Origin: Schizochytrium sp. TIO01
Taxonomy: Eukaryota; Protista; Bigyra: Labyrinthulomycetes
NCBI GenBank assembly: GCA_004764695.1
Contig: SMSO01000035.1
Coordinates: 3,422,040 to 3,486,039 of the forward strand
Reading direction: 5' to 3'
Length of the DNA stretch: 64,000 nt
The notes below the pieces were generated by a model. That model saw only the letters and a program-made list of their open reading frames with translations, searched no databases and was not told where the DNA came from. Made by a program: the position numbers and the translations under genes. Below, piece by piece: positions 1 through 64,000 of this stretch; position 1 is the stretch's first letter; each line of letters opens with the position of its first letter.

Positions 1-1298
1 TGGGGGAGGGGCTTGACAGTTTTACGAGTGGGTGAAGCTGCAATAATTTTACAAGGCGAGTATATGATATTTGGAATGCAAGGTCTATTGAGAATCAATA
101 TGAGTGAACTGAAAATATGGAACAGAAAAAAAAGTAAGAAACATCTCTCATTCTGCGCTGTTTTTACTATCTACAAACTCTAAATTTTACAATTATACAT
201 TTATTGTTTAAAATTTTTTGGGTATAGTTAAGATAAGCTTGCCACTAACATGCGAAGAACTAGATGAATTTTGGCGAGTTTAGATGCAAAGTCTGTTTAA
301 AATTTATCAATGTAAGTGAGGAGGGTGAGGAGGAGATGCGAAACAGGAAGAAAGTGAGAAACACCCTCCTTTCTGTTCTATTTTTACAATCTACAACTCA
401 GAAATATTAAATTGATTAGTAAGTTATGCTACAAAACATAGTTGCCAAAGGAATATATGATCAAATAGTATATTTTATGTAATTGCAGTTTTAAGACAAA
501 AGAGGTTGTAAATCTGGATACCAAGCTAAAGCAAGCCCATCTTTTACTTTACATTACTAACCTCTTCCTTGTCACACAGTTCATCGTACTTACCAATAAA
601 GATCTTGCACACTACCTTGAAGTTCCATACGAATTGCCCATCATAAGTACCAAGTTCTGGGCGGGTGCCTGCCGTACTCAAATACATCAAGCAAGCGCAT
701 TGGGCATAATGCATTCCTTCAAGGAGAACCCTTCCCTTCAGATCACAGAGTACATCGACGCAAGATTTAAGTTCGCACCATTCCCCCTCCAGGCAGCATT
801 TCCAGATAAGTTCTCGTCGCCCACTTCATACGCTCTCGTTATCTGGACTGCCTAAGAACTTTTTACGTATCGGAGAATTGCAAGTATCTCCTTCACAGGA
901 GTCGCTTTCAGATTGTTGACGACTCCCCGAATCTATACAACACAGATTTGCGTGTCTCTGCTGGCCTTTCCAACCTAAAGCCAGCGATAACTTCGACCCC
1001 ATTCGACTCGTACAGGTCAGACCCCGTCGCTTCCTAGTTATTTCTCAATGTTTCTGCTTAAACGCACCAACTCCTCTTTAAGGTGTAACTTTCCTTTTCC
1101 CTTCATAATCAGGCACCTTATCTTCTTCGTGTATCATACGATACATACGCTCCAGAGAGTCTCAACTTTCGTGTTCAGTTAGTTTTACTTCCCGTTCTAA
1201 GGCAGTTCCCCTTTAACTCTATTGTGCAGCTTATGTAGCACTTCCTACGTCCTCAGCAATACATTTACTCAATCTTGAACTTGTATTTTCTCAAAGAA
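1..1298. repeat. Direct repeat X, copy 1 (left end outside the window)
   Basis: 1-1298 aligns almost base for base with 7667-8976 (start tgggggaggggcttgacag, end ttgtattttctcaaagaa). It contains only short, stop-interrupted frames. Confidence 0.95.
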
Positions 1299-1865
1299 TG
1301 AAGTAGAGGTTCAGGGTATCTATACAAGGATGTTTTCAATACCCCTCACAAGACTTTATGAATGCCCTCCAAGTAAATATCGAGACATTGCAGAACAAAC
1401 GAGAACCGATATAAGTCAAGACTCTATGTAACATTCAACAGTATGATGAAGTATGTCAAAGTTACAGAGTCGGTCACCCTGTTCCTTGCATTCTTAGACT
1501 GAATAGTATAAAGGCACTTTCTACGAGTCTAAAAATTACGGGGTGCTTCCAAGTTTGACTTCGAAAGCTCTACGATCAGAGGACTGATTAGTATCACCGC
1601 GAAGAGTTAGACACATATCCAGGAAAAGGTGCAGGAAAAGGTGCAACCGCGCAGGGGGTGTCCAGATATTTAGAGCCTTAGGAAGGGCTGCTGATGACGA
1701 ACGAATCCAATCAAACTGTTTCTTTGCACCTCTGCGCCGGAGGTCATCCTCGTGGACAATTGCTCTCAGCTGCGAAGAGCACTCCAAAGAAATCAAGCAA
1801 GCACGCAAGCAAGCAAGCAAGCAGGCAAGCAGGCAAGCAAGCATTTGGACAAAGTGTTTCTGTGT
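1299..1865. repeat. Diverged repeat Y, copy 1 (paralogous to ~13110-14135)
   Basis: Shared colinear blocks such as ataccccTyacaa, ttcgaaagctc, ctgattagtat..cgcgaagagtt, gcctta.gaagg.ctgctgatg and gcatttggacaaagtgtt; much more diverged than X. Confidence 0.75.
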
Positions 1866-1990
1866 GGACAAATGAAAAAACAATGATTGGGACGGAAATA
1901 AAAATAAAAATAAAAATAAAAATAAAAATAAAAATAAAAATAAAAGAAAAAGGAAAAGAAAAGAAAAAGGAAAAGAAAAGAAAAGGAAAC
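1794..1990. repeat. Microsatellites (GCAA)n and (AAAATA)n
   Basis: Directly visible; they generate the spurious LACL and KIKI ORFs. Confidence 0.9.
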
Positions 1991-3109
1991 GGATGAGTGT
2001 CAGTCAATACTGAAAAAGCGCACACGGTCCCAAATCTTGAGTTTGGAGTGCACCGCCGCTTTCCCACGGCTTAGATACCGCCAATCGACCGGGCTCGTGG
2101 GTAAATGGAGGCACCATTTCGAAACGAAGCCAGCGGCCTAGCGTTGATCCTTTTGCGAAGGTTGGTTACAGTATCCTATCGTGAGAGAGGCCTGGAGAAC
2201 CCGTACGTGCAGGCGGACGGGCTCCCGGGAAGAATCGACCTTCTCAATGCTGCACTATCGTAGCCTCCTCCAAACACTCACTGGTGGGTGGGTGAACGTG
2301 CGTGCAAGTACACGTGTACGCGAGCCCTTGTCAGGGAGTTCTCTGAGGACTGCAGGGGGTCTCGCTCGAGCGCAGCGTCAGTAAACTGGCTGTACGAACT
2401 GCCGACGGATGGGGTCGTTGACGCTCATCGCTGAAGACCTCGCTTTGGGCCTCTCCTCGACTGCTCCGGCAGTTTAGAACTCGCACTGCTATGTTCTAAC
2501 TTCAGGCTTTGTCTGTCTCAGAGACAGACGGCGTGCTGAAGCTGAGTGAGTAAGTAAGTAAGTAAGAGCTCTTCTTCAAGTTCTTCTTCAAGTTGTTCTT
2601 CAAGTTCTTCAAGTTCTATGCCCAAAGAAAGACCATCGCAATGTGTTCTTTGTTTATGGAAGGGGCCCACACTTTGCTAAGAAGTTTACGTTTCTCTGAG
2701 CGAACAGTCGAATAAATAGTGAGAATCGATGACGTGCACTCGCATTCAAGCCAAGCGCCCGACTATCTTTAGTTGAAATACACTGAGCTGCTGGCTGCAC
2801 TGGGCGTGCTGGAAATTCAAGTGCGCACAGTAGGGGCTGCCCGGCTATCTTTTAATTGGGGATCACGAAGGTGATGTGAGCGTTGAAAAACAAATGCACT
2901 AAGCAATCTGATCTGCGCTCTTGTAAGACAAATTCACCACCGTTGAAGGCCTCTCCCTTCTGTTCACGCCAGTCTCGGCTGGCGGCAAACCTGATCGGCG
3001 CACGGCATAGCCAGGAGAGGCAAGGCTAAACGTCCTAAGCAAGGCACCAAGCTGGTTGAGAGGACGTGTCCTCGCTAGCACTCTCTTGGAGATGTCCTTG
3101 TTCGGCAAG

Positions 3110-5737
3110 ATGCCGTTGCCGAGGGAGAAGATCTTGCCGAGCGAGGAGACCTTGCCGAGCGAGAAGACCTTGCCGAGCGAGGAGACCTTGCCGAGCGAGA
3201 AGACCTTGCCGAGCGAGATGTGCTTGACGGGCAAGATGTGCTTGAAGGGCAAGATGCCCGGACGGGCTTGGTTGTGCGTTCTGGTGAACATCGTAGTTCT
3301 GCTTCTGGTTGGAGTGTGGGTGGATAAAGCTTACGCGCTCCGAGAGGAACTAGACAGTGACTTCATCGCCGTTCGCGACAATGCCATGGTCTCTGGGCTT
3401 TCCATGACGGAGGACAAGATGCAGCAGAATAAGTCGGCGACGAGCTCCTTCAGTTCGCCCTCGCAGAGAGAGGTTGTCTCTAAGGAGGACAAGATGCAGC
3501 AGACAAAGTCGGCGACGAGCTCCTTCAGTTCGCCCTCGCAAAGAGAGGTTGTCTCTAAGGAGGACCAGATGCAGCAGAATAAGTCGGCGACGAGCTCCTT
3601 CAGGTCGCCCTCGCAAAGAGAGGTTGTCTCTAAGGAGGACAAGATGCAGCAGAATAAGTCGGCGACGAGCTCCTTCAGGTCGCCCTCGCAAAGAGAGGTT
3701 GTCTCTAAGGAGGACAAGATGCAGCAGACAAAGTCGGCGAGGAGCTCCTTCAGGTCGTCCTCGCAAAGAGAGGTTGTCTCTAAAGAAGCCGTGTTGCTTC
3801 AGAAGGAGTTGAAGGAGTCTAAACAGTTAATGCTCCCGACCGTGAATCGCAGCGAATACAACCTTGCGGATGTCGACGCAACCGCCAAAGTCCCGATTTG
3901 GATTGGGCCTTCGAAGCCCTTAATGCGCCGCGAGAAGGGCAAGCCACTTCGCGTCTGGTCTATTTCTGTCTACGATGACAACAACCCACCCCTCGGACCC
4001 ATGTTTACGACGGCTCAAGCGCTGCTGGACAGAGGCATCATTGACGAGGTTCACTATCACGACTTTGGTTGCAAGTCCAATGATCGAGCCCATAAGGTGT
4101 TGAGATCACACAAAGCACTTACTAGCGAGATCATCGTGGAACAAAGGAATAAAATCAAACCGTCTGCTGTGGGACCCTTAGCAACCCACCGAGCAGCCCA
4201 GGGTATGTCTATATGGCCACGCTACTGCACACCTTCAATGGTCTACGACCTGTATGCGCGCATTGCTGAGAATGACGACGTCATTCTGTTCTCAGAGAGC
4301 ACTCTTCTGGAATATCCGACACCAGAGAAGGTGGAGCGACTCCTTCTCACGGCGCAGACACAACATAAAGAGGTTGCATGGTCCGCGAATCTCATCAACA
4401 ACGCCGTCACGTCCTGGATGCATCAGGCCCTTCGCGTGCTGCCTTTCTCCATCGCGAGTTTGGACATCCCCTCCGGTGATGGTTTGAAGTCGGATCTGGA
4501 CATCAACGGTGCGCTTGCGTACAAGCTTGCTCTGCACTACGCTCGCAACAAAGAAGCCTATTCATCTATGGATGGGTATGTGTCCGTGCCTACTGGAGTT
4601 GGCATGAATTTAGACTTCGCTGCGGTTCGCGGCGAGCGCCTCCAGCAGGCGCAAAAGCATATCCTCAACGGCCTTCATCCGGTCGTTGCTCTCACCCAAA
4701 AGGTGGCGCAGGAGCAAGCTGCCCCAGTGAAAGTGGATCTTGGCGTGCTTGCAGTACAGGGTGCTCGCGCCACGCAGTCGGCATATGGCCGAGATATTAG
4801 ATCTGTTATCGCTCACGGCACCAAGACTTTTGCGCTGCCCAAGCCTGTGGACCACCCAACTTCGCGTGTCTTCAACCAATCGCGCAGTGAGAACCTCAAC
4901 ATTTGGATGATCTTTGCTGGTCGGCGGAACCGCCTCGAACTGCAGGTCGGCTTCTGGATCGAAGCCATTGAGAAGGGCTTCATCGATGAAGTGCATCTCT
5001 GGGACTATACCTGCCTGTACCCAAACAGACCTGATAGGAAGGAAAACCAAGACTACCTGATCGAGCTCTCCAGCACCTACCCCTGGATCTTTGTCTTAGA
5101 TTCTCCCTGCAATGGCTGGATTCCCGCGTACTCCTTCTACCAAATTTGGCTGCGAGAGCAAGACGTTGTTATCAAAGCTGACGACGACATCATCTACGTT
5201 CGCGTGGATGCTATCCCGGGCTTCACTGCCGCTGTTCGTGAGCACCCCATTCTCGATATTGTCAGCGCGAACGTCATTAACAATGGTGTCTGCGCGTACT
5301 TCATGCAAGCGCACGCCGGGTGCAGCACACCAGAAGAGATTGACGTGATGGAGTACCCCGAGAACGGTCCACACAACGGGTTCGGCGGCACGCTCTGGGA
5401 AACCAGAAAGGCTGCCATGAGGGTCCACGAGCACTTTGTGAAAAATCCTACCTGTTACTTTAGCATGCAAGGTCTGCAGAAGTATTCGGAGCGGTTATCT
5501 ATTAACTTCTTCGCCTGGAGTGGCGCTAAGGCAGACAGAGTCGCCTGGTACGCCTCCTTCGGCTCGGATGATGAATTTGCTCTTACTTATATGTGGAACA
5601 CCGTAGACAAGGGGCAGGAGGCTATCTACAACCCTCTTATCGTCTCGCATGCAACTTTTGGCTCGGACCAGCAGCATGCCTACGACTTCATCGTCAAGCT
5701 CTACAAAGATGCAAAGCTCCCAACTTCTCTGCGCTGA
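3110..5737 (+). CDS. Type II membrane protein with two tandem GT-A-like (glycosyltransferase-like) domains, paralog A
   Basis: 893-aa ORF; the ATG at 3110 is shared with the paralog (an upstream ATG at 3092 is also possible). It has one TM segment (AWLCVLVNIVVLLLVGVWV) and a Ser-rich stem. The C-terminal domain carries IFAGRR, IDEVHLWD, VIKADDDIIY (DxD-like), SANVINN and LSINFF. Confidence 0.7.
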   Translation: MPLPREKILPSEETLPSEKTLPSEETLPSEKTLPSEMCLTGKMCLKGKMPGRAWLCVLVNIVVLLLVGVWVDKAYALREELDSDFIAVRDNAMVSGLSMTEDKMQQNKSATSSFSSPSQREVVSKEDKMQQTKSATSSFSSPSQREVVSKEDQMQQNKSATSSFRSPSQREVVSKEDKMQQNKSATSSFRSPSQREVVSKEDKMQQTKSARSSFRSSSQREVVSKEAVLLQKELKESKQLMLPTVNRSEYNLADVDATAKVPIWIGPSKPLMRREKGKPLRVWSISVYDDNNPPLGPMFTTAQALLDRGIIDEVHYHDFGCKSNDRAHKVLRSHKALTSEIIVEQRNKIKPSAVGPLATHRAAQGMSIWPRYCTPSMVYDLYARIAENDDVILFSESTLLEYPTPEKVERLLLTAQTQHKEVAWSANLINNAVTSWMHQALRVLPFSIASLDIPSGDGLKSDLDINGALAYKLALHYARNKEAYSSMDGYVSVPTGVGMNLDFAAVRGERLQQAQKHILNGLHPVVALTQKVAQEQAAPVKVDLGVLAVQGARATQSAYGRDIRSVIAHGTKTFALPKPVDHPTSRVFNQSRSENLNIWMIFAGRRNRLELQVGFWIEAIEKGFIDEVHLWDYTCLYPNRPDRKENQDYLIELSSTYPWIFVLDSPCNGWIPAYSFYQIWLREQDVVIKADDDIIYVRVDAIPGFTAAVREHPILDIVSANVINNGVCAYFMQAHAGCSTPEEIDVMEYPENGPHNGFGGTLWETRKAAMRVHEHFVKNPTCYFSMQGLQKYSERLSINFFAWSGAKADRVAWYASFGSDDEFALTYMWNTVDKGQEAIYNPLIVSHATFGSDQQHAYDFIVKLYKDAKLPTSLR
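3410..3784 (+). repeat. Coding tandem repeat, 5 x 75 bp (EDKMQQNKSATSSFSSPSQREVVSK)
   Basis: Five near-identical units; the paralog has only one. Confidence 0.95.
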
Positions 5738-7666
5738 CATTCACGACTACTGGTAGATTCGGGTGATAAAACACCACGTACTATCTTCAGGATAATGTCC
5801 TTGGTGTATCCTTGTCTACTCGTATCCTTGATCTGGACAAACTATCGCCATTGCATGCGCAAATCACAGTAATCTCTTCACTTAACGCCGCGCCACTGAC
5901 CCCTGTTCGCCCATCCAGCCACACTGTGTGATCTGCCCGAGGCCTTCAGAAGAGAAAGATGATGAAGATGAATTGCTCCTAGATTACGCTCGACTGTATC
6001 TCAATTTTAGTTCAAAAGTCGAAGAAGAGACGGCACCACATACTACGCAGCGCCTCGCGGTGCACGGCCAAGAAGACCCGACACGAAGTCCTCGTGCAGG
6101 GCAGTGCGTTGTACGGCAAGCACGCGACGGATGTTGGCGACCGTGACGACAAAGACCTCCATATCGTCCACGCTATGGTGCAGCCGTCACTCCTCGAATT
6201 AGCACGCCCAATAAGGTCTCTGGCTCGTCGTACCAACGCCAGGGATGTTGAAGAGGAACTTGAAGACGAAGCTGGAGGGGTAGATAAACTGCTGGCGGAA
6301 TTTACATGTTTGACTCTTGGTTGATTTAGAACAGAACGATGTGCTAGAACGTTCCATTTGCCCTCCATACTAAGTAAAAGTCGTTCCAAGCGCGAGTTTT
6401 TGGCTCAGTTGGACGAGAGGCGCTTGTCAGCTAGCACATTAGGAGACCACCCAGTGATAGTGGACTCAATTATTTACAGTTCATAAAGAACTTTAAATTC
6501 GGATTAAATGCTAAATCACGTCCCACAGTTAAAGCCATGTATCTTCAAATGCATATCAGAAAACTCGCCTACACAATGTGTTTGTGAGGATAAGCAGAGT
6601 TTCCCACTAGACTTTTGTCTGTTCTCTACTATGCTCTCTACCCCCCGCGTGTGTTTTTTTGAGCTCACGTCAGCATGACAGATGTAACCCTCAAGTACTC
6701 ACTACTTTCACCTTTAGTTATAAAAAATGGGCGAAGAACATTATCGCTCTCGATTTTGTGAAGCTTTTCCTCCTTCGTTCTTTCCTTCTATTGCTCTCTG
6801 CATTTTGAGAGTACGCGAGCCAGGTTAATCTTGCATCACTCCAATCGACGCAAGGAAACGTCAGAGGGCCAAGTTGGAGAGGTCTGAGGCTCGAAATGTT
6901 GGTTTGGGCTTAGTGTATGGAGTAGTCTTGTGAGTTTTGGTGAAAATGTTGGAGAGCTCGTTTCCTGTGAATAGAGACAAACTTACTTTTGCAAGGCGAG
7001 ATTCCCTGACAGTCGCGACTATGCAGACCCCTTGTAAGTGGAGGAGAAGAGTTATTTCGGCCGAGTCGTGGGGCCACAGACTGTTTGGTTCACGTCGAGG
7101 TCACGATTTATTGGAGGAGTTCCTGCATATTGACAATTCACTATTGAATTTCGTGATAATTTCATCGTGGCTGTGCCTGAGAGGGCAATGAACTCTCCGA
7201 AGGGGAGATATCGCTGTCCTGATTGAGAGTGTCATAATGCTGTCGACTGTGTACTGATCATCATGCGGGAATTCCCTTTGAGGTTTTATGTTGAAAATTA
7301 AATAGTAAATTGAATATACAATCAAATAGTAAAGACACTCGGGGGTTTGGGATGTGGTGACGGGGAATATAAATGTTGGAGATGTATGCGCGTCTGTTTT
7401 GAGTTATTTTATAATTTAACTTTGGGCTCGAAGCTGGGTTTGGACTCCTGATAACGCGAAAAGGTTTACCTTTAGACAACAAAGCAACATTTTTCGATGC
7501 GCAGCGACCAATTGGACTCTTTCGGATTGTCCCTGTAAAAGTGACTTAGAAAGTCCCAAGCGTTGCATTAGTCTCACACGGTGAGACATGTGGGATTTGT
7601 CATTTTTGGCAGGTCCTATGTTTGTGAATACGCAATGATAAAGGGTAATGCGATGTAGTGTGAATT

Positions 7667-8976
7667 TGGGGGAGGGGCTTGACAGTTTTACGAGTGGGTG
7701 AAGCTGCAATAATTTTACAAGGTGAGTATATGATATTTGGAATGCAAGGTCTATTGAGAATCAATATGAGTGAACTGAAAATATGGCACAGAAAAAAAAG
7801 TGAGAAACATCTCTCGTTCTGCGCTGTTTTTACTATCTACAAACTCTAAACTTTACAATTATAGTAAAATTTCTACATTTATTGTTTTTAAAAAATTGGG
7901 TGTAGTTAAGATAATCTTGTCACTAACATGCGAAGATCTAGATGAATTTTGGCGAGTTTAGATGCAAAGTCTGTTTAAAATTTATCAATGTAAGTGAGGA
8001 GGGTGAGGAGGAGATGCGAAACAGGAAGAAAGTGAGAAACACCCTCCTTTCTGTTCTATTTTTACAATCTACAACTCAGAAATATTAAATTGATTAGTAA
8101 GCTATGCTACAAAACATAGTTGCCAAAGGAATATATGATCAAATAGTATATTTTATGTAATTGCAGGTTTTAGACAAAAGGGGTTGTAAATCTGGATACC
8201 AAGCTAAAGCAAGCCCATCTTTTACTTTACATTACTAACCTCTTCCTTGTCACACAGTTCATCGTACTTACCAATAAAGATCTTGCACACTACCTTGAAG
8301 TTCCATACGAATTGCCCATCATAAGTACCAAGTTCTGGGCGGGTGCCTGCCGTACTCAGATACATCAAGCAAGCGCATTGGACATAATTCATTCCTTCAA
8401 GGAGAACCCTTCCCTTCAGATCACAGAGTACATCGACGCAAGATTTAAGTTCGCACCATTCCCCCTCCAGGCAGCATTTCCAGATAAGTTCTCGTCGCCC
8501 ACTTGATACGCTCTCGTTATCTGGACTGCCTAAGAACTTTTTACGTATCGGAGAATTGCAAGTATCTCCTTCTCAGGAGTCGCTTTCAGAATGTTGACGA
8601 CTCCCCGAATCTATGCAACACAGATTTGCGAGTCTCTGCTGGCCTTTCCAACCTAAAGCCAGCGATAACTTCGACCCCATTCGACTCGTACAGGTCAGAC
8701 CCCGTCGCTTCCTAGTTATTTCTCAATGTTTCTGCTTAAACGCACCAACTCCTCTTTAAGGTGCAACTTTCCTTTTCCCTTCATAATCAGGCACCTTATC
8801 TTCTTCGTGTATCATACGATACATCCGCTCCAGAGAGTCTCAACTTTCGTGTTCAATTAGTTTTACTTCCCGTTCTAAGGCAGTTCCCCTTTAACTCTAT
8901 TGTGCAGCTTATGTAGCACTTCCTACGTCCTCAGCAATACATTTACTCAATCTTGAACTTGTATTTTCTCAAAGAA
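7667..8976. repeat. Direct repeat X, copy 2 (may extend further left)
   Basis: Near-identical to 1-1298; similarity stops 32 bp before the GH127 stop codon. Confidence 0.95.
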
Positions 8977-9008
8977 AAACGCGCGTACTTCAGGCCGTCA
9001 ACCGACTA

Positions 9009-11300
9009 TCATTCTTGCATGGGTTCGTCTTGTGCCATGGCCGCGAGGTGGCGAGAGGTGGTTGGGAACTCGGCAACGCGGAGATTCGTCGCGCCATAGG
9101 GGATCAGTGTCATGGTTAGCACGCCACCGGCAAGATGCATCGGAGACACAGGGCTCTGGGGGGGGATATCGGCCCATCCGGTGGTGTAGTTTGCAATGGA
9201 GGTCGTGCCGCGCAGACAGGTCTGGGCCAAGCCTTCATTACCAGTCTGCGCAGTCCGCTTGTGCTTGAGGTCCCAGGCCTCGGGACGCACAGGAGCGAAC
9301 TTAGCTCTGAGAGCCACCGGTACGAGCGCCTCGGCGAAGGGTCCTTGGCCTTTGGGCGGTTTGGGTGCAGTGCGAAGCATGTCCACGACCTCAAAGTCGC
9401 TCTCCGCACGGTCAGCATTGCCGATAACCAGAGCGTAGCGCCACTCCCCGGTGCCGAGCAGATAGTGATTCCACGAGTGCAGCTGGCCCTCGGGCAGTAG
9501 GCCAGATTCCTCCTGCTGGTTGTTGCGCGAATCACGCACAAAGCTGCGCGGCATGGCGTACAGGAGCGGGCCACGCCAAACATTCACCGCTCGCGAGTCC
9601 ACAGGTGGTGCAGGAGGAGGATCAACCTGGTAGGGTGCACGACGCTCAATGCGGACATTCATCGGTAGCGTGAGCAATACGTCTGTGTCGCCAGCTTCGA
9701 GCCAGACTGCGAACATATTGCCGGCGGGGGCCTTCTGTGGGCTGCCATCTGCGACGCGCACGCTGGCATCGGTACACCACTTGGGAATGCGCAGTTCGAG
9801 CGGGAAGCGCTCTGATGCCCCCCTAACTTCGATGCGAATGCTCTCGGCGAAAGGATAGTTGGTGTCAACACGCAGGCTCTCGATCCGTGCTCCGCCAGAG
9901 AGCTCTACAACCCGCTGCGTAGAGCTGCTAAAATAGTGCACTACTGCAAGGCTCCCCTTGGGCGTGGTCATGAGCTGACGCGCCGCAAAGCGAACCCATC
10001 CCTGGGCATGGTTTGTGATGCAACACTCGTAGACCATGCCGAAGCAATAACCGCAACCTCGCTCGCATGTTGGCTCCCCGTCCATGGCGTCAAGCTTATT
10101 GACCTGCTGAAAGTAGTTGAGCGTCCACATGGTGCCGTTAAAGAAAGCTGCTGGCATTGCGTTGTAGGCGATTTCCTCCACCCGGTCCATGTAGGTAGAT
10201 TTGCCAGAGGCCATGAACATCGTGGCGGCCGAATTCATGATTTCCACCACCGTGCAAGTCTCTGTGCCACGGTCCGGCGTGCGCCCGCTCAGACATTCAT
10301 CGCCCGTGAAAACACCTGTGGCCTGTCCGTGCAGCTTCATGATGCGATCCCATGCAGCGTGCCCGCGCTCTAGCCATGAGGCATCGCCTGTTTGCCTATA
10401 CATGAGTGCCCAGACCATCATGCCATGGCCCACATTCACACCGTGTGTCCACTGCCGATCGACATGAGGGAGCCATTTGTTGTAGCCAATTTCAATTGCG
10501 TCCTTGGTGTTGTCCGGGAACCACCCACGAGCCCGCGCCGTCGTGAACGGGTGCGTGGAGTTGCTCTCGAACCACTTTGGCCACTGTAAGCCCGACTCGG
10601 ACGTCTCCTTGAGCAGGAGGCGCAGCGTTTCGCGATCTTCCTTCGTAATCTCGGCGCCGGCGCACTTCGTGTTCTCAAACTCCAGCAAGAAATGATAGCC
10701 CTCGAAAAGCTCCTGCCACCGCGAGTAGGCCCATATCCACTCCTTGAGCGGTCTGGCGAGCAAATGCATCCGAAGACGATCCGCAAAGCGGTAGAGCGCC
10801 TTACACATGCGCGCATCGGGCTTGTTATCGATGTAGGTGGCCATGGCTGTCACGAAGCGAAAGGTCGACCAGGGGTTGCCATCCTTCAGCGGGCCAAGCC
10901 AACCATCCTGCGCGTCAGCTGTGTCCAGAACCCGCGCAATGTAGCCCTCAATCAAATTGCGGAGCTTCTCGTCTTCCGTCAGCACTGACAGTGCCCACGC
11001 GCCGTTGACCCAGTACGGAAAGGGTTCGGCCAGGTCGTTCGTCCCAGGCCCGCCTAGCCACGCACTCTTCTCCATCTTGCCCTTATCGCCGAGGGACCTC
11101 TGGCCGACAAGGCCGGCGCTCTCAGCCAGGAGCTGGTCCCTCAGCCACCCCTCGGGCTTCACGTTGCCAAGCGAGAGGGGTGTATAAGCGTTGAGCGCGA
11201 GCTCCTGCGCCGCGCTCTGCACGGACGTCGGCATCGCGACAATCATTATCGCGACAATCATCATCGCAGCCAGCAGGGTCGCCGCCGCGAAGCTCGCCAT
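9009..11300 (-). CDS. Secreted GH127/GH146-like beta-L-arabinofuranosidase
   Basis: 763 aa, hydrophobic signal peptide. Motifs: VKPEGWLRDQL, HGVN, FTGDECLSG, ETCTVVE, ECCITNHAQGW (Zn-binding Cys), TNYPF, LRIPKW, RGPLLY, LIPYG. Confidence 0.85.
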   Translation of the reverse strand: MASFAAATLLAAMMIVAIMIVAMPTSVQSAAQELALNAYTPLSLGNVKPEGWLRDQLLAESAGLVGQRSLGDKGKMEKSAWLGGPGTNDLAEPFPYWVNGAWALSVLTEDEKLRNLIEGYIARVLDTADAQDGWLGPLKDGNPWSTFRFVTAMATYIDNKPDARMCKALYRFADRLRMHLLARPLKEWIWAYSRWQELFEGYHFLLEFENTKCAGAEITKEDRETLRLLLKETSESGLQWPKWFESNSTHPFTTARARGWFPDNTKDAIEIGYNKWLPHVDRQWTHGVNVGHGMMVWALMYRQTGDASWLERGHAAWDRIMKLHGQATGVFTGDECLSGRTPDRGTETCTVVEIMNSAATMFMASGKSTYMDRVEEIAYNAMPAAFFNGTMWTLNYFQQVNKLDAMDGEPTCERGCGYCFGMVYECCITNHAQGWVRFAARQLMTTPKGSLAVVHYFSSSTQRVVELSGGARIESLRVDTNYPFAESIRIEVRGASERFPLELRIPKWCTDASVRVADGSPQKAPAGNMFAVWLEAGDTDVLLTLPMNVRIERRAPYQVDPPPAPPVDSRAVNVWRGPLLYAMPRSFVRDSRNNQQEESGLLPEGQLHSWNHYLLGTGEWRYALVIGNADRAESDFEVVDMLRTAPKPPKGQGPFAEALVPVALRAKFAPVRPEAWDLKHKRTAQTGNEGLAQTCLRGTTSIANYTTGWADIPPQSPVSPMHLAGGVLTMTLIPYGATNLRVAEFPTTSRHLAAMAQDEPMQE

Positions 11301-12570
11301 CTTGGCCTTCTGAAGAAAGACCAGTTCTGAGAGCTTCAGGATCTAGGCAGGATCCACGCTCACCGTGGTCGACTCAGGGTGTCGGGCAACCTCAAGGTCG
11401 CCTTCTATCACGCTTTGCTGCAGTCGAGCAAACTCCAACACTCGTTGCACTCTCAGTGTCTGAGGTGCGCCAAATTGGGCGTCAAAATACGAAGTTCAAC
11501 TCGAGCAACGAAAAAGACTCCCAGCGTGGCTATTCTCCTGGCGCTCGCGATCTGCTTTGGCACTGGGCCTATGTGATAGATAAAAGCAAGAAAGTCGTAA
11601 AGATTGCACCAAAGTCAGGTCGCTCGCTAGCTATAGTCGGGCGGGGCTAGCTAGCCCACGGTCTGAAGTGCGCGTTTTCGTTTTCAATTTTCAGTATTTG
11701 CTTCTGCTACGTTCACGGTAAATGGACAAATGGAAAGTTGAAACGAGGAATGGACAATCTGATTCTTTTGCATGGTACTGTGGCCGTGTATTGCTTGGGT
11801 TGAGAATAGCTTTCGCTCGTCTAAATGTTAAATTTTAGAGTGGCCGTTTCTGAGCTCAATAAGAACAGAACGGTCGCAAAGAGTCCTAAAGTAGGAAAGG
11901 ACATTTTAAAAAGTAAGTATGGCCCGGAACAACAAAGGGAAAGTGTTAGTAAAATGTTGAAGAATAGAGCGTGTAAACGTTAGGTACTACTTAGTAGAAA
12001 ATCTGCTCTGTAGTTAGAACGGAAGAACCATGTGAGCATTAGTAATGTTGCTTCGTAGAGACTGTGCCCGTAAGTAGAATATAATTTGTAGTGTTTTTCT
12101 TGTTGTCGGTCTGTAAGTTGAACAGAAGAGTCATTCAATTTAAGTGTTCTGTCCGTAGTGAGTATAGACCGTAAGTAGTATAAAAATTGTTCGATTAGCT
12201 ATGTTCATGGTAGGTCTGTTCCATAAGTAGAGCGTAGTTCGAAAGTAATAGTAAAGCTGTTTCATCAGTGAAGTAATTATTAAGTAAGAATCTTTGTGTG
12301 TGAAGTGAACATATGTAATAGTAAAGTCCTTCTAAGATAAGAGCAAACTGTTAAATATAATTTAAATTAAGAGTAAGTCAATCACATTTAAAGAAGAACA
12401 GTGTCAATAACATTTAGCAAAAAGATAAAGTTAAAATAAAAAGTCTGAGAAGAACAATAGCAATACGATTGATGTTTTTACTTTTAATAGACAGTTATTC
12501 TAAAGATTCTAAAAACACCGGTGGAGCGACCGCGTAAGAAAGTTTCTTTTGGTGCTTGAGTTGGGCTTAG

Positions 12571-12893
12571 CATTTTGACGCCGAGTCTAGCTACAAGTTC
12601 AATTTACCTGGTATTAAAGTACGATATGTTATAACATTTTGATGCCGACTCTAGCTACAAGTTCAATCTACCGGGTATTAAATGCACAATACGTTATAAC
12701 ATTTTGATGCCGACTCTAGCTACAAGTTCAATTTACCTGGTATTAAAAGTACGATACGTTATAACATTTTGATGCCGACTCTAGCTACAAGTTCAATCTA
12801 CCGGGTATTAAATGCACAATACGTTATAACATTTTGATGCCGACTCTAGCTACAAGTTCAATTTACCTGGTATTAAAAGTACGATACGTTATA
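12571..12893. repeat. Tandem array, 5 x 64-65 bp, alternating A-B-A-B-A variants
   Basis: Units start cattttgaYgccgaStctagctacaagttcaat at 12571, 12635, 12700, 12765 and 12830. Tails alternate between ttacctggtattaaa(a)gtacgata and ctaccgggtattaaatgcacaata. Confidence 0.95.
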
Positions 12894-13109
12894 TATCATA
12901 TACTGATTAAGTGTATAAAGTAGGGTGGTTCAGAGTGCTGATATGCTGGGCTTTTAAAAGTTCATACTAAAGCATTTTAATTCATGCTAATGCACTCTAC
13001 TAAAATGTTAATACATAAGTTGGTATTGATATTTACAATGCCAGGGCAGTTCAACAATATTCTTTCAAAAGCAGCTATATTTGAGAACAGAGTAGTGGAG
13101 CGTACTTAA

Positions 13110-14135
13110 TAAAGGAGAGATTTAGTCCCTCTATACAAACTTGTGCTTGTTTTAAATACCCCTTACAAAACTGTGTGGATGCCCTCCAATTTATATTCAC
13201 ACTTTCAAGAACTGTTGTATTTTAAGGATAACTCACGGTTTTGATGTAAACATTTGTTGATATGTTAGTTTATCTTAAAGTTATAGAGTACACTAAGCTG
13301 TTCTTTTTATACTTATAGTTAACAATATTTCACCACTAGCTCCTAGTTTAAAGTAAAATTTAAAAAAGTGCCCCCCCCCCAGGTTTTCCTCTTTCAAAGA
13401 GTTCAGTAATGCACACTTCATATACCGACAGTTAACAGTATCTTACCACTATCTACTAGTGAACGTAAAAAGGTGGGTTCCCTCAAAGACCATCAGTTTA
13501 GGCGGACTAGATAGGAAGACAATGTTAAAAAAAAAAAGATAAAGCTAAGTCACAGTGGGGTGCTCAAACTAGTTTGGAATGAATGAGGTTTCTGTTAGTT
13601 TTTGAGAAAGAAGCCTGAGAAAGGAAGAATGCAAGCCGATGAGCTCTGCGTCAGAACATCAACTCCATGGAGAGCGCTCATAACAAGATCGAAGATGAGA
13701 AAAGTGCAATCCCAGCGCCCAGCTCCATTTTGTAACTTAGACGCCCCTGAAGGTTACAATGACACCTGAATATATATAATATCGTTTTAAAATATTTTTA
13801 ATGTAAAAAAAAATACGTTGTGTGCTTAGAGTTCGAAAGCTCACCACCAACAATCAGAGAACTGATTAGTATTCCCGCGAAGAGTTTACGTGTAAATTTA
13901 GATATCCAAGTTGGGCGCAAGTGAAGGTTCGCAACACCGAAGAGAATGTGCAAATATTTAGCCTTACGAAGGACTGCTGATGGCCACGAACGAATTCAAT
14001 CAAATTGTTTGATGCAAGGGCCTTCGGGAAGGCGTGGTGAGATGACACGAGCCCTCAGAGAATGTAATGAACGAGGGACAATTATTCTCAGGTGCGAAAA
14101 GCCCTCCAAAGCATTTGGACAAAGTGTTCCTGCAA
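13110..14135. repeat. Diverged repeat Y, copy 2 (with a ~0.5-kb insertion relative to copy 1)
   Basis: Colinear blocks shared with 1299-1865. Confidence 0.7.
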
Positions 14136-15452
14136 AACTCTAGCTAGACCTCTTCCACTTTCTCCAATGATCCAATAAATTCTCAACTTCGCTTTAAGTC
14201 ATCCTCTCCGAAAGCAATTTATGACCTGAACGCACTGCTGTTCTTTGTTGTGAGGGAAATGTCCAAGGAAGTTTTTAAAAACCATTCTTATTTAAAATAA
14301 ATTTAGAAACAATTGGGAGCAAAAAAACAACAACAAAAAAGTAAAACAAAAAAATGAAAAGAAAATGAAAAGAAAATGGGGGGCCCGAGGAGAACATCTT
14401 GAAAGTTAGAGTAATGGTCATGACCTCTGCCTTTCTCATCTACACCATTCTCGAGGTTGGTCAACAGAGAAATTGGACATCCATGCATAAGAATTTTGCA
14501 GAGGCATCCGGAAAGCCTCTCAGTACCAACAGACGTGATCTTCAGAAGTTAATGAAAGAACGAACGGTTTAAAGGTACTGCACCAGGGGACAATATCAGC
14601 ATAAACGGCAAGTGCCAGGTCAAAAAGACTTTTTAGAAGCCACGCACGTGGCAGCCCAAACACGAGTTGGGGCAAAATTCTACAAAAGATCTTATCACAT
14701 ATCACCTCTGGTTGCCTGCCTGAGCGATATGCCAGAAGATGCCGACCAGATTCTGAGGACGGCTGACAACTCAGCTGTCGCGCTTGCTGCGACACTAGCC
14801 GGCGCAAATGAGCAATTCCGTCCATTACATAGTACTTAATGAATTGGTCGTAAATAGTGTCATAGGAAATATACCGCAGAACGTTGTCTCATGCACAAAC
14901 ATTTGCCGCGCGTCGACATCCACTCATCCAAACGGCATCGCCTGCGTAGCCATAGCCTTGTCAAGCAGCATTTACTTTCTTTAGAGCCTCCTTTTCGCGA
15001 CGATGGCCCTGCGCCTAGGAATATGTATTGGCCGGTCGTGTTGGTTCTTTTAATCAACACCCGGACAAGGACGGCAAATGCGGCACCTCGCGCCCGCCTT
15101 TAATTAATTGAAAGGAAGGTTTCACCCCCTTGGTGGGAAGTTGAGGGGCTTGAGAGTTCAGAAGGGCCCGCGGATAGCTTGGAGGCATCTATCTCATCAG
15201 AAGGCTCCGGAAGGAAACGGAGCATCAAAATGACATCAACCAACCTTCAGATCTATGGTCCATCACTTGAGCTCTTCGTTTGGTGCATTCATTGCCGTTG
15301 AAATCGTGCTCGCTGCTACACGAACCAAGAAGAAGATGCTTCGATTCTAAATATTCCAACCCTGATGACGTTGTCCAGCACCTTGCCGATAAAATCTGTC
15401 TAAATTTTAGGCACATAAAATTGGAAGTTTTCATGTTCAGGCTTTCGACGCT

Positions 15453-15663
15453 GATATTGCCAATCGTTAAAATCAAGGATTACATATTTATTGAGTGGTA
15501 TCATATTAACTGGTTTCTTTTGATACGATGAGTAAAAGCTTTTAGTATTACTTTACTTGATATTGCCAATCGTAAAATCAAGGATTACATATTTATTGAG
15601 TGGTATCATATTAACTGGTTTCTTTTGATACGATGAGTAAAAGCTTTTAGTATTACTTTACTT
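15453..15663. repeat. Recent tandem duplication, 2 x ~105 bp
   Basis: gatattgccaatcgt(t)aaaatcaaggattac...tagtattactttactt occurs at 15453-15558 and 15559-15663. Confidence 0.93.
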
Positions 15664-16972
15664 AATGTTATGGATGATGTTTCGTGTTTGGCATAGTACA
15701 ACCATGACTCTTTCAATTTGAAGCTGCTGACCTTTTTCCCGGTGGAGGTCCTTGCACGAGGGTCTTGGCGCTTTAGTTTCTTCTTATTCTTAATTCTATG
15801 CTAAAAGAAACACCAATAATTTATTCTTTGTTCTGCTTATAGAATATCCGTACTACTTTTATAGACACGTTCTGTGGAAGAGCTATACACTTAACTTACT
15901 CAATGCTATCATTAGAGCTTGATGATATTGGTTATTGATCTACTGAATGTCCTTATATTAACATGTTTCTTCTTAGATTATATGAAGAAGTTTTTGTTGT
16001 TGCTTTACTTAAAATTATTGATACTGTTTCGTGTTTGGCTGAAACAAACCGCTACCCTTTTGAGATGCCTGACGATAAAGCTGAACTTTTTTTTTTTCAA
16101 TGTAAGGGTTCCTCTTTTGGGAGTCTAGTTTTTCCTTCTTCTTTTTGTAATTAAAGTCTATGTAAAAAAATAAAAAAAAAAAATTAAAAACTAAAAACTA
16201 AAGAAACTAATACTTTAATTCTTTTATCTACTTATTGAACAGTGTTACTATTTTTATTAATCAAAGCTACCACTAGCGCTCTTGAACTTTATAATATTTG
16301 TTTTTGGTCTACCAAATACTATTATATCAACACTTTTCTAAAGTAGATATGAAACTTTATGTTATTGCTTAACTAATGTAAAAAGAAACGCTAAAACTTT
16401 AATAAATTTATCCTACGGATGGATCAGCTCCTGTCTCGAGCACCCCAAGAGTGGCGCTGCCACAAATAGACTACGCTCTACTGATAGAACAACCAACTAC
16501 TGAAAACCGATGACGAGCACTCACAGATTCAAGCCAAGCACCCGACTAACTTTTAATTGAAATACACTGAGCTACACTGGGCGTTCTGAAAATTCAAGTG
16601 CGCACAACAGGGGTTGCCCGACTATCTTTTAATTGAGGTTCACGAAGGTGATGTGAGCGTTGAAAAACAATTTCACTAAGCAATCTGTGCTCTTGTAATA
16701 CAAATTCACTCAGCAATCTGTGCTCCTTGAATTGAAGTTCACGAAGCAACCCGAGCTCTCTTGGTTTAATTCAATTCACTAAGCCATCGCAACCGTTGAA
16801 GGCCTCTCCCTTCTGTTCAAGACAGTCTCGGCTGGCGGCAAACTTGATCGGCGCACGGCATAGCCAAGAGAGGCAAGGCGAGGCAAGGCAAAACATCCTA
16901 AGCAAGGTATCAAGCTGGTTGAGAGGACGCGTTCTTGCTAGCACTCTCTCGGAGTTGTCCTTGTTGGGCAAG

Positions 16973-19225
16973 ATGCCCTTGCCGAGCGAGAAGTCCTTGC
17001 CGGGCGAGAAGTCCTTGCCGGGCGAGAAGTCCTTGTTGGGCAAAATGCCCGGACGGGCTTGGTGGCACGTTCTGGTGAACATCATACTCCTGCTTCTGGT
17101 TGGAGTGTGGGTGAATAAAGCTTACACGCTCCGAGAGGAACTAGACAGTGACTACATCGCCCTTCGCGACAATGCCATGGTCTCTGGGCTCTCCATGACT
17201 GAGGACAACATGCGGCAGACAAAGTCGGCGAGTAGCTCCTTCAGGTCGCCCTCGCAAAGAGAGGTTGTCTCTAAGGAGGCCATGCTACTTCGGAAGGAGT
17301 TGAAGAAGTCCAAAAAGATAAGGCTCCCGACCGTGAAGCGCAGCGAATACAACCTTGCGGATGTCAACGCAACCGCCAAAGTCCCGATTTGGATTATGCC
17401 TTTGAAGCCCTTAATGCGCCGCGAGAAGGGCAAGCCACTTCGCGTCTGGTCTATTTCTGTCTACGATGACAACAACCCACCCCTCAAAGCCATGTTTACG
17501 ACGGCTCAAGTGCTGCTGGACAGAGGCATCATTGACGAGGTTCACTATCACGACTTTGGCTGCAAGTCCGCTGGTCGAGCCCATCAGGCGTTAATGTCAC
17601 ACAGTGCGCTTTCTGGCGAGATCATCGTGGAACAAAGGAATGAAATCAAACCGTCTGCTGTGGGACCCTTAGCAACCCACCGAGCAGCCCAGAGTATGTC
17701 TATATGGCCACGCTACTGCACACCTTCAATGGTCTACGACCTGTATGCGCGCATTGCTGAGAATGACGACGTCATTCTGTTCTCAGAGAGCACTCTTCTG
17801 GAATATCCGACACCAGAGAAGGTGGAGCAACTCCTTCTCACGGCGCAGACACAACATAAAGAGGTTGCATGGTCCGCGAATCTCATCAACAACGCCGTCA
17901 CGTCCTGGATGCACCAGGCCCTTCGCGTGCTGCCTTTCTCCATCGCGAGTTTGGACATCCCCTCCGGTGATGGTTTGAAGTCGGATCTGGACATCAACGG
18001 TGCGCTTGCGTACAAGCTTGCTCTGCACTACGCTCGCAACAAAGAAGCCTATTCATCTATGGATGGGTATGTGTCCGTGCCTACTGGAGTTGGCATGAAT
18101 TTAGACTTCGCTGCGGTTCGCGGCGAGCGCCTCCAGCAGGCGCAAAAGCATATCCTCAACGGCCTTCATCCGGTCGTTGCTCTCACCCAAAAGGTGGCAC
18201 AGGAGCAAGCTGCCGTAGTGAAAGTAGATCTTGGTGTGCTTGCAGTACAGGGTGCTCGCGCCTCGCAGTCGGCATATGGCCGGGATATGGGATCTGTTAT
18301 CAATTTCGGCGCCAAGACTTCTGTGCGGTCCAAGCCTGTGGACCACCCAACTTCGCGTGTCTTCAACCAATCGCGCAGTGAGAACCTCAACATTTGGATG
18401 ATCTTTGCTGGTCGGCGGAGCCGCCTCGAACTGCAAGTCAGCTTCTGGATCGAAGCCATTGAGAAGGGCTTCATCGATGAAGTGCACCTCTGGGACTTTA
18501 CCTGCCTGTTCCCGAACAAACCTGATAGGAAGGAAAACTACGACTACCTGATCGAGCTCTCCGGCACCTACCCCTGGGTCTTTGTTTTTGACACTCCCTG
18601 CAATGGCTGGGCTCCCGCGTACTCCTTCTACCAAATTTGGCTTCGAGAGCAAGACGTTGTTATCAAAGGTGACGACGACATCATCTACGTTCGCGTGGAT
18701 GCTATCCCGGGCTTCACTGCCGCTGTTCGTGAGCACCCCATTCTCGATATTGTCAGCGCGAACGTCATTAACAATGGTGTCTGCGCGTACTTCATGCAAG
18801 CGCACGCCAGATGCAGCACGCCAGAAGAGATTGGCGTGATGGAGTACCCCGAGAACGCTCCACACAACGCGTGGGGCGGCACGCTCTGGGAAAGCAAAGA
18901 GGCTGTCATGAGGGTCCACGAGCACTTTGTGAAAAATCCTACCTGTTACTTTAGCATGCAAGGTCTGCAGAAGTATTCGGAGCGGTTATCTATTAACTTC
19001 CTCGCCTGGAGCGGCGCTAAGGCAGACAGAGTCGCCTGGTACGCCTCCTTCGGCGATGATGAAACTTTTCTTACTCATATGTGGAACACCGTAGACAAGG
19101 GGCAGCAGGCTATCTATAACCCTCTTATCGTCTCGCATGCAACTTTTGGCTCGGACCAGCAGCATGCCTACGACTTCATCTTCAAGCTCTACAAAGATGC
19201 AAAGCTCTCAACTTCACTGCGTTGA
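16973..19225 (+). CDS. Type II membrane GT-A-like protein, paralog B
   Basis: The ORF-track frame opens at 16796 (TTG); the first ATG is at 16973. Highly similar to paralog A, with VIKGDDDIIY and a single copy of the 25-aa stem unit. Confidence 0.7.
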   Translation: MPLPSEKSLPGEKSLPGEKSLLGKMPGRAWWHVLVNIILLLLVGVWVNKAYTLREELDSDYIALRDNAMVSGLSMTEDNMRQTKSASSSFRSPSQREVVSKEAMLLRKELKKSKKIRLPTVKRSEYNLADVNATAKVPIWIMPLKPLMRREKGKPLRVWSISVYDDNNPPLKAMFTTAQVLLDRGIIDEVHYHDFGCKSAGRAHQALMSHSALSGEIIVEQRNEIKPSAVGPLATHRAAQSMSIWPRYCTPSMVYDLYARIAENDDVILFSESTLLEYPTPEKVEQLLLTAQTQHKEVAWSANLINNAVTSWMHQALRVLPFSIASLDIPSGDGLKSDLDINGALAYKLALHYARNKEAYSSMDGYVSVPTGVGMNLDFAAVRGERLQQAQKHILNGLHPVVALTQKVAQEQAAVVKVDLGVLAVQGARASQSAYGRDMGSVINFGAKTSVRSKPVDHPTSRVFNQSRSENLNIWMIFAGRRSRLELQVSFWIEAIEKGFIDEVHLWDFTCLFPNKPDRKENYDYLIELSGTYPWVFVFDTPCNGWAPAYSFYQIWLREQDVVIKGDDDIIYVRVDAIPGFTAAVREHPILDIVSANVINNGVCAYFMQAHARCSTPEEIGVMEYPENAPHNAWGGTLWESKEAVMRVHEHFVKNPTCYFSMQGLQKYSERLSINFLAWSGAKADRVAWYASFGDDETFLTHMWNTVDKGQQAIYNPLIVSHATFGSDQQHAYDFIFKLYKDAKLSTSLR

Positions 19226-20270
19226 CATCTCACGACCACTGACAGATTCGGGTGATAAAACACCACGTACTATCTTCAGGATAATGTCCTTGGTGTATCC
19301 TAGTCTACTCGTACCCTTGATCTGGACAAACTATCGCCCTTGCATGCGCAAATCACAGTAATCTCTTCACTTAACACCGCGCCACTGACCCCTGTTCGCC
19401 CATCCAGCCACACTGTGTGATCTGCCCGAGGCCTTCAGAAGAGAAAGGTGATGAAGATAGATTGCTTCTACATTGCGCATCATGACAGAGGACTCTTCTA
19501 TGAATGTTTTCCACTTATAGGAGAATTGGGTCCTGCTCTTACCATAATCTCAATTTTTCTCTTTCAAACTCATTCGCTGTCTAACTGAGTTAGGCTTGAC
19601 TTTTGAGCCATCATAATGAGGACGTTCAGTCTAAATCGTCGCGATTCATCAAGTTGTACCTGCCTTAGACGAGTACCATTCTTTCAATTGGACCCGCTAA
19701 ATAAGCTTTTAAATTCCCATACATTATCATAACGTTGAGCTAGTTTTATCTTCCTGTGTAATCTGAAGTTCAACTTTTGAGTTCCTGGGGAATACTTTCA
19801 ATGCAAACAACTCCTGGAGCAAGGAATCATTCTAATAAGATCTGCGACTCCATTTAAGATATGGGCCTATATTTGGCATTGCAGCAGACCTCGATGAGTG
19901 AATCCTATTTCGTCGGCTCGTATTATTCCTGACTAAATTCCTGACTCAAAAAAAGGGAGAAATACACGAACCAATATCAAAAGATTGAGAAGACCGCTTG
20001 AGTTTTTCAAGCCTCAATGAGGATCTTGAAGGGAGAGACTAAGGTGAGTGCTCGCGAGGCAAAGCACATGCTCTCAATAGGTACTATTAAATTATGGTTT
20101 ATGTTTATGTTTATGTTTATATAACAAGACAGACAGTTGCAGGAATTAAGAGTCAGAGTGAACCGTATTAGGTGTCATTGCCAATCAGCTGTTTTTGTGC
20201 ACCAACAGCAGCTCAATGCTGCCGTGAATAATAGGAAAGAACAGAAAGTAAGTTGAAGAGTAGTGTCACC

Positions 20271-21884
20271 TCAATTAAGATGATGCTTAGTCGAGGACTC
20301 ACTGGAGAAGAAAATAGCTTTGTTCCACAAATCTTCAACTGTTTCCTCTGAAATTTTGGACAAGTCGTTTGGTTCGGTTGATAAGGTATTTGCCACAGCA
20401 AGAATCCATTTTTTCTCTTCTCCTTTTGAAGGTGTTTGCTGAAGGTACCGATGGGCATGCCTAATACAATAGTTCTCATCAATGTCTTGCGTGCCATCAT
20501 ACTCTGATGAATCAAAATGCTGAGCTCGGACGTACATCAGCCATTCACAGAGGTGATCAACAAGATCCTCATCTATTTCAACATCCTCCCCAAAGTCTCT
20601 TTGTTGAGGAAATTCACACCACCAAAATTTGGTTTCACCTTTTCCACTCATACGCATGAGGAGTGCGCTCCATGCTTCTGAGAGAAATGGGAGGACAACA
20701 AAGTTGTTTCGAGCGGAGAAAATCTCTTTAATCGTGAGGAGATCCTTTGTTGTCAAGAATGACTCGTAATTAGTTTGAAGATCTGCGTGGCGGTCCATTG
20801 CAATTTGATGAGCGACACTAGGGTGTAGAAACTTCACTCCGTTGATTTGTTTGAGATATTCTAGGCTTGCAATCATTTTGCGTGTTTCATTGTCAAACGT
20901 TGCATGGTTGGACCTCTTTCCTCCACCATATATAGAGGCTTTACAATGAGCCCTTCGGGTATCTGAAAAATCATCTTCTGATTCCAAAGATGGAGTTGAG
21001 TGTTTGGAATTTTGATCGAAGCCTGAAAGTATGCTTTTGCTTTCGTCACCATCCTCTGAGTTTTTCTCCGCTTTGTCTTTTAGGGGCGATGCTTCAAAGC
21101 CAATGTCCTCCTCAAAGTCATCTGGAGGTAGGGTTTCACGGTCGTCCTCCTCATTGTCATCGTCATTAGTCTGGAAACCCCTGTTCAATGGCTCTATCTT
21201 GTTCGGAACAAAACTTGTTTTCTCTTGGCCCGAGGAGCTATCTTCTTCTCCCAGATCAGTCTCTTCAGTTTGCGCGAAATCTTGCGTCAAGTCTGCTTCA
21301 TCACCATCCATTGGACTTTGGCAATCTCTCTTACCCGCTTCAGAGCCACAGTCGTCTTCAGCCCCCGTACTAACCTCGATCGAGTCCATATTAATTTCTT
21401 GTTTCTTAGCCTCCGTTGCCTTCTCATTCTTCGGATTGAACATCTCGCGGATGTTCATGTTCTTCGTCGCCGCCCGCTGCTGAACATTCTCCTTTTCCTC
21501 TTTCTTGACTACCTCAATTTTGATATTGCCTGTAGGTTTCACCCAGTCCCGGACAAACGTTTGCAGCTTTATATCCTTCTCTCTTATATTTTTGGGTCGC
21601 TTTGACTTCGTCAACGCCCTTGGCTTCTTCGGCGCCCTTGGCTTCTTTGCCGCCGGAGCCCTCGGCTTCTTTGGAGTCCTTCCGCTCGCAGAGTTACTGC
21701 TTGTGGAGGGAATCGGGCTAACACTGGGGTCTTCGGCAGCGCTCGCCGCCTCTGGCTCGTTGTTTGTCACGCCGACGGGCGCAGGGTCCTCAACATCCTT
21801 TTTGATGTTTTGTTTCTTGAGCTTGAGGTTGAAAGTAAGGAGTGTCTGGTCCGGGCTCGGCTGCGCTCTGCTTCTTTTAGCCAT
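20271..21884 (-). CDS. Low-complexity basic/acidic protein with a degenerate C-terminal Ulp1/C48-like domain (probable pseudo-peptidase)
   Basis: 537 aa with KKPRA repeats (NLS-like). The C-terminus parallels the neighbouring peptidase (FLHPSVAHQI, VVLPFLSEAWSALL, KWILAVA), but the catalytic His and Cys are not visible. Confidence 0.55.
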   Translation of the reverse strand: MAKRSRAQPSPDQTLLTFNLKLKKQNIKKDVEDPAPVGVTNNEPEAASAAEDPSVSPIPSTSSNSASGRTPKKPRAPAAKKPRAPKKPRALTKSKRPKNIREKDIKLQTFVRDWVKPTGNIKIEVVKKEEKENVQQRAATKNMNIREMFNPKNEKATEAKKQEINMDSIEVSTGAEDDCGSEAGKRDCQSPMDGDEADLTQDFAQTEETDLGEEDSSSGQEKTSFVPNKIEPLNRGFQTNDDDNEEDDRETLPPDDFEEDIGFEASPLKDKAEKNSEDGDESKSILSGFDQNSKHSTPSLESEDDFSDTRRAHCKASIYGGGKRSNHATFDNETRKMIASLEYLKQINGVKFLHPSVAHQIAMDRHADLQTNYESFLTTKDLLTIKEIFSARNNFVVLPFLSEAWSALLMRMSGKGETKFWWCEFPQQRDFGEDVEIDEDLVDHLCEWLMYVRAQHFDSSEYDGTQDIDENYCIRHAHRYLQQTPSKGEEKKWILAVANTLSTEPNDLSKISEETVEDLWNKAIFFSSESSTKHHLN

Positions 21885-22832
21885 CGCGGGAGCCAGGCGG
21901 GACTGAGGTGCAGGGTGAGCGAGGAAGGTCTCTTGATCTACGAAGGGAGAGGAGCAAAGTTAATTTCTTCTGCTCGCTCTCGAAATAAAAGCAAACTTTT
22001 CTATTGAAAGTCATGTGTGCTGTGCGCTATTACAAGACCATATCATTTTATATGTGCAATGAATCCATCTGGGCCTCTTTCTCTTTTATGTATGGTAGAC
22101 CCATGTGTAATGTGCAAAATCATACAAGACTTGGTATAGATTGGGGCATATCCTTTTCCCTAAGAGCTGGGTCTAGTTAAAAAGTTAAAAAATGATGAAA
22201 ACAAGAGGCCTAAAGAAGGCTTCGGAATCTCGGCTTTTAGAGTTCGCGATCTACCGCCCCTCACTAGACTGATCTATGAGATATTTAGGAGAGACACGCT
22301 GATCTATGCTCCCCACAATTGAAGAGGTTGAGTTGAATAGTCTTCTCTGCCATCATTTAGGTTTTCCTGTGAAACTAAAAAACCAGAAAATAAAATTTAG
22401 AAGAACCAGCAGGAATATAGTGAGCATATCATGCTAATTCGCAAAACGTATGGACCTGAGGGTCAATAAAATCGATAAATGAGGATTGGGCTCGCAATCT
22501 CCCTCCTGTGGTGTCTCAAACCTAAACTTTGGGACTTGTTCTCAGCACCATACAATTATTATTATTTACTACCTCCATATTTTATTCATAGTACTTCCTG
22601 GTGTCAACGCGTAGACCGTGTGATTGATGTCTCCATCCAGACGCATCGTTGAGGGCTTTTCATGGAATTGAATGATAAATTGAAATTGATGGTCTTAACA
22701 AGTGATTTAATACGGTTATTGCGTTGTATTATATGTTGTGATATGCGATATGCGATATGATGCATTGAAAATATGAGTCAGAACTGAACTTCTTTGCTTG
22801 AGTCAGGAATAGCTTCCTTCGATGTTTGATAT

Positions 22833-24807
22833 TTACACAGGACCTTCCACGTCTGGACATTCGTCGTTTTCACATGAGATAGGCACATGCTGCGTTTTGT
22901 GAGATTCGTCAATTAATTTCTCGGATTCAAAAGAACTCTTTTCGAGACCGGCTGCAGATGGTGAATCCTGAAGAATACTCACGTCAGACTCCATGCTCTC
23001 AAGTTCAACTCGACGAGCTTCCTCCAATGCTGCCTTCCAAAGCTCCTTGTCGCAAACGATACTAACGACATCCTTGAAGAGATTCTTTCGGTAATCTGAA
23101 ATGCGAGTTGGATCAATCATATGTTCCTGAGGGTCGAAATCGCCTTTTTTGCTTTGAACAAAAGCGCTCGCAGCAACAGCAATCCAAATTCCGCAATTAT
23201 GGCTATCATTCTGCACTCGATTTTCGTAAAACAGGGGAGCATCCCAGTTGCTCAAATCTGAAAACCCTAATTTAGTAGTATACCGCTCGAGGTTTTTAAC
23301 GAGCGCAATGAATTTTTCATTACCCAAATTAACAAGAGGATTGCAGGAGTCTACAAACCAGATCCGTGATGCCTTCGTATCAATAATCGAGGCTACCCAG
23401 TGGTTTGAGTTGATCAAGTAAGGGAAGACAATTTGATCGGCTTTCAGTTTCGACTCAAGCTCTTCAGCTGCGAACCTCTCCAGCTCGTGCCCAGCCAATA
23501 GCTGCTGTACTATATCCGGACTCACGTGTTCAACTCTGTCCCTTTTCAACCGCACGTGAAGGATTGCACTGAGAGCTGAATCTGTTACATAGCCTTCACT
23601 TGCAGTATCGTACCATAAAGATTTCAAGTCTTCTACTAGGAGGACCACCTCATGGTTTCCACACATAAGAGTTCCTAGACGCTGTTTTTTGAAAGACGGG
23701 TTCTTCCATAAAAGGGCGAGATCATCGTCTGCCGTGCGCTCATGACTACGAGTCGAGTATGACGACCTATTTCTTGAAGTTTTCTTATCCGCCAAACGAA
23801 GGTCTTGGTTGGTTTGGCAAGGGCTTTCCACGCTGGCCCTTTCAGCCTCTTCGGATTTTGCGTCATAAAACTGAGGCTCCGATGGTTCTGCTTCAGCTGC
23901 CTTACTTTCTTCCAAAGGTTCGAGGTGCATTTGAAGGTTTGCTCTTTTGGCAAGATGGGATGTCTCCTTGATCGTTAGGTTCGGCTGGCGGATGTACTCT
24001 TTTTTTGGAGGGAGTCTCAGATAGCTTCATGGTATTCCGGTCTGGTAATTCTTTGTCTGTCACCGTGCTAGAATCAGTTTTTGGCACTGCTTTCTGACCA
24101 TCTGATCCGACCTTTTCGAGTTTTCCATACGGATGTACGTTAGAAGGGTTGATGCCTTTGTTTAATTCACCTATTGGTGCGCTGCATCCGACTCTTGAGC
24201 CTCTGCAGTTTGCTGTCTTACTGGCTATAGACTCGGAAATAGGATGTTCGTCGTTCGTACTTTTAACTTGATTCGCACAAGGTGAACTTTGGTACTCTTC
24301 ATTGGTTGCACCCGACCCTGTTGTACAGGAATGCTTAGCGGGGCTAATGCTCTCCCTTGAAGTAACGTCACATCTCCCTTGCTTACATTTCGACTGGGTG
24401 TCTTTGAATGAAGCTTTAGATGCGTTTAAATTCTTTGTAGGTTTGACTTCGCTAACTGGAGTCGGCAATGCCTCCTGCAATGCGTTTTGCAACTCTGGCT
24501 GGTGACTTAGGTAGATATTAACATTGCACTGCTCACCTGCAGACACAAAATGTTGTAGGAACTCTCCTGAGATCAAGTCGTTCTTACTAGCTGACTGATT
24601 GAAATATATATTAATTGTCGAGCGGTTGCCCACAGATACTATGGAGGTCGGTCGTTCAGAGCGGATCGAAGCTTGACTTTGCATTGAAGCATTCAGGTTC
24701 ACCGTATCTGGGGGACGACGTGATAAAGACGAAGATTCATTCGTCGGCAAAGCTGAAGAAGAAGAAGAAGAAGAAGAAGAAATCGCTGATGATCCAGGGA
24801 GTGACAT
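22833..24807 (-). CDS. Ulp1/SENP-like C48 cysteine peptidase, split into two overlapping ORFs by a 1-nt frameshift
   Basis: 3' ORF carries YVTDSAL, IVFPYLINSNHWVASIID, WFVDS and QNDSHNCGIW (His/Asp/Cys triad). The 5' ORF (23902-24807) joins it in frame if one base of the T7 run at 24000-24006 is removed. Confidence 0.75.
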
Positions 24808-26001
24808 TTGCTAGGTTTTTGTAGTGGTACGGGCAACAAACAACACAGTTGCAGCTAATAGAAAACTGGCAATACTCAGGGTATTCCTGCCTTCTGCTAT
24901 ATCACCAAGTGGTTTTGTTAACCTTGCTTTGGTGTAGATCAAACCTCCACGCACACGCGCAGCCCCCTTCAAAGTGTGAGAGACGCAGAGCAACCTAGCT
25001 TGCCAAGACTGAAGCCGACTGAACGCTGGTACTAGTAGTTAGTCTCAAGAAATGTTTCTGCACGAGCTCCTAATCCTTACAAGTAAGAGGTGCCAAGCTG
25101 TGGCTCAGCCCACGAGAGATGGTGTGTTCCTTCAATGCAAACCAAGTGGGTCGAGCACTAAAGCACTAAAGCGATCGCAAGCACTTCCGGGACAAGTGTC
25201 TGTGTTGTCTTTATTGTGGATGGAACGCCAAGCAGCACCAGACTTATTACCAGGGTAAATAATGAAAACAATAAGACCTAAAAGTAAATAAAGAAAATAC
25301 TATGAGAGCGGCACGCTCTCAAGAAGACTGACTAATTAATTCATTGACTTCAAGTGATACATGGATGCACGCATGCGCGAAGCGGGGAGCAAAGTACATC
25401 TATGAACTAATATTAGATTGCTTATGAATGCAAAACATGTGAAATTATAACCCTGAACAACGAGTTTTTATCAAGAACTTGGGCGTATAGCTAGTTTACC
25501 TTAAAAAGCAAAAATGATATGTGGTACAATAAAGTAGGGAAACTTTGTAATAACCATTTGCCTTTTCTAGTTCTTGAATCTAGTTGATGGTGAGCATGCT
25601 AGACCGGTGTAAACATTAGCTGGAGATTCTGGCTCTTATTATAGCTGGGCCATTCGAAATTATTATGAAGTTAAAACAAATGGTAGGAGCTTGATTTTAT
25701 GAAAGGAAATATTTTAAGAGCATTAATAACCTGGCCTTGCTGATTGAGCCACGGGTTAGCGCTACTAAAAATCCTAGTATATTATCGTTATGTGGATACT
25801 TTCAGGCCTCTGGTGCTTTTATTTATGAAACTGATTTTTTAAGACAAGGTTCGAAGAATTTCTAGGAGAAGCTTGTAAAGAAGAGAAAATAGTATTGAAC
25901 GAAGATCTGTGGAAAGAATATAACATTTTTGGTTAGTTTGGTTTAGTTTCACCTCTTCAATCTACTGTTGTCGCTAACTGGCTGATTCAAGTATGTCATT
26001 C

Positions 26002-27336
26002 CTAGGGCGTCTTCTTCATTTTCCTTGGGCCAACTACAGTGTTTGCTTTCAAGAGCTCTGCAGGCTTGATAGGAGTAAAACTACCGGTACGACGGAGCTC
26101 CTCACGGAAGTATTCAATGGTACGCTGCAAGCCAGTACGAACGTGTACAACGGGCTCCCAGCCCAGCACACGCTTAGCCAATGAAATATCAGGCTTTCGT
26201 CTTGACGGGTCGTCTTTGGTGGCGGGAAGATTGATAATCTTACTGGAGCTTCCAGTCATCTCAACAATCATCTCAGCAAATTGCTTAATTGTGTATTCAT
26301 CAGGGTTGCCAATGTTGACAGGGCCATCGTAATCAGAATTCATGAGTTTGATGAGACCACTGACAAGATCATCGACGTATTGAAAGGAACGTGTCTGCTT
26401 GCCAGAGCCATAAATGGTAATGTCCTTTCCTTGAAGGGCCTGGATGATAAAGTTCGACACAACGCGGCCGTCATCAGGGTGCATTGCAGGGCCAAAGGTA
26501 TTGAAGATGCGAGCCACACGCACATCGACGCCATCTTGCTTATTGTAGGCATACATCATAGTCTCGGCAACACGCTTGCCCTCATCATAACACGCACGCG
26601 GACCTGTGATACTGACGCGACCATGGTACTCCTCATTTTGTGGATGGATTTCAGGATCACCATAAACCTCACTAGTAGACGCAAGCAACACCCTCGCTTT
26701 CGTTCTCTTAGCTAGACCCAACATGTTCAGGGTACCCTCTACAGAGGTCTTAATGGTCTTCACAGGGTTGTATTGATAATGAGGCGGGGATGCAGGGCAA
26801 GCAAGGTTGTAAATCTGGTCAACTTCGATCATGTAAGGGTTGACAACATCGTGATGGATGAGCTCGAAGTTGGGATGGCCAATCCACATTTCAACATTCT
26901 CCTTGCGACCAGTGAAAAAGTTATCCAAGGCATAGACGATATGGCCTTGACGCATGAGTCGATCCACCAGGTGGGAACCCACAAATCCGGCGCCTCCAGT
27001 TACAAGGATGCGCTTCTGCTGCGTGGTGAGTAGAGTTTCCACAGGGGGAAACTGTTTGACAACTCCTGGTTGGGCGTTCATTTGCGAGACGACCTTCTTC
27101 ACCTCGGCGTCAACAAGTGAACGAACATGTTCTTCGAGTGCAGTGTTGCTAGCCACCTCCTTGGCCAGGTTGGAGGCACTCTGACCAAGGTCAGCGCCAG
27201 GTCCAAACCACAAAAGCAAGAACATGCAGGCCAGCATGCCGATCGAGACTTGCGCCCATCCAGGAACACCACCCATTCTCGCAGCAGCGCCAGATCCAAG
27301 CCGCAACCTTTGTCTTCCTGTGGTTGGCAAGACCAT
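26002..27336 (-). CDS. UXS1: UDP-glucuronate decarboxylase (UDP-xylose synthase), membrane-anchored
   Basis: [65 protein letters not shown]; N-terminal TM. Confidence 0.96.
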
Positions 27337-28845
27337 TACTGCGTAGCAAGGCTACAATTTGTATTATGCAGTGAGATGGACGATAATCTTTCTTTTCTCG
27401 AGTTTAGCTCGACAAAATGCAAGTTTGGAGCTTAAGGAAGCGCTAAGCGCACTCGCTTGAGCGCAGCAAGTTCGGTATTTCCTGTGGAGCCGGCAAGCCA
27501 AACCTGGCAGATCTTGGATCCAGGTGGCTGGCTAGAAGAGCGCCTTATTTGGTGCACACCAAATTTTTTCGCAGCCTTCAGGAGCGCCTACCCAACCTTC
27601 AATGGGTCCTCTCGTCCACACACACTTCCCGGCACAGCCCTTTCGCTGCCCGTGAACTCTAGGTTTTGATCATCGCTTGCTTGCTACAAGCGTTCTTCAT
27701 CTCCTACGGTGCTTAGAACACCTGGAACTCACTAGAACATCTAGAACTTATGAATCATGTACCACATCTAGAACACCTGGACCTCCTCCGCGCTGGGCTC
27801 TCACCCTACTATTTACACTAACCATTCTGCTAGTTCCGCCGGTTCCGTGGCTCGGGCAGGTTCCTGCAGAACAAATTAAGAACGATCCAGGAACTCAGGG
27901 AACGTTCCGAATGTGCGGGAGAATCGAAGGTGCCTGAGTAAGTAAGGAAAGGAAAGGCCTCATTTCGAGACGACCACTCGCGACTAATTCGATCCGGTGA
28001 ATGCACGGAGGCCGAAGAGAGACGGGGGGATAGAGAGTGAGGTGCGGAAGAAGGGAGGCGTCCCATGGCTTTGTGCACATCGGTTGGGACCTGGAGATCC
28101 ATTTGCAAGAGCAGAGAACCTCGCTCACGCTTTGGTCGGCTTCTGACGGGCGCATTCTTGAAGCGCCGAGGCTCGCTCGTGTCACTCTCTCTCCTGCTTA
28201 TAACGCAAAAACCGTTCTTTTGGTTGCAGTATTAACCTGTGAAGCCGCTGGCTCATATGGAACAACACGTACTAATTATAGTGTGTAGACAAGAACTGTA
28301 ATGGAATTTGAGATTGTTATACGGCGAGAGTAAGCAGCGCAGAAACGATCGGCGCGGGGTCCTATACATCGCTTAGGTAGTCCTATGGAGCGAGAGGGCA
28401 ATGGGAAAATAAGGAAATAAATAAATTCTGGAGAAAAAGAGAGAGAGAGAGAGAGAGTCAAAATTTAGTGAACGGATGAGGAAACGAACGATGAACGATC
28501 GTTGAAGGGAGCAAGGAAATGAAGGCCGGCGCTGGAAATACGGGGGGTCGAAGCTTGCAGAGCGCTGTATAGTTGATCCGCAGTAGGATCTCCAAAGACT
28601 GCTTCAATGATGCGATGATGATGATGATGGGAGATCGATAAAATGCGTGTTTTAGAAGGCAATGACCTTTTTTTTATTTTTTTTTTAAAAATAATAATTG
28701 AAATTAAGTCATTTCGGAGGAAGTGAATGCAATGTTATTCATGGCATTCAATACGAATTGAAAAGGGAAAACAGTGTTTCTAAATCAAACACATCTCGTT
28801 CACTTATCTTCTTGAGACTCGAAGTTATTCAAGTCACTATAAACT

Positions 28846-29013
28846 TGCAAAGTTATAAAGTTAATGCAAAGTTATAAAGTTATTGCAAAGTTTTAAGTTA
28901 TTGCAAAGTTATAAAGTTAATGCAAAGTTATAAAGTTATTGCAAAGTTTTAAGTTATTGCAAAGTCATAAAGTTATTGCAAAGTTATAAAGTTATTGCAA
29001 AGTTATTGTAAAG
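28846..29013. repeat. 18-19-bp minisatellite (tgcaaagttataaagttat), ~9 units
   Basis: Directly visible; the first six units form a duplicated 56-bp trimer. Confidence 0.93.
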
Positions 29014-29478
29014 ACGGCGGAAAAGGAGAATGATGGAGCAGAAGAGAACAAAACCCGAAACGAGCACGGAAGACGCCTTCTGCGACGCTGAGGCCTGCGG
29101 AGATTGGGGCAGACGGCCTCCGGGGCAGCGCCAGGTAGGCCGGGGAGTCGAGCACGGAGCCCTCTCCCGTCGTCGCGAGGGCGCGACGGCTGGCTCGGAC
29201 GGACCAGCTACCTGACTGACTGTCCGCAAAGGCTTGCTTGAAGGCTTGCTTGAGCTTGCAAAGAAAGCCTCGTTCACTCAGTACTTGAGGCAGATTTGAC
29301 GAACTCGGGCTTGCAGATTCGGCTTACGCTGGGGGGGACTCTGGCACAGCTGGGTGGAGTAAAAGTGCCTCGGGGTAGGCACATACACGTATTTTGCGGA
29401 GAGGGGCAATAGAGAGTACTTTATTGCAAGGAGAATTGTGCCGTGGTTTGTGCAAAGAGGTAGCCAAAATTAATTTGC

Positions 29479-32466
29479 TTGCTGGAGCTATCGCAGGTTT
29501 GTGGAACTGAGCGTGCTAGGGAAGCTTGCTTGAAGCTCCTGGGGAACATGAGCGAGGAGGCCCTTCGTCGGGCAGCGGCCCTGGTGGAAACTATGCGTGT
29601 AGACGATTCTGAGAAGGATGTTGTGGACCACACTTCTGGAGTTGAGGGACCAGAAATGGCTGAACGGATCGAAGAAGATACCAGAAACAGCGATGCGGAT
29701 GCCACGGAATACAATCATGACGGTGATGCCCTGAGCAGTACAAGGAAAATTACTAATGTAGCAGCAGATGTATATAAAGCGGAAACGCTAGACTCCTCAA
29801 GCGAGTCGCGTTCCAGCGACCTGGGCACGCAGCAATTATTTGCCTATCTTTATGCATCACCTTTAACGCAGCACGGTCAAGATGGCAACAGTAAAGAAAC
29901 AGAGGAAGAGGTAGAGGCCCTAAATGTGACAAAAGAGGCCGAAGATCTGTTGAACATGTTTGATGAGGAAGGTAAGGAGCTCAGGTTTCGTGTCGAGGTG
30001 GCAACTAGAGAGTCTTTGAGGCGAACTTTGCAATCTGAGAGTGCAAACTGCTCGGCAGATGTCATTCATTTTACCTGCCACGGACGTCAAGATTTTTTAG
30101 CTCTTGAAGATGGCGCTGGTCAACTCGACGAACTCAACGCTGATGACCTTAAGAATATGCTGAATCGGGATCGCATGCCGGATGTCGTCTTTGTGAGTGC
30201 ATGCTTCTCAGAGTTTATTGGGCACATTTTCGCTGAAGCTGGTGTAAAGCATGTTGTAGCTGTAGTTCGTGAGGTTGCAGACAAGGTCGGGAAGGATTTT
30301 GCTGAGAGGTTCTACAGAGAGCTTATCAACGGCCAAACTGTAAAGTGGGCTTTCGAGGCTGCCTGGATGGACATTGCTATGACCCCAAACCGTGACGCGG
30401 CCTGGGTAGAGCGTCAGCGAGGAAAATTTAAGCTTCTGCCTGAATTTGGTATGGACCATGATGTGCCAGTCTTTGATTCCGAGCGGTTTGGCCGGGTTCG
30501 CGTAGAAACCCCTTTAAAGGCTATTAAATTCTACCCTCGCAATATTGGCAGCTCAATCATCGGCCGGGGAATTGTGGTACAACGTATTGTGCAGGCAATC
30601 GCCCCTCGTGAACTCTGTAAAGCTAATCAAAACCGTCCTCGTTGGATCACAGTTTGCGGTACTGAGGGAATAGGCAAATCTGTGTGTACAATCCTTGCTT
30701 GTAACTATGTCAGTCAGCGGAGGCACTGTAAGGCTATTTATTATATCCATCTTGCTGATCCCAACAATGCGGGGGTATCGCATGGAATCCAAGGCGCTCG
30801 TGCTGCACTTCTTAAAGCTTTTCGTTCTAATTCCATGAATCGAAGTGACCTTAGCACAGCATCATCTGAGGCGGATTTATTCAAGGGACTGAATGAACTC
30901 ACCAAAGACTATGCAGCTTACCCTGGCGACTTGATTGTTGTTCTAGACGGCTGCACGCAATGGGCACGTTGGTCTTCTGTTGCACAACCTGCTTTGGAGT
31001 CTTTCATAAAAGACTTACTCGCAGCTTGTCCTGAGGTTACGGTTTTATGTACAAGTGGTACTGCCATTTCCCCCTCTTGTGCTAGTGTTTGGAGCACTGA
31101 AGCACATGATGAATATGGCTTACCAAGAGAACATACATTAGAGGTCTTGGGGCTGTCGACACGTTACGCAGCACAGCTTCTTCTGCAGAGAACTCAGCGT
31201 CAAATTAAGGGAATCGAACTAGGCGATAGTTTATTTGATAAAAAGACGCTTAAACAAAAGTGCGAAGAGGTACTAGCACATCACCCTGTCATTCACCAGT
31301 GCCGCGGCCACCCATTAGTGATTGGAGCTGTCGCCGAAAAATTGAATCGCTGTAGGTTCAATGACAGTGATGTCGAGGAAACAGCGCGAAGCACCGCGAG
31401 ACGATTTTTCTCCTCTGCTGAGACATCATCTGGTTCAATTGCTAGAACGCATAATATCAATGATCGTTATGGGTCAAATTCAACTCATATGCAAGAGTCA
31501 CTTCATGTTAAGCCTGGTCCTGCTGCACCTGGTCGTCGCGTGCCTCCAGATATTGACCAGAGCCAACAACCACAGCATCATAATCACCAGCACATTCCTT
31601 CCCATCATATTGATCAGCAGAATCAACACCCACACGCACCTTCATCGAACGGGCTCGGGGTGCATGCAAATAATGTAAATCCTCCTTCTAACTTTAGTTC
31701 ATTCTCCAGGTCTCGCGGCAGTGGTCAACAACTCCATGCCAATGGAAGCAATGGTATGCTCGATATGAAGAAGAGGCATGATTCGAGAACAACCATCCCG
31801 TCTTCATATTCTGGCTCTTGTTCGTCAGGTCTTATTGAAGATGATTGGGTGCCGGGGTTCGTTGATGCTGCTTGCACTGAAATCGAAGCTCTTCCAGATG
31901 GGCGAGCCATGGATATGCAATGGGATGCAGTTCTGCAAAGCACCAGATCAGCACTTCACGATATTTTTGATAAGAACCCACAAATGCGGCGCTCTCTTTC
32001 TCAAGACGATTTGTACCGCATGCGTTCGGTCTATGACCGATGCTATAGTACACAAGGCCATATCTCAACTAGAAGAGTTGTCGAGTCCTTCGCAAAATGG
32101 CTTTGTTCTACAGTGAAAACATTACTTGAGAATGCTGAATACTGGAATCACAATATCATTTACGGACTTGTTGCCAAGGAAAAAGTCAACGAGATGCTGC
32201 TTTCCAAGAGCCCGGGAACTTTCATGATTCGTGTCAGTGAATCTGTTCCTGGTAGTCTTGCTGTTGCATATCATATCCACCCTCATGGCTCACCACCTCG
32301 TGTCGTCCACTCTTTAGTTGCAATGGAAAATGGTGGGAAGGTATCACTGGAATTTCGCAATGGACGTAAACACTTCGATTCTCTTCGAGGCTTCTTGATG
32401 GCTCATGCGATTTTTGCAAAGCTCTATCCTGAACAGGATAAACAAACTGTCTTACAAGCCTTGTGA
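29479..32466 (+). CDS. CHAT (caspase-like) protease + STAND/NB-ARC-like NTPase + STAT-like linker-SH2 protein
   Basis: CHAT: VIHFTCHG and VFVSACFS. NTPase: GTEGIGKS, IVVLDG, CRGHPLVI. SH2: IYGLVAKEKVNEMLLSKSPGTFMIRVSESVPGSLAVAY. The start is uncertain: ATG 29548, or a first exon at 29030-29134. Confidence 0.85.
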   Translation: MLELSQVCGTERAREACLKLLGNMSEEALRRAAALVETMRVDDSEKDVVDHTSGVEGPEMAERIEEDTRNSDADATEYNHDGDALSSTRKITNVAADVYKAETLDSSSESRSSDLGTQQLFAYLYASPLTQHGQDGNSKETEEEVEALNVTKEAEDLLNMFDEEGKELRFRVEVATRESLRRTLQSESANCSADVIHFTCHGRQDFLALEDGAGQLDELNADDLKNMLNRDRMPDVVFVSACFSEFIGHIFAEAGVKHVVAVVREVADKVGKDFAERFYRELINGQTVKWAFEAAWMDIAMTPNRDAAWVERQRGKFKLLPEFGMDHDVPVFDSERFGRVRVETPLKAIKFYPRNIGSSIIGRGIVVQRIVQAIAPRELCKANQNRPRWITVCGTEGIGKSVCTILACNYVSQRRHCKAIYYIHLADPNNAGVSHGIQGARAALLKAFRSNSMNRSDLSTASSEADLFKGLNELTKDYAAYPGDLIVVLDGCTQWARWSSVAQPALESFIKDLLAACPEVTVLCTSGTAISPSCASVWSTEAHDEYGLPREHTLEVLGLSTRYAAQLLLQRTQRQIKGIELGDSLFDKKTLKQKCEEVLAHHPVIHQCRGHPLVIGAVAEKLNRCRFNDSDVEETARSTARRFFSSAETSSGSIARTHNINDRYGSNSTHMQESLHVKPGPAAPGRRVPPDIDQSQQPQHHNHQHIPSHHIDQQNQHPHAPSSNGLGVHANNVNPPSNFSSFSRSRGSGQQLHANGSNGMLDMKKRHDSRTTIPSSYSGSCSSGLIEDDWVPGFVDAACTEIEALPDGRAMDMQWDAVLQSTRSALHDIFDKNPQMRRSLSQDDLYRMRSVYDRCYSTQGHISTRRVVESFAKWLCSTVKTLLENAEYWNHNIIYGLVAKEKVNEMLLSKSPGTFMIRVSESVPGSLAVAYHIHPHGSPPRVVHSLVAMENGGKVSLEFRNGRKHFDSLRGFLMAHAIFAKLYPEQDKQTVLQAL

Positions 32467-33693
32467 GGAGGATGTGTAGCTTGAGGTTGCAACGGTGGGC
32501 AAACCCTGACTGATTATTATAGGTCAGGAATGTATATTCTAATCGATGGCCGGGTTTAGCAGTCGAAATTGTACGTTTGTTTTAATTTTCGTTGTGCAAA
32601 CACCAAAGTGAGATAAATGTCTGTGTAGTTTTAAAAGAGAAGTTGAGGAGATACAAAGAGAAATACAGGTAAGCAAGCATATGGAATATCTTGCTCAGGT
32701 ACCAAATCAGCTTTGGTTGATCATCAAGAGAATAGAAACCCTATGTTTCTCTTTCAGACAAATAAATCTAATTCCGAGGTCTTGCCCCCTCTCTCACTGT
32801 TTCAGCCATGTTTTTTGTTTTTTTTTCAACACGGTTACAAGTGAATGAGTCTATTAGTGTGCCCTCTTTGTTTTTCGCCCGATGGTTAGTTCAGGTTTAA
32901 ATTTAGGATCCTTACAAATATAACAGCCCAACACAGTACAAACCACATTTATTTTCTGTGAGATAGGAAGATATCATTTCGTCCGTCTACAAGTTCACTT
33001 TTCCTTTTGTTTCAAAATCTGCTCTACATTTGCCATCCATGCTCTTTTAAACTCAAGTTGACGTTTTTGCCTAGGAAAACGGGACATATTCGCTTAACTG
33101 TAGTTTCCCATGTTAAACATGGCTTTTATTTTTCTAATGTGAATTATCATATCTTATTGGTCCTTTTAAATCAATCTTCTCACATTTTCACTTTCCTTTA
33201 TTGAGTCAAGCAGCGCATAGAGAGAATGGTTTTCTTATGGATCATAAGTATATATATAGCTTAACTGAACCACTATGATAAAGATGGCATGCAAATCCGA
33301 AGTTGATTGTGGCAACCATTGAACTTGAAATATATACAATTATGCGTTGCATTGGAGAGATAGGAGAGTTGAATTTTCGTAAGGACCAACCAATTTTGCT
33401 TATGCTTTCGATTCTGCTTTCGAGAGAAAAATGAGAGAATTACTATTACCTAGCTTTAAAGCTATGAAGTTTGATAGGCTTTGTTTGTTTAAGACATATA
33501 GAATATTTGAGTGCTTTTATTTTAAAGAGGGGAAATGGGACGCGCATCCTTTTCTTCTTTGGACCATCCTGGTTTACATTGCTAGCAACGGGCCTCATTT
33601 GGTATTTGCTGTGATGTGCTGTCGTGTGCCGAGGTAGCACCAACACTAGAATTTATTTAATTTGGGACAGAAACCATCAACAATACTAGCTGC

Positions 33694-36600
33694 TTAGATG
33701 CGCCGGCGCTTGGAAGCGCTGGTAGGCTGCTTTTTACTTTTCGAGGAACCAAGGGCCTCCTGGGTGAATGTTGATTGCCTATTCAGTTTAGGTGTAAGAA
33801 CTGGCGCCTTGTTGAACGCCGACATGAGAGACTGAGGGCCTTCAGATGTGCGCGATTTCGTGGAGTCCGCTCTTGCGATAGCAAAGGGGTTGCGCTTACG
33901 ATTTGGTGAGGTCTTGGTAGGTGTGGACGCGCCTTTGCCAATTACATCATCATCATCATCATCAATGCTTTCAGATCCCGACTCCGCGGCAAGAACCTCC
34001 CGAAGATTTTTCTTCTTATTGTAAGACTGTCCCGCCTCACTTTGCACATCCTCCTCACTATCGCTGGGCTCATTAATAGAGAGAGATTGCAGACTTGTTG
34101 AAGGGGACTTAGCGGTAAGACGCTTCCGCATCTTATTCGACCCAAGAGATTGTTGGCGACGAGGCACTTCCTCCTCCATTTCGCTTTCACCATCACTCTC
34201 ATCGCTGCTTTCATCATCTTCATCATCATCTTCAGCCTCACGGAGAGCCTCACGAATGGCAATTAGATTCTCAATGCGCTGCAACAGCATGAAATCCGCA
34301 CCCGCCTGCTGAGCCTGCTGGTGGGCAATTTGAAGAGATCGTTCCAGGCGAAGACGTTTGACCAAACCGAAGGCTCTGGCGCTCCTGTTAAGCTTGATTG
34401 CAAGAATGAGATGTTTGAGTACCTTGGCATCAAGTTGGGCTTCCTCTTCGGCGAGTTTCTGGTCTGTGAGACGAAATTCAGCTGCATCCGGGTCATTAGC
34501 TGCTACCTCCTTGGCTACCCATTGGACCTGATTGAGCACAAGGTGGGAACGAACGGAATTCTCTTCGAGCTTGTACTTAAGACTACCTGTAGCCATTTTA
34601 AGACCAGCAACGGGCACACACAACTCGTATGAGCTCAGAACAGGTCGAGGGTAAGTTTCAGGAAAACCAAGGTGTTTGCCCTTGCCCTTAAGCACAATTG
34701 CGTTGAGCTTGCCAAGCTGGATACTCACAGGCCACACAACATCATGTTTAGAGCGTCGCAACGAGTTCTCAGAGAGAACCGGTACCCAGTTCCAACCCAT
34801 TGCCTTGGAAAGTACCATGAATGTACCCTTGGAGTCAAGGCATGCAGGCATGTAACCCATTGTCTTATCGGTCATTCCAAGCCATTTCAGTGGCTTTTCC
34901 TCGCCATGCGGCATCGGGAACTGACCGGAAGCAATCATGCCTTGGATTCCACCACCACGAGTTCCTTCCATGCCAACGTTGATAAGTTGATAGCTAAGCT
35001 GCTGAGTACCGTCTGCACTAGGAGCACCAGTGTGGCATACAACAAGAAGAAAAACTCCAGCACCAACCATACTGAGAACAGGTCCAGGAAGTCGAAGAGG
35101 GGCTTCTTGGAGGCCGCTTGGACGGAAAATTCGCAAGGTTCGCTGGTTGGTTGCCACCGCAGCAAATGATGCGCCAGCCGCAACAGCACGGACCTTCTCG
35201 CTTGAAGGCAACTTGGCGGTCCAGTCAGAATTGTTCGAACGAGAATCGAATGACTTGTAGAAAACAGTTGACCCAGCACCGAAACGAGCCTCGAGGCGAT
35301 CCTCAAGTGTTTCAGCCTTGGATGAGGAATTGCCAAGAAGTTGATCTGGGTTGACGCCTGCAGCATCAGCTTGGTCAGCGATGTCCATGTATGCACGGAG
35401 CACACCGTTTTCATTCTGGTTAGCACGAATTTCATCAGCAAGGCCATCTTCAGGAAGTTCCGGGGTCCAGTCTGTATCTTTAGCGCTTTTTTGGTCGACT
35501 GAGCTGGCACCAAAGCCAGAGGAATCACCAAGCTGACCGGGTGTCGCGAAGATAGCTCCAGAGGCGCCCAAAGCTGCCATAGTGAAGCCATAGTGATCCG
35601 AGAAGCGAACCCGTCGGTGGTCTACTGAGTTTGCAAAATCAATCTCAACAGAATTATGGGTATCCTCTGAGCGGAATGTGATACTTCCAATTGAGTTCCA
35701 GGCCAAAAAACGACGTTCTTCAGTCTCAGGCGTAGCACCAGGCATAAGAACTGGCTGGCGCTGCGGCTGGCGAGGGAGGAGCTGATCAAGCGAAGATTTG
35801 ATCTGGCCTTCAAGTTCATCATACTTGACAAAAACTCCACGACTGGCGGTACTAGAATCAAATCCCGTAGTTTGGTTTCGATCAAGATCATCATCATCAT
35901 TCATGTCGAGTTCATCCCCCATGTCATCAACATCACCGACACTGTCGCCTTCACGGTCGTTTTCTTCGTTATCTTCCCTCATGAGACCATGATCCTTTCG
36001 GATTTGAGAGATTGAGTTCTTTGGATCATCGTCATCGTCATCAAGCTCCTCAAGATCCATATCGTTATTGATAACGCCCTTCTTTTGCGCTGCTTCGCCC
36101 GATTTTGGCAAACTAGGCGTCTGCTTCTCAGCTACAACCTCGAGGGCATTGCCAATTTCGGAGGGGACGACACGGGCATACCAGTGCACATTTCCATCCA
36201 TGGAGAGAGCGAGAACACCATGACGTTTCTTTGGCCATGAGAGAACCTGGATACTGCTGTGCCTGTCGCTTACACTGCCGTCTGCGGTTTCAAGAATACG
36301 CGAATCTTTAGACTGTACGTTGATCAAGGCAAGGTCACCCTGTGTGTCTGCATATACAATATATTTGTCGTTGGGAGACCAAGCCAAAGCTTGCACCTGG
36401 TGATCCTTAGCTTCTGAGGTATGAGCTGTGCGTTGAATCTTGGTCCAGGATCCAGAAGAAATTAGTTCCGCACCTGCAAGGCCGGCCACGGCCAGAGTCT
36501 TGCCAGATCGGCTCCAGGCAAGCTGCACAGGCTTGGATTTCGCGGGGTCCTCTTCAGTGTCTGCTAGAGCGAGGCGGTCAAACTTTTTCACAAGTTTGTT

Positions 36601-37822
36601 CTCAGCAAAGGCCCAAACAATAACCTGCCCATTTGTGGCAACTGAAGCCAGGAAGTCGCCTTCAGGGGACCATGCAAGGCTTTTGATTGCTGCGGAGTGG
36701 CCCTTAAGCTCCTTTACCTCCTGGGATGCCAGGTTCATTAGACGCACAATGTTCTCATCTGTGCCAATTGCAAGAGTTTGCCCGTTTGGGCTAAACGCAA
36801 CGGCGCGGACAGGACCAGGGGCACGGTACAGAAGCTTTGAGATGCGGCCTAATGATTTGGAGTCGCGGTCGCTGGGGATGGTGATCAGATTGACATGACC
36901 GCCCGATCCACCGCAAGCTGCTTGGGTGCTTTTGACCGGATGAGCATCTACGCAGAGCACATTATCGATGTCGCCGATATCCTTGAGGACCTCGCGAGTG
37001 TTTACATCAAGAAGACGAATGCCCAGAGATCCAGCAGCAAAAGGCCAACTCTGCGTCTGCATTAACTGCGAGTCCAGAGCGTCCAGGTGGAAGGACTACA
37101 CGTGAGACATGGGCAGGCATCTTGTCCGAACCAAGGCTGAAGATGGTTTTGGGGATGTCCTGAGTAGGCGCATCCCCAGTATCAAGAATATCAGGAAACT
37201 TCTCCATTTGTGAAGGAGATTGCGATTTGGGGCTATGCTGAGCACTGTCTGCGCCGTCGTTATCGTTTTGGCTTTGAGACATTTCAAGGTTGTCCGCCGC
37301 GAAGTCATCGTCCATATCAAGCAATTCCCCGTCATCCTCTTCGTCATTACTCTTTCCACTGGAAACTTTCCGATCGTGCTCCTTGCTAGCAGGTTGAACG
37401 ATAACTTTACCACCCTTGGACATTGACTTTTGCGAGGATTCAACCTTGTCATCGTCATTGTCCTCGATATCTGAGTCTTCCAATTGACTTTGGGACCCCA
37501 TGACCTCTTGCGTGGGCTGCATAGATGGATCCTCAAGGTCCATGGATGTCATACTCTGCTGTGTTTCTGCGACCATCGAGGCCTGTACTGCTCTCGACGT
37601 GCTAGATTCCTCAATCTGTTTCTCGGTCTCCTGCTTCTCAGTCTCCTCCATGGTTAATTGCTGGACCTCTGTGGCGGCGTTGGAACTCCGAATGTTACTG
37701 TTAATGTTCTTGTTTCCATCAACTGTCTTCCCGTTATCAATGTCGTCGTGGTCCATCGTATCCACAGACCCGACAGAACTAAGGTCGTCGTCCAAGAGGT
37801 TGCCCTCTTTGCCACCGGCCAT
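33694..37822 (-). CDS. WDHD1: Ctf4/And-1 (WD40 + SepB) replisome adaptor with an acidic N-terminal extension; split by a 1-nt frameshift near 37040
   Basis: WD40 blades (GHSAAIKSLAWSPEGDFLAS), SepB signature PGATPETEERRFLAWNSIGSI, WVPV, VWPV and C-terminal NPF. The upstream ORF 37007-37900 (ATG 37822) fuses to complete the first WD blade. Confidence 0.85.
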
Positions 37823-38632
37823 GGTGGGTCTGCGAGCGAGGACCTCGGTCTTCGCAAGCGATCTTTGCAGGCCAACGGAGCGAGGCTTCAAGCTCTGCAA
37901 GAAACTCGGTCACTCGATAACTGCGCTCTGGACTGTTGAAGTGCCTTGCAGCACTCCGACAGTTTGTTGTTTGTCAGTCGCGATTGCAGTTAAGTCGTTG
38001 TCCTCAGTTCGTGTTCATACTTCGACTTTAAAACTTTAATCAATGAAGATGGTCGTTAGGTTACTTACTGACCTAACCACCGCCGCGATGAGCAAAAAAA
38101 ATGGGTTGTGCAGATTTCTTCCTAAAAGAAAGTAAAATGGGTTGTGCACTTCCAATGGGCTTGGCTTAATCAAATTTGGTTATTGATTAACTACTATGGA
38201 GCCAATGCCACAGTATACAAGGAAAGCCGCACGGTGGGCTAGAGATCGTTTCCTTTCAGGCCCGCTTAATCTTTCGTCGAGGCAGCAAGTCTGCTCGTCA
38301 AAGAGCAGAAGAGAAGAGTCGCTCCTTGTATCTATGAAAACGCTAAAAATTATAATCACCAAATGGTAGTGCCTATAAATGAAATCTTATCATTATTTTA
38401 GGTCTTTGTTTAGCAAGGTAAGAAATTGGAATGGCCCAGGAACCACCAAGCTCTAAACACAGCAAGTGAGGCAGACCTTCAATTCAAGTTATAAAAGTAC
38501 GTCGACCAGAAGCCTGATGGCACCTCAGCAATTCCCTCCGGGTAAGTAATCGCATATGCGCAAGCGAAAATGTTGAGGGCACTTCTGGCTGCAGTTTGTT
38601 CCGGTGGCCTTGGGCGACGCAGCATTGACCGT

Positions 38633-38778
38633 ACCATTATCATGCCATAGTGGGCCCCGTCAAGCAAAAAGAGATTTTCAAATGTCAGATTGGTGCCTAT
38701 ACAGACGTCTCCGCTGTGTACAAAGACTTTGGTAAGGGGGTCAACTTCAACAGGCCGGGCTTGCGGATCCTACTGGAC
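38633..38778 (+). pseudogene. tnpA: IS607 TnpA serine recombinase fragment
   Basis: TII/(frameshift)/AIVGPVKQKEIFKCQI...VYKDFGKGVNFNRPGLRILLD resembles the IS607 pattern IYARVSS.KQK.DL.RQI...DIGSGLNFKRKGL..LL. Confidence 0.75.
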
Positions 38779-38782
38779 TATC

Positions 38783-39132
38783 GAGATTCACTGCAAGCTT
38801 ACACTTTGACTCTGTGACAACTATAAATATGAAAACTCAACAAGTTAACAAAATAAATCAAATCCAAGTCAGCTCGAATGATATGTCGTTCGTTGGCTGA
38901 AGACAAGAGATCATTCACAAAGCCGAGCTTTCCCCCTGCCAATGATGTCAACTGGTTAGTTGCCGAGATAATTGCACTCCGAAACTATGCAATGAATGTG
39001 GTACCATCCGCGACAAGCTCGGAACATTCAAAATCTTCAAATGCCCTAAATGCCTGCAAACACGTGCCCGATCGTGATACCCATGTTACCAGAGGCATTA
39101 CTTCGCGCTACCTATTCAAGGATATAATTTAA
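38783..39132 (+). pseudogene. Fanzor2/TnpB 3' part (RuvC-II region, zinc finger, RuvC-III)
   Basis: Read across frameshifts and stops: EIHCKLTL*LCDNY, KYE/TQQV, K*IKSKSARMIC, RQEIIHKAEL, CTPKLCNECGTIRDKLGTFKIFKCPKC, KHVPDRDTHVTRGITSRYL. Confidence 0.8.
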
Positions 39133-39760
39133 GAATTACCTTTGAGTCGTGGATTAGTTTTTTCACCCGCGATTGGGCCTTAGCCCCATTTTATTACCAT
39201 AGGAAATGCAAGTTTTGCAGACTTTACAGGTTAAATCCTTAGGGCACCGTAATACATTACTATACATAGCGTAAGCACTCTCTCGAATTAGATGCTGTTC
39301 TTGTTGATCCTTAACTTGGATATAAAATTCGAGTCTATGTAGCAGACATACAAACATGCTAAATGTCATACAAATGTGTCTTAACATACTCAAGTTAAAG
39401 AGCTCATAGAAACAGCCTTTACTGATGATGAGCGGCTCCCATAATAGATTGAGCGATGTTTTGAATGCACCATTTGGCGTATTGCTATTGTGGAACAGCT
39501 AGCATTTGTATATAGTGGTGCTAAGAGAAATCAAAGCCCATCAAACTTGACACAAAACTTAACCATGAAAATGCAAGGAGTCCATAGTAAAAGATCAAAA
39601 CCTAAACTATCAAAGTAGTGGGACGATTCAGCTTATTGGGGGATACAGAGAAATCTCACAGTACATGAAGAATATTACGCATTTGGTATATTATTAACTT
39701 TTCCTAATTCAATTGATGTGGACAATGAACTTTTCATTCGCTCAACCGAAAGCATCCAGC

Positions 39761-42418
39761 TTATGCCTCTGCCTCCTTGACATCACCCTGAGCAGGTGTT
39801 GCCTCTTCCTGATCTTCCTTTTCAGCTTCGGTTTCAGCAGGGCGCTTGTTGCTGTTTGGCTTGGTTTCTTCTGCTCCCTCCTTAGTCTCTGCCTTGGCTT
39901 CTGCTGATTCTTCCTTCTCCTTCTTAGCAGCGGCGGCAGCAGACTCCTTAGCAGCTTCAATCTCAGCCTTCTTCTGGAGCTCCTTCTCAAGACGGTCCTT
40001 GGCGGTATCTTCAAGATGCTCCACAAGCACGGACTCAACATCGCTCGTACAGGGCTTCATGAGACCCGCCTTAATGCAGTGGTTGTAGGTGCTCATGAGC
40101 TCCTCCTTGTTGACAAGGGCGTGAAGCGTAAGTCCAGCCCAGAGGGACAGTGCGAAGGGCTTTCCGAATGTGTCAAGGTAGCGCTCGTGGTCCTCCTTCG
40201 TGAGTCCAGCGATGACAGCACCCTTGTTAAAGGATCCCGTGAAGTGCTCTTGAAGACGCTCAGTGAGTGCCTGCATTGGGACTCCAAAAAAGCGGTCGCG
40301 GACAAGCTTAGCCTTGGGGTCCTTGACGTCGAAGGTCGAGAAGTGGATGAGCTGCGCGAAGTCATCAAGGGTGATCTCGACCTTGCGCTGTGTGACAAAG
40401 GGGAGGACGAGCTCGAGAGCGCCCTGAGTGAAGCGGTAGGCATCCTCAACACCGCGGCGCTTCTCTGTACGCTTGAGAAGGACCATGCCACCATTCACAA
40501 CATGGAGCTTCTGCTTCTTGTTAGAGTGGATAATCTCGGCAGCGGACTTGGAGAGGAAAGTGATGTTCTTTGGCGCGACCTCATTCTTCTCGACAGCGCG
40601 GGTCTTTTCGAGGCGGCGGCGCTTGTTGACCTTGGATCCGAGTCCGGCCTCTCCGGAGCCGGTACGGTAAAAGAGCTGTGAGACATTGCCAAATTCAGAT
40701 TGGATTCCAAAGTAATCAGTGACAGGGTCCCAGAGACTGTTTGGGACCGGGATCATATCGTCGTCACGCATGACCTGGGCCTCGCGCTCTGTAATCTCGT
40801 TCTCCTCGAGCTCCTCCTCCTCTTCTTCCTCCTGGTTCTCTGCTGCTTCCTTGTTATCCTCGTCCTTCATCTTGGCATCCTCATCAGTTGACGCCTTAGG
40901 TTTCTTTGCCGGCATAGGTTTACGCGTTGACTTGACCTTCTTGAGCACAGCCACAAAAAATCCACCTGTATCCTGATCATTAGGCATGATTCTCATGCAC
41001 CTGTCTAGGTGCATCTTAGCAGCCTCCTCTTCAGTGGGCGGGAAGCATGATTTATAGGCCGCAGGCACATCCTTTCCAGGGGGGTTCTCTTTGGCGAATG
41101 CCTCGTACTCCTCAAAGGTCTCAAATGTGCGGAGGCTGAGGTTCTCTGGCGCACCCTCGATGACATCATCAGGCTTGACCTCCTTGTGGTTAGGGCAATC
41201 ACCCTTATCGGACTTGGTGGGGTCGATCTGGGGAATTGCCACTTTCCAAGTAGACTTTCCAGCGCGTCTGATAAGACCGGGAAGTTGACCCTCGGTGTCC
41301 ACAAGCTCCACAGCACCATCGAAGTGGCGGAGGAGTTGAGCCACAACAGCCTCATCTTCCATGGGGTTGATGCTGCATGTAGAGTAAACCATGGTGCCTC
41401 CAACGCGGAGCATGTTGAGTCCTCGGCGTGCGATCTGGATCTGGAGCGGGTGTAGGATAAGGCCGCTGCCAGGTGTCCAGGAGCGCCAGAGGTCGGGAGA
41501 CTTTCGAAGGGTTCCGTCTCCACTGCAGGGCACATCTGCGAGGATGCGGTCGAAGAAGCCTTCCCCGTGTTCCTCGCGGTAAGCCCTTAGCTTCTCGCGG
41601 TCGTTCTCGTTCACAATGTTCTCCAGGGATGGGAATGACTGCGCGTTGTGGCACGTTACAATCAGGTTTGCACTGTTCGTGGCCCTCATGCGGTTCATCA
41701 ACATGTGCGTCCGGTTCGCAGCAGCATCGTTTGCAACCACCAGACCTGTCGGGGGTGCAAAATTCCTGCTCCTATCGTCCTTGTGGATGGCCTCCAGCAG
41801 CTGTGCTGTCTTAGATCCGGGCGCAGCACACATGTCGAGCACTTTGTGATGCGGTTGTACGTCCAGGAACTGCGGCGGAATCATTGATGCCTCCTCCTGG
41901 CGCATGATGTTGCCTGTCTCCTCCTCAGCAATCAAAAAGTTCTTCAGGTTTCCAAGGCTCTTCATCTTGCGAACCGTGCGACGGTCAACGCCAAAGCGCC
42001 ATGCGTTACGCTCGGGGTACCATGGGAGGGCAAGTGGCGGCATGACGGTGTCCACGTGTGCCTGCTCGCGTTCTTCAGGGGGCACCTGCATGGGGAGACC
42101 TTGTGAGAGCTCAGTCTCGATCTTCTCGCGGAGCTGGTTGACGTAGGGAGAGGAGGCATCGAGGCGGATGGTAATGGGGAGGACCTCGAGCATTTTGACA
42201 TAAAAGGCGTCACGGTCAGCATCGGAGTCAAAGACGCCCTGCATGGCGTAGTACTCGCGGTGCACGCGGTTCGTGGTCGCCTTCACGAGCCACGCTTTGC
42301 CACGGCGGGGGTCGTCGCGGCTGTCACCACCCTTGTTGTTGTTGCCATTGCCATTGTTGTTGTTATTGTTGTTGTTGCGACGCCGGGCGTGACGCTTACC
42401 GCGAATGTGTTTGCCCAT
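39761..42418 (-). CDS. NSUN2: tRNA (cytosine-C5)-methyltransferase NSUN2/Trm4
   Basis: RQEEASMIPP, VLDMCAAPGSKT, FDRILADVPCSGDGT, VYSTCSINPMEDEAVV, DTGGFFVA. Confidence 0.95.
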   Translation of the reverse strand: MGKHIRGKRHARRRNNNNNNNNGNGNNNKGGDSRDDPRRGKAWLVKATTNRVHREYYAMQGVFDSDADRDAFYVKMLEVLPITIRLDASSPYVNQLREKIETELSQGLPMQVPPEEREQAHVDTVMPPLALPWYPERNAWRFGVDRRTVRKMKSLGNLKNFLIAEEETGNIMRQEEASMIPPQFLDVQPHHKVLDMCAAPGSKTAQLLEAIHKDDRSRNFAPPTGLVVANDAAANRTHMLMNRMRATNSANLIVTCHNAQSFPSLENIVNENDREKLRAYREEHGEGFFDRILADVPCSGDGTLRKSPDLWRSWTPGSGLILHPLQIQIARRGLNMLRVGGTMVYSTCSINPMEDEAVVAQLLRHFDGAVELVDTEGQLPGLIRRAGKSTWKVAIPQIDPTKSDKGDCPNHKEVKPDDVIEGAPENLSLRTFETFEEYEAFAKENPPGKDVPAAYKSCFPPTEEEAAKMHLDRCMRIMPNDQDTGGFFVAVLKKVKSTRKPMPAKKPKASTDEDAKMKDEDNKEAAENQEEEEEEELEENEITEREAQVMRDDDMIPVPNSLWDPVTDYFGIQSEFGNVSQLFYRTGSGEAGLGSKVNKRRRLEKTRAVEKNEVAPKNITFLSKSAAEIIHSNKKQKLHVVNGGMVLLKRTEKRRGVEDAYRFTQGALELVLPFVTQRKVEITLDDFAQLIHFSTFDVKDPKAKLVRDRFFGVPMQALTERLQEHFTGSFNKGAVIAGLTKEDHERYLDTFGKPFALSLWAGLTLHALVNKEELMSTYNHCIKAGLMKPCTSDVESVLVEHLEDTAKDRLEKELQKKAEIEAAKESAAAAAKKEKEESAEAKAETKEGAEETKPNSNKRPAETEAEKEDQEEATPAQGDVKEAEA

Positions 42419-43724
42419 GGTTCGCCGAGGTGAAGTTTACGGTTTGCTGAGGTAGTTTGGGTGTTGAAGACTCAAATGCCGATGGCAAGGGTCTCAAAAA
42501 GTTTTTCACTGGTGTAGGAGACCAGAGACCAGGTTTCGAAGGCCACGGAGTAAGACGCGCCGAACGCGAAGGTGAGGTCCTTCGTCGTCGACTTACTCGC
42601 AAGCTTCGATGATTGAGTGATCAACCGTGATCAACCTATCGATGAGGTTTGGGCCAAAGCTCTTGGCAAATCAATGCACGAGCGTGGAAAGAACACCAGA
42701 TTTTCAATGGTAATCGTTATAAGCCGTGAATGGAATCAATTTCTTCTATTGTACAGTACATTTGTTTCATTTGTTACAATAGGTTATTTTAGTTTTCTAT
42801 GAAACAAGTTCAACCAAATGAAACTTAAAAAGGTTTCCAGAGCAGCTTAAACCAGAGCACCGAATAAATCGTCAACGATGAACATACTGTCGAATGACAA
42901 TCAATTCACACGCCAGGCTCCTGCGATGACACATTTGGCATTCTAGACCCTCTGGATCACATGGTTCAATATACAGCTTGCTCTCTAGCTACTCAGCTGT
43001 TCGCTGCGCGCTTCAAAGCTCATCTCCATTTTGGCCAGAACTTCTCTCCTTCTCTGTCCCTCACCACCAATCGCTATAACCTACTTGCGATTCTTATACT
43101 CCACTTGTCAACCTATTTACTCTCTGTAATAAACTCATATAACTGACTTTGGGCTCTTTTCACAATACGCTATTCACCTTTTCTCCATTTTACTTTTTTA
43201 ATCTAGCATTCTATCAACCCAAAGGAGGCACCTAGGTACTGTCTTAGAGCTTTACAAATTCCTTCTTACCAAAACTGTAAGAATTAAATATGCGATAGTA
43301 TTGCGGTATTTCGTGTTCCGCTGATATTAATCTTCTACTTCAACTAAGGTATACATACCCCTATAGTTATACGTACACAGATACCTGAATGCATTGTAAG
43401 TACTAAAATACTTGGCATGTAGTTGCTTATATATTTAATAAGCTAGGCAATATATTTTAGTACAGGATGGTGTATTTTATTTGGTCCGATGTATTTTCTC
43501 TGTTTCTCTGTCTTTGATCATCTGAGGTCGTGGCGCTGCGCATCACCAAGCCTCATTCTTGCAAGCTGCTCTGCAGCGCCGTGGCTGTCGAGCGTCATCC
43601 GCTCGCTATTTCCTAACTAACTTTTCGATCTCTTTCTGTGTACCTTTATATCGTCCTTTCGGACACTCAGCTAGCACCAGCAGAGCTTTGTTTGAGGTCC
43701 TTTCATCGGGCACAGCATCGCGCC

Positions 43725-45230
43725 ATGAGCGAGCTCGAAGCAGCCGCCAACGAAGGCCAGGCTCAGGAGGTGCAGCCGTCTCAGGCAGAACTAGAAGCTG
43801 AGCAAAAGCGTGCAGAAAAGGAGCGCCGCCGCAAGGAGTTTGAGGCTCGCAACAAGGACAAGCTTGCCAGCAAGCCTAAGCTGTCCAAGAAGGAGCGTCG
43901 CGAGAAACAGGAACGCGAAAAGGCCGCTAAGCAAGCAGGCGTGTCTGTAAAGAACGCTCCAAAAGTTGCAGGTCAGGCTAGCAATGGGGCCTCTTCAACT
44001 GGTAACGTCGCTGGCGGAAATAACAATGCCTCTGGAAGCGTCGCAGGAAATCCCGGCTCCAGGAGTTTTGGAGGAGGGTCTGTGGCCGAGTCCGCTGCAG
44101 CGCAGCAGCAACAGCTTCTAGTGCAGCAGGTGCAACAGGAGATGGCTCAGAAGCAGTCTCTTTCCAACGTCTTCGCACACCTTACACCGTTCAGGCCACA
44201 AGTGAGCTCCGCATCAATGCAGGTTGATCTCGGCGAGGATAACAAGGTTCACCCAGCGGTGATCTCGGTGGGACTTAAGTTCGCATCCGGAGATCTGCGA
44301 GGATCGAACACACGCATGGTGGCCATGCTTCAGGCCTTTAAGGAGGTTATTGCAGACTATTCCCGGCCGGAGAATGCCAGCGTTGCGCGTGATCTTGACC
44401 GTCGACTCAAGCCAATGATTCAGTTTCTCATTGACTGCAGGCCGCACAGTATTAGCATGGGCAATGCCATCAAGCACCTTCGTCACGCTATCTCTGCGCT
44501 CCCGCCTGATTTGACAGAGGCTGAGGCGAAGGAGGAACTATTTGATGTCATCGATACCTATGTGCACACCAACGTTACTCTTGCTCAGAAGGAACTCGTT
44601 CGCATTGGACTTAGCAAGATTTCCAACGGCGACGTCATTCTCACCTTCGGTCGTAATGGAGCAGTGGAGAAGCTTTTGCTGGCCGCACACGAGCAAGGTG
44701 TACGTTTTGAAGTCGTTGTCGTGAGCTGTCGTCCGGACCACGATGGTGAGGACATTGTCAAGCGTCTTGCCTCTGCAGGCATCCCGTGTACCTTTATTGT
44801 GCTCTCATCTATCTCTTATATGATGGGTTCTGTCACCAAGGTTATTCTTGGCGCTGCTGCTATGCTCTCTAACGGTACGATGCTTGGGCAGGCCGGCACC
44901 GCGCTCGTTGCTATGATGGCAAAGAGCATGCGCAAGCCTGTGCTAGTATGCTGTGAGTCTCACAAGTTCTCAGAGCGTGTTCAACTGGACAGCATCACCA
45001 ACAATGAGATTGGAGACCCCGATGCTCTCGTGCTTCCTGAGGCTTGGGATGGCGTGGAGGGCCGTCCCACGTTAGCCTCTTGGCGCGAGAACCCGCAGCT
45101 CGAGCTTCTCAACTTGCGCTACGACCTTACACCTCAGGCTTATATTTCTGTGCTGGTGACCGAATTTGGACTTGTCCCGGCCACCTCTGTACCCGTCATT
45201 GTCCGTGAGAAAGAGGAGGTGATGCTTTAA
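43725..45230 (+). CDS. EIF2B4: Translation initiation factor eIF2B subunit delta
   Basis: Likely ATG at 43725. Motifs VHPAV, GSNTRMVAML, CRPHSISMGNAIK, GDVILTFG, CCESHKFSERVQLDS, NLRYDLTP, TEFGLVPATSVPVI. Confidence 0.93.
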   Translation: MSELEAAANEGQAQEVQPSQAELEAEQKRAEKERRRKEFEARNKDKLASKPKLSKKERREKQEREKAAKQAGVSVKNAPKVAGQASNGASSTGNVAGGNNNASGSVAGNPGSRSFGGGSVAESAAAQQQQLLVQQVQQEMAQKQSLSNVFAHLTPFRPQVSSASMQVDLGEDNKVHPAVISVGLKFASGDLRGSNTRMVAMLQAFKEVIADYSRPENASVARDLDRRLKPMIQFLIDCRPHSISMGNAIKHLRHAISALPPDLTEAEAKEELFDVIDTYVHTNVTLAQKELVRIGLSKISNGDVILTFGRNGAVEKLLLAAHEQGVRFEVVVVSCRPDHDGEDIVKRLASAGIPCTFIVLSSISYMMGSVTKVILGAAAMLSNGTMLGQAGTALVAMMAKSMRKPVLVCCESHKFSERVQLDSITNNEIGDPDALVLPEAWDGVEGRPTLASWRENPQLELLNLRYDLTPQAYISVLVTEFGLVPATSVPVIVREKEEVML

Positions 45231-48200
45231 ACACACGTTGACACCCCAAAAAGCACATGCATGCAGACACCATGCATACATACATACTACATACATATGA
45301 AACCCATCAAATATACGCTTATGCAGTAATGCAGATATGCATGTAATACATATATGCTTGTGCATGTGCAATCTCTGTGGCACTTTCTTTTTGTGACCAA
45401 CTAACTAACAAACCTATCAACAAACAACCCAATCGACCAACCAACCATTCAAACTTCACATGAATTGAAGACCTTGGATTTAGGGTCTGGACAGGTGTAC
45501 GTTCATGCATGTCTAGATACATGCAGCAAGCAATCAAATCACAGGACGGTTCTGTTTGTGTGGGGCTCTCCTGAATTTAGTTAGTTTACTAGCAGCTTGT
45601 GAACAATAACCTTCTCAACTCCTCTGATTTGCATCTCGCCTTTTCTACACGCTCTATTTAGCAATTTTTCTCTTTCGTCTTGTTTACTGTTTGATCCAAT
45701 TACTTGTCAACACAATGCCTCTAGCCTTCGTTTCTCTTTAGGGTAAAGTTGGACCGATTTTGCTTTATTCAATTTATTCGGGTTCGTATTTCACCACTCG
45801 CTCCTTTATTGAGCTTACATCTGAGACCCATATACTTTTCACGACCTTGGCAGCCAAAGGAGTACTGAAATTACACATATTATGTAATTATGCGAAACTC
45901 TTTTCGAAGGCAGGGGACTCATTCGATTATTACAAGATTTACCCTAGTTCTGAAAAGAGAAGCCACACACAAATGGTGGGCCATCTCATGAACTAGTGCT
46001 TAAGAGTTTAAGCGTGTGCTCTGGTGTGGGTTGCAGCCATGCGATCGGGGTCCCCCTTTCACTTTTCAAATGTATCAATACCGACGTACCATGTTTTTGT
46101 TGGTATATATTGAAGGAACGTCTTAAATCGAAGGAATGCTAAGCTCCTGGAATACCAGAGTCGGAAGTGCGGACCTAGTTAACGTCAAATTAAACAAAGT
46201 TGTCAGTTTGTGATTGAGTTGTAAATAGCTCCCTAGGTATCGGTTCTTACTGAATGAAGTTTCACACGGTTGCAAGAAAATAATAGAAAAATATGTCCCG
46301 GGCGTGTTCTCCTTTTCAACTGTGAAATCCATCCATGAATCTGTAACCGAAAGCTGTTCATTCCGTCTTTGAACACACTCCTAGTTGGTTCATACTTCTT
46401 TGCTCTTTCTTAGAAACCTCATGTTGACCCTATATCGTCACTGGTGCTACTGACTCAGCGACCACACTAATACTCGTTTGATGCATGAAGTGTTCTCCTT
46501 AAGCAAGTTGTTGACCATGCGCGACCCTAATATGATTAATGAAAGGCCTGCACAGATGTTCGGGACATCCTAGCTTTGAGAAAGCCAAGCGCGCTAACGG
46601 ACACATCTTGAAACTTGTTGTCAATCTTTTATTTGCCACACGCATAGTCTTCCAAAAGATTTTCAGGAGGGTGTTATACGGTTTGCAGAGACCTTAAACT
46701 TCGTCCACAGCTATGTCGCTATTCAAAAAGGTCGTTGTCCTTGCAAAGGTCAGTATTTCGCGACTGTAGGAGTACGTGTGTGTGCACATCGGCACGCACT
46801 CGTTATCATCAGTTTCGTCGACTGAAATGCGTGGTGCACTGATATTTTAATGCCGATGAAAGCTTCTACAAAGCTCTCGCTAGAAGCTTAATTTGATGAT
46901 CTATCAGACAGCACCTCCGCGACATTAGTTCAAGAGGTTTCGGTTCTTGCAGCTCCTGGTGCCTGTTTTCGTTTCGGTTTTTGTTAATTATAAATAATGC
47001 ATGCTCTTTCTGAACCCACCACAGTTTCTAATGTTAATGGAGGAGTGGTGTCGTTGCTGTCGTCCCTCGCGGTGCTCGTAATTGCATTCGGCGAGACGAG
47101 ATGAGGTAAACGTGGCTCTCAGCATCACTTTGATTGGCTCCAACTCCTCATTTCCACCTGCGAGTTCTCTCAGGAATCTCAGAGCTTCCCGAAACACTTT
47201 TATTCCCACCACGTGGATTTCTCTCTCTCTCTTCGACGTGTCATTGGCGAGCTTGCGGCGCAGGCATAGCTTGCGACCCTTCGTGTCGTCAGTTGCCTTT
47301 CGCAGCAGCAGTCTCTGCCAAGTAAGAGCTAAATAGTCCATTTGCACTCGCTACTAATTTTCTGTGCTGCTCACGGCGATGCTCGATCTCGCAATCTCCA
47401 ACAAACTCCACATTATTTAATTAATTAAGCGCCTTCATTCATTTTGTAAAAACGAGTCTCGAAGGCCCCGAAGGCGGAAGTTGTCTTACCTCTGTGCACC
47501 TTTATCTCCAGAAACGAATTAGGCCGCGTAGAGTCAAGCGAGGGCGAGCTTAATCTCGTGGTGGAGGTCAACATGCTCCAAAGTGGTGCTGCGCTTTTGC
47601 ATTGTTTTTGCTTCTACGCTTTAACTTTCAAGATATTATTTCAATTGATTTTTCAATTTAAAAAAAAAAAAAAAAAAAAAAAACGTTTTTAATATTGCTG
47701 TATTTTAAAATTAATTTTCTTCTTTTAAATGACAGAAAAGAAGCATCATATAACCTGCAGCGTTGCAAGAAAAGGAAAAGAAGAAGAGCTCTGAAAAGCC
47801 AGATCAGAAAGGATCCATCTTCTTGAGCAAATAAACAGACGAATCACCTATTCGATCAGAGATAGAATAGCAGCACAGAGAATAAACAGTCTACTTCACT
47901 CCATAAATTCGATATAGGTATGTATATATTATACATACTTATGCAGTAGCTTGTACAATGTTCATCGTGCCTTAGTACACGAGCCAAAAGGCGGCTTTGA
48001 CTATAGGGTTTACTCAGGAGTTGAAGTTGACCGCCGGTTCGTTCCCGGCCGCGAGTTCCGGCTCCGGTCCAGCGAGGCGCTCGAATTGGCCTCGCGTTGC
48101 TCGCAAACTCTGCAGGCGGTTCGCCGGGCAAGCGAGCTAAACGAGCTCCCTGCGTTTAAGCTCTTCTTGGTGAATGTGAGAAACCTCGGGACCTTGCGAG

Positions 48201-48285
48201 GTGCCCCTTTCAATTGCTGCTTCATTGTACAAAGCAAAGCACGATTTATTTCGCTGTCCTTCATGAAGAAATCCATAAACGACAA

Positions 48286-51200
48286 GTTTACATTTACGTT
48301 TACATTTACATTTACATTTGCATTTACAACTCAACAACAGAAATATCGAAATGCAAACAAACTTGGGATTCCAAAGGCAGACCAAAGCCAAACAAGAGGA
48401 CAACAACAGCATGCGCCCAATGCGCAGCTCGTTGTTGGCGGCGTGCGACATGAGATTGGAGTCCAATCCAGGTCATCATCTTCACAGACGGACACCATCT
48501 CGAGGCAAGCAATAACGAGATCGACTAACTCCTCCACAGAAGTCGCAGCTGCAGCCCAAAGTCAGTTTATAAGTGTCAGCAAAGCTGTGCTCTAAGTGGA
48601 GCTGATCCAACCCGCCTCGAAAAACCAAGCCATTGCGCAAGACAGCAGAGAGCAGTATTGGAGCGGAGTTCTGGTCGAGAAGAGGCCCTTTTCCCTCGGC
48701 CAACCAGCCTATCCATGCTCAGCTGCTTTATTCGCGATCCAACTCTTCGCAGCGATCGCTGCTCTCATCACCAAACAAACATGGATGGTACCATCGCGAG
48801 CTGCTAAAAATAAATGGATAGCGACGTTTTTCGTACCTTTTTCTAAAGCAACATAAATGAATGAATGAATGAATGAATGAATGAATGAATGAATGAATGA
48901 ATTTTACTTTATTTTATATTATTTTGTTTTGTTTTGTTTTATTTCAACAGACAGTCCAAACAAAAGCTTTTACCTGTCTGACTAATTAGCTACATTTTAC
49001 TTAATTTCCAGGCGCCACTGCTCCTCCGGAAAGTAGAACAGCCGGAGCAAAAAGCAGCCTCGCGTCTGAGCTGTCCTCGTCTGTCCTAAGAAGCAAGCAA
49101 GCAAGCAAGCAAGAAAGCCAAGCCTAAGGTCTCCTTCCCACCATCGCTGCCTCACGGTCCCACGCTCTTTGGTCTTCCTGTGCCAAGTTTGGCGCTTACT
49201 TGTCCAAACGGAGCGTCGCTCTGACCAGTTTATCAGTCAGTCAATTTATCACTCGCGAGGAGGAAGCACGCAAAGTCGACGAACACCTAACTGGCTGCCC
49301 TCTCCCATTAGTCAGTATCTCTAAGAGTAGGTAGCAAGTGATTTTTTTAGAACTAAACAAAAAAAAACTTTTAAAAAAAACTGAAGTACCTATTAGATTT
49401 TTATATGAATTTAATTAGATTTAATAATAATAAATAGAGATTATTAATATTCCTTCTTCCTTTGGCTTTTCTTTCAAGTTCTTACGACCTTTTCTGATTT
49501 TTGGTCATTCTTTTTACTAATTTGTAGAATGATCCTACGACAAAGGGGGTCCTTTTTCTCCATTAAAATTAGAAACTAAGTTACAGTTGGTTATGTATGA
49601 AAGAATCGATTTGGTTTAGTTTTTGCAGACGAAGCATGAGCTGGATGGCTTATGGTTGAGACAAGTGGAACTATCAAAAGCAGAAGAGAAGTAAGTAAGT
49701 TTTAATGGTTTGTATGTTGGTTGGCTTGCTTGCTTGCGTGTTTGTGCCTGCTGCAAATGTTATGGGGGTATTGAAGAATGAGCAACCTCGAGCGACGGAA
49801 GTGGAATTGGGCGTCTAAGCTAACTTCGAGTTTGAGCTCTTGAACATCTACATAAGTTGATGTTGAACTAGAGGTCCAACTTAGAATTGGTGTTTGCTGT
49901 ACAGTCGGTGGCTACGTCAAATCAACGAAACCATGAAAGTGAACCTGAGCAACCTAAACAGTACAAGAAAACAGGTTGATCCTAATGAATCAACCAATCG
50001 CCCAATCGGGAACATCGCCATAGAGTTAGCAGCTGTCATTCACATTCAGTTCAGCTGTCCTCTATTGCAATCGCAGTTTGTGCTGCGATTTATGCTAAAC
50101 CACATCCAAGCAGACTGCGAGACCTATGGGCATCTCTGTCATCAGCCAGCTAGTCCACCGGTGAGAGAATCCTGAGGCTTCCTCGGGATCCTTGGCCTCG
50201 CCCAAAGACTGCGAGCAAGCTCTCGCATTGCATCGCCTTGCATTGTATCGATCGTCACATCTACCTCGATTAGCGCACATCAAAGGGTACCAAGGTACCT
50301 CAGAACTGCAAAGACGAAGACAATGTACCTCGCTCGCTCGACATCTCCAAGAAGGTACCTTATCTCCTACCCGGATGTCACCGGGAGCACGAATTGGACG
50401 GAAGCAGTTGAGGCTAGTTCCTGGCCAGGAAGCTCGAGAGCTTTCGATGAGCAGGAACTTCGGAAAGGCAGGCAATTCGCTTCTGTGGCACTTGTCCTCG
50501 ACAACTCCAAAGAGGTGCCTATCTTAGATATTCATGCATTCATCCATGCATTCATCCATGCATTCATCCATGCATGCCTTACGCTGATTGCTTACGGCCG
50601 TATTCACTCACTCACTCACTCCCTCACTCACTCACTTGGGAAGTCAATCGAAGAGGCAGTCAATTGCTCGCGGCCTCTCAAGCAAAGCTAACTACTCGGC
50701 TCCCGCGGGTTCCACAGGGTGGCTGAAGTCTTCCTTTGCAGGTGTGGCCATCCATCCATCCGTCGATCGATCGATCACCTTGCTTGCTTGCTTGCTCGCT
50801 CGCTCGCTCGCCTGCTCGCTTGCTTGCTTGTTTCCGGAGGGACACAACGCGATGCAATGTCACGTCTTTCCACGCAGCGCAGCGCAGTGCAGTGCAGCAG
50901 TGCAGTGCGAACTACGTCACCGCGGCGACTTCGGCACACGGAGTCGTGTCATGGAAGTGAGTGAGTGAGTGATAACATGCAAATAAAATAACAAATGCCG
51001 AACGAACGAAGGAATGCGCACGACGCGAAACAAAGCATCGCAGCAACAAACGAAGGAAGGAAGAAGAAGCAGAAGAAGAAGCAGAAGAAGAAGAAGAAGA
51101 AGAGCACATCCAAAGAAAGAGCGGACCGCCCATCGATGGGCAGGATCAGACAGCCTGCCTGCCTGCTAGCTGCCTCTAAGAGTGGTGCTAGGAGTGCCGG

Positions 51201-52148
51201 TGGAAGGAGAGAACTTCGCTCTTTCTAATCTAACTTTGTTGTCTCCTCAAATTGAACGAATGAATGAAAGATTGAATGAAAGAAAGAAAGAAAGAAAGAA
51301 AGAAAGAATGAATGAATGAATGAATGAATGAATGAATGAATGAATGAATGAGTGAATGAATGAATGAATGATTGAGATTGGTGCGATGGGCACAGTGGTC
51401 ACTGTTTTGCAATGGAGGACGCCGCGTCCATTGCACAGCACCGCACTGCACTGCACTGTCCCGTGCTGTATCGCGGGAGCACATGCATGCATGTCCTTTG
51501 CTATTTCATTGGCTCGAGTTGAGTTGAGTTGAGTTGAGTTTCTGTAGTGCCCGTGTACATTAATTAATCATTGCAATTGCATTTGAAGAAGGGCGCAAAG
51601 AAGTGCTTTTGCGAACTGGGATCCAGGAGCCCTGAAGCCCTAAGCTTTGGCCAGAGGGCGCTCTTCCACGGGGTGCCGGCAGCCAGCAGAGCGGGAGCTA
51701 TCTGTCTGGAGTGGACTTGGCTTGAGCCAACCTGAGCTGAGCTGAGCTGAGCTGAGCTGAGTGCAGTTTCGTTCGACAATTTCTGTCTGAGGAATCCATT
51801 CGATACTACACACCAAAGAAGAAGAAGAAGAAGAAGAAGTGAGAAGAATAAAATAACTTGAACTCGCCAAAAGTTATACACTTTTTAATATAATCATGAA
51901 AATCTTACTTTCATGTTATATCGTAAACTTGAATTAAAAGAGCCTGATTGAAATTTAATTTGAAAAATAATCAGCTAAATAAATGCCTGCTATCTACATA
52001 CTAGAACTGCCATCATAAACAAACTATTAATTAATTAATTAGATTATTTATTTAGTTATTTATTTATTTATTTATTGAGATGAGCAGAAGAAAAGCAAAA
52101 ACGATTTTACTTTGAGAGTAGAAAGGAAAAGAAACGATTTTATTCACC

Positions 52149-52179
<31 letters not shown>

Positions 52180-52180
52180 G
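48286..52180. repeat. Microsatellite-dense non-coding region: (TTTACA)n, (GAAT)n, (GCAA)n, (CACT)n, (GAA)n, (GAAA)n, (GAGTT)n, (GAGCT)n
   Basis: Many simple repeats are directly visible; the ORFs here are low-complexity artefacts. Confidence 0.85.
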
Positions 52181-53030
52181 CCATAATCATAGTGCGCGCG
52201 ATTAGGGGAATTGGTAGGACCTGGCTCCTTATTGTTTGTTATGGCGCCTTCTAATTAATGTTGTTTTGCTTTTGTTGTTTTTTTTTGATGAAGAAGAAGA
52301 CTTTAGAAGGAGAAGAATAAGAAAGAGAGGTGGCGAGGCAGAATAGATTTCGCCTCGCGCCGCCGTCTCGCGCGGCCGATTCGATCTGCCGTGGCTCCGC
52401 GAGGTCGGCGCCGTCTGCGGTAGTGCAGAATTGTATTTCTGGCTTAGCTTGCGTGCTTGGCAAGAGGCGCGAAAGGTAGCCAGCGGCCTTGGATTGGTTA
52501 GCGAGGTAAATTTAGTTCTTCTCTCGCTTCTCTCTTTTGCCTGGCGAGGACGACCTCAAGCTTCCGCTGCGTTCAAGACGGAGTTGAAGCGCGACCTTGG
52601 CTTGGTCTGGAAACGAACTTGCTGCACTTGTTGCATCATCTGTGCTGCATCACGCTTATTTGGTTTTCTGTGCGGTTATTGCAGTCTGGGCATAGTTTGC
52701 AAGAGTCTCGTAATTGGGCTTCTTGTGGGGATGCGCGAGGGCGCCACTCAAACTTGACAATTTTGGGCTTCGATTCTTTAAGTTTTAGCGCACTTCGACT
52801 TCGACTCGATCTCAGAGCTGGACTCTGACTTTGACTTTGGGTTTCCTGCGTTGAGTTTTAAAAGACAAAACCTCGTTATACGCTTTCTTGGACTTGTTCT
52901 GGGGACTGACTACCTAGGGGCTGTGTTGAAGTAACACAGGCTGAAGCAACGCAGCATTGGCCTCCTTTTTCTTTCTTTAAGCACCAATATTCAGATACTC
53001 TTAGGAATTAGTTGAAAGCTATAGCGCACC

Positions 53031-55346
53031 ATGCCTTACCAAGAGCACTTTCAGCAAATGCCATGGGCCCTATCTGGTCAAGATGTGACCGCGGTATTTC
53101 TGGGTTGCTGTGTGCCAGTATGCATGCAAATCCTTGGACACAAGTACCTGCGCCCGCGGCTTGAGGCTATTTCTAAACGAAGGGCACCTTGGTACGTGCG
53201 TCTAGAGAAAATTCTCTCGATGGCCACCCGCACGGCATACTTTCATGAGCCTCTTCTCATGGGGCTCCCGGGCCGTGTAGATAACACTTTAGGACTTGTC
53301 AGCAGATATCGTGACCATCCTATCTTTATGCAGGAATTGCACAAACGCCGTGTCAACTCAGGATGGAATTTCCTGATACTCCTAACCTTCATTTTCACCT
53401 TTGCTTCACCCGCGTTTTATGATCCCTCAGGTAGCACCTTTGACTACGCTTGGAAAACTTTCATCTTTTCACTTGCTGGTCTCTGCCAGTCGGCTCTGAC
53501 TCACGTCAAGGACGATGTTTCCATCCTCTTTGCATCGTGGCCTGACTTTTCGCGTGCTCTTATGGCCGTCAACACCTTTGCGCATACTACGGCACCTTCC
53601 AATGCAGGTGTATTTTTCACCGTATCTATGTGCCGACAGCTATACATGGCTCTCTACTTTGAGAGCTTCGCAGCTTACATTCTTTATTCAGTGGTCTTCC
53701 TATTCATTCCAATGTTTAATAGTGAGTGGTTCTGGTACCGCTCGGTAGGCTACCCTCTTGCCATGCTCGTTGTGTCCTCCGGCATGGTCCTGCCTGCCAT
53801 GCAGGAGCGTGTGCTTCGGCTTGACTCCAAGGTAGAGGAATACATCCGCGAAAAGGTGTTTGAGGCCAACATGGAGGAGCTAGAGAATGTGCAAAACAGG
53901 CACGAGGCGGAGTTGAAAAGACGTCATGAAGAGTACATTTGTGCTTTGGAGAATAAACACAAGGAAAGCACTCAAAAACTGCACATGGTACTATCATATA
54001 CTGCGCATGAATACCGCAACCACTTCTTTCAGGCGCGTGGTGCTCTAGATGATCTTCAAGATATGGCACATAGCTCAGAGATGCCTACCGCAGATGCGGG
54101 GGCTATTGTGGAAGCATCCAAAACTCTTGGCAGCGCGCACGCCATGATTCAAAGCCTTTTTGATGATGTTTTGCAAATGCATCGCCTAGAAACTGCTGGG
54201 GAAGTAGACTGGCGCGGCTCAGCGAGACCCTTCCAAGTTGGCAGGGACCTCTTTGAGCGTGCCCAGGATTACGGCATGACTAGTCTACGTCGCCAGTCGG
54301 AGGTTACATTTGAGGCAGTCTTAAATGGTGACCCAACAGCTGAAGTCATGGGAAACCCAGAAAAGTTTCTTCAGGTTATCACCAACCTTATCTCCAATGC
54401 TGTCAAGTTCACAGCAACAGGCAGCATTTCCCTAGAGCTCTCCTGCATTCCTATTCCAACCTCTTCCACCGAGATGGAACTCTCATTGGTTGTTAGTGAT
54501 ACTGGCCAAGGTATTCCTGAGGAAAAGATTGGCAAACTCTTTAAACCCTTTGCGCAAGCACGTTCTGCTGCAGAATTTGGTTATGGCGGATCAGGCTTAG
54601 GACTGTACTTTGCGCGGAATATAATGCTAGCCTACCCTCATGGATCTCTTGATGTTGAATCTAAGATTGGGAAAGGCACTACCTTTAGGGGTCGCTTACG
54701 TCTACCTCTTAATCCCAATCCTTCTCCGGACAAGTCAAATGTAGAGATTGCAAGTCCCGAAGTTACTACACCCACCAGTACTTCGTCCTCTTCCTCACCT
54801 CTCAAAGGTGGTGCTGGAGCCTCTGGTCTTTCTACAAAGCTAAGCAATGGCATTAGTAATGGAGCCAAGAAGGCAAGTAGTAGCAATGGTACAGCCAATG
54901 GCTCGAACAATAACGGGGACATATGGGAGGAGTCGGATGTGCTTGTCGTAGATGACTCGCAGGTTAACCGAGCGCTTCTTCGCCGGATGCTTGAGCGGCG
55001 TTGTTCTGCTGAGACCAGGATATATGAGGCTTGCAATGGTCAAGAGGCTGTCACAATGGCTACTGAACTTGGCAGTGCCATCTCTGTAATTCTTATGGAC
55101 CGCCACATGCCTGTAATGGATGGCATTGAGGCTACGCGCCATATTCGCGAATTCAATCAAAGCGTGCTAATCATCGCTGTCACGGGAAATGCTGATGATG
55201 AAACACATTCGCGATTTCGCTCAGCAGGTTGTGACGTGGTGTGGCATAAGGGCTCATCTGTAGCTTCTCTCTTTAGTCTCATTCGTAAAGTGCGGCATGC
55301 CAAGACAAACGGAGATACTTTGCCGCGGGAGATTCCTGCTCACTAA
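53031..55346 (+). CDS. Membrane-bound hybrid histidine kinase (TM sensor, HisKA, HATPase, receiver)
   Basis: H-box AHEYRN, N-box QVITNLISNAVKFT, G1 VSDTGQGI, F-box LFKPFAQ, G2 GGSGLGL. Receiver: VLVVDDS, ILMDRHMPVMDG, IAVTG. Confidence 0.93.
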   Translation: MPYQEHFQQMPWALSGQDVTAVFLGCCVPVCMQILGHKYLRPRLEAISKRRAPWYVRLEKILSMATRTAYFHEPLLMGLPGRVDNTLGLVSRYRDHPIFMQELHKRRVNSGWNFLILLTFIFTFASPAFYDPSGSTFDYAWKTFIFSLAGLCQSALTHVKDDVSILFASWPDFSRALMAVNTFAHTTAPSNAGVFFTVSMCRQLYMALYFESFAAYILYSVVFLFIPMFNSEWFWYRSVGYPLAMLVVSSGMVLPAMQERVLRLDSKVEEYIREKVFEANMEELENVQNRHEAELKRRHEEYICALENKHKESTQKLHMVLSYTAHEYRNHFFQARGALDDLQDMAHSSEMPTADAGAIVEASKTLGSAHAMIQSLFDDVLQMHRLETAGEVDWRGSARPFQVGRDLFERAQDYGMTSLRRQSEVTFEAVLNGDPTAEVMGNPEKFLQVITNLISNAVKFTATGSISLELSCIPIPTSSTEMELSLVVSDTGQGIPEEKIGKLFKPFAQARSAAEFGYGGSGLGLYFARNIMLAYPHGSLDVESKIGKGTTFRGRLRLPLNPNPSPDKSNVEIASPEVTTPTSTSSSSSPLKGGAGASGLSTKLSNGISNGAKKASSSNGTANGSNNNGDIWEESDVLVVDDSQVNRALLRRMLERRCSAETRIYEACNGQEAVTMATELGSAISVILMDRHMPVMDGIEATRHIREFNQSVLIIAVTGNADDETHSRFRSAGCDVVWHKGSSVASLFSLIRKVRHAKTNGDTLPREIPAH

Positions 55347-56236
55347 GCGTACATATTGTTTTTGAAAACAAAGTAAAATCAAAGGCGAACGATATCCAAT
55401 GCAACCAACAAGCTATTTACAAATCCTCTCTTAGATGTACTGTTAGGACCAGTGAGCGCAGCTGGCGCCTTTTGGGGAATGTGCTAACGTGCTATACTGC
55501 TCTTGACGCCGAAGACAAAACGAAAGCTTTGCTTGGATGTACCTACATCCTGTTTCCCTACACTATGAACTTATGCCCATTTACCTTATGGTATGACCTT
55601 GTCTCGCCAGCTTACATGAGGATCCACCTCCTCGTTTTTACGTACAAGTATTGATTGATGCACCAACTATCATTTGTATAGCTGGTATTCTCTTTTGCTG
55701 GCGTTTACTCTTTATTATATAGAACTTTACTTCCTTGGTTTTGACTATTCAAACATGGTGCACTTTTGCTCGTTAAACTTCGAGCACTACCCCTCCTGCA
55801 CCAAAGATCAATAATTAAATCAAAATTACATTAACTAACGAAATAACAAGGAATTCTTTGTGTCTTATAATTAGTTTTTTTTTCAATAATTTAGTTTTGG
55901 AAGCCCAGTGTAGTCTCGGATTGATTTCACTTCATTCGTATCGTGGATTGCCCTTTAACATATAGCCATATCGTATTGGAGCTTCGCTTGTGAAATCAAA
56001 TAGAAAAAGGCAACTTTACCTTCCAAAGTTTACAAGACATAATAGAAGTCTTTCTTCTGATGGAACAGAGATAAAAGTTCATAAACTAGCACCAGTCTTC
56101 ACTATTTAGCCCTGACCCGCAACAAGAGCTGGGGCAAAAAGAAGAAGAAGAAAATCAAACATTTAAAGAGACGACTTGTGTTTGAAAAGTATTTTGATTA
56201 TTATTTCCATGAAGATAGAACAGATGGTTTTCATTT

Positions 56237-57226
56237 TTACACTGCACTTGCGTGCATACGTAACCTTCTAACTAGATCTGGATCTAATTTAAAAAGGAAT
56301 GGAAAGGCCACGGCAATAAGACGAGTTGCATCCATCTGTGGAAAATCCCGCCCACTCACATACTGCTTAGCCATTTCGTTAGTCTCATCCATGAGCTCAT
56401 ATCGTAGCAGCATCATCTGCGAAGCGTAAAAGATAATGTTCAAATGTACACCTGCTGCAAAGTAGATATCCCAAAGATGGAGAATACTGTCAAGTGGTGG
56501 ACAACACGCACTCAATGTCATAATTGGGGCAAACGCATAAACTTGCGTCCTGGCTCGCATATTGTCAATCAAATAATCCGCTAGCTGAGGATCCAAAGCA
56601 CGCAGACATTCCTCAAACAACGCACATCCTTCTGATACACCGTCAAGATTTTTGCTCATATACGCTGGAATCAGCTTAGTAACAAGAGCATCGAAACAGA
56701 AAAAGGCATCGAGTTCTGGCATGACATAAAGCAGAACACCGCAAATCACGTTCATACCTTGAACATAGGTGAACTGATCTTGAGTGTACGAATGTACAAA
56801 CGCATTGAGTACCCTGACAATACGTGCTTCCGGAACCACATCCTCGAAAGCTTTGCAGTTTTTAAAGGTGCGAAAGGTATCATTTCTAATTTTGCCACCA
56901 AGCTTTGGGTGCTCTCCTCGACGAACTAAGTCCATGTAGCGTTTGGAATCAAGATGTCTAACCCCTAACAGTAATTTCCACGCGCGTGCTCTTTGAGACA
57001 GATGTTGGTCAGCATCATCCTCCTCTCCTTGAAATCGCTGTGTAGAGTCCGACATCGAAGATGATGCTGGCTTGGCCAACAACGAAGCCTGAGACGACGC
57101 ATTATCATCCTCCGGAACCCCATAGACTACCAAGAATCGTCTAAGCTCTTGCAAACTCGCAGCTGCGTCCTCCTCGTTCGCAGCGGTCTCTGCATCCGAG
57201 AGTATTTTCTCCAGGCGGTCTCCCAT
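56237..57226 (-). CDS. BUB2: Bub2/Cdc16-like TBC-domain GAP
   Basis: RARAWKLLL, KIRNDTFRTF, RVLNAF, YVQGMNV, PELDAF, LWDIYFAAGVHLNI; likely ATG at 57226. Confidence 0.88.
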   Translation of the reverse strand: MGDRLEKILSDAETAANEEDAAASLQELRRFLVVYGVPEDDNASSQASLLAKPASSSMSDSTQRFQGEEDDADQHLSQRARAWKLLLGVRHLDSKRYMDLVRRGEHPKLGGKIRNDTFRTFKNCKAFEDVVPEARIVRVLNAFVHSYTQDQFTYVQGMNVICGVLLYVMPELDAFFCFDALVTKLIPAYMSKNLDGVSEGCALFEECLRALDPQLADYLIDNMRARTQVYAFAPIMTLSACCPPLDSILHLWDIYFAAGVHLNIIFYASQMMLLRYELMDETNEMAKQYVSGRDFPQMDATRLIAVAFPFLFKLDPDLVRRLRMHASAV

Positions 57227-60200
57227 AGCGCCCAATCGAGATAATTTAATATACACTTCTATTGCATGAAACCTCGTCCACGCGAGTGATTGGTTTGTGT
57301 ACTGATGTATTCGACCGAGCTTTACAGAAAGGTGTTGTTTCTGATGGTGAGGAAAGAGCCCGTTGCCCCAGTTCTCAATTCTACCAAGAGCTTAGAGTCT
57401 AACTTCAATCAAGAATCCAACTATGCAGGTTATAACCGATGTCTAATCGGGGCGTAAGAGTCTTTGAAGCAAAACAAGCTTAACTAGGATACTCCCTTCC
57501 CCAAGGTGTTTCTGCTTTGCCTGCCGCTGCCGCTCTGGATCCGTACGAGTAGTTCACTGCAAGTCAAGCCGCCATGAACCCCCGAAGGCCTCTCAGTCGC
57601 GCACGGCGACGGAAGAGGAAAGCGGTCGTGTGAACAGAGGAACGAGCAGGCGTTTCCCCTCTGGTCCTGCGGCGCCGCCGCCGAGGACGTAGCTGGCGAG
57701 AGTCGCGGGAATGAAGCGAGTTTTCCGCAAGAAGTTATTTATGTAACTTCTTGCACAGACAAAATGATGGCAAATAATGTGAATTTTCTTAAGAGAATGC
57801 AGAACTCGGACTTAATGAACAAATGAATAATCGAATGAGTGAACGATCAGTGGGTGCTCTCGTTCCGACATGCACCCCAGCTTGGTCTATTTGGAGACCT
57901 GCACGAATCGACCATCGATAATTCGCAGCTCGCCATCATGTCTGGACAGAATAGACGAGAAATGATTTCGCTGTCCTCAGGCGGACAGTTTCACGAAACG
58001 TTGGCTCTTCTTGTTAAAGGTAACGCTTTGGCAATGGCCGTCTACTGGGCACTAGGCCTGCCTAGTATCCGCCTACTTGTTCTAGCTCTCCTCTCCAACA
58101 TCAAGCAGCAAAGCAAACTACAAAGAGCTACAAAGGAGGCAAGAAATTGTAAGGGCGAGGTAGAGTAGGGCTTTCTCAACTTGAGATATCCGATTCGAGT
58201 TATGGTATCTACAGGCGTAAAGAATGCTGTCACTGGTCCAAGGGCGCAAAACCCAGAGGGGATTTACAGGATAAGTGATGAATGCTTACAAAGTTTGCAA
58301 GAAAAACATCATGATTAAGAGGTCGGCATCCCAAGGGGGCGACGCTGATCAAAGAGTCGATGGTTAGTTCCGGCAATGCCGTTCCCGATGATGGCGAGAA
58401 GCTATTCTTCACGTGCCTTTGAGCTGTTCCACAAAGAAAGCCCTTTTATTCTTGTGAATTACTATGCCTGCAAGAATAGACAATGGTAGCCATAGAGAAA
58501 GACGGAGTGTCAGACTAAATTCGAGCAAGCAGAGTTTGGAAATCCAAGATTCAACCTCCCACTTAAGACATACGAGGGGAAAATACGTGCTTCTCGTGTC
58601 ACAAGGCGATGTCCCATAATGTTGGCTAAAGAAGCGTATAGAAAGAAAGCTTTGACTATTATCTACATGCTTTACTTCCACTTAACACCTCCGCGTCGAC
58701 AACAGGTGTAACAATCTTATATGTTTAAAAGTATACACTAAGTTATACCTCTTGTTCTGCTCGCCCTCTCTCGGAAACCAGGCATCTTCAAACGCACCGT
58801 GCTGCCGTAGGAACAGCAGAAAGAAGACTAGATACAACGAATTTTAAGAAATGATTCTAACTCTTAAAAGGGCATGCATCGAAAGTGCAGCTCCCACAAA
58901 ATGATAAGCAGAATGGAAGCTGTATATTGTGGAGTCAAAAAGGCAATTCTCCACTTTGAATCATCAACTTCGGTAGTACTGCTGCTAACCCTGTGCATAG
59001 AATATCAGTCTTGGGAAAACAAGCTGTCAAGCTGTATCAGAATTCCCCAGCTAACACGCGCCACACCGCCGGATGCATTACTAGCACACACCCCTTTGCG
59101 CTGTCGCTGGCACAGTTAATCACGAGATTAAATTGCAGGTAGGTAGTACTTAACCTACCAGTACTAGATGTTTTTCAATGGTTTCAACGGATATTTCAGT
59201 GGACCGCTAGGTAATTTCTACTTGGTTTAGTAAAGTAGTGGAGTTTTCTTGTTTTCGTCCAATTTCTTTTCATTGTTCATCTTCATTACTTCATATTGCA
59301 GGAAATTGATGCACTGGATACATAGTTGGTGTTGCAGAGAGATGAAGTTGTCAATTTTTTTGAGAGACTATTGTTCCTTACTTGTTCGATGATAGCGTTC
59401 GAAAACTCACAAGGTTCATAAGACCCCCAATTGCTTAGTATGTTTAGTTTAACTCCTCCTTGTATTCACAGAATAGCGCTCGAATAGTTACAACGCGTTT
59501 GTGCAATCAATTATCTGGCGTTTGTCACCTTTACACGGAACAATATAGGATCAGAAGCATGTAACGCTTCTCTGAATTGAATCAGCAAGCTGGTTTTTTT
59601 AAGTGAAGATGGCGTGATTAGGTACAATACTGTTCAGTACTGGGTGCGATAGGCCAGGCTATGGCTTTTAGTGTGGTTCATACTTTCTGTTGTCCGCGCC
59701 GGATTGCTTGAAATGGGGACATGCATGACTGGACTGGACTTTAAAAAAAAAAAATGAACTCTAAATTTTAAATATTTTAATTACTTTTGTATTTGTTCTG
59801 ATCCAGGATGTCATTCCCAGTAAAGGCTGCACATATGCTTCTACCTCTGGGTTGTATAGCGTGTTTGCTGGATTGCTGTGACTAGGCATTGTACACTGAC
59901 TTCATCATAATCAGCGTGGGTGGCAAACAATAAATGGTTGTTTCTTACGAGTCAGTCGTTGTGCTGTACTGCGCTTTGCTGAAAAGCAATTGATGATAAA
60001 ATCTGTGTTTAGGTTTTACAGAAAGGAAACACTTTCTTTCCTCCCTTCTATACAGTGTTATGAAACTTGTCTATGTTTTTTCATGCTTGTTGATTTATCA
60101 AGAAGTCTAAAGGAAAATTTATTTCCGCCAAATAAATAAAAGAATAATTAACCATAGAAAGGAGCGTATATACAACAAACATTTAAGTCAAGACAAGGTG

Positions 60201-60455
60201 CAGAATTTATATACTGAGAGCTTGCAGGCATTCCCCAATTCACAAAGTCGCTAGTTGAGTTGGCGGAGTTTCTCTTGTCAGCCAGCGGCAGGAGCCACAG
60301 GCAGTGGAGAAAAGGCGTGCTACTGCCAGCTTATGTAAACAAGGGCCCACGCAACAAAGGAATTACAACTGCATGCTTACGAACAAGAAATCCAGACCTG
60401 TGCTACGCAAAAGCAAGTAAGACACAGGTGTGAGTCGTAGGGTAGGGGCACAACC

Positions 60456-61721
60456 ATGGGCGGTGGCCTCAGCTCTCCCAGTAAACGATCGACAGCATAC
60501 CATGTGATGGGAGGTAGCCCTCATGGACCGAAGCGGAGCAGCAGCCTTATAGGGCAGCACCGACGTCTTAGCGCGATAGGACGCCTCAACTGGTTTCAAT
60601 CTAAAAAAACAGAGTACTTGCGTGAAAATGGGGATCTTGCTGCTGCAGAGGTTGCACCTATTGAAAAGAGACTTCGCAAGATGGTAAGCAAGTCGCAACA
60701 ATTTGCATCAAAATCAAACTCGTGCAATAGACTCAGCAAAGACCAGTTGCGTTCCTTCTTTTGGGAAAATGGCGTACGCTTTGAACCTATTATCTTTGAA
60801 CGATTATATCAAATGATGGAAGTAGACGAGGAAGGCCATATCACAGTGGATAAATTAGCTCTCACATTCTCCCTTCTCATTCGATCTGGGTCTGTAGCTC
60901 AGGATAACGTTGAGCTCGCCTTTCGTTTGTTTGACTCCAATCAAGATGGAAGCATTGATCAAAGTGAGTTTCAAGAAATGATTATTGCGCTTATCGGCAA
61001 AAGAGTTGCGCATGTCTACGAGATTGATGCGGGCATTCTATATTTTAGACAATTTGTCGAATCTGAGTATGCAAGTGAATTGCTTGACTTTTTGGATGAA
61101 ACAATTAAACATGATGGCAAGGTGTTTAAGTCACCTCTTACTCTTGAGCATGCGGAGTTTCTCTTTAAAACATTTCTCGAAACCAATTCTGATAAACAAG
61201 TCAACGTCTCAGATGATGTTCGCGAGGCTTGTCGAAGCTCGATTGAATATTGTAAATCATCTAACCTCGCTACCCTGACTTCGAATGATCCTTTTTTTAA
61301 AGCTCAAAAAGAAACTATCAAGATGCTTGAACAAGGGCCACTCGTACGATTTAAGACAAAGCTGCGGAGCGAGCGAACAATTGCACCTTTAGGAGACTCT
61401 GTTTGGAAAACGATGGGAATGAAGCCAGATGACCAGATGACTCTTGAATTATTTCGTTTATGGTCATCTTCGAGTCCTGATTTATTCAACTTTCTTGATG
61501 AGCTGCATAAACTTTTGCATATTACAGATGATTCAAGTGAAAATACTGTTGTTATCCTCGAAGATATGCCGGAAGGTGAGGGCAACTCAAACTCAAAGAG
61601 TGTAGCTGCACAGTCGGAGAATGACATGAATACAGAAGCGATGGAGGCAGAGGCAACCGTCACAGCTGATTCCAACAAGGTCATTCACAACAAACATTCA
61701 GACTCTGGTACAGGAGAATAG
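60456..61721 (+). CDS. Myristoylated NCS/calcineurin-B-like EF-hand protein with an inserted RGS domain
   Basis: MG start; canonical EF hand AFRLFDSNQDGSIDQSEF. RGS: FRQFVESEYASELLDF...FKTFLETNSDKQVNVS...FFKAQKETIKMLEQGPLVRF. Confidence 0.8.
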   Translation: MGGGLSSPSKRSTAYHVMGGSPHGPKRSSSLIGQHRRLSAIGRLNWFQSKKTEYLRENGDLAAAEVAPIEKRLRKMVSKSQQFASKSNSCNRLSKDQLRSFFWENGVRFEPIIFERLYQMMEVDEEGHITVDKLALTFSLLIRSGSVAQDNVELAFRLFDSNQDGSIDQSEFQEMIIALIGKRVAHVYEIDAGILYFRQFVESEYASELLDFLDETIKHDGKVFKSPLTLEHAEFLFKTFLETNSDKQVNVSDDVREACRSSIEYCKSSNLATLTSNDPFFKAQKETIKMLEQGPLVRFKTKLRSERTIAPLGDSVWKTMGMKPDDQMTLELFRLWSSSSPDLFNFLDELHKLLHITDDSSENTVVILEDMPEGEGNSNSKSVAAQSENDMNTEAMEAEATVTADSNKVIHNKHSDSGTGE

Positions 61722-62331
61722 AGAATTCCAAGTCTATTGATACTGGTGATGTTGAGCTAAAGTCGGAGCCATGAATATAATCTACCATTTATACTTATGA
61801 GACACATGTAAAATAACTTACTGCTTTTCCTTTGAATCAAAGTGTCATGTAGTATCCATCTTTGGAACTTAATGAAGCCCCAATAATAATTGGCTTCCTT
61901 GCTTGCTTCAATTATAGTTGAAAGAAACCCTGAACACATTTCTACGTCACATCAACAATTGTGCTTGCAATAATGCTTCTAATTTTAAGAAAACTGCATA
62001 AGTTTAAAGACAGAACATCTTCGTAGGACATGAAGCAGACGAATAAATTAAAATGGAAGTATTGAAATGGAAAGTTTCATTATGTTAAGAAGGTGTAATG
62101 AATTTTAGAGAACCCTGCAAGCTCTAGGAAAGGTCATGATGCTTTGCTTTACATTATGCAATTGCCCTAGTAGATTTAGAATTTGTGTGACATCGAAGGA
62201 ATCGTTTAAGAAAATAAAAAGGGGGAAAACAAAACGCCAGTATGGCACGGTAGCTCTCTATATAAGAGTATCTCCCATGCGACCGAGACCACGCGATGTA
62301 TCTCGAGTTTGTTTGGTTTGTTTTCTTGCAA

Positions 62332-64000
62332 TTATGTGGACTCCTCATAATCAATGGCCCAAAGCTCCAAGGCTTCAACAGCAAATGTCTGCTCTCCTGC
62401 AAGCAGCGTCCGTGCTTCCTCACTGCCACGTGGCGCGCCAACACCAAAGCTATGTTCTAGATCGGATGTGCAGACAGTGAAGTTATCACGCAAAACAAGA
62501 TCCCTAGTACCGAACTGCATGACAGATGTGTTTGACTTGCATACAGCAAATGGACGGCGCAACTCCCCGATAGTTTCATCATCCAAGTCACTCAAGTCAT
62601 CAATGTAGTCCTCATCGGGAGGAGGTGGGTGGGCTTCCCGGCCTTGGAAGGGAACCTTGATATCAAGGCTGACAGAAAACAGAAAAGATTTAGCAGTGCC
62701 AAAACTATGACCGTCTCCACGCCAAGGTTCGTCCACAAACCCACCAAAAATACGACCGTTTGCTTTAATGATGAGCATGGTTTTGGTGTCCACCAGGATG
62801 TACTTGGGTTTTCTCGAGCGAGATTCGGTGGCTCCAAGTTCATCTTCGTCTTCATCCTCGTCTGCTTCCGAATATCTTGGGTTCCGTTGTGAAGGCAGAC
62901 GATTAATCAAGGCCTCTACAGAGCGCTCTGGGTCATCCCAGGTAGCATACAAAAGCCTCGTGGCAGGTGGTTCACGACGACGATTAAAAGGTACACTGAG
63001 CAAGAGCGACTGACCTTCAGAGAAGACCTTCGGAACTTTTCGCTTAGGTGGGTCCTTTCTGCGGCGGGCCTTACGACGGCGGCCTTCGCTGTCCTCTTCA
63101 TCATCTTCCTGCTGGCGTTCTTCTTCTTCCTCCTCTTCACCAAGTTTGGCCAGCTCTGCTTCGGTGTCAGGATGTTCCAGCAGTCTAGATTCTTCAAATG
63201 CACGCTCCGCCATGCGAAGGGAATCACGGTCGCTTACAGCGAGTTGGCGCAGTCTCCGAACAGCCTCAGCACGCAATGAATACTGTGCATATTTAGGAGG
63301 GGTTGATTTAGACATAAATGTGAACGAGATTGATTGTGGAGGCGCCGGAGCAGTCGCTACAAGCTGATTTGATGCCACGCCTTCGTCGTCACTCTGTGCA
63401 TCACTTTGAAGTGAAGCTGGGCTGAAGAGCATCGATTTTGCTTGCTCCAAGCTTGGTGTATTGCCCAAGTCCGTTAGTGGAGGTGGCACAGCAGCAGATG
63501 CTTGCGGTGTGGCTGCATTAGACTCGGCCGACTTTTGTTCATAGCTTGTGAGTTCCTGGTTTCCGTTTTCTGCAGGGCTGGTGCTCGTGCTGTTTGTCTC
63601 TGGTGCGGTTTGGGGAGACGCTGCTGCTTGAGGGGATTCAAGGTTGAGTGTCTGCATCAAAGACTGAATCTGCTCTTGCCCACGAGTCATTTGCGAGGGG
63701 CGCCTTGATGCATTCTGGGCTGAGCTTCCATTACCCGGTGTCTCACCAGAAAATTGCTGCTGTAATTGTTGTGGTTGTTGTTGTTGCTGCTGGTGCTGGT
63801 GCTGGAATTGTTGCTGTTGGTAGTAGGGTTGTTGCTGTTGCTGTTGCTGTTGTTGTTGTTGGGGTTGCTGATAGTTCTGAAAAGGGTTTTGATCCTGGTG
63901 CATGGTGTAGTCAGGGGTTGCCCTCGCTGCATGCTGTTGACGTTCGAGAGCGGACCGGCTTTGGATTTGCACTCCTCCAGAGAGTTCAAGATCGGCTGTA
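62332..64000 (-). CDS. TLDc-domain protein with a polyQ N-terminal region (start may lie beyond the window)
   Basis: LLYATW, IFGGFVDEPW, FGTAKSFLFS, MQFG, FAVEALELWAI; the frame stays open to the window edge. Confidence 0.82.
   Translation of the reverse strand, partial: TADLELSGGVQIQSRSALERQQHAARATPDYTMHQDQNPFQNYQQPQQQQQQQQQQQPYYQQQQFQHQHQQQQQQPQQLQQQFSGETPGNGSSAQNASRRPSQMTRGQEQIQSLMQTLNLESPQAAASPQTAPETNSTSTSPAENGNQELTSYEQKSAESNAATPQASAAVPPPLTDLGNTPSLEQAKSMLFSPASLQSDAQSDDEGVASNQLVATAPAPPQSISFTFMSKSTPPKYAQYSLRAEAVRRLRQLAVSDRDSLRMAERAFEESRLLEHPDTEAELAKLGEEEEEEERQQEDDEEDSEGRRRKARRRKDPPKRKVPKVFSEGQSLLLSVPFNRRREPPATRLLYATWDDPERSVEALINRLPSQRNPRYSEADEDEDEDELGATESRSRKPKYILVDTKTMLIIKANGRIFGGFVDEPWRGDGHSFGTAKSFLFSVSLDIKVPFQGREAHPPPPDEDYIDDLSDLDDETIGELRRPFAVCKSNTSVMQFGTRDLVLRDNFTVCTSDLEHSFGVGAPRGSEEARTLLAGEQTFAVEALELWAIDYEEST

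Follow-up and report, generated by a model that had tools for sequence, protein, structure and literature searches.

What would a protist do with a single protein that strings together a caspase-like protease, a nucleotide switch of the NLR type and an SH2 domain of the STAT kind? The question is raised by a gene of the marine thraustochytrid (labyrinthulomycete stramenopile) Schizochytrium sp. TIO01, located within a stretch of 64,000 nucleotides of contig SMSO01000035.1 (the window, whose positions are used throughout). In animals, plants, fungi and bacteria alike, decisions on cell death and immunity hinge on NLR/STAND switches and caspase-like proteases, and tyrosine-kinase signalling is classically read by SH2 domains. 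To our knowledge, phosphotyrosine signalling, programmed death and immunity have been very little explored in such protists. If the SH2 domain gates or targets the protease, a direct wire would run in protists from phospho-signalling to an NLR-type protease, and the family to which the gene belongs may couple kinase signalling to regulated proteolysis. Since thraustochytrids are cultivable and genetically tractable, this hypothesis is testable at the bench.

The gene itself is a complete single-exon CDS on the forward strand (29548–32466, 972 aa plus stop). It lacks introns and is transcribed, as judged from one MMETSP transcript whose ORF (P0001), labelled 'type:complete', is of the same length and departs from the gene at 6 of 972 residues (99% identical). 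The open frame runs further upstream to a TTG at 29479, the bound given in the preliminary description; because the first ATG lies at 29548 and the complete ORF of P0001 begins there, translation likely starts at this ATG rather than at the TTG, and the bound was corrected. All the motifs quoted in that description were recovered within one open frame, and the protease, NTPase, linker and linker-SH2 segments are carried by a single transcript. The architecture, namely CHAT protease, STAND-type NTPase, disordered linker and STAT-type linker-SH2 unit in one protein, is confirmed. That the frame is open by chance, that the gene is a pseudogene or that the assembly has wrongly joined separate genes is hardly credible, considering the complete transcript with the same 972-aa ORF, the presence of an orthologue in Hondaea and the dozens of relatives that share both the domain order and the catalytic residues; a pseudogene or mis-assembly was rejected in view of the transcript and the conserved relatives. 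The N-terminal 95 aa (29548–29832, forward strand) are acidic and rich in S, E, D and A by composition, are matched by P0001 alone and are not conserved outside the species; they are possibly a pro-region or a tail. The flanking genes are housekeeping ones, a UXS-like epimerase and Ctf4/WDHD1. The gene has no defence-island context, and no candidate for a substrate was found.

With a probability of roughly 55%, the protein is read here as a caspase-like protease under the control of signals, which follows the STAND/NLR plan of effector, switch and sensor and is gated by its SH2 domain. The SH2 domain would dock on a phosphotyrosine motif, made by one of the many TK/TKL-type kinases of the host on a receptor, a scaffold or a guarded target, and docking would recruit the protein or free it from an inactive state. 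Nucleotide-bound NTPase modules would then self-associate, and the CHAT domains, brought near each other, would gain activity and cut substrates in trans. The cell would thereby be committed to a step such as regulated cell death, defence or a developmental switch. What we infer in this scheme is the phosphotyrosine binding, the oligomerisation, the proximity activation, the substrates and the biological role. Prediction of a complex between the CHAT-NTPase part (aa 95–640) and the linker-SH2 unit (aa 775–972), run without controls, returned 0.00, a value that speaks neither for nor against docking.

The effector in this scheme is the CHAT caspase-like protease (29833–30537, forward strand, about aa 96–330). 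Pfam PF12770 matches aa 126–283 with an E-value of 6.7e-16 (59 bits against a cut-off of 24) and is likewise matched in all 37 aligned relatives; the nearest solved chain to the region is 8tl0, a 'CHAT domain-containing protein' (7e-4). The catalytic dyad had been described as intact, and both of its residues are present, His178 in HFTCHG (nt 30067–30084) and Cys219 in SACFS (nt 30196–30210). They are at least 90% conserved among the 37 relatives, as are H174, G179, A218 and S221. Judged by these motifs, the domain appears to be active. A paralogue in the same genome (L018) has lost both the His and the Cys of the dyad, which makes these two positions informative; the genome holds one active-looking CHAT-STAND-SH2 gene and one inactive paralogue. 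How such a protease can be held in check is illustrated by the prokaryotic type III-E Craspase (TPR-CHAT/Csx29) and SAVED-CHAT, in which the CHAT domain stays inactive until the sensor binds its ligand and then cleaves specific targets. In contrast to the protist protein, these systems sense through a CRISPR effector complex or the cyclic-oligonucleotide-binding SAVED domain, and neither a STAND NTPase nor an SH2 domain is present.

The second module is a NACHT/NB-ARC-like STAND NTPase consisting of NBD and helical domain 1 (HD1; 30550–31428, forward strand, about aa 335–627). The motifs noticed at first, Walker A GTEGIGKS (nt 30658–30681), Walker B VVLDG (nt 30937–30951) and the GxP motif GHPL (nt 31306–31317), are all in place: among the 37 relatives, the P-loop K377, the Walker B D467 and the GxP residues G587 and P589 are at least 90% conserved, and G376 is invariant. 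R340, at least 90% conserved in the same set, belongs to an IIGR stretch upstream of Walker A; a GR motif is a hallmark of STAND proteins. Taken alone, the protein gives weak Pfam matches, all under cut-off: NPHP3_N (7e-4; 20.2 bits against 24.8), AAA_16 (3e-3) and NB-ARC (1.3e-2; 15.2 bits against 23.5). Across the aligned relatives, NACHT is matched in 27 of 37 (best 1.5e-12), NB-ARC in 20 (best 3.4e-12) and nSTAND3 in 14, and going by these profiles the NTPase is clearly NACHT/NB-ARC-like at the level of the family. A PDB sequence search with the NTPase alone returned a marginal match to Apaf-1 (E 0.11). An AF2 model of the module (pLDDT 82.9) has NRC3, Apaf-1, NRC4 and CED-4 as its top Foldseek matches, and its helices correspond in the alignments to HD1 of NRC4, of CED-4 and of Apaf-1 (chain residues up to 365), though structural alignment does not separate NLR-type from Cdc6/ORC- or TnsC-type ATPases.

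The preliminary description had called the protein NLR/apoptosome-like, a comparison that can be kept in part. The order of effector, NTPase and SH2 domain, the GxP motif and the NRC/Apaf-1/CED-4 fold argue for it: the effector-NOD-sensor layout is that of the Apaf-1/CED-4 apoptosomes and of plant NLR resistosomes (NRC, ZAR1), the P-loop and the GxP helix are aligned between the NTPase model and its top Foldseek matches, and the logic of a caspase-type protease activated through induced proximity, known from Apaf-1/CED-4, is predicted for the protist protein. However, the protease is part of the same polypeptide instead of being CARD-recruited as in the apoptosome, and, unlike Apaf-1 and the NLRs, the protein has neither WHD nor HD2 and would sense through one small domain held on a disordered tether. 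HD1 is not followed by a winged-helix domain. The structural alignments end at NBD and HD1, the chain past about aa 627 is of low complexity with pLDDT below 50, and several relatives leave only 11–50 aa between the NTPase and the linker-SH2 unit, too short for such a domain. In addition, the second acidic residue of Walker B, which most relatives keep (DGxD/E), is lost here, where the motif reads DGCTQ (VVLDGCTQ) with D467 conserved, and the sensor-1 region reads CTSGT, without an Arg. With neither a second acid in Walker B nor an Arg at sensor 1, NTP hydrolysis may be weak or absent; these two gaps, together with the absence of a winged-helix domain, leave the apoptosome analogy incomplete.

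Between the NTPase and the SH2 unit, a low-complexity linker of 158 aa is predicted to be disordered (31429–31902, forward strand, about aa 628–785). It is rich in S, G, H, P, N and Q and contains two tyrosines, Y641 and Y754; together with a model pLDDT below 50 at its start, this composition bears out the earlier reading of a disordered Q/H/S stretch. In the family as a whole, the spacer ranges from 11 to 299 aa, and a long flexible tether of this kind would be expected for a targeting module rather than for a sensor that packs onto a NOD. The SH2 domain could then be an output, adaptor or localisation module that tethers the protease to phosphorylated substrates or scaffolds, much as many enzymes are directed by SH2 domains, while activation would depend on the nucleotide state, the unconserved N-terminus or a partner such as the catalytically dead paralogue. 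We regard this as unlikely, although the missing winged-helix domain, which would relay a sensor signal, also favours it, as does the placement of the oomycete phospho-reader, an FHA domain, at the opposite, N-terminal end. The SH2 domain occupies exactly the position of the TPR sensor in the nearest bacterial relatives, and the fusion is ancient with a fixed order of domains; sensor and targeting roles are, moreover, compatible with each other.

The last 190 aa, which contain RSLSQDDL, SFAKWL, YWNHNIIYGLVAKE, PGTFMIRVSES and LYPEQDK, had been likened to the linker and SH2 domains of STATs, and this identity was borne out. A STAT-type helical linker domain (31903–32145, forward strand, about aa 786–866) precedes a STAT-type SH2 domain (32146–32463, forward strand, about aa 867–972) that is matched by Pfam SH2 above the cut-off (7.2e-5, 23.3 bits against 21), in PDB and in Foldseek; the Pfam SH2 profile is matched in 36 of 37 relatives. 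Dictyostelium STATa is the best PDB sequence match of the C-terminus (3.1e-9), followed by STAT5, STAT6, STAT3 and STAT1. In an AF2 model of the unit (pLDDT 93.4), three helices (model residues 14–35, 45–61 and 67–87) co-align with the linker domain of STAT6, STAT5a and STATa, the alignment extending over the unit from end to end, about 198 columns (TMq 0.63–0.68), whereas Src-type SH2 domains cover only about 88. The linker is also recognised by Pfam STAT_linker in two of the 37 aligned relatives and in P0211, a protein outside that set, and its R815, within RRSLSQDDL, is near-invariant (at least 90% conserved among the 37). The phosphate-binding Arg895, at the beta-B5 position of GTFMIRVSES (nt 32230–32232), is retained as proposed: in FMIRVSES it aligns with the Arg of STATa FLIRFSE and, like G873, L884, G890, F892 and S897, it is at least 90% conserved in the 37 relatives.

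Dictyostelium STATa (PDB 1uur/1uus) is thus the closest known counterpart of this unit, with a contiguous helical linker and SH2 domain, the shared motifs W..IxGF, GTFLLRFSES and LYP..K, a structural alignment of about 198 columns at TMq 0.67–0.68 and a sequence match of 3e-9. The protein departs from STATs in that the coiled-coil, the DNA-binding domain and the tail tyrosine or transactivation segment are all missing. As had been noted, neither a DNA-binding domain nor a tail comes after the SH2 domain: the chain stops 14 aa after LYP without a tail tyrosine segment, and the tail after SH2 has a median of 9 aa across the family. That the protein is a true STAT was rejected on these grounds, what lies upstream of the linker being protease, NTPase and disorder. 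A profile search of the same genome for the STAT DNA-binding domain (PF02864) gave no match, the control genomes being silent too.

Whether this SH2 domain reads phosphotyrosine bears directly on the gating step. Some SH2 domains, e.g., that of Spt6, read phospho-Ser/Thr, so that phosphotyrosine specificity is not guaranteed. The STAT-type SH2 domain could accordingly bind phospho-Ser/Thr or an unphosphorylated ligand, or make homotypic contacts, with no wiring to tyrosine kinases. This is quite unlikely in our view, considering that the pocket residues characteristic of STAT SH2 domains that bind phosphotyrosine, namely the alpha-A Lys/Arg (K877 here), the beta-B5 Arg895 and the SES motif, are all present and at least 90% conserved, that the genome encodes two classical PTP genes and that Dictyostelium STATs are tyrosine-phosphorylated by TKL kinases. 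On the other hand, the lineage is not known to have dedicated tyrosine kinases, and no conserved tail tyrosine is available for a STAT-like reciprocal dimerisation. At least 140 loci of the genome match the Tyr/Ser-Thr kinase profile PF07714, to which Ser/Thr and TKL kinases respond as well and which gives matches even in bacterial control genomes.

The architecture had been thought undescribed, and no published description was in fact found in the literature searched, where no paper combines 'CHAT domain' and 'SH2 domain'; it does, however, recur. It was seen in at least 66 public proteins belonging to several lineages of protists, named sources including thraustochytrids, Saprolegnia, brown algae, chlorarachniophytes, Mataza and Mantamonas. 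This protist family joining a CHAT protease, an NLR-type switch and a STAT-type SH2 domain is widespread. Three members bear descriptive names, 'STAT A', 'SH2 domain-containing protein' and the misnomer 'DNA polymerase III delta prime subunit', and the remaining named ones are 'hypothetical' or 'unnamed'; 'STAT A' is the label of the Hondaea orthologue and is misleading. Among the best 150 cluster representatives, 43 show CHAT, NTPase and SH2; the order of the three never varies, and next to nothing follows the SH2 domain. When the CHAT-NTPase core is placed in a tree, all 41 SH2-bearing rows fall on one side of a branch with 99% SH-aLRT, and the other side includes the bacterial CHAT-NACHT-TPR proteins. 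The SH2 domain sits where these closest bacterial relatives carry TPR repeats, a position that fits a swapped sensor. A bacterial-type protein (P0035) is 37% identical over aa 121–407, and a homologue search with the family alignment yielded mostly bacterial STAND/TPR proteins among the 8000 candidates scored, chosen as those with most shared words, a result that carries no information on taxonomy. In other proteins related through the core, the place of SH2 is taken by TPR (bacteria), FHA (oomycetes), LRR or SAM, and across protists the core is also joined with SPRY and an EGF ectodomain. The oomycete FHA-CHAT-NACHT proteins (Pythium oligandrum, Phytophthora megakarya and Albugo laibachii) combine the same core with a phospho-amino-acid reader; there the FHA domain is N-terminal to the protease, whereas the SH2 domain of the protist protein is C-terminal to the NTPase. 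FHA being a phosphothreonine reader, this is a second, independent link of the core to phospho-signalling.

Which process would such a protease serve? The machine could work as described and yet have an ordinary role in signalling or development, for instance by processing a particular regulator in the zoospore or vegetative cycle or upon a nutrient cue, rather than in immunity or death. This is a possible though improbable reading. One active gene with one inactive paralogue differs from the expansions typical of immune receptors, the gene has a housekeeping neighbourhood and is transcribed in ordinary MMETSP cultures, and the relatives of CHAT include separase, a non-death protease, and likewise HetF. 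Pointing the other way, the core is joined with a wide range of sensor-like domains (TPR, LRR, SAM, FHA, SPRY and an EGF ectodomain), as is characteristic of conflict systems, and bacterial gasdermin- and CRISPR-associated CHAT proteases serve cell death or defence. Characterised CHAT-NOD-repeat relatives act in cell death or defence as well: protease-NOD-repeat NLR-like proteins have been described, and in a fungus a TPR-CHAT protease activates the neighbouring gasdermin by cleaving it (PMC8851545). The bacterial and fungal CHAT-NACHT/NB-ARC-TPR proteins, including HET-Q2-like NLR-type gasdermin-cleaving proteases (PMC8851545), resemble the protist protein in their N-terminal CHAT His/Cys dyad, STAND NTPase and C-terminal ligand module, and their CHAT-NTPase core is directly homologous to that of the protist gene. 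Their ligand module consists of TPR, WD40 or ANK repeats rather than a STAT-type linker-SH2 unit, and, unlike them, the protist protein has no winged-helix domain and its gene no clustered gasdermin or other substrate gene. In a eukaryotic host, in contrast to the bacterial CHAT systems, the gene neighbourhood gives no clue. A search of the same genome with the gasdermin profile PF04598 gave no match, the controls being silent as well.

The family also touches on two wider questions, how the STAT-type SH2 domain arose outside transcription factors and how CHAT-NACHT modules were exchanged by bacteria and eukaryotes. A further and rather doubtful proposal is that the phospho-reader CHAT-NACHT proteins of protists are an old class of NLR-like proteases for death or immunity, triggered by kinase signalling instead of by direct binding of a ligand to repeats. 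The linker-SH2 unit would then have been taken up as a sensor independently of STATs, possibly before them, and the core would be shared with bacteria by horizontal transfer. The readers of this class would be a C-terminal STAT-type SH2 domain in labyrinthulomycetes, Saprolegnia, brown algae, Rhizaria and Mantamonas, and an N-terminal FHA domain in other oomycetes.

The gene under study appears, judging from its sequence, to encode an NLR-like protease with a phospho-reader as its sensor, in which a CHAT protease domain, a STAND-type NTPase and a STAT-type linker-SH2 follow one another. It lies in an uninterrupted open frame on the forward strand (window 29479-32466), whose first ATG, at 29548, gives a product of 972 aa. 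The protein of an MMETSP transcript (P0001, 972 aa, 'type:complete') has the identical start Met and differs from the window protein at 6 residues; since this transcript is complete and starts together with the window ORF, the CHAT, NTPase and SH2 parts lie on one mRNA that is free of introns. The three-part architecture ascribed to a single gene in the preliminary description is thus borne out by the single ORF, by the complete transcript and by Pfam, PDB and structural matches to the individual parts, and an artefactual gene can be rejected, as P0001 carries an equivalent 972-aa ORF. It is flanked by housekeeping genes, both on the minus strand: to the left an NAD-dependent epimerase/dehydratase of the UXS type, to the right Ctf4/WDHD1. 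Nothing points to a mobile or viral context. Upstream, no long ORF is found between 27.4 and 29.4 kb of the window, and the stretch 28001-30000, in which intergenic sequence runs into the gene's initial ~450 bases, is strongly biased towards G over C and A over T (GC skew 0.23, AT skew 0.12); it could act as a promoter, belong to the 5'UTR, or simply be a low-complexity tract rich in purines.

The protease domain is recognised by Pfam as CHAT (6.7e-16), and its dyad is intact, as had been claimed: His178 (HFTCHG) and Cys219 (SACFS) are both present, at alignment positions conserved to 90% or more in 37 aligned relatives. The NTPase is less canonical. Taken alone, the central region of the window protein gives only sub-threshold Pfam matches (NPHP3_N, AAA_16 and NB-ARC), but many of the same 37 relatives match NACHT (27/37, best 1.5e-12), NB-ARC (20/37, best 3.4e-12) and nSTAND3 (14/37). 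Residues invariant or nearly so in the family are R340 of the GR motif, G376 and K377 of Walker A, D467 of Walker B, and G587 and P589 of the GxP motif. The protein shares Walker A, the Walker B Asp and GxP with STAND NTPases, and its relatives match NACHT/NB-ARC, but it departs from the classical STAND plan in three respects. No winged-helix domain follows HD1, where low-complexity sequence and a collapse of model confidence are found instead; the sensor-1 region of the window protein has no Arg; and Walker B (window 30937-30960) reads VVLDGCTQ, versus DGxD/E in most relatives. The Hondaea orthologue keeps the second acidic residue (LLDGCEQ), and the absence of this acid from the window protein hints that the copy in this lineage hydrolyses NTP less well. 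The module as a whole may thus bind nucleotide while hydrolysing it poorly.

The NTPase is separated from the linker-SH2 by a spacer of ~158 aa in which S, G, H, P, N and Q abound; in some relatives it comprises as little as 11-50 aa. The AF2 model of the C-terminal 198 aa (pLDDT 93.4) matches STAT6, STAT5a and Dictyostelium STATa over its full length (Foldseek TMq 0.63-0.68), and Src-type SH2 domains align to it over only ~88 columns. A sequence search of the PDB returns STATa first (3.1e-9), followed by STAT5, 6, 3 and 1, and in the ESM Atlas this part adjoins SH2 and STAT-linker clusters. The GTF..R.SES and LYP..K motifs are kept across the family, and Arg895 is aligned to the phosphotyrosine-binding Arg, which confirms the STAT-type linker-SH2 with its binding Arg that had been described. 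That the SH2 recognises a ligand other than phosphotyrosine seems quite improbable.

The architecture is not a peculiarity of this gene. An exhaustive HMMER search returned 2083 proteins at E <= 1e-3, and with profiles made from the three parts, CHAT, NTPase and SH2 were found in this constant order in 43 among the best 150 cluster representatives, with a median tail of 9 aa after the SH2; CHAT and SH2 occur together in 66/265 retrieved proteins. The family is widespread, with named members in the thraustochytrids Mucochytrium quahogii and Hondaea, Saprolegnia diclina (XP_008612470), the brown algae Ectocarpus and Scytosiphon, the chlorarachniophytes Norrisiella and Partenskyella, Mataza (Cercozoa) and Mantamonas plastica (CRuMs). 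When 129 CHAT+NTPase cores were placed in a maximum-likelihood tree, a branch with an SH-aLRT of 99% set every row that bears an SH2 (41/41) on the same side, a pattern that, in an unrooted tree from a quick search, could reflect one common origin of the SH2 fusion. This side also holds 20 rows in which no SH2 was detected, 14 of which may be fragments because they stop no more than 91 aa past the NTPase. The opposite side takes in CHAT-NACHT-TPR proteins, which are closely related to proteins of bacterial MAGs (Desulfobacterales, Anaerolineae, Chloroflexi and Cloacimonetes). In eukaryotic relatives the same core also carries FHA, N-terminal of CHAT-NACHT (Pythium oligandrum P0244, Phytophthora megakarya P0257, Albugo laibachii P0232), SAM plus TPR (Aphanomyces, Pythium insidiosum) and LRR (diatoms). 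With the oomycete FHA, which reads phosphothreonine, a phospho-reader has joined this protease-switch core a second time, independently. The presence of TPR, FHA, SAM and LRR on core relatives places the SH2 at the spot where this class of proteins exchanges its sensor or adaptor modules; that it is not the trigger but serves for targeting or output is an unlikely alternative to a role as sensor.

A family-profile search of the own genome of the host, a thraustochytrid (G000; 64 Mb, 37 contigs), found four relatives, the window gene included. A 930-aa paralogue (L018:2127-4916 = G000:C24:5253127-5255916, plus strand) has all three parts, with Walker A intact as GSPGTGKS and the SH2 Arg as FMLRLSET, but its dyad is replaced, His by Ser (HFIGSG) and Cys by Gln (SAQ); it is likely a pseudo-protease, and regulation of the active protein could be its role. 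Long poly-Q and poly-H runs occupy the tail of this paralogue. A 1606-aa protein (L015:4319-9136, G000:C33, minus strand) has teneurin-like EGF motifs at ~aa 820, then CHAT (aa 1027-1213) with the dyad and an NTPase of STAND-like character (Walker A, LIVLDD, GNPRE), and lacks an SH2; by its appearance it is a relative of receptor type with this core. The fourth is an open frame of ~5063 aa (L021:6264-9998 and L022:2-10000, G000:C32 ~1996263-2011450, minus strand; family profile E 2.9e-104) with SPRY, with CHAT-NTPase at its extreme C-terminus and with no Pfam match elsewhere. The genome also encodes a tandem-SH2 protein of 645 aa (L002:910-2847, G000:C31, minus strand; two SH2, Pfam 1.6e-18), in which the helical region ahead of the SH2 pair matches the family's STAT-type linker and no catalytic or DNA-binding domain is recognisable. 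It further has two genes for classical PTPs, and 140 or more loci match a Tyr/Ser-Thr kinase profile that does not distinguish true tyrosine kinases from TKL.

The best-supported reading, with a probability of about 0.55, makes the protein a caspase-like protease under the control of a signal, laid out in the STAND manner as effector, switch and sensor. The domains and the order in which they stand, the conservation of key residues and the exchange of sensors among relatives are observed. As to ligand, oligomerisation, substrates and biological role, we infer that the SH2 would bind a phosphorylated motif, which would recruit or de-repress the protein; the NTPase modules would then associate, and the CHAT domains, activated by proximity, would cleave substrates. 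Precedents are the NLR-like protease-NOD-repeat proteins known from fungi and bacteria, and a TPR-CHAT protease of fungi that cleaves a gasdermin (PMC8851545). A gasdermin search of the own genome gave no match, its controls being equally silent. A role in development or signalling instead of immunity or death is possible but doubtful. The protein is of interest for studies of how cell death, immunity and phosphotyrosine signalling evolved.

Among ~8.4 million full texts, no paper combines 'CHAT domain' with 'SH2 domain', or STAND, CHAT, SH2 and NACHT; the architecture thus seems undescribed, as first supposed, although the SH2 survey of Liu et al. 2011 might mention such proteins. Few family proteins are descriptively named in public records, the names that are given being mostly 'hypothetical protein' or 'unnamed protein product'; the exceptions are one 'SH2 domain-containing protein' (that of S. 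diclina), one wrongly labelled as a 'DNA polymerase III delta prime subunit' and one 'STAT A', a misleading name given to the Hondaea fermentalgiana orthologue (P0002, 634 aa). The gene model of the latter skips from just past Walker B into the linker-SH2 region and so loses what lies between, the rest of the NTPase (its second half) with the spacer; this gap is probably a wrongly predicted intron.
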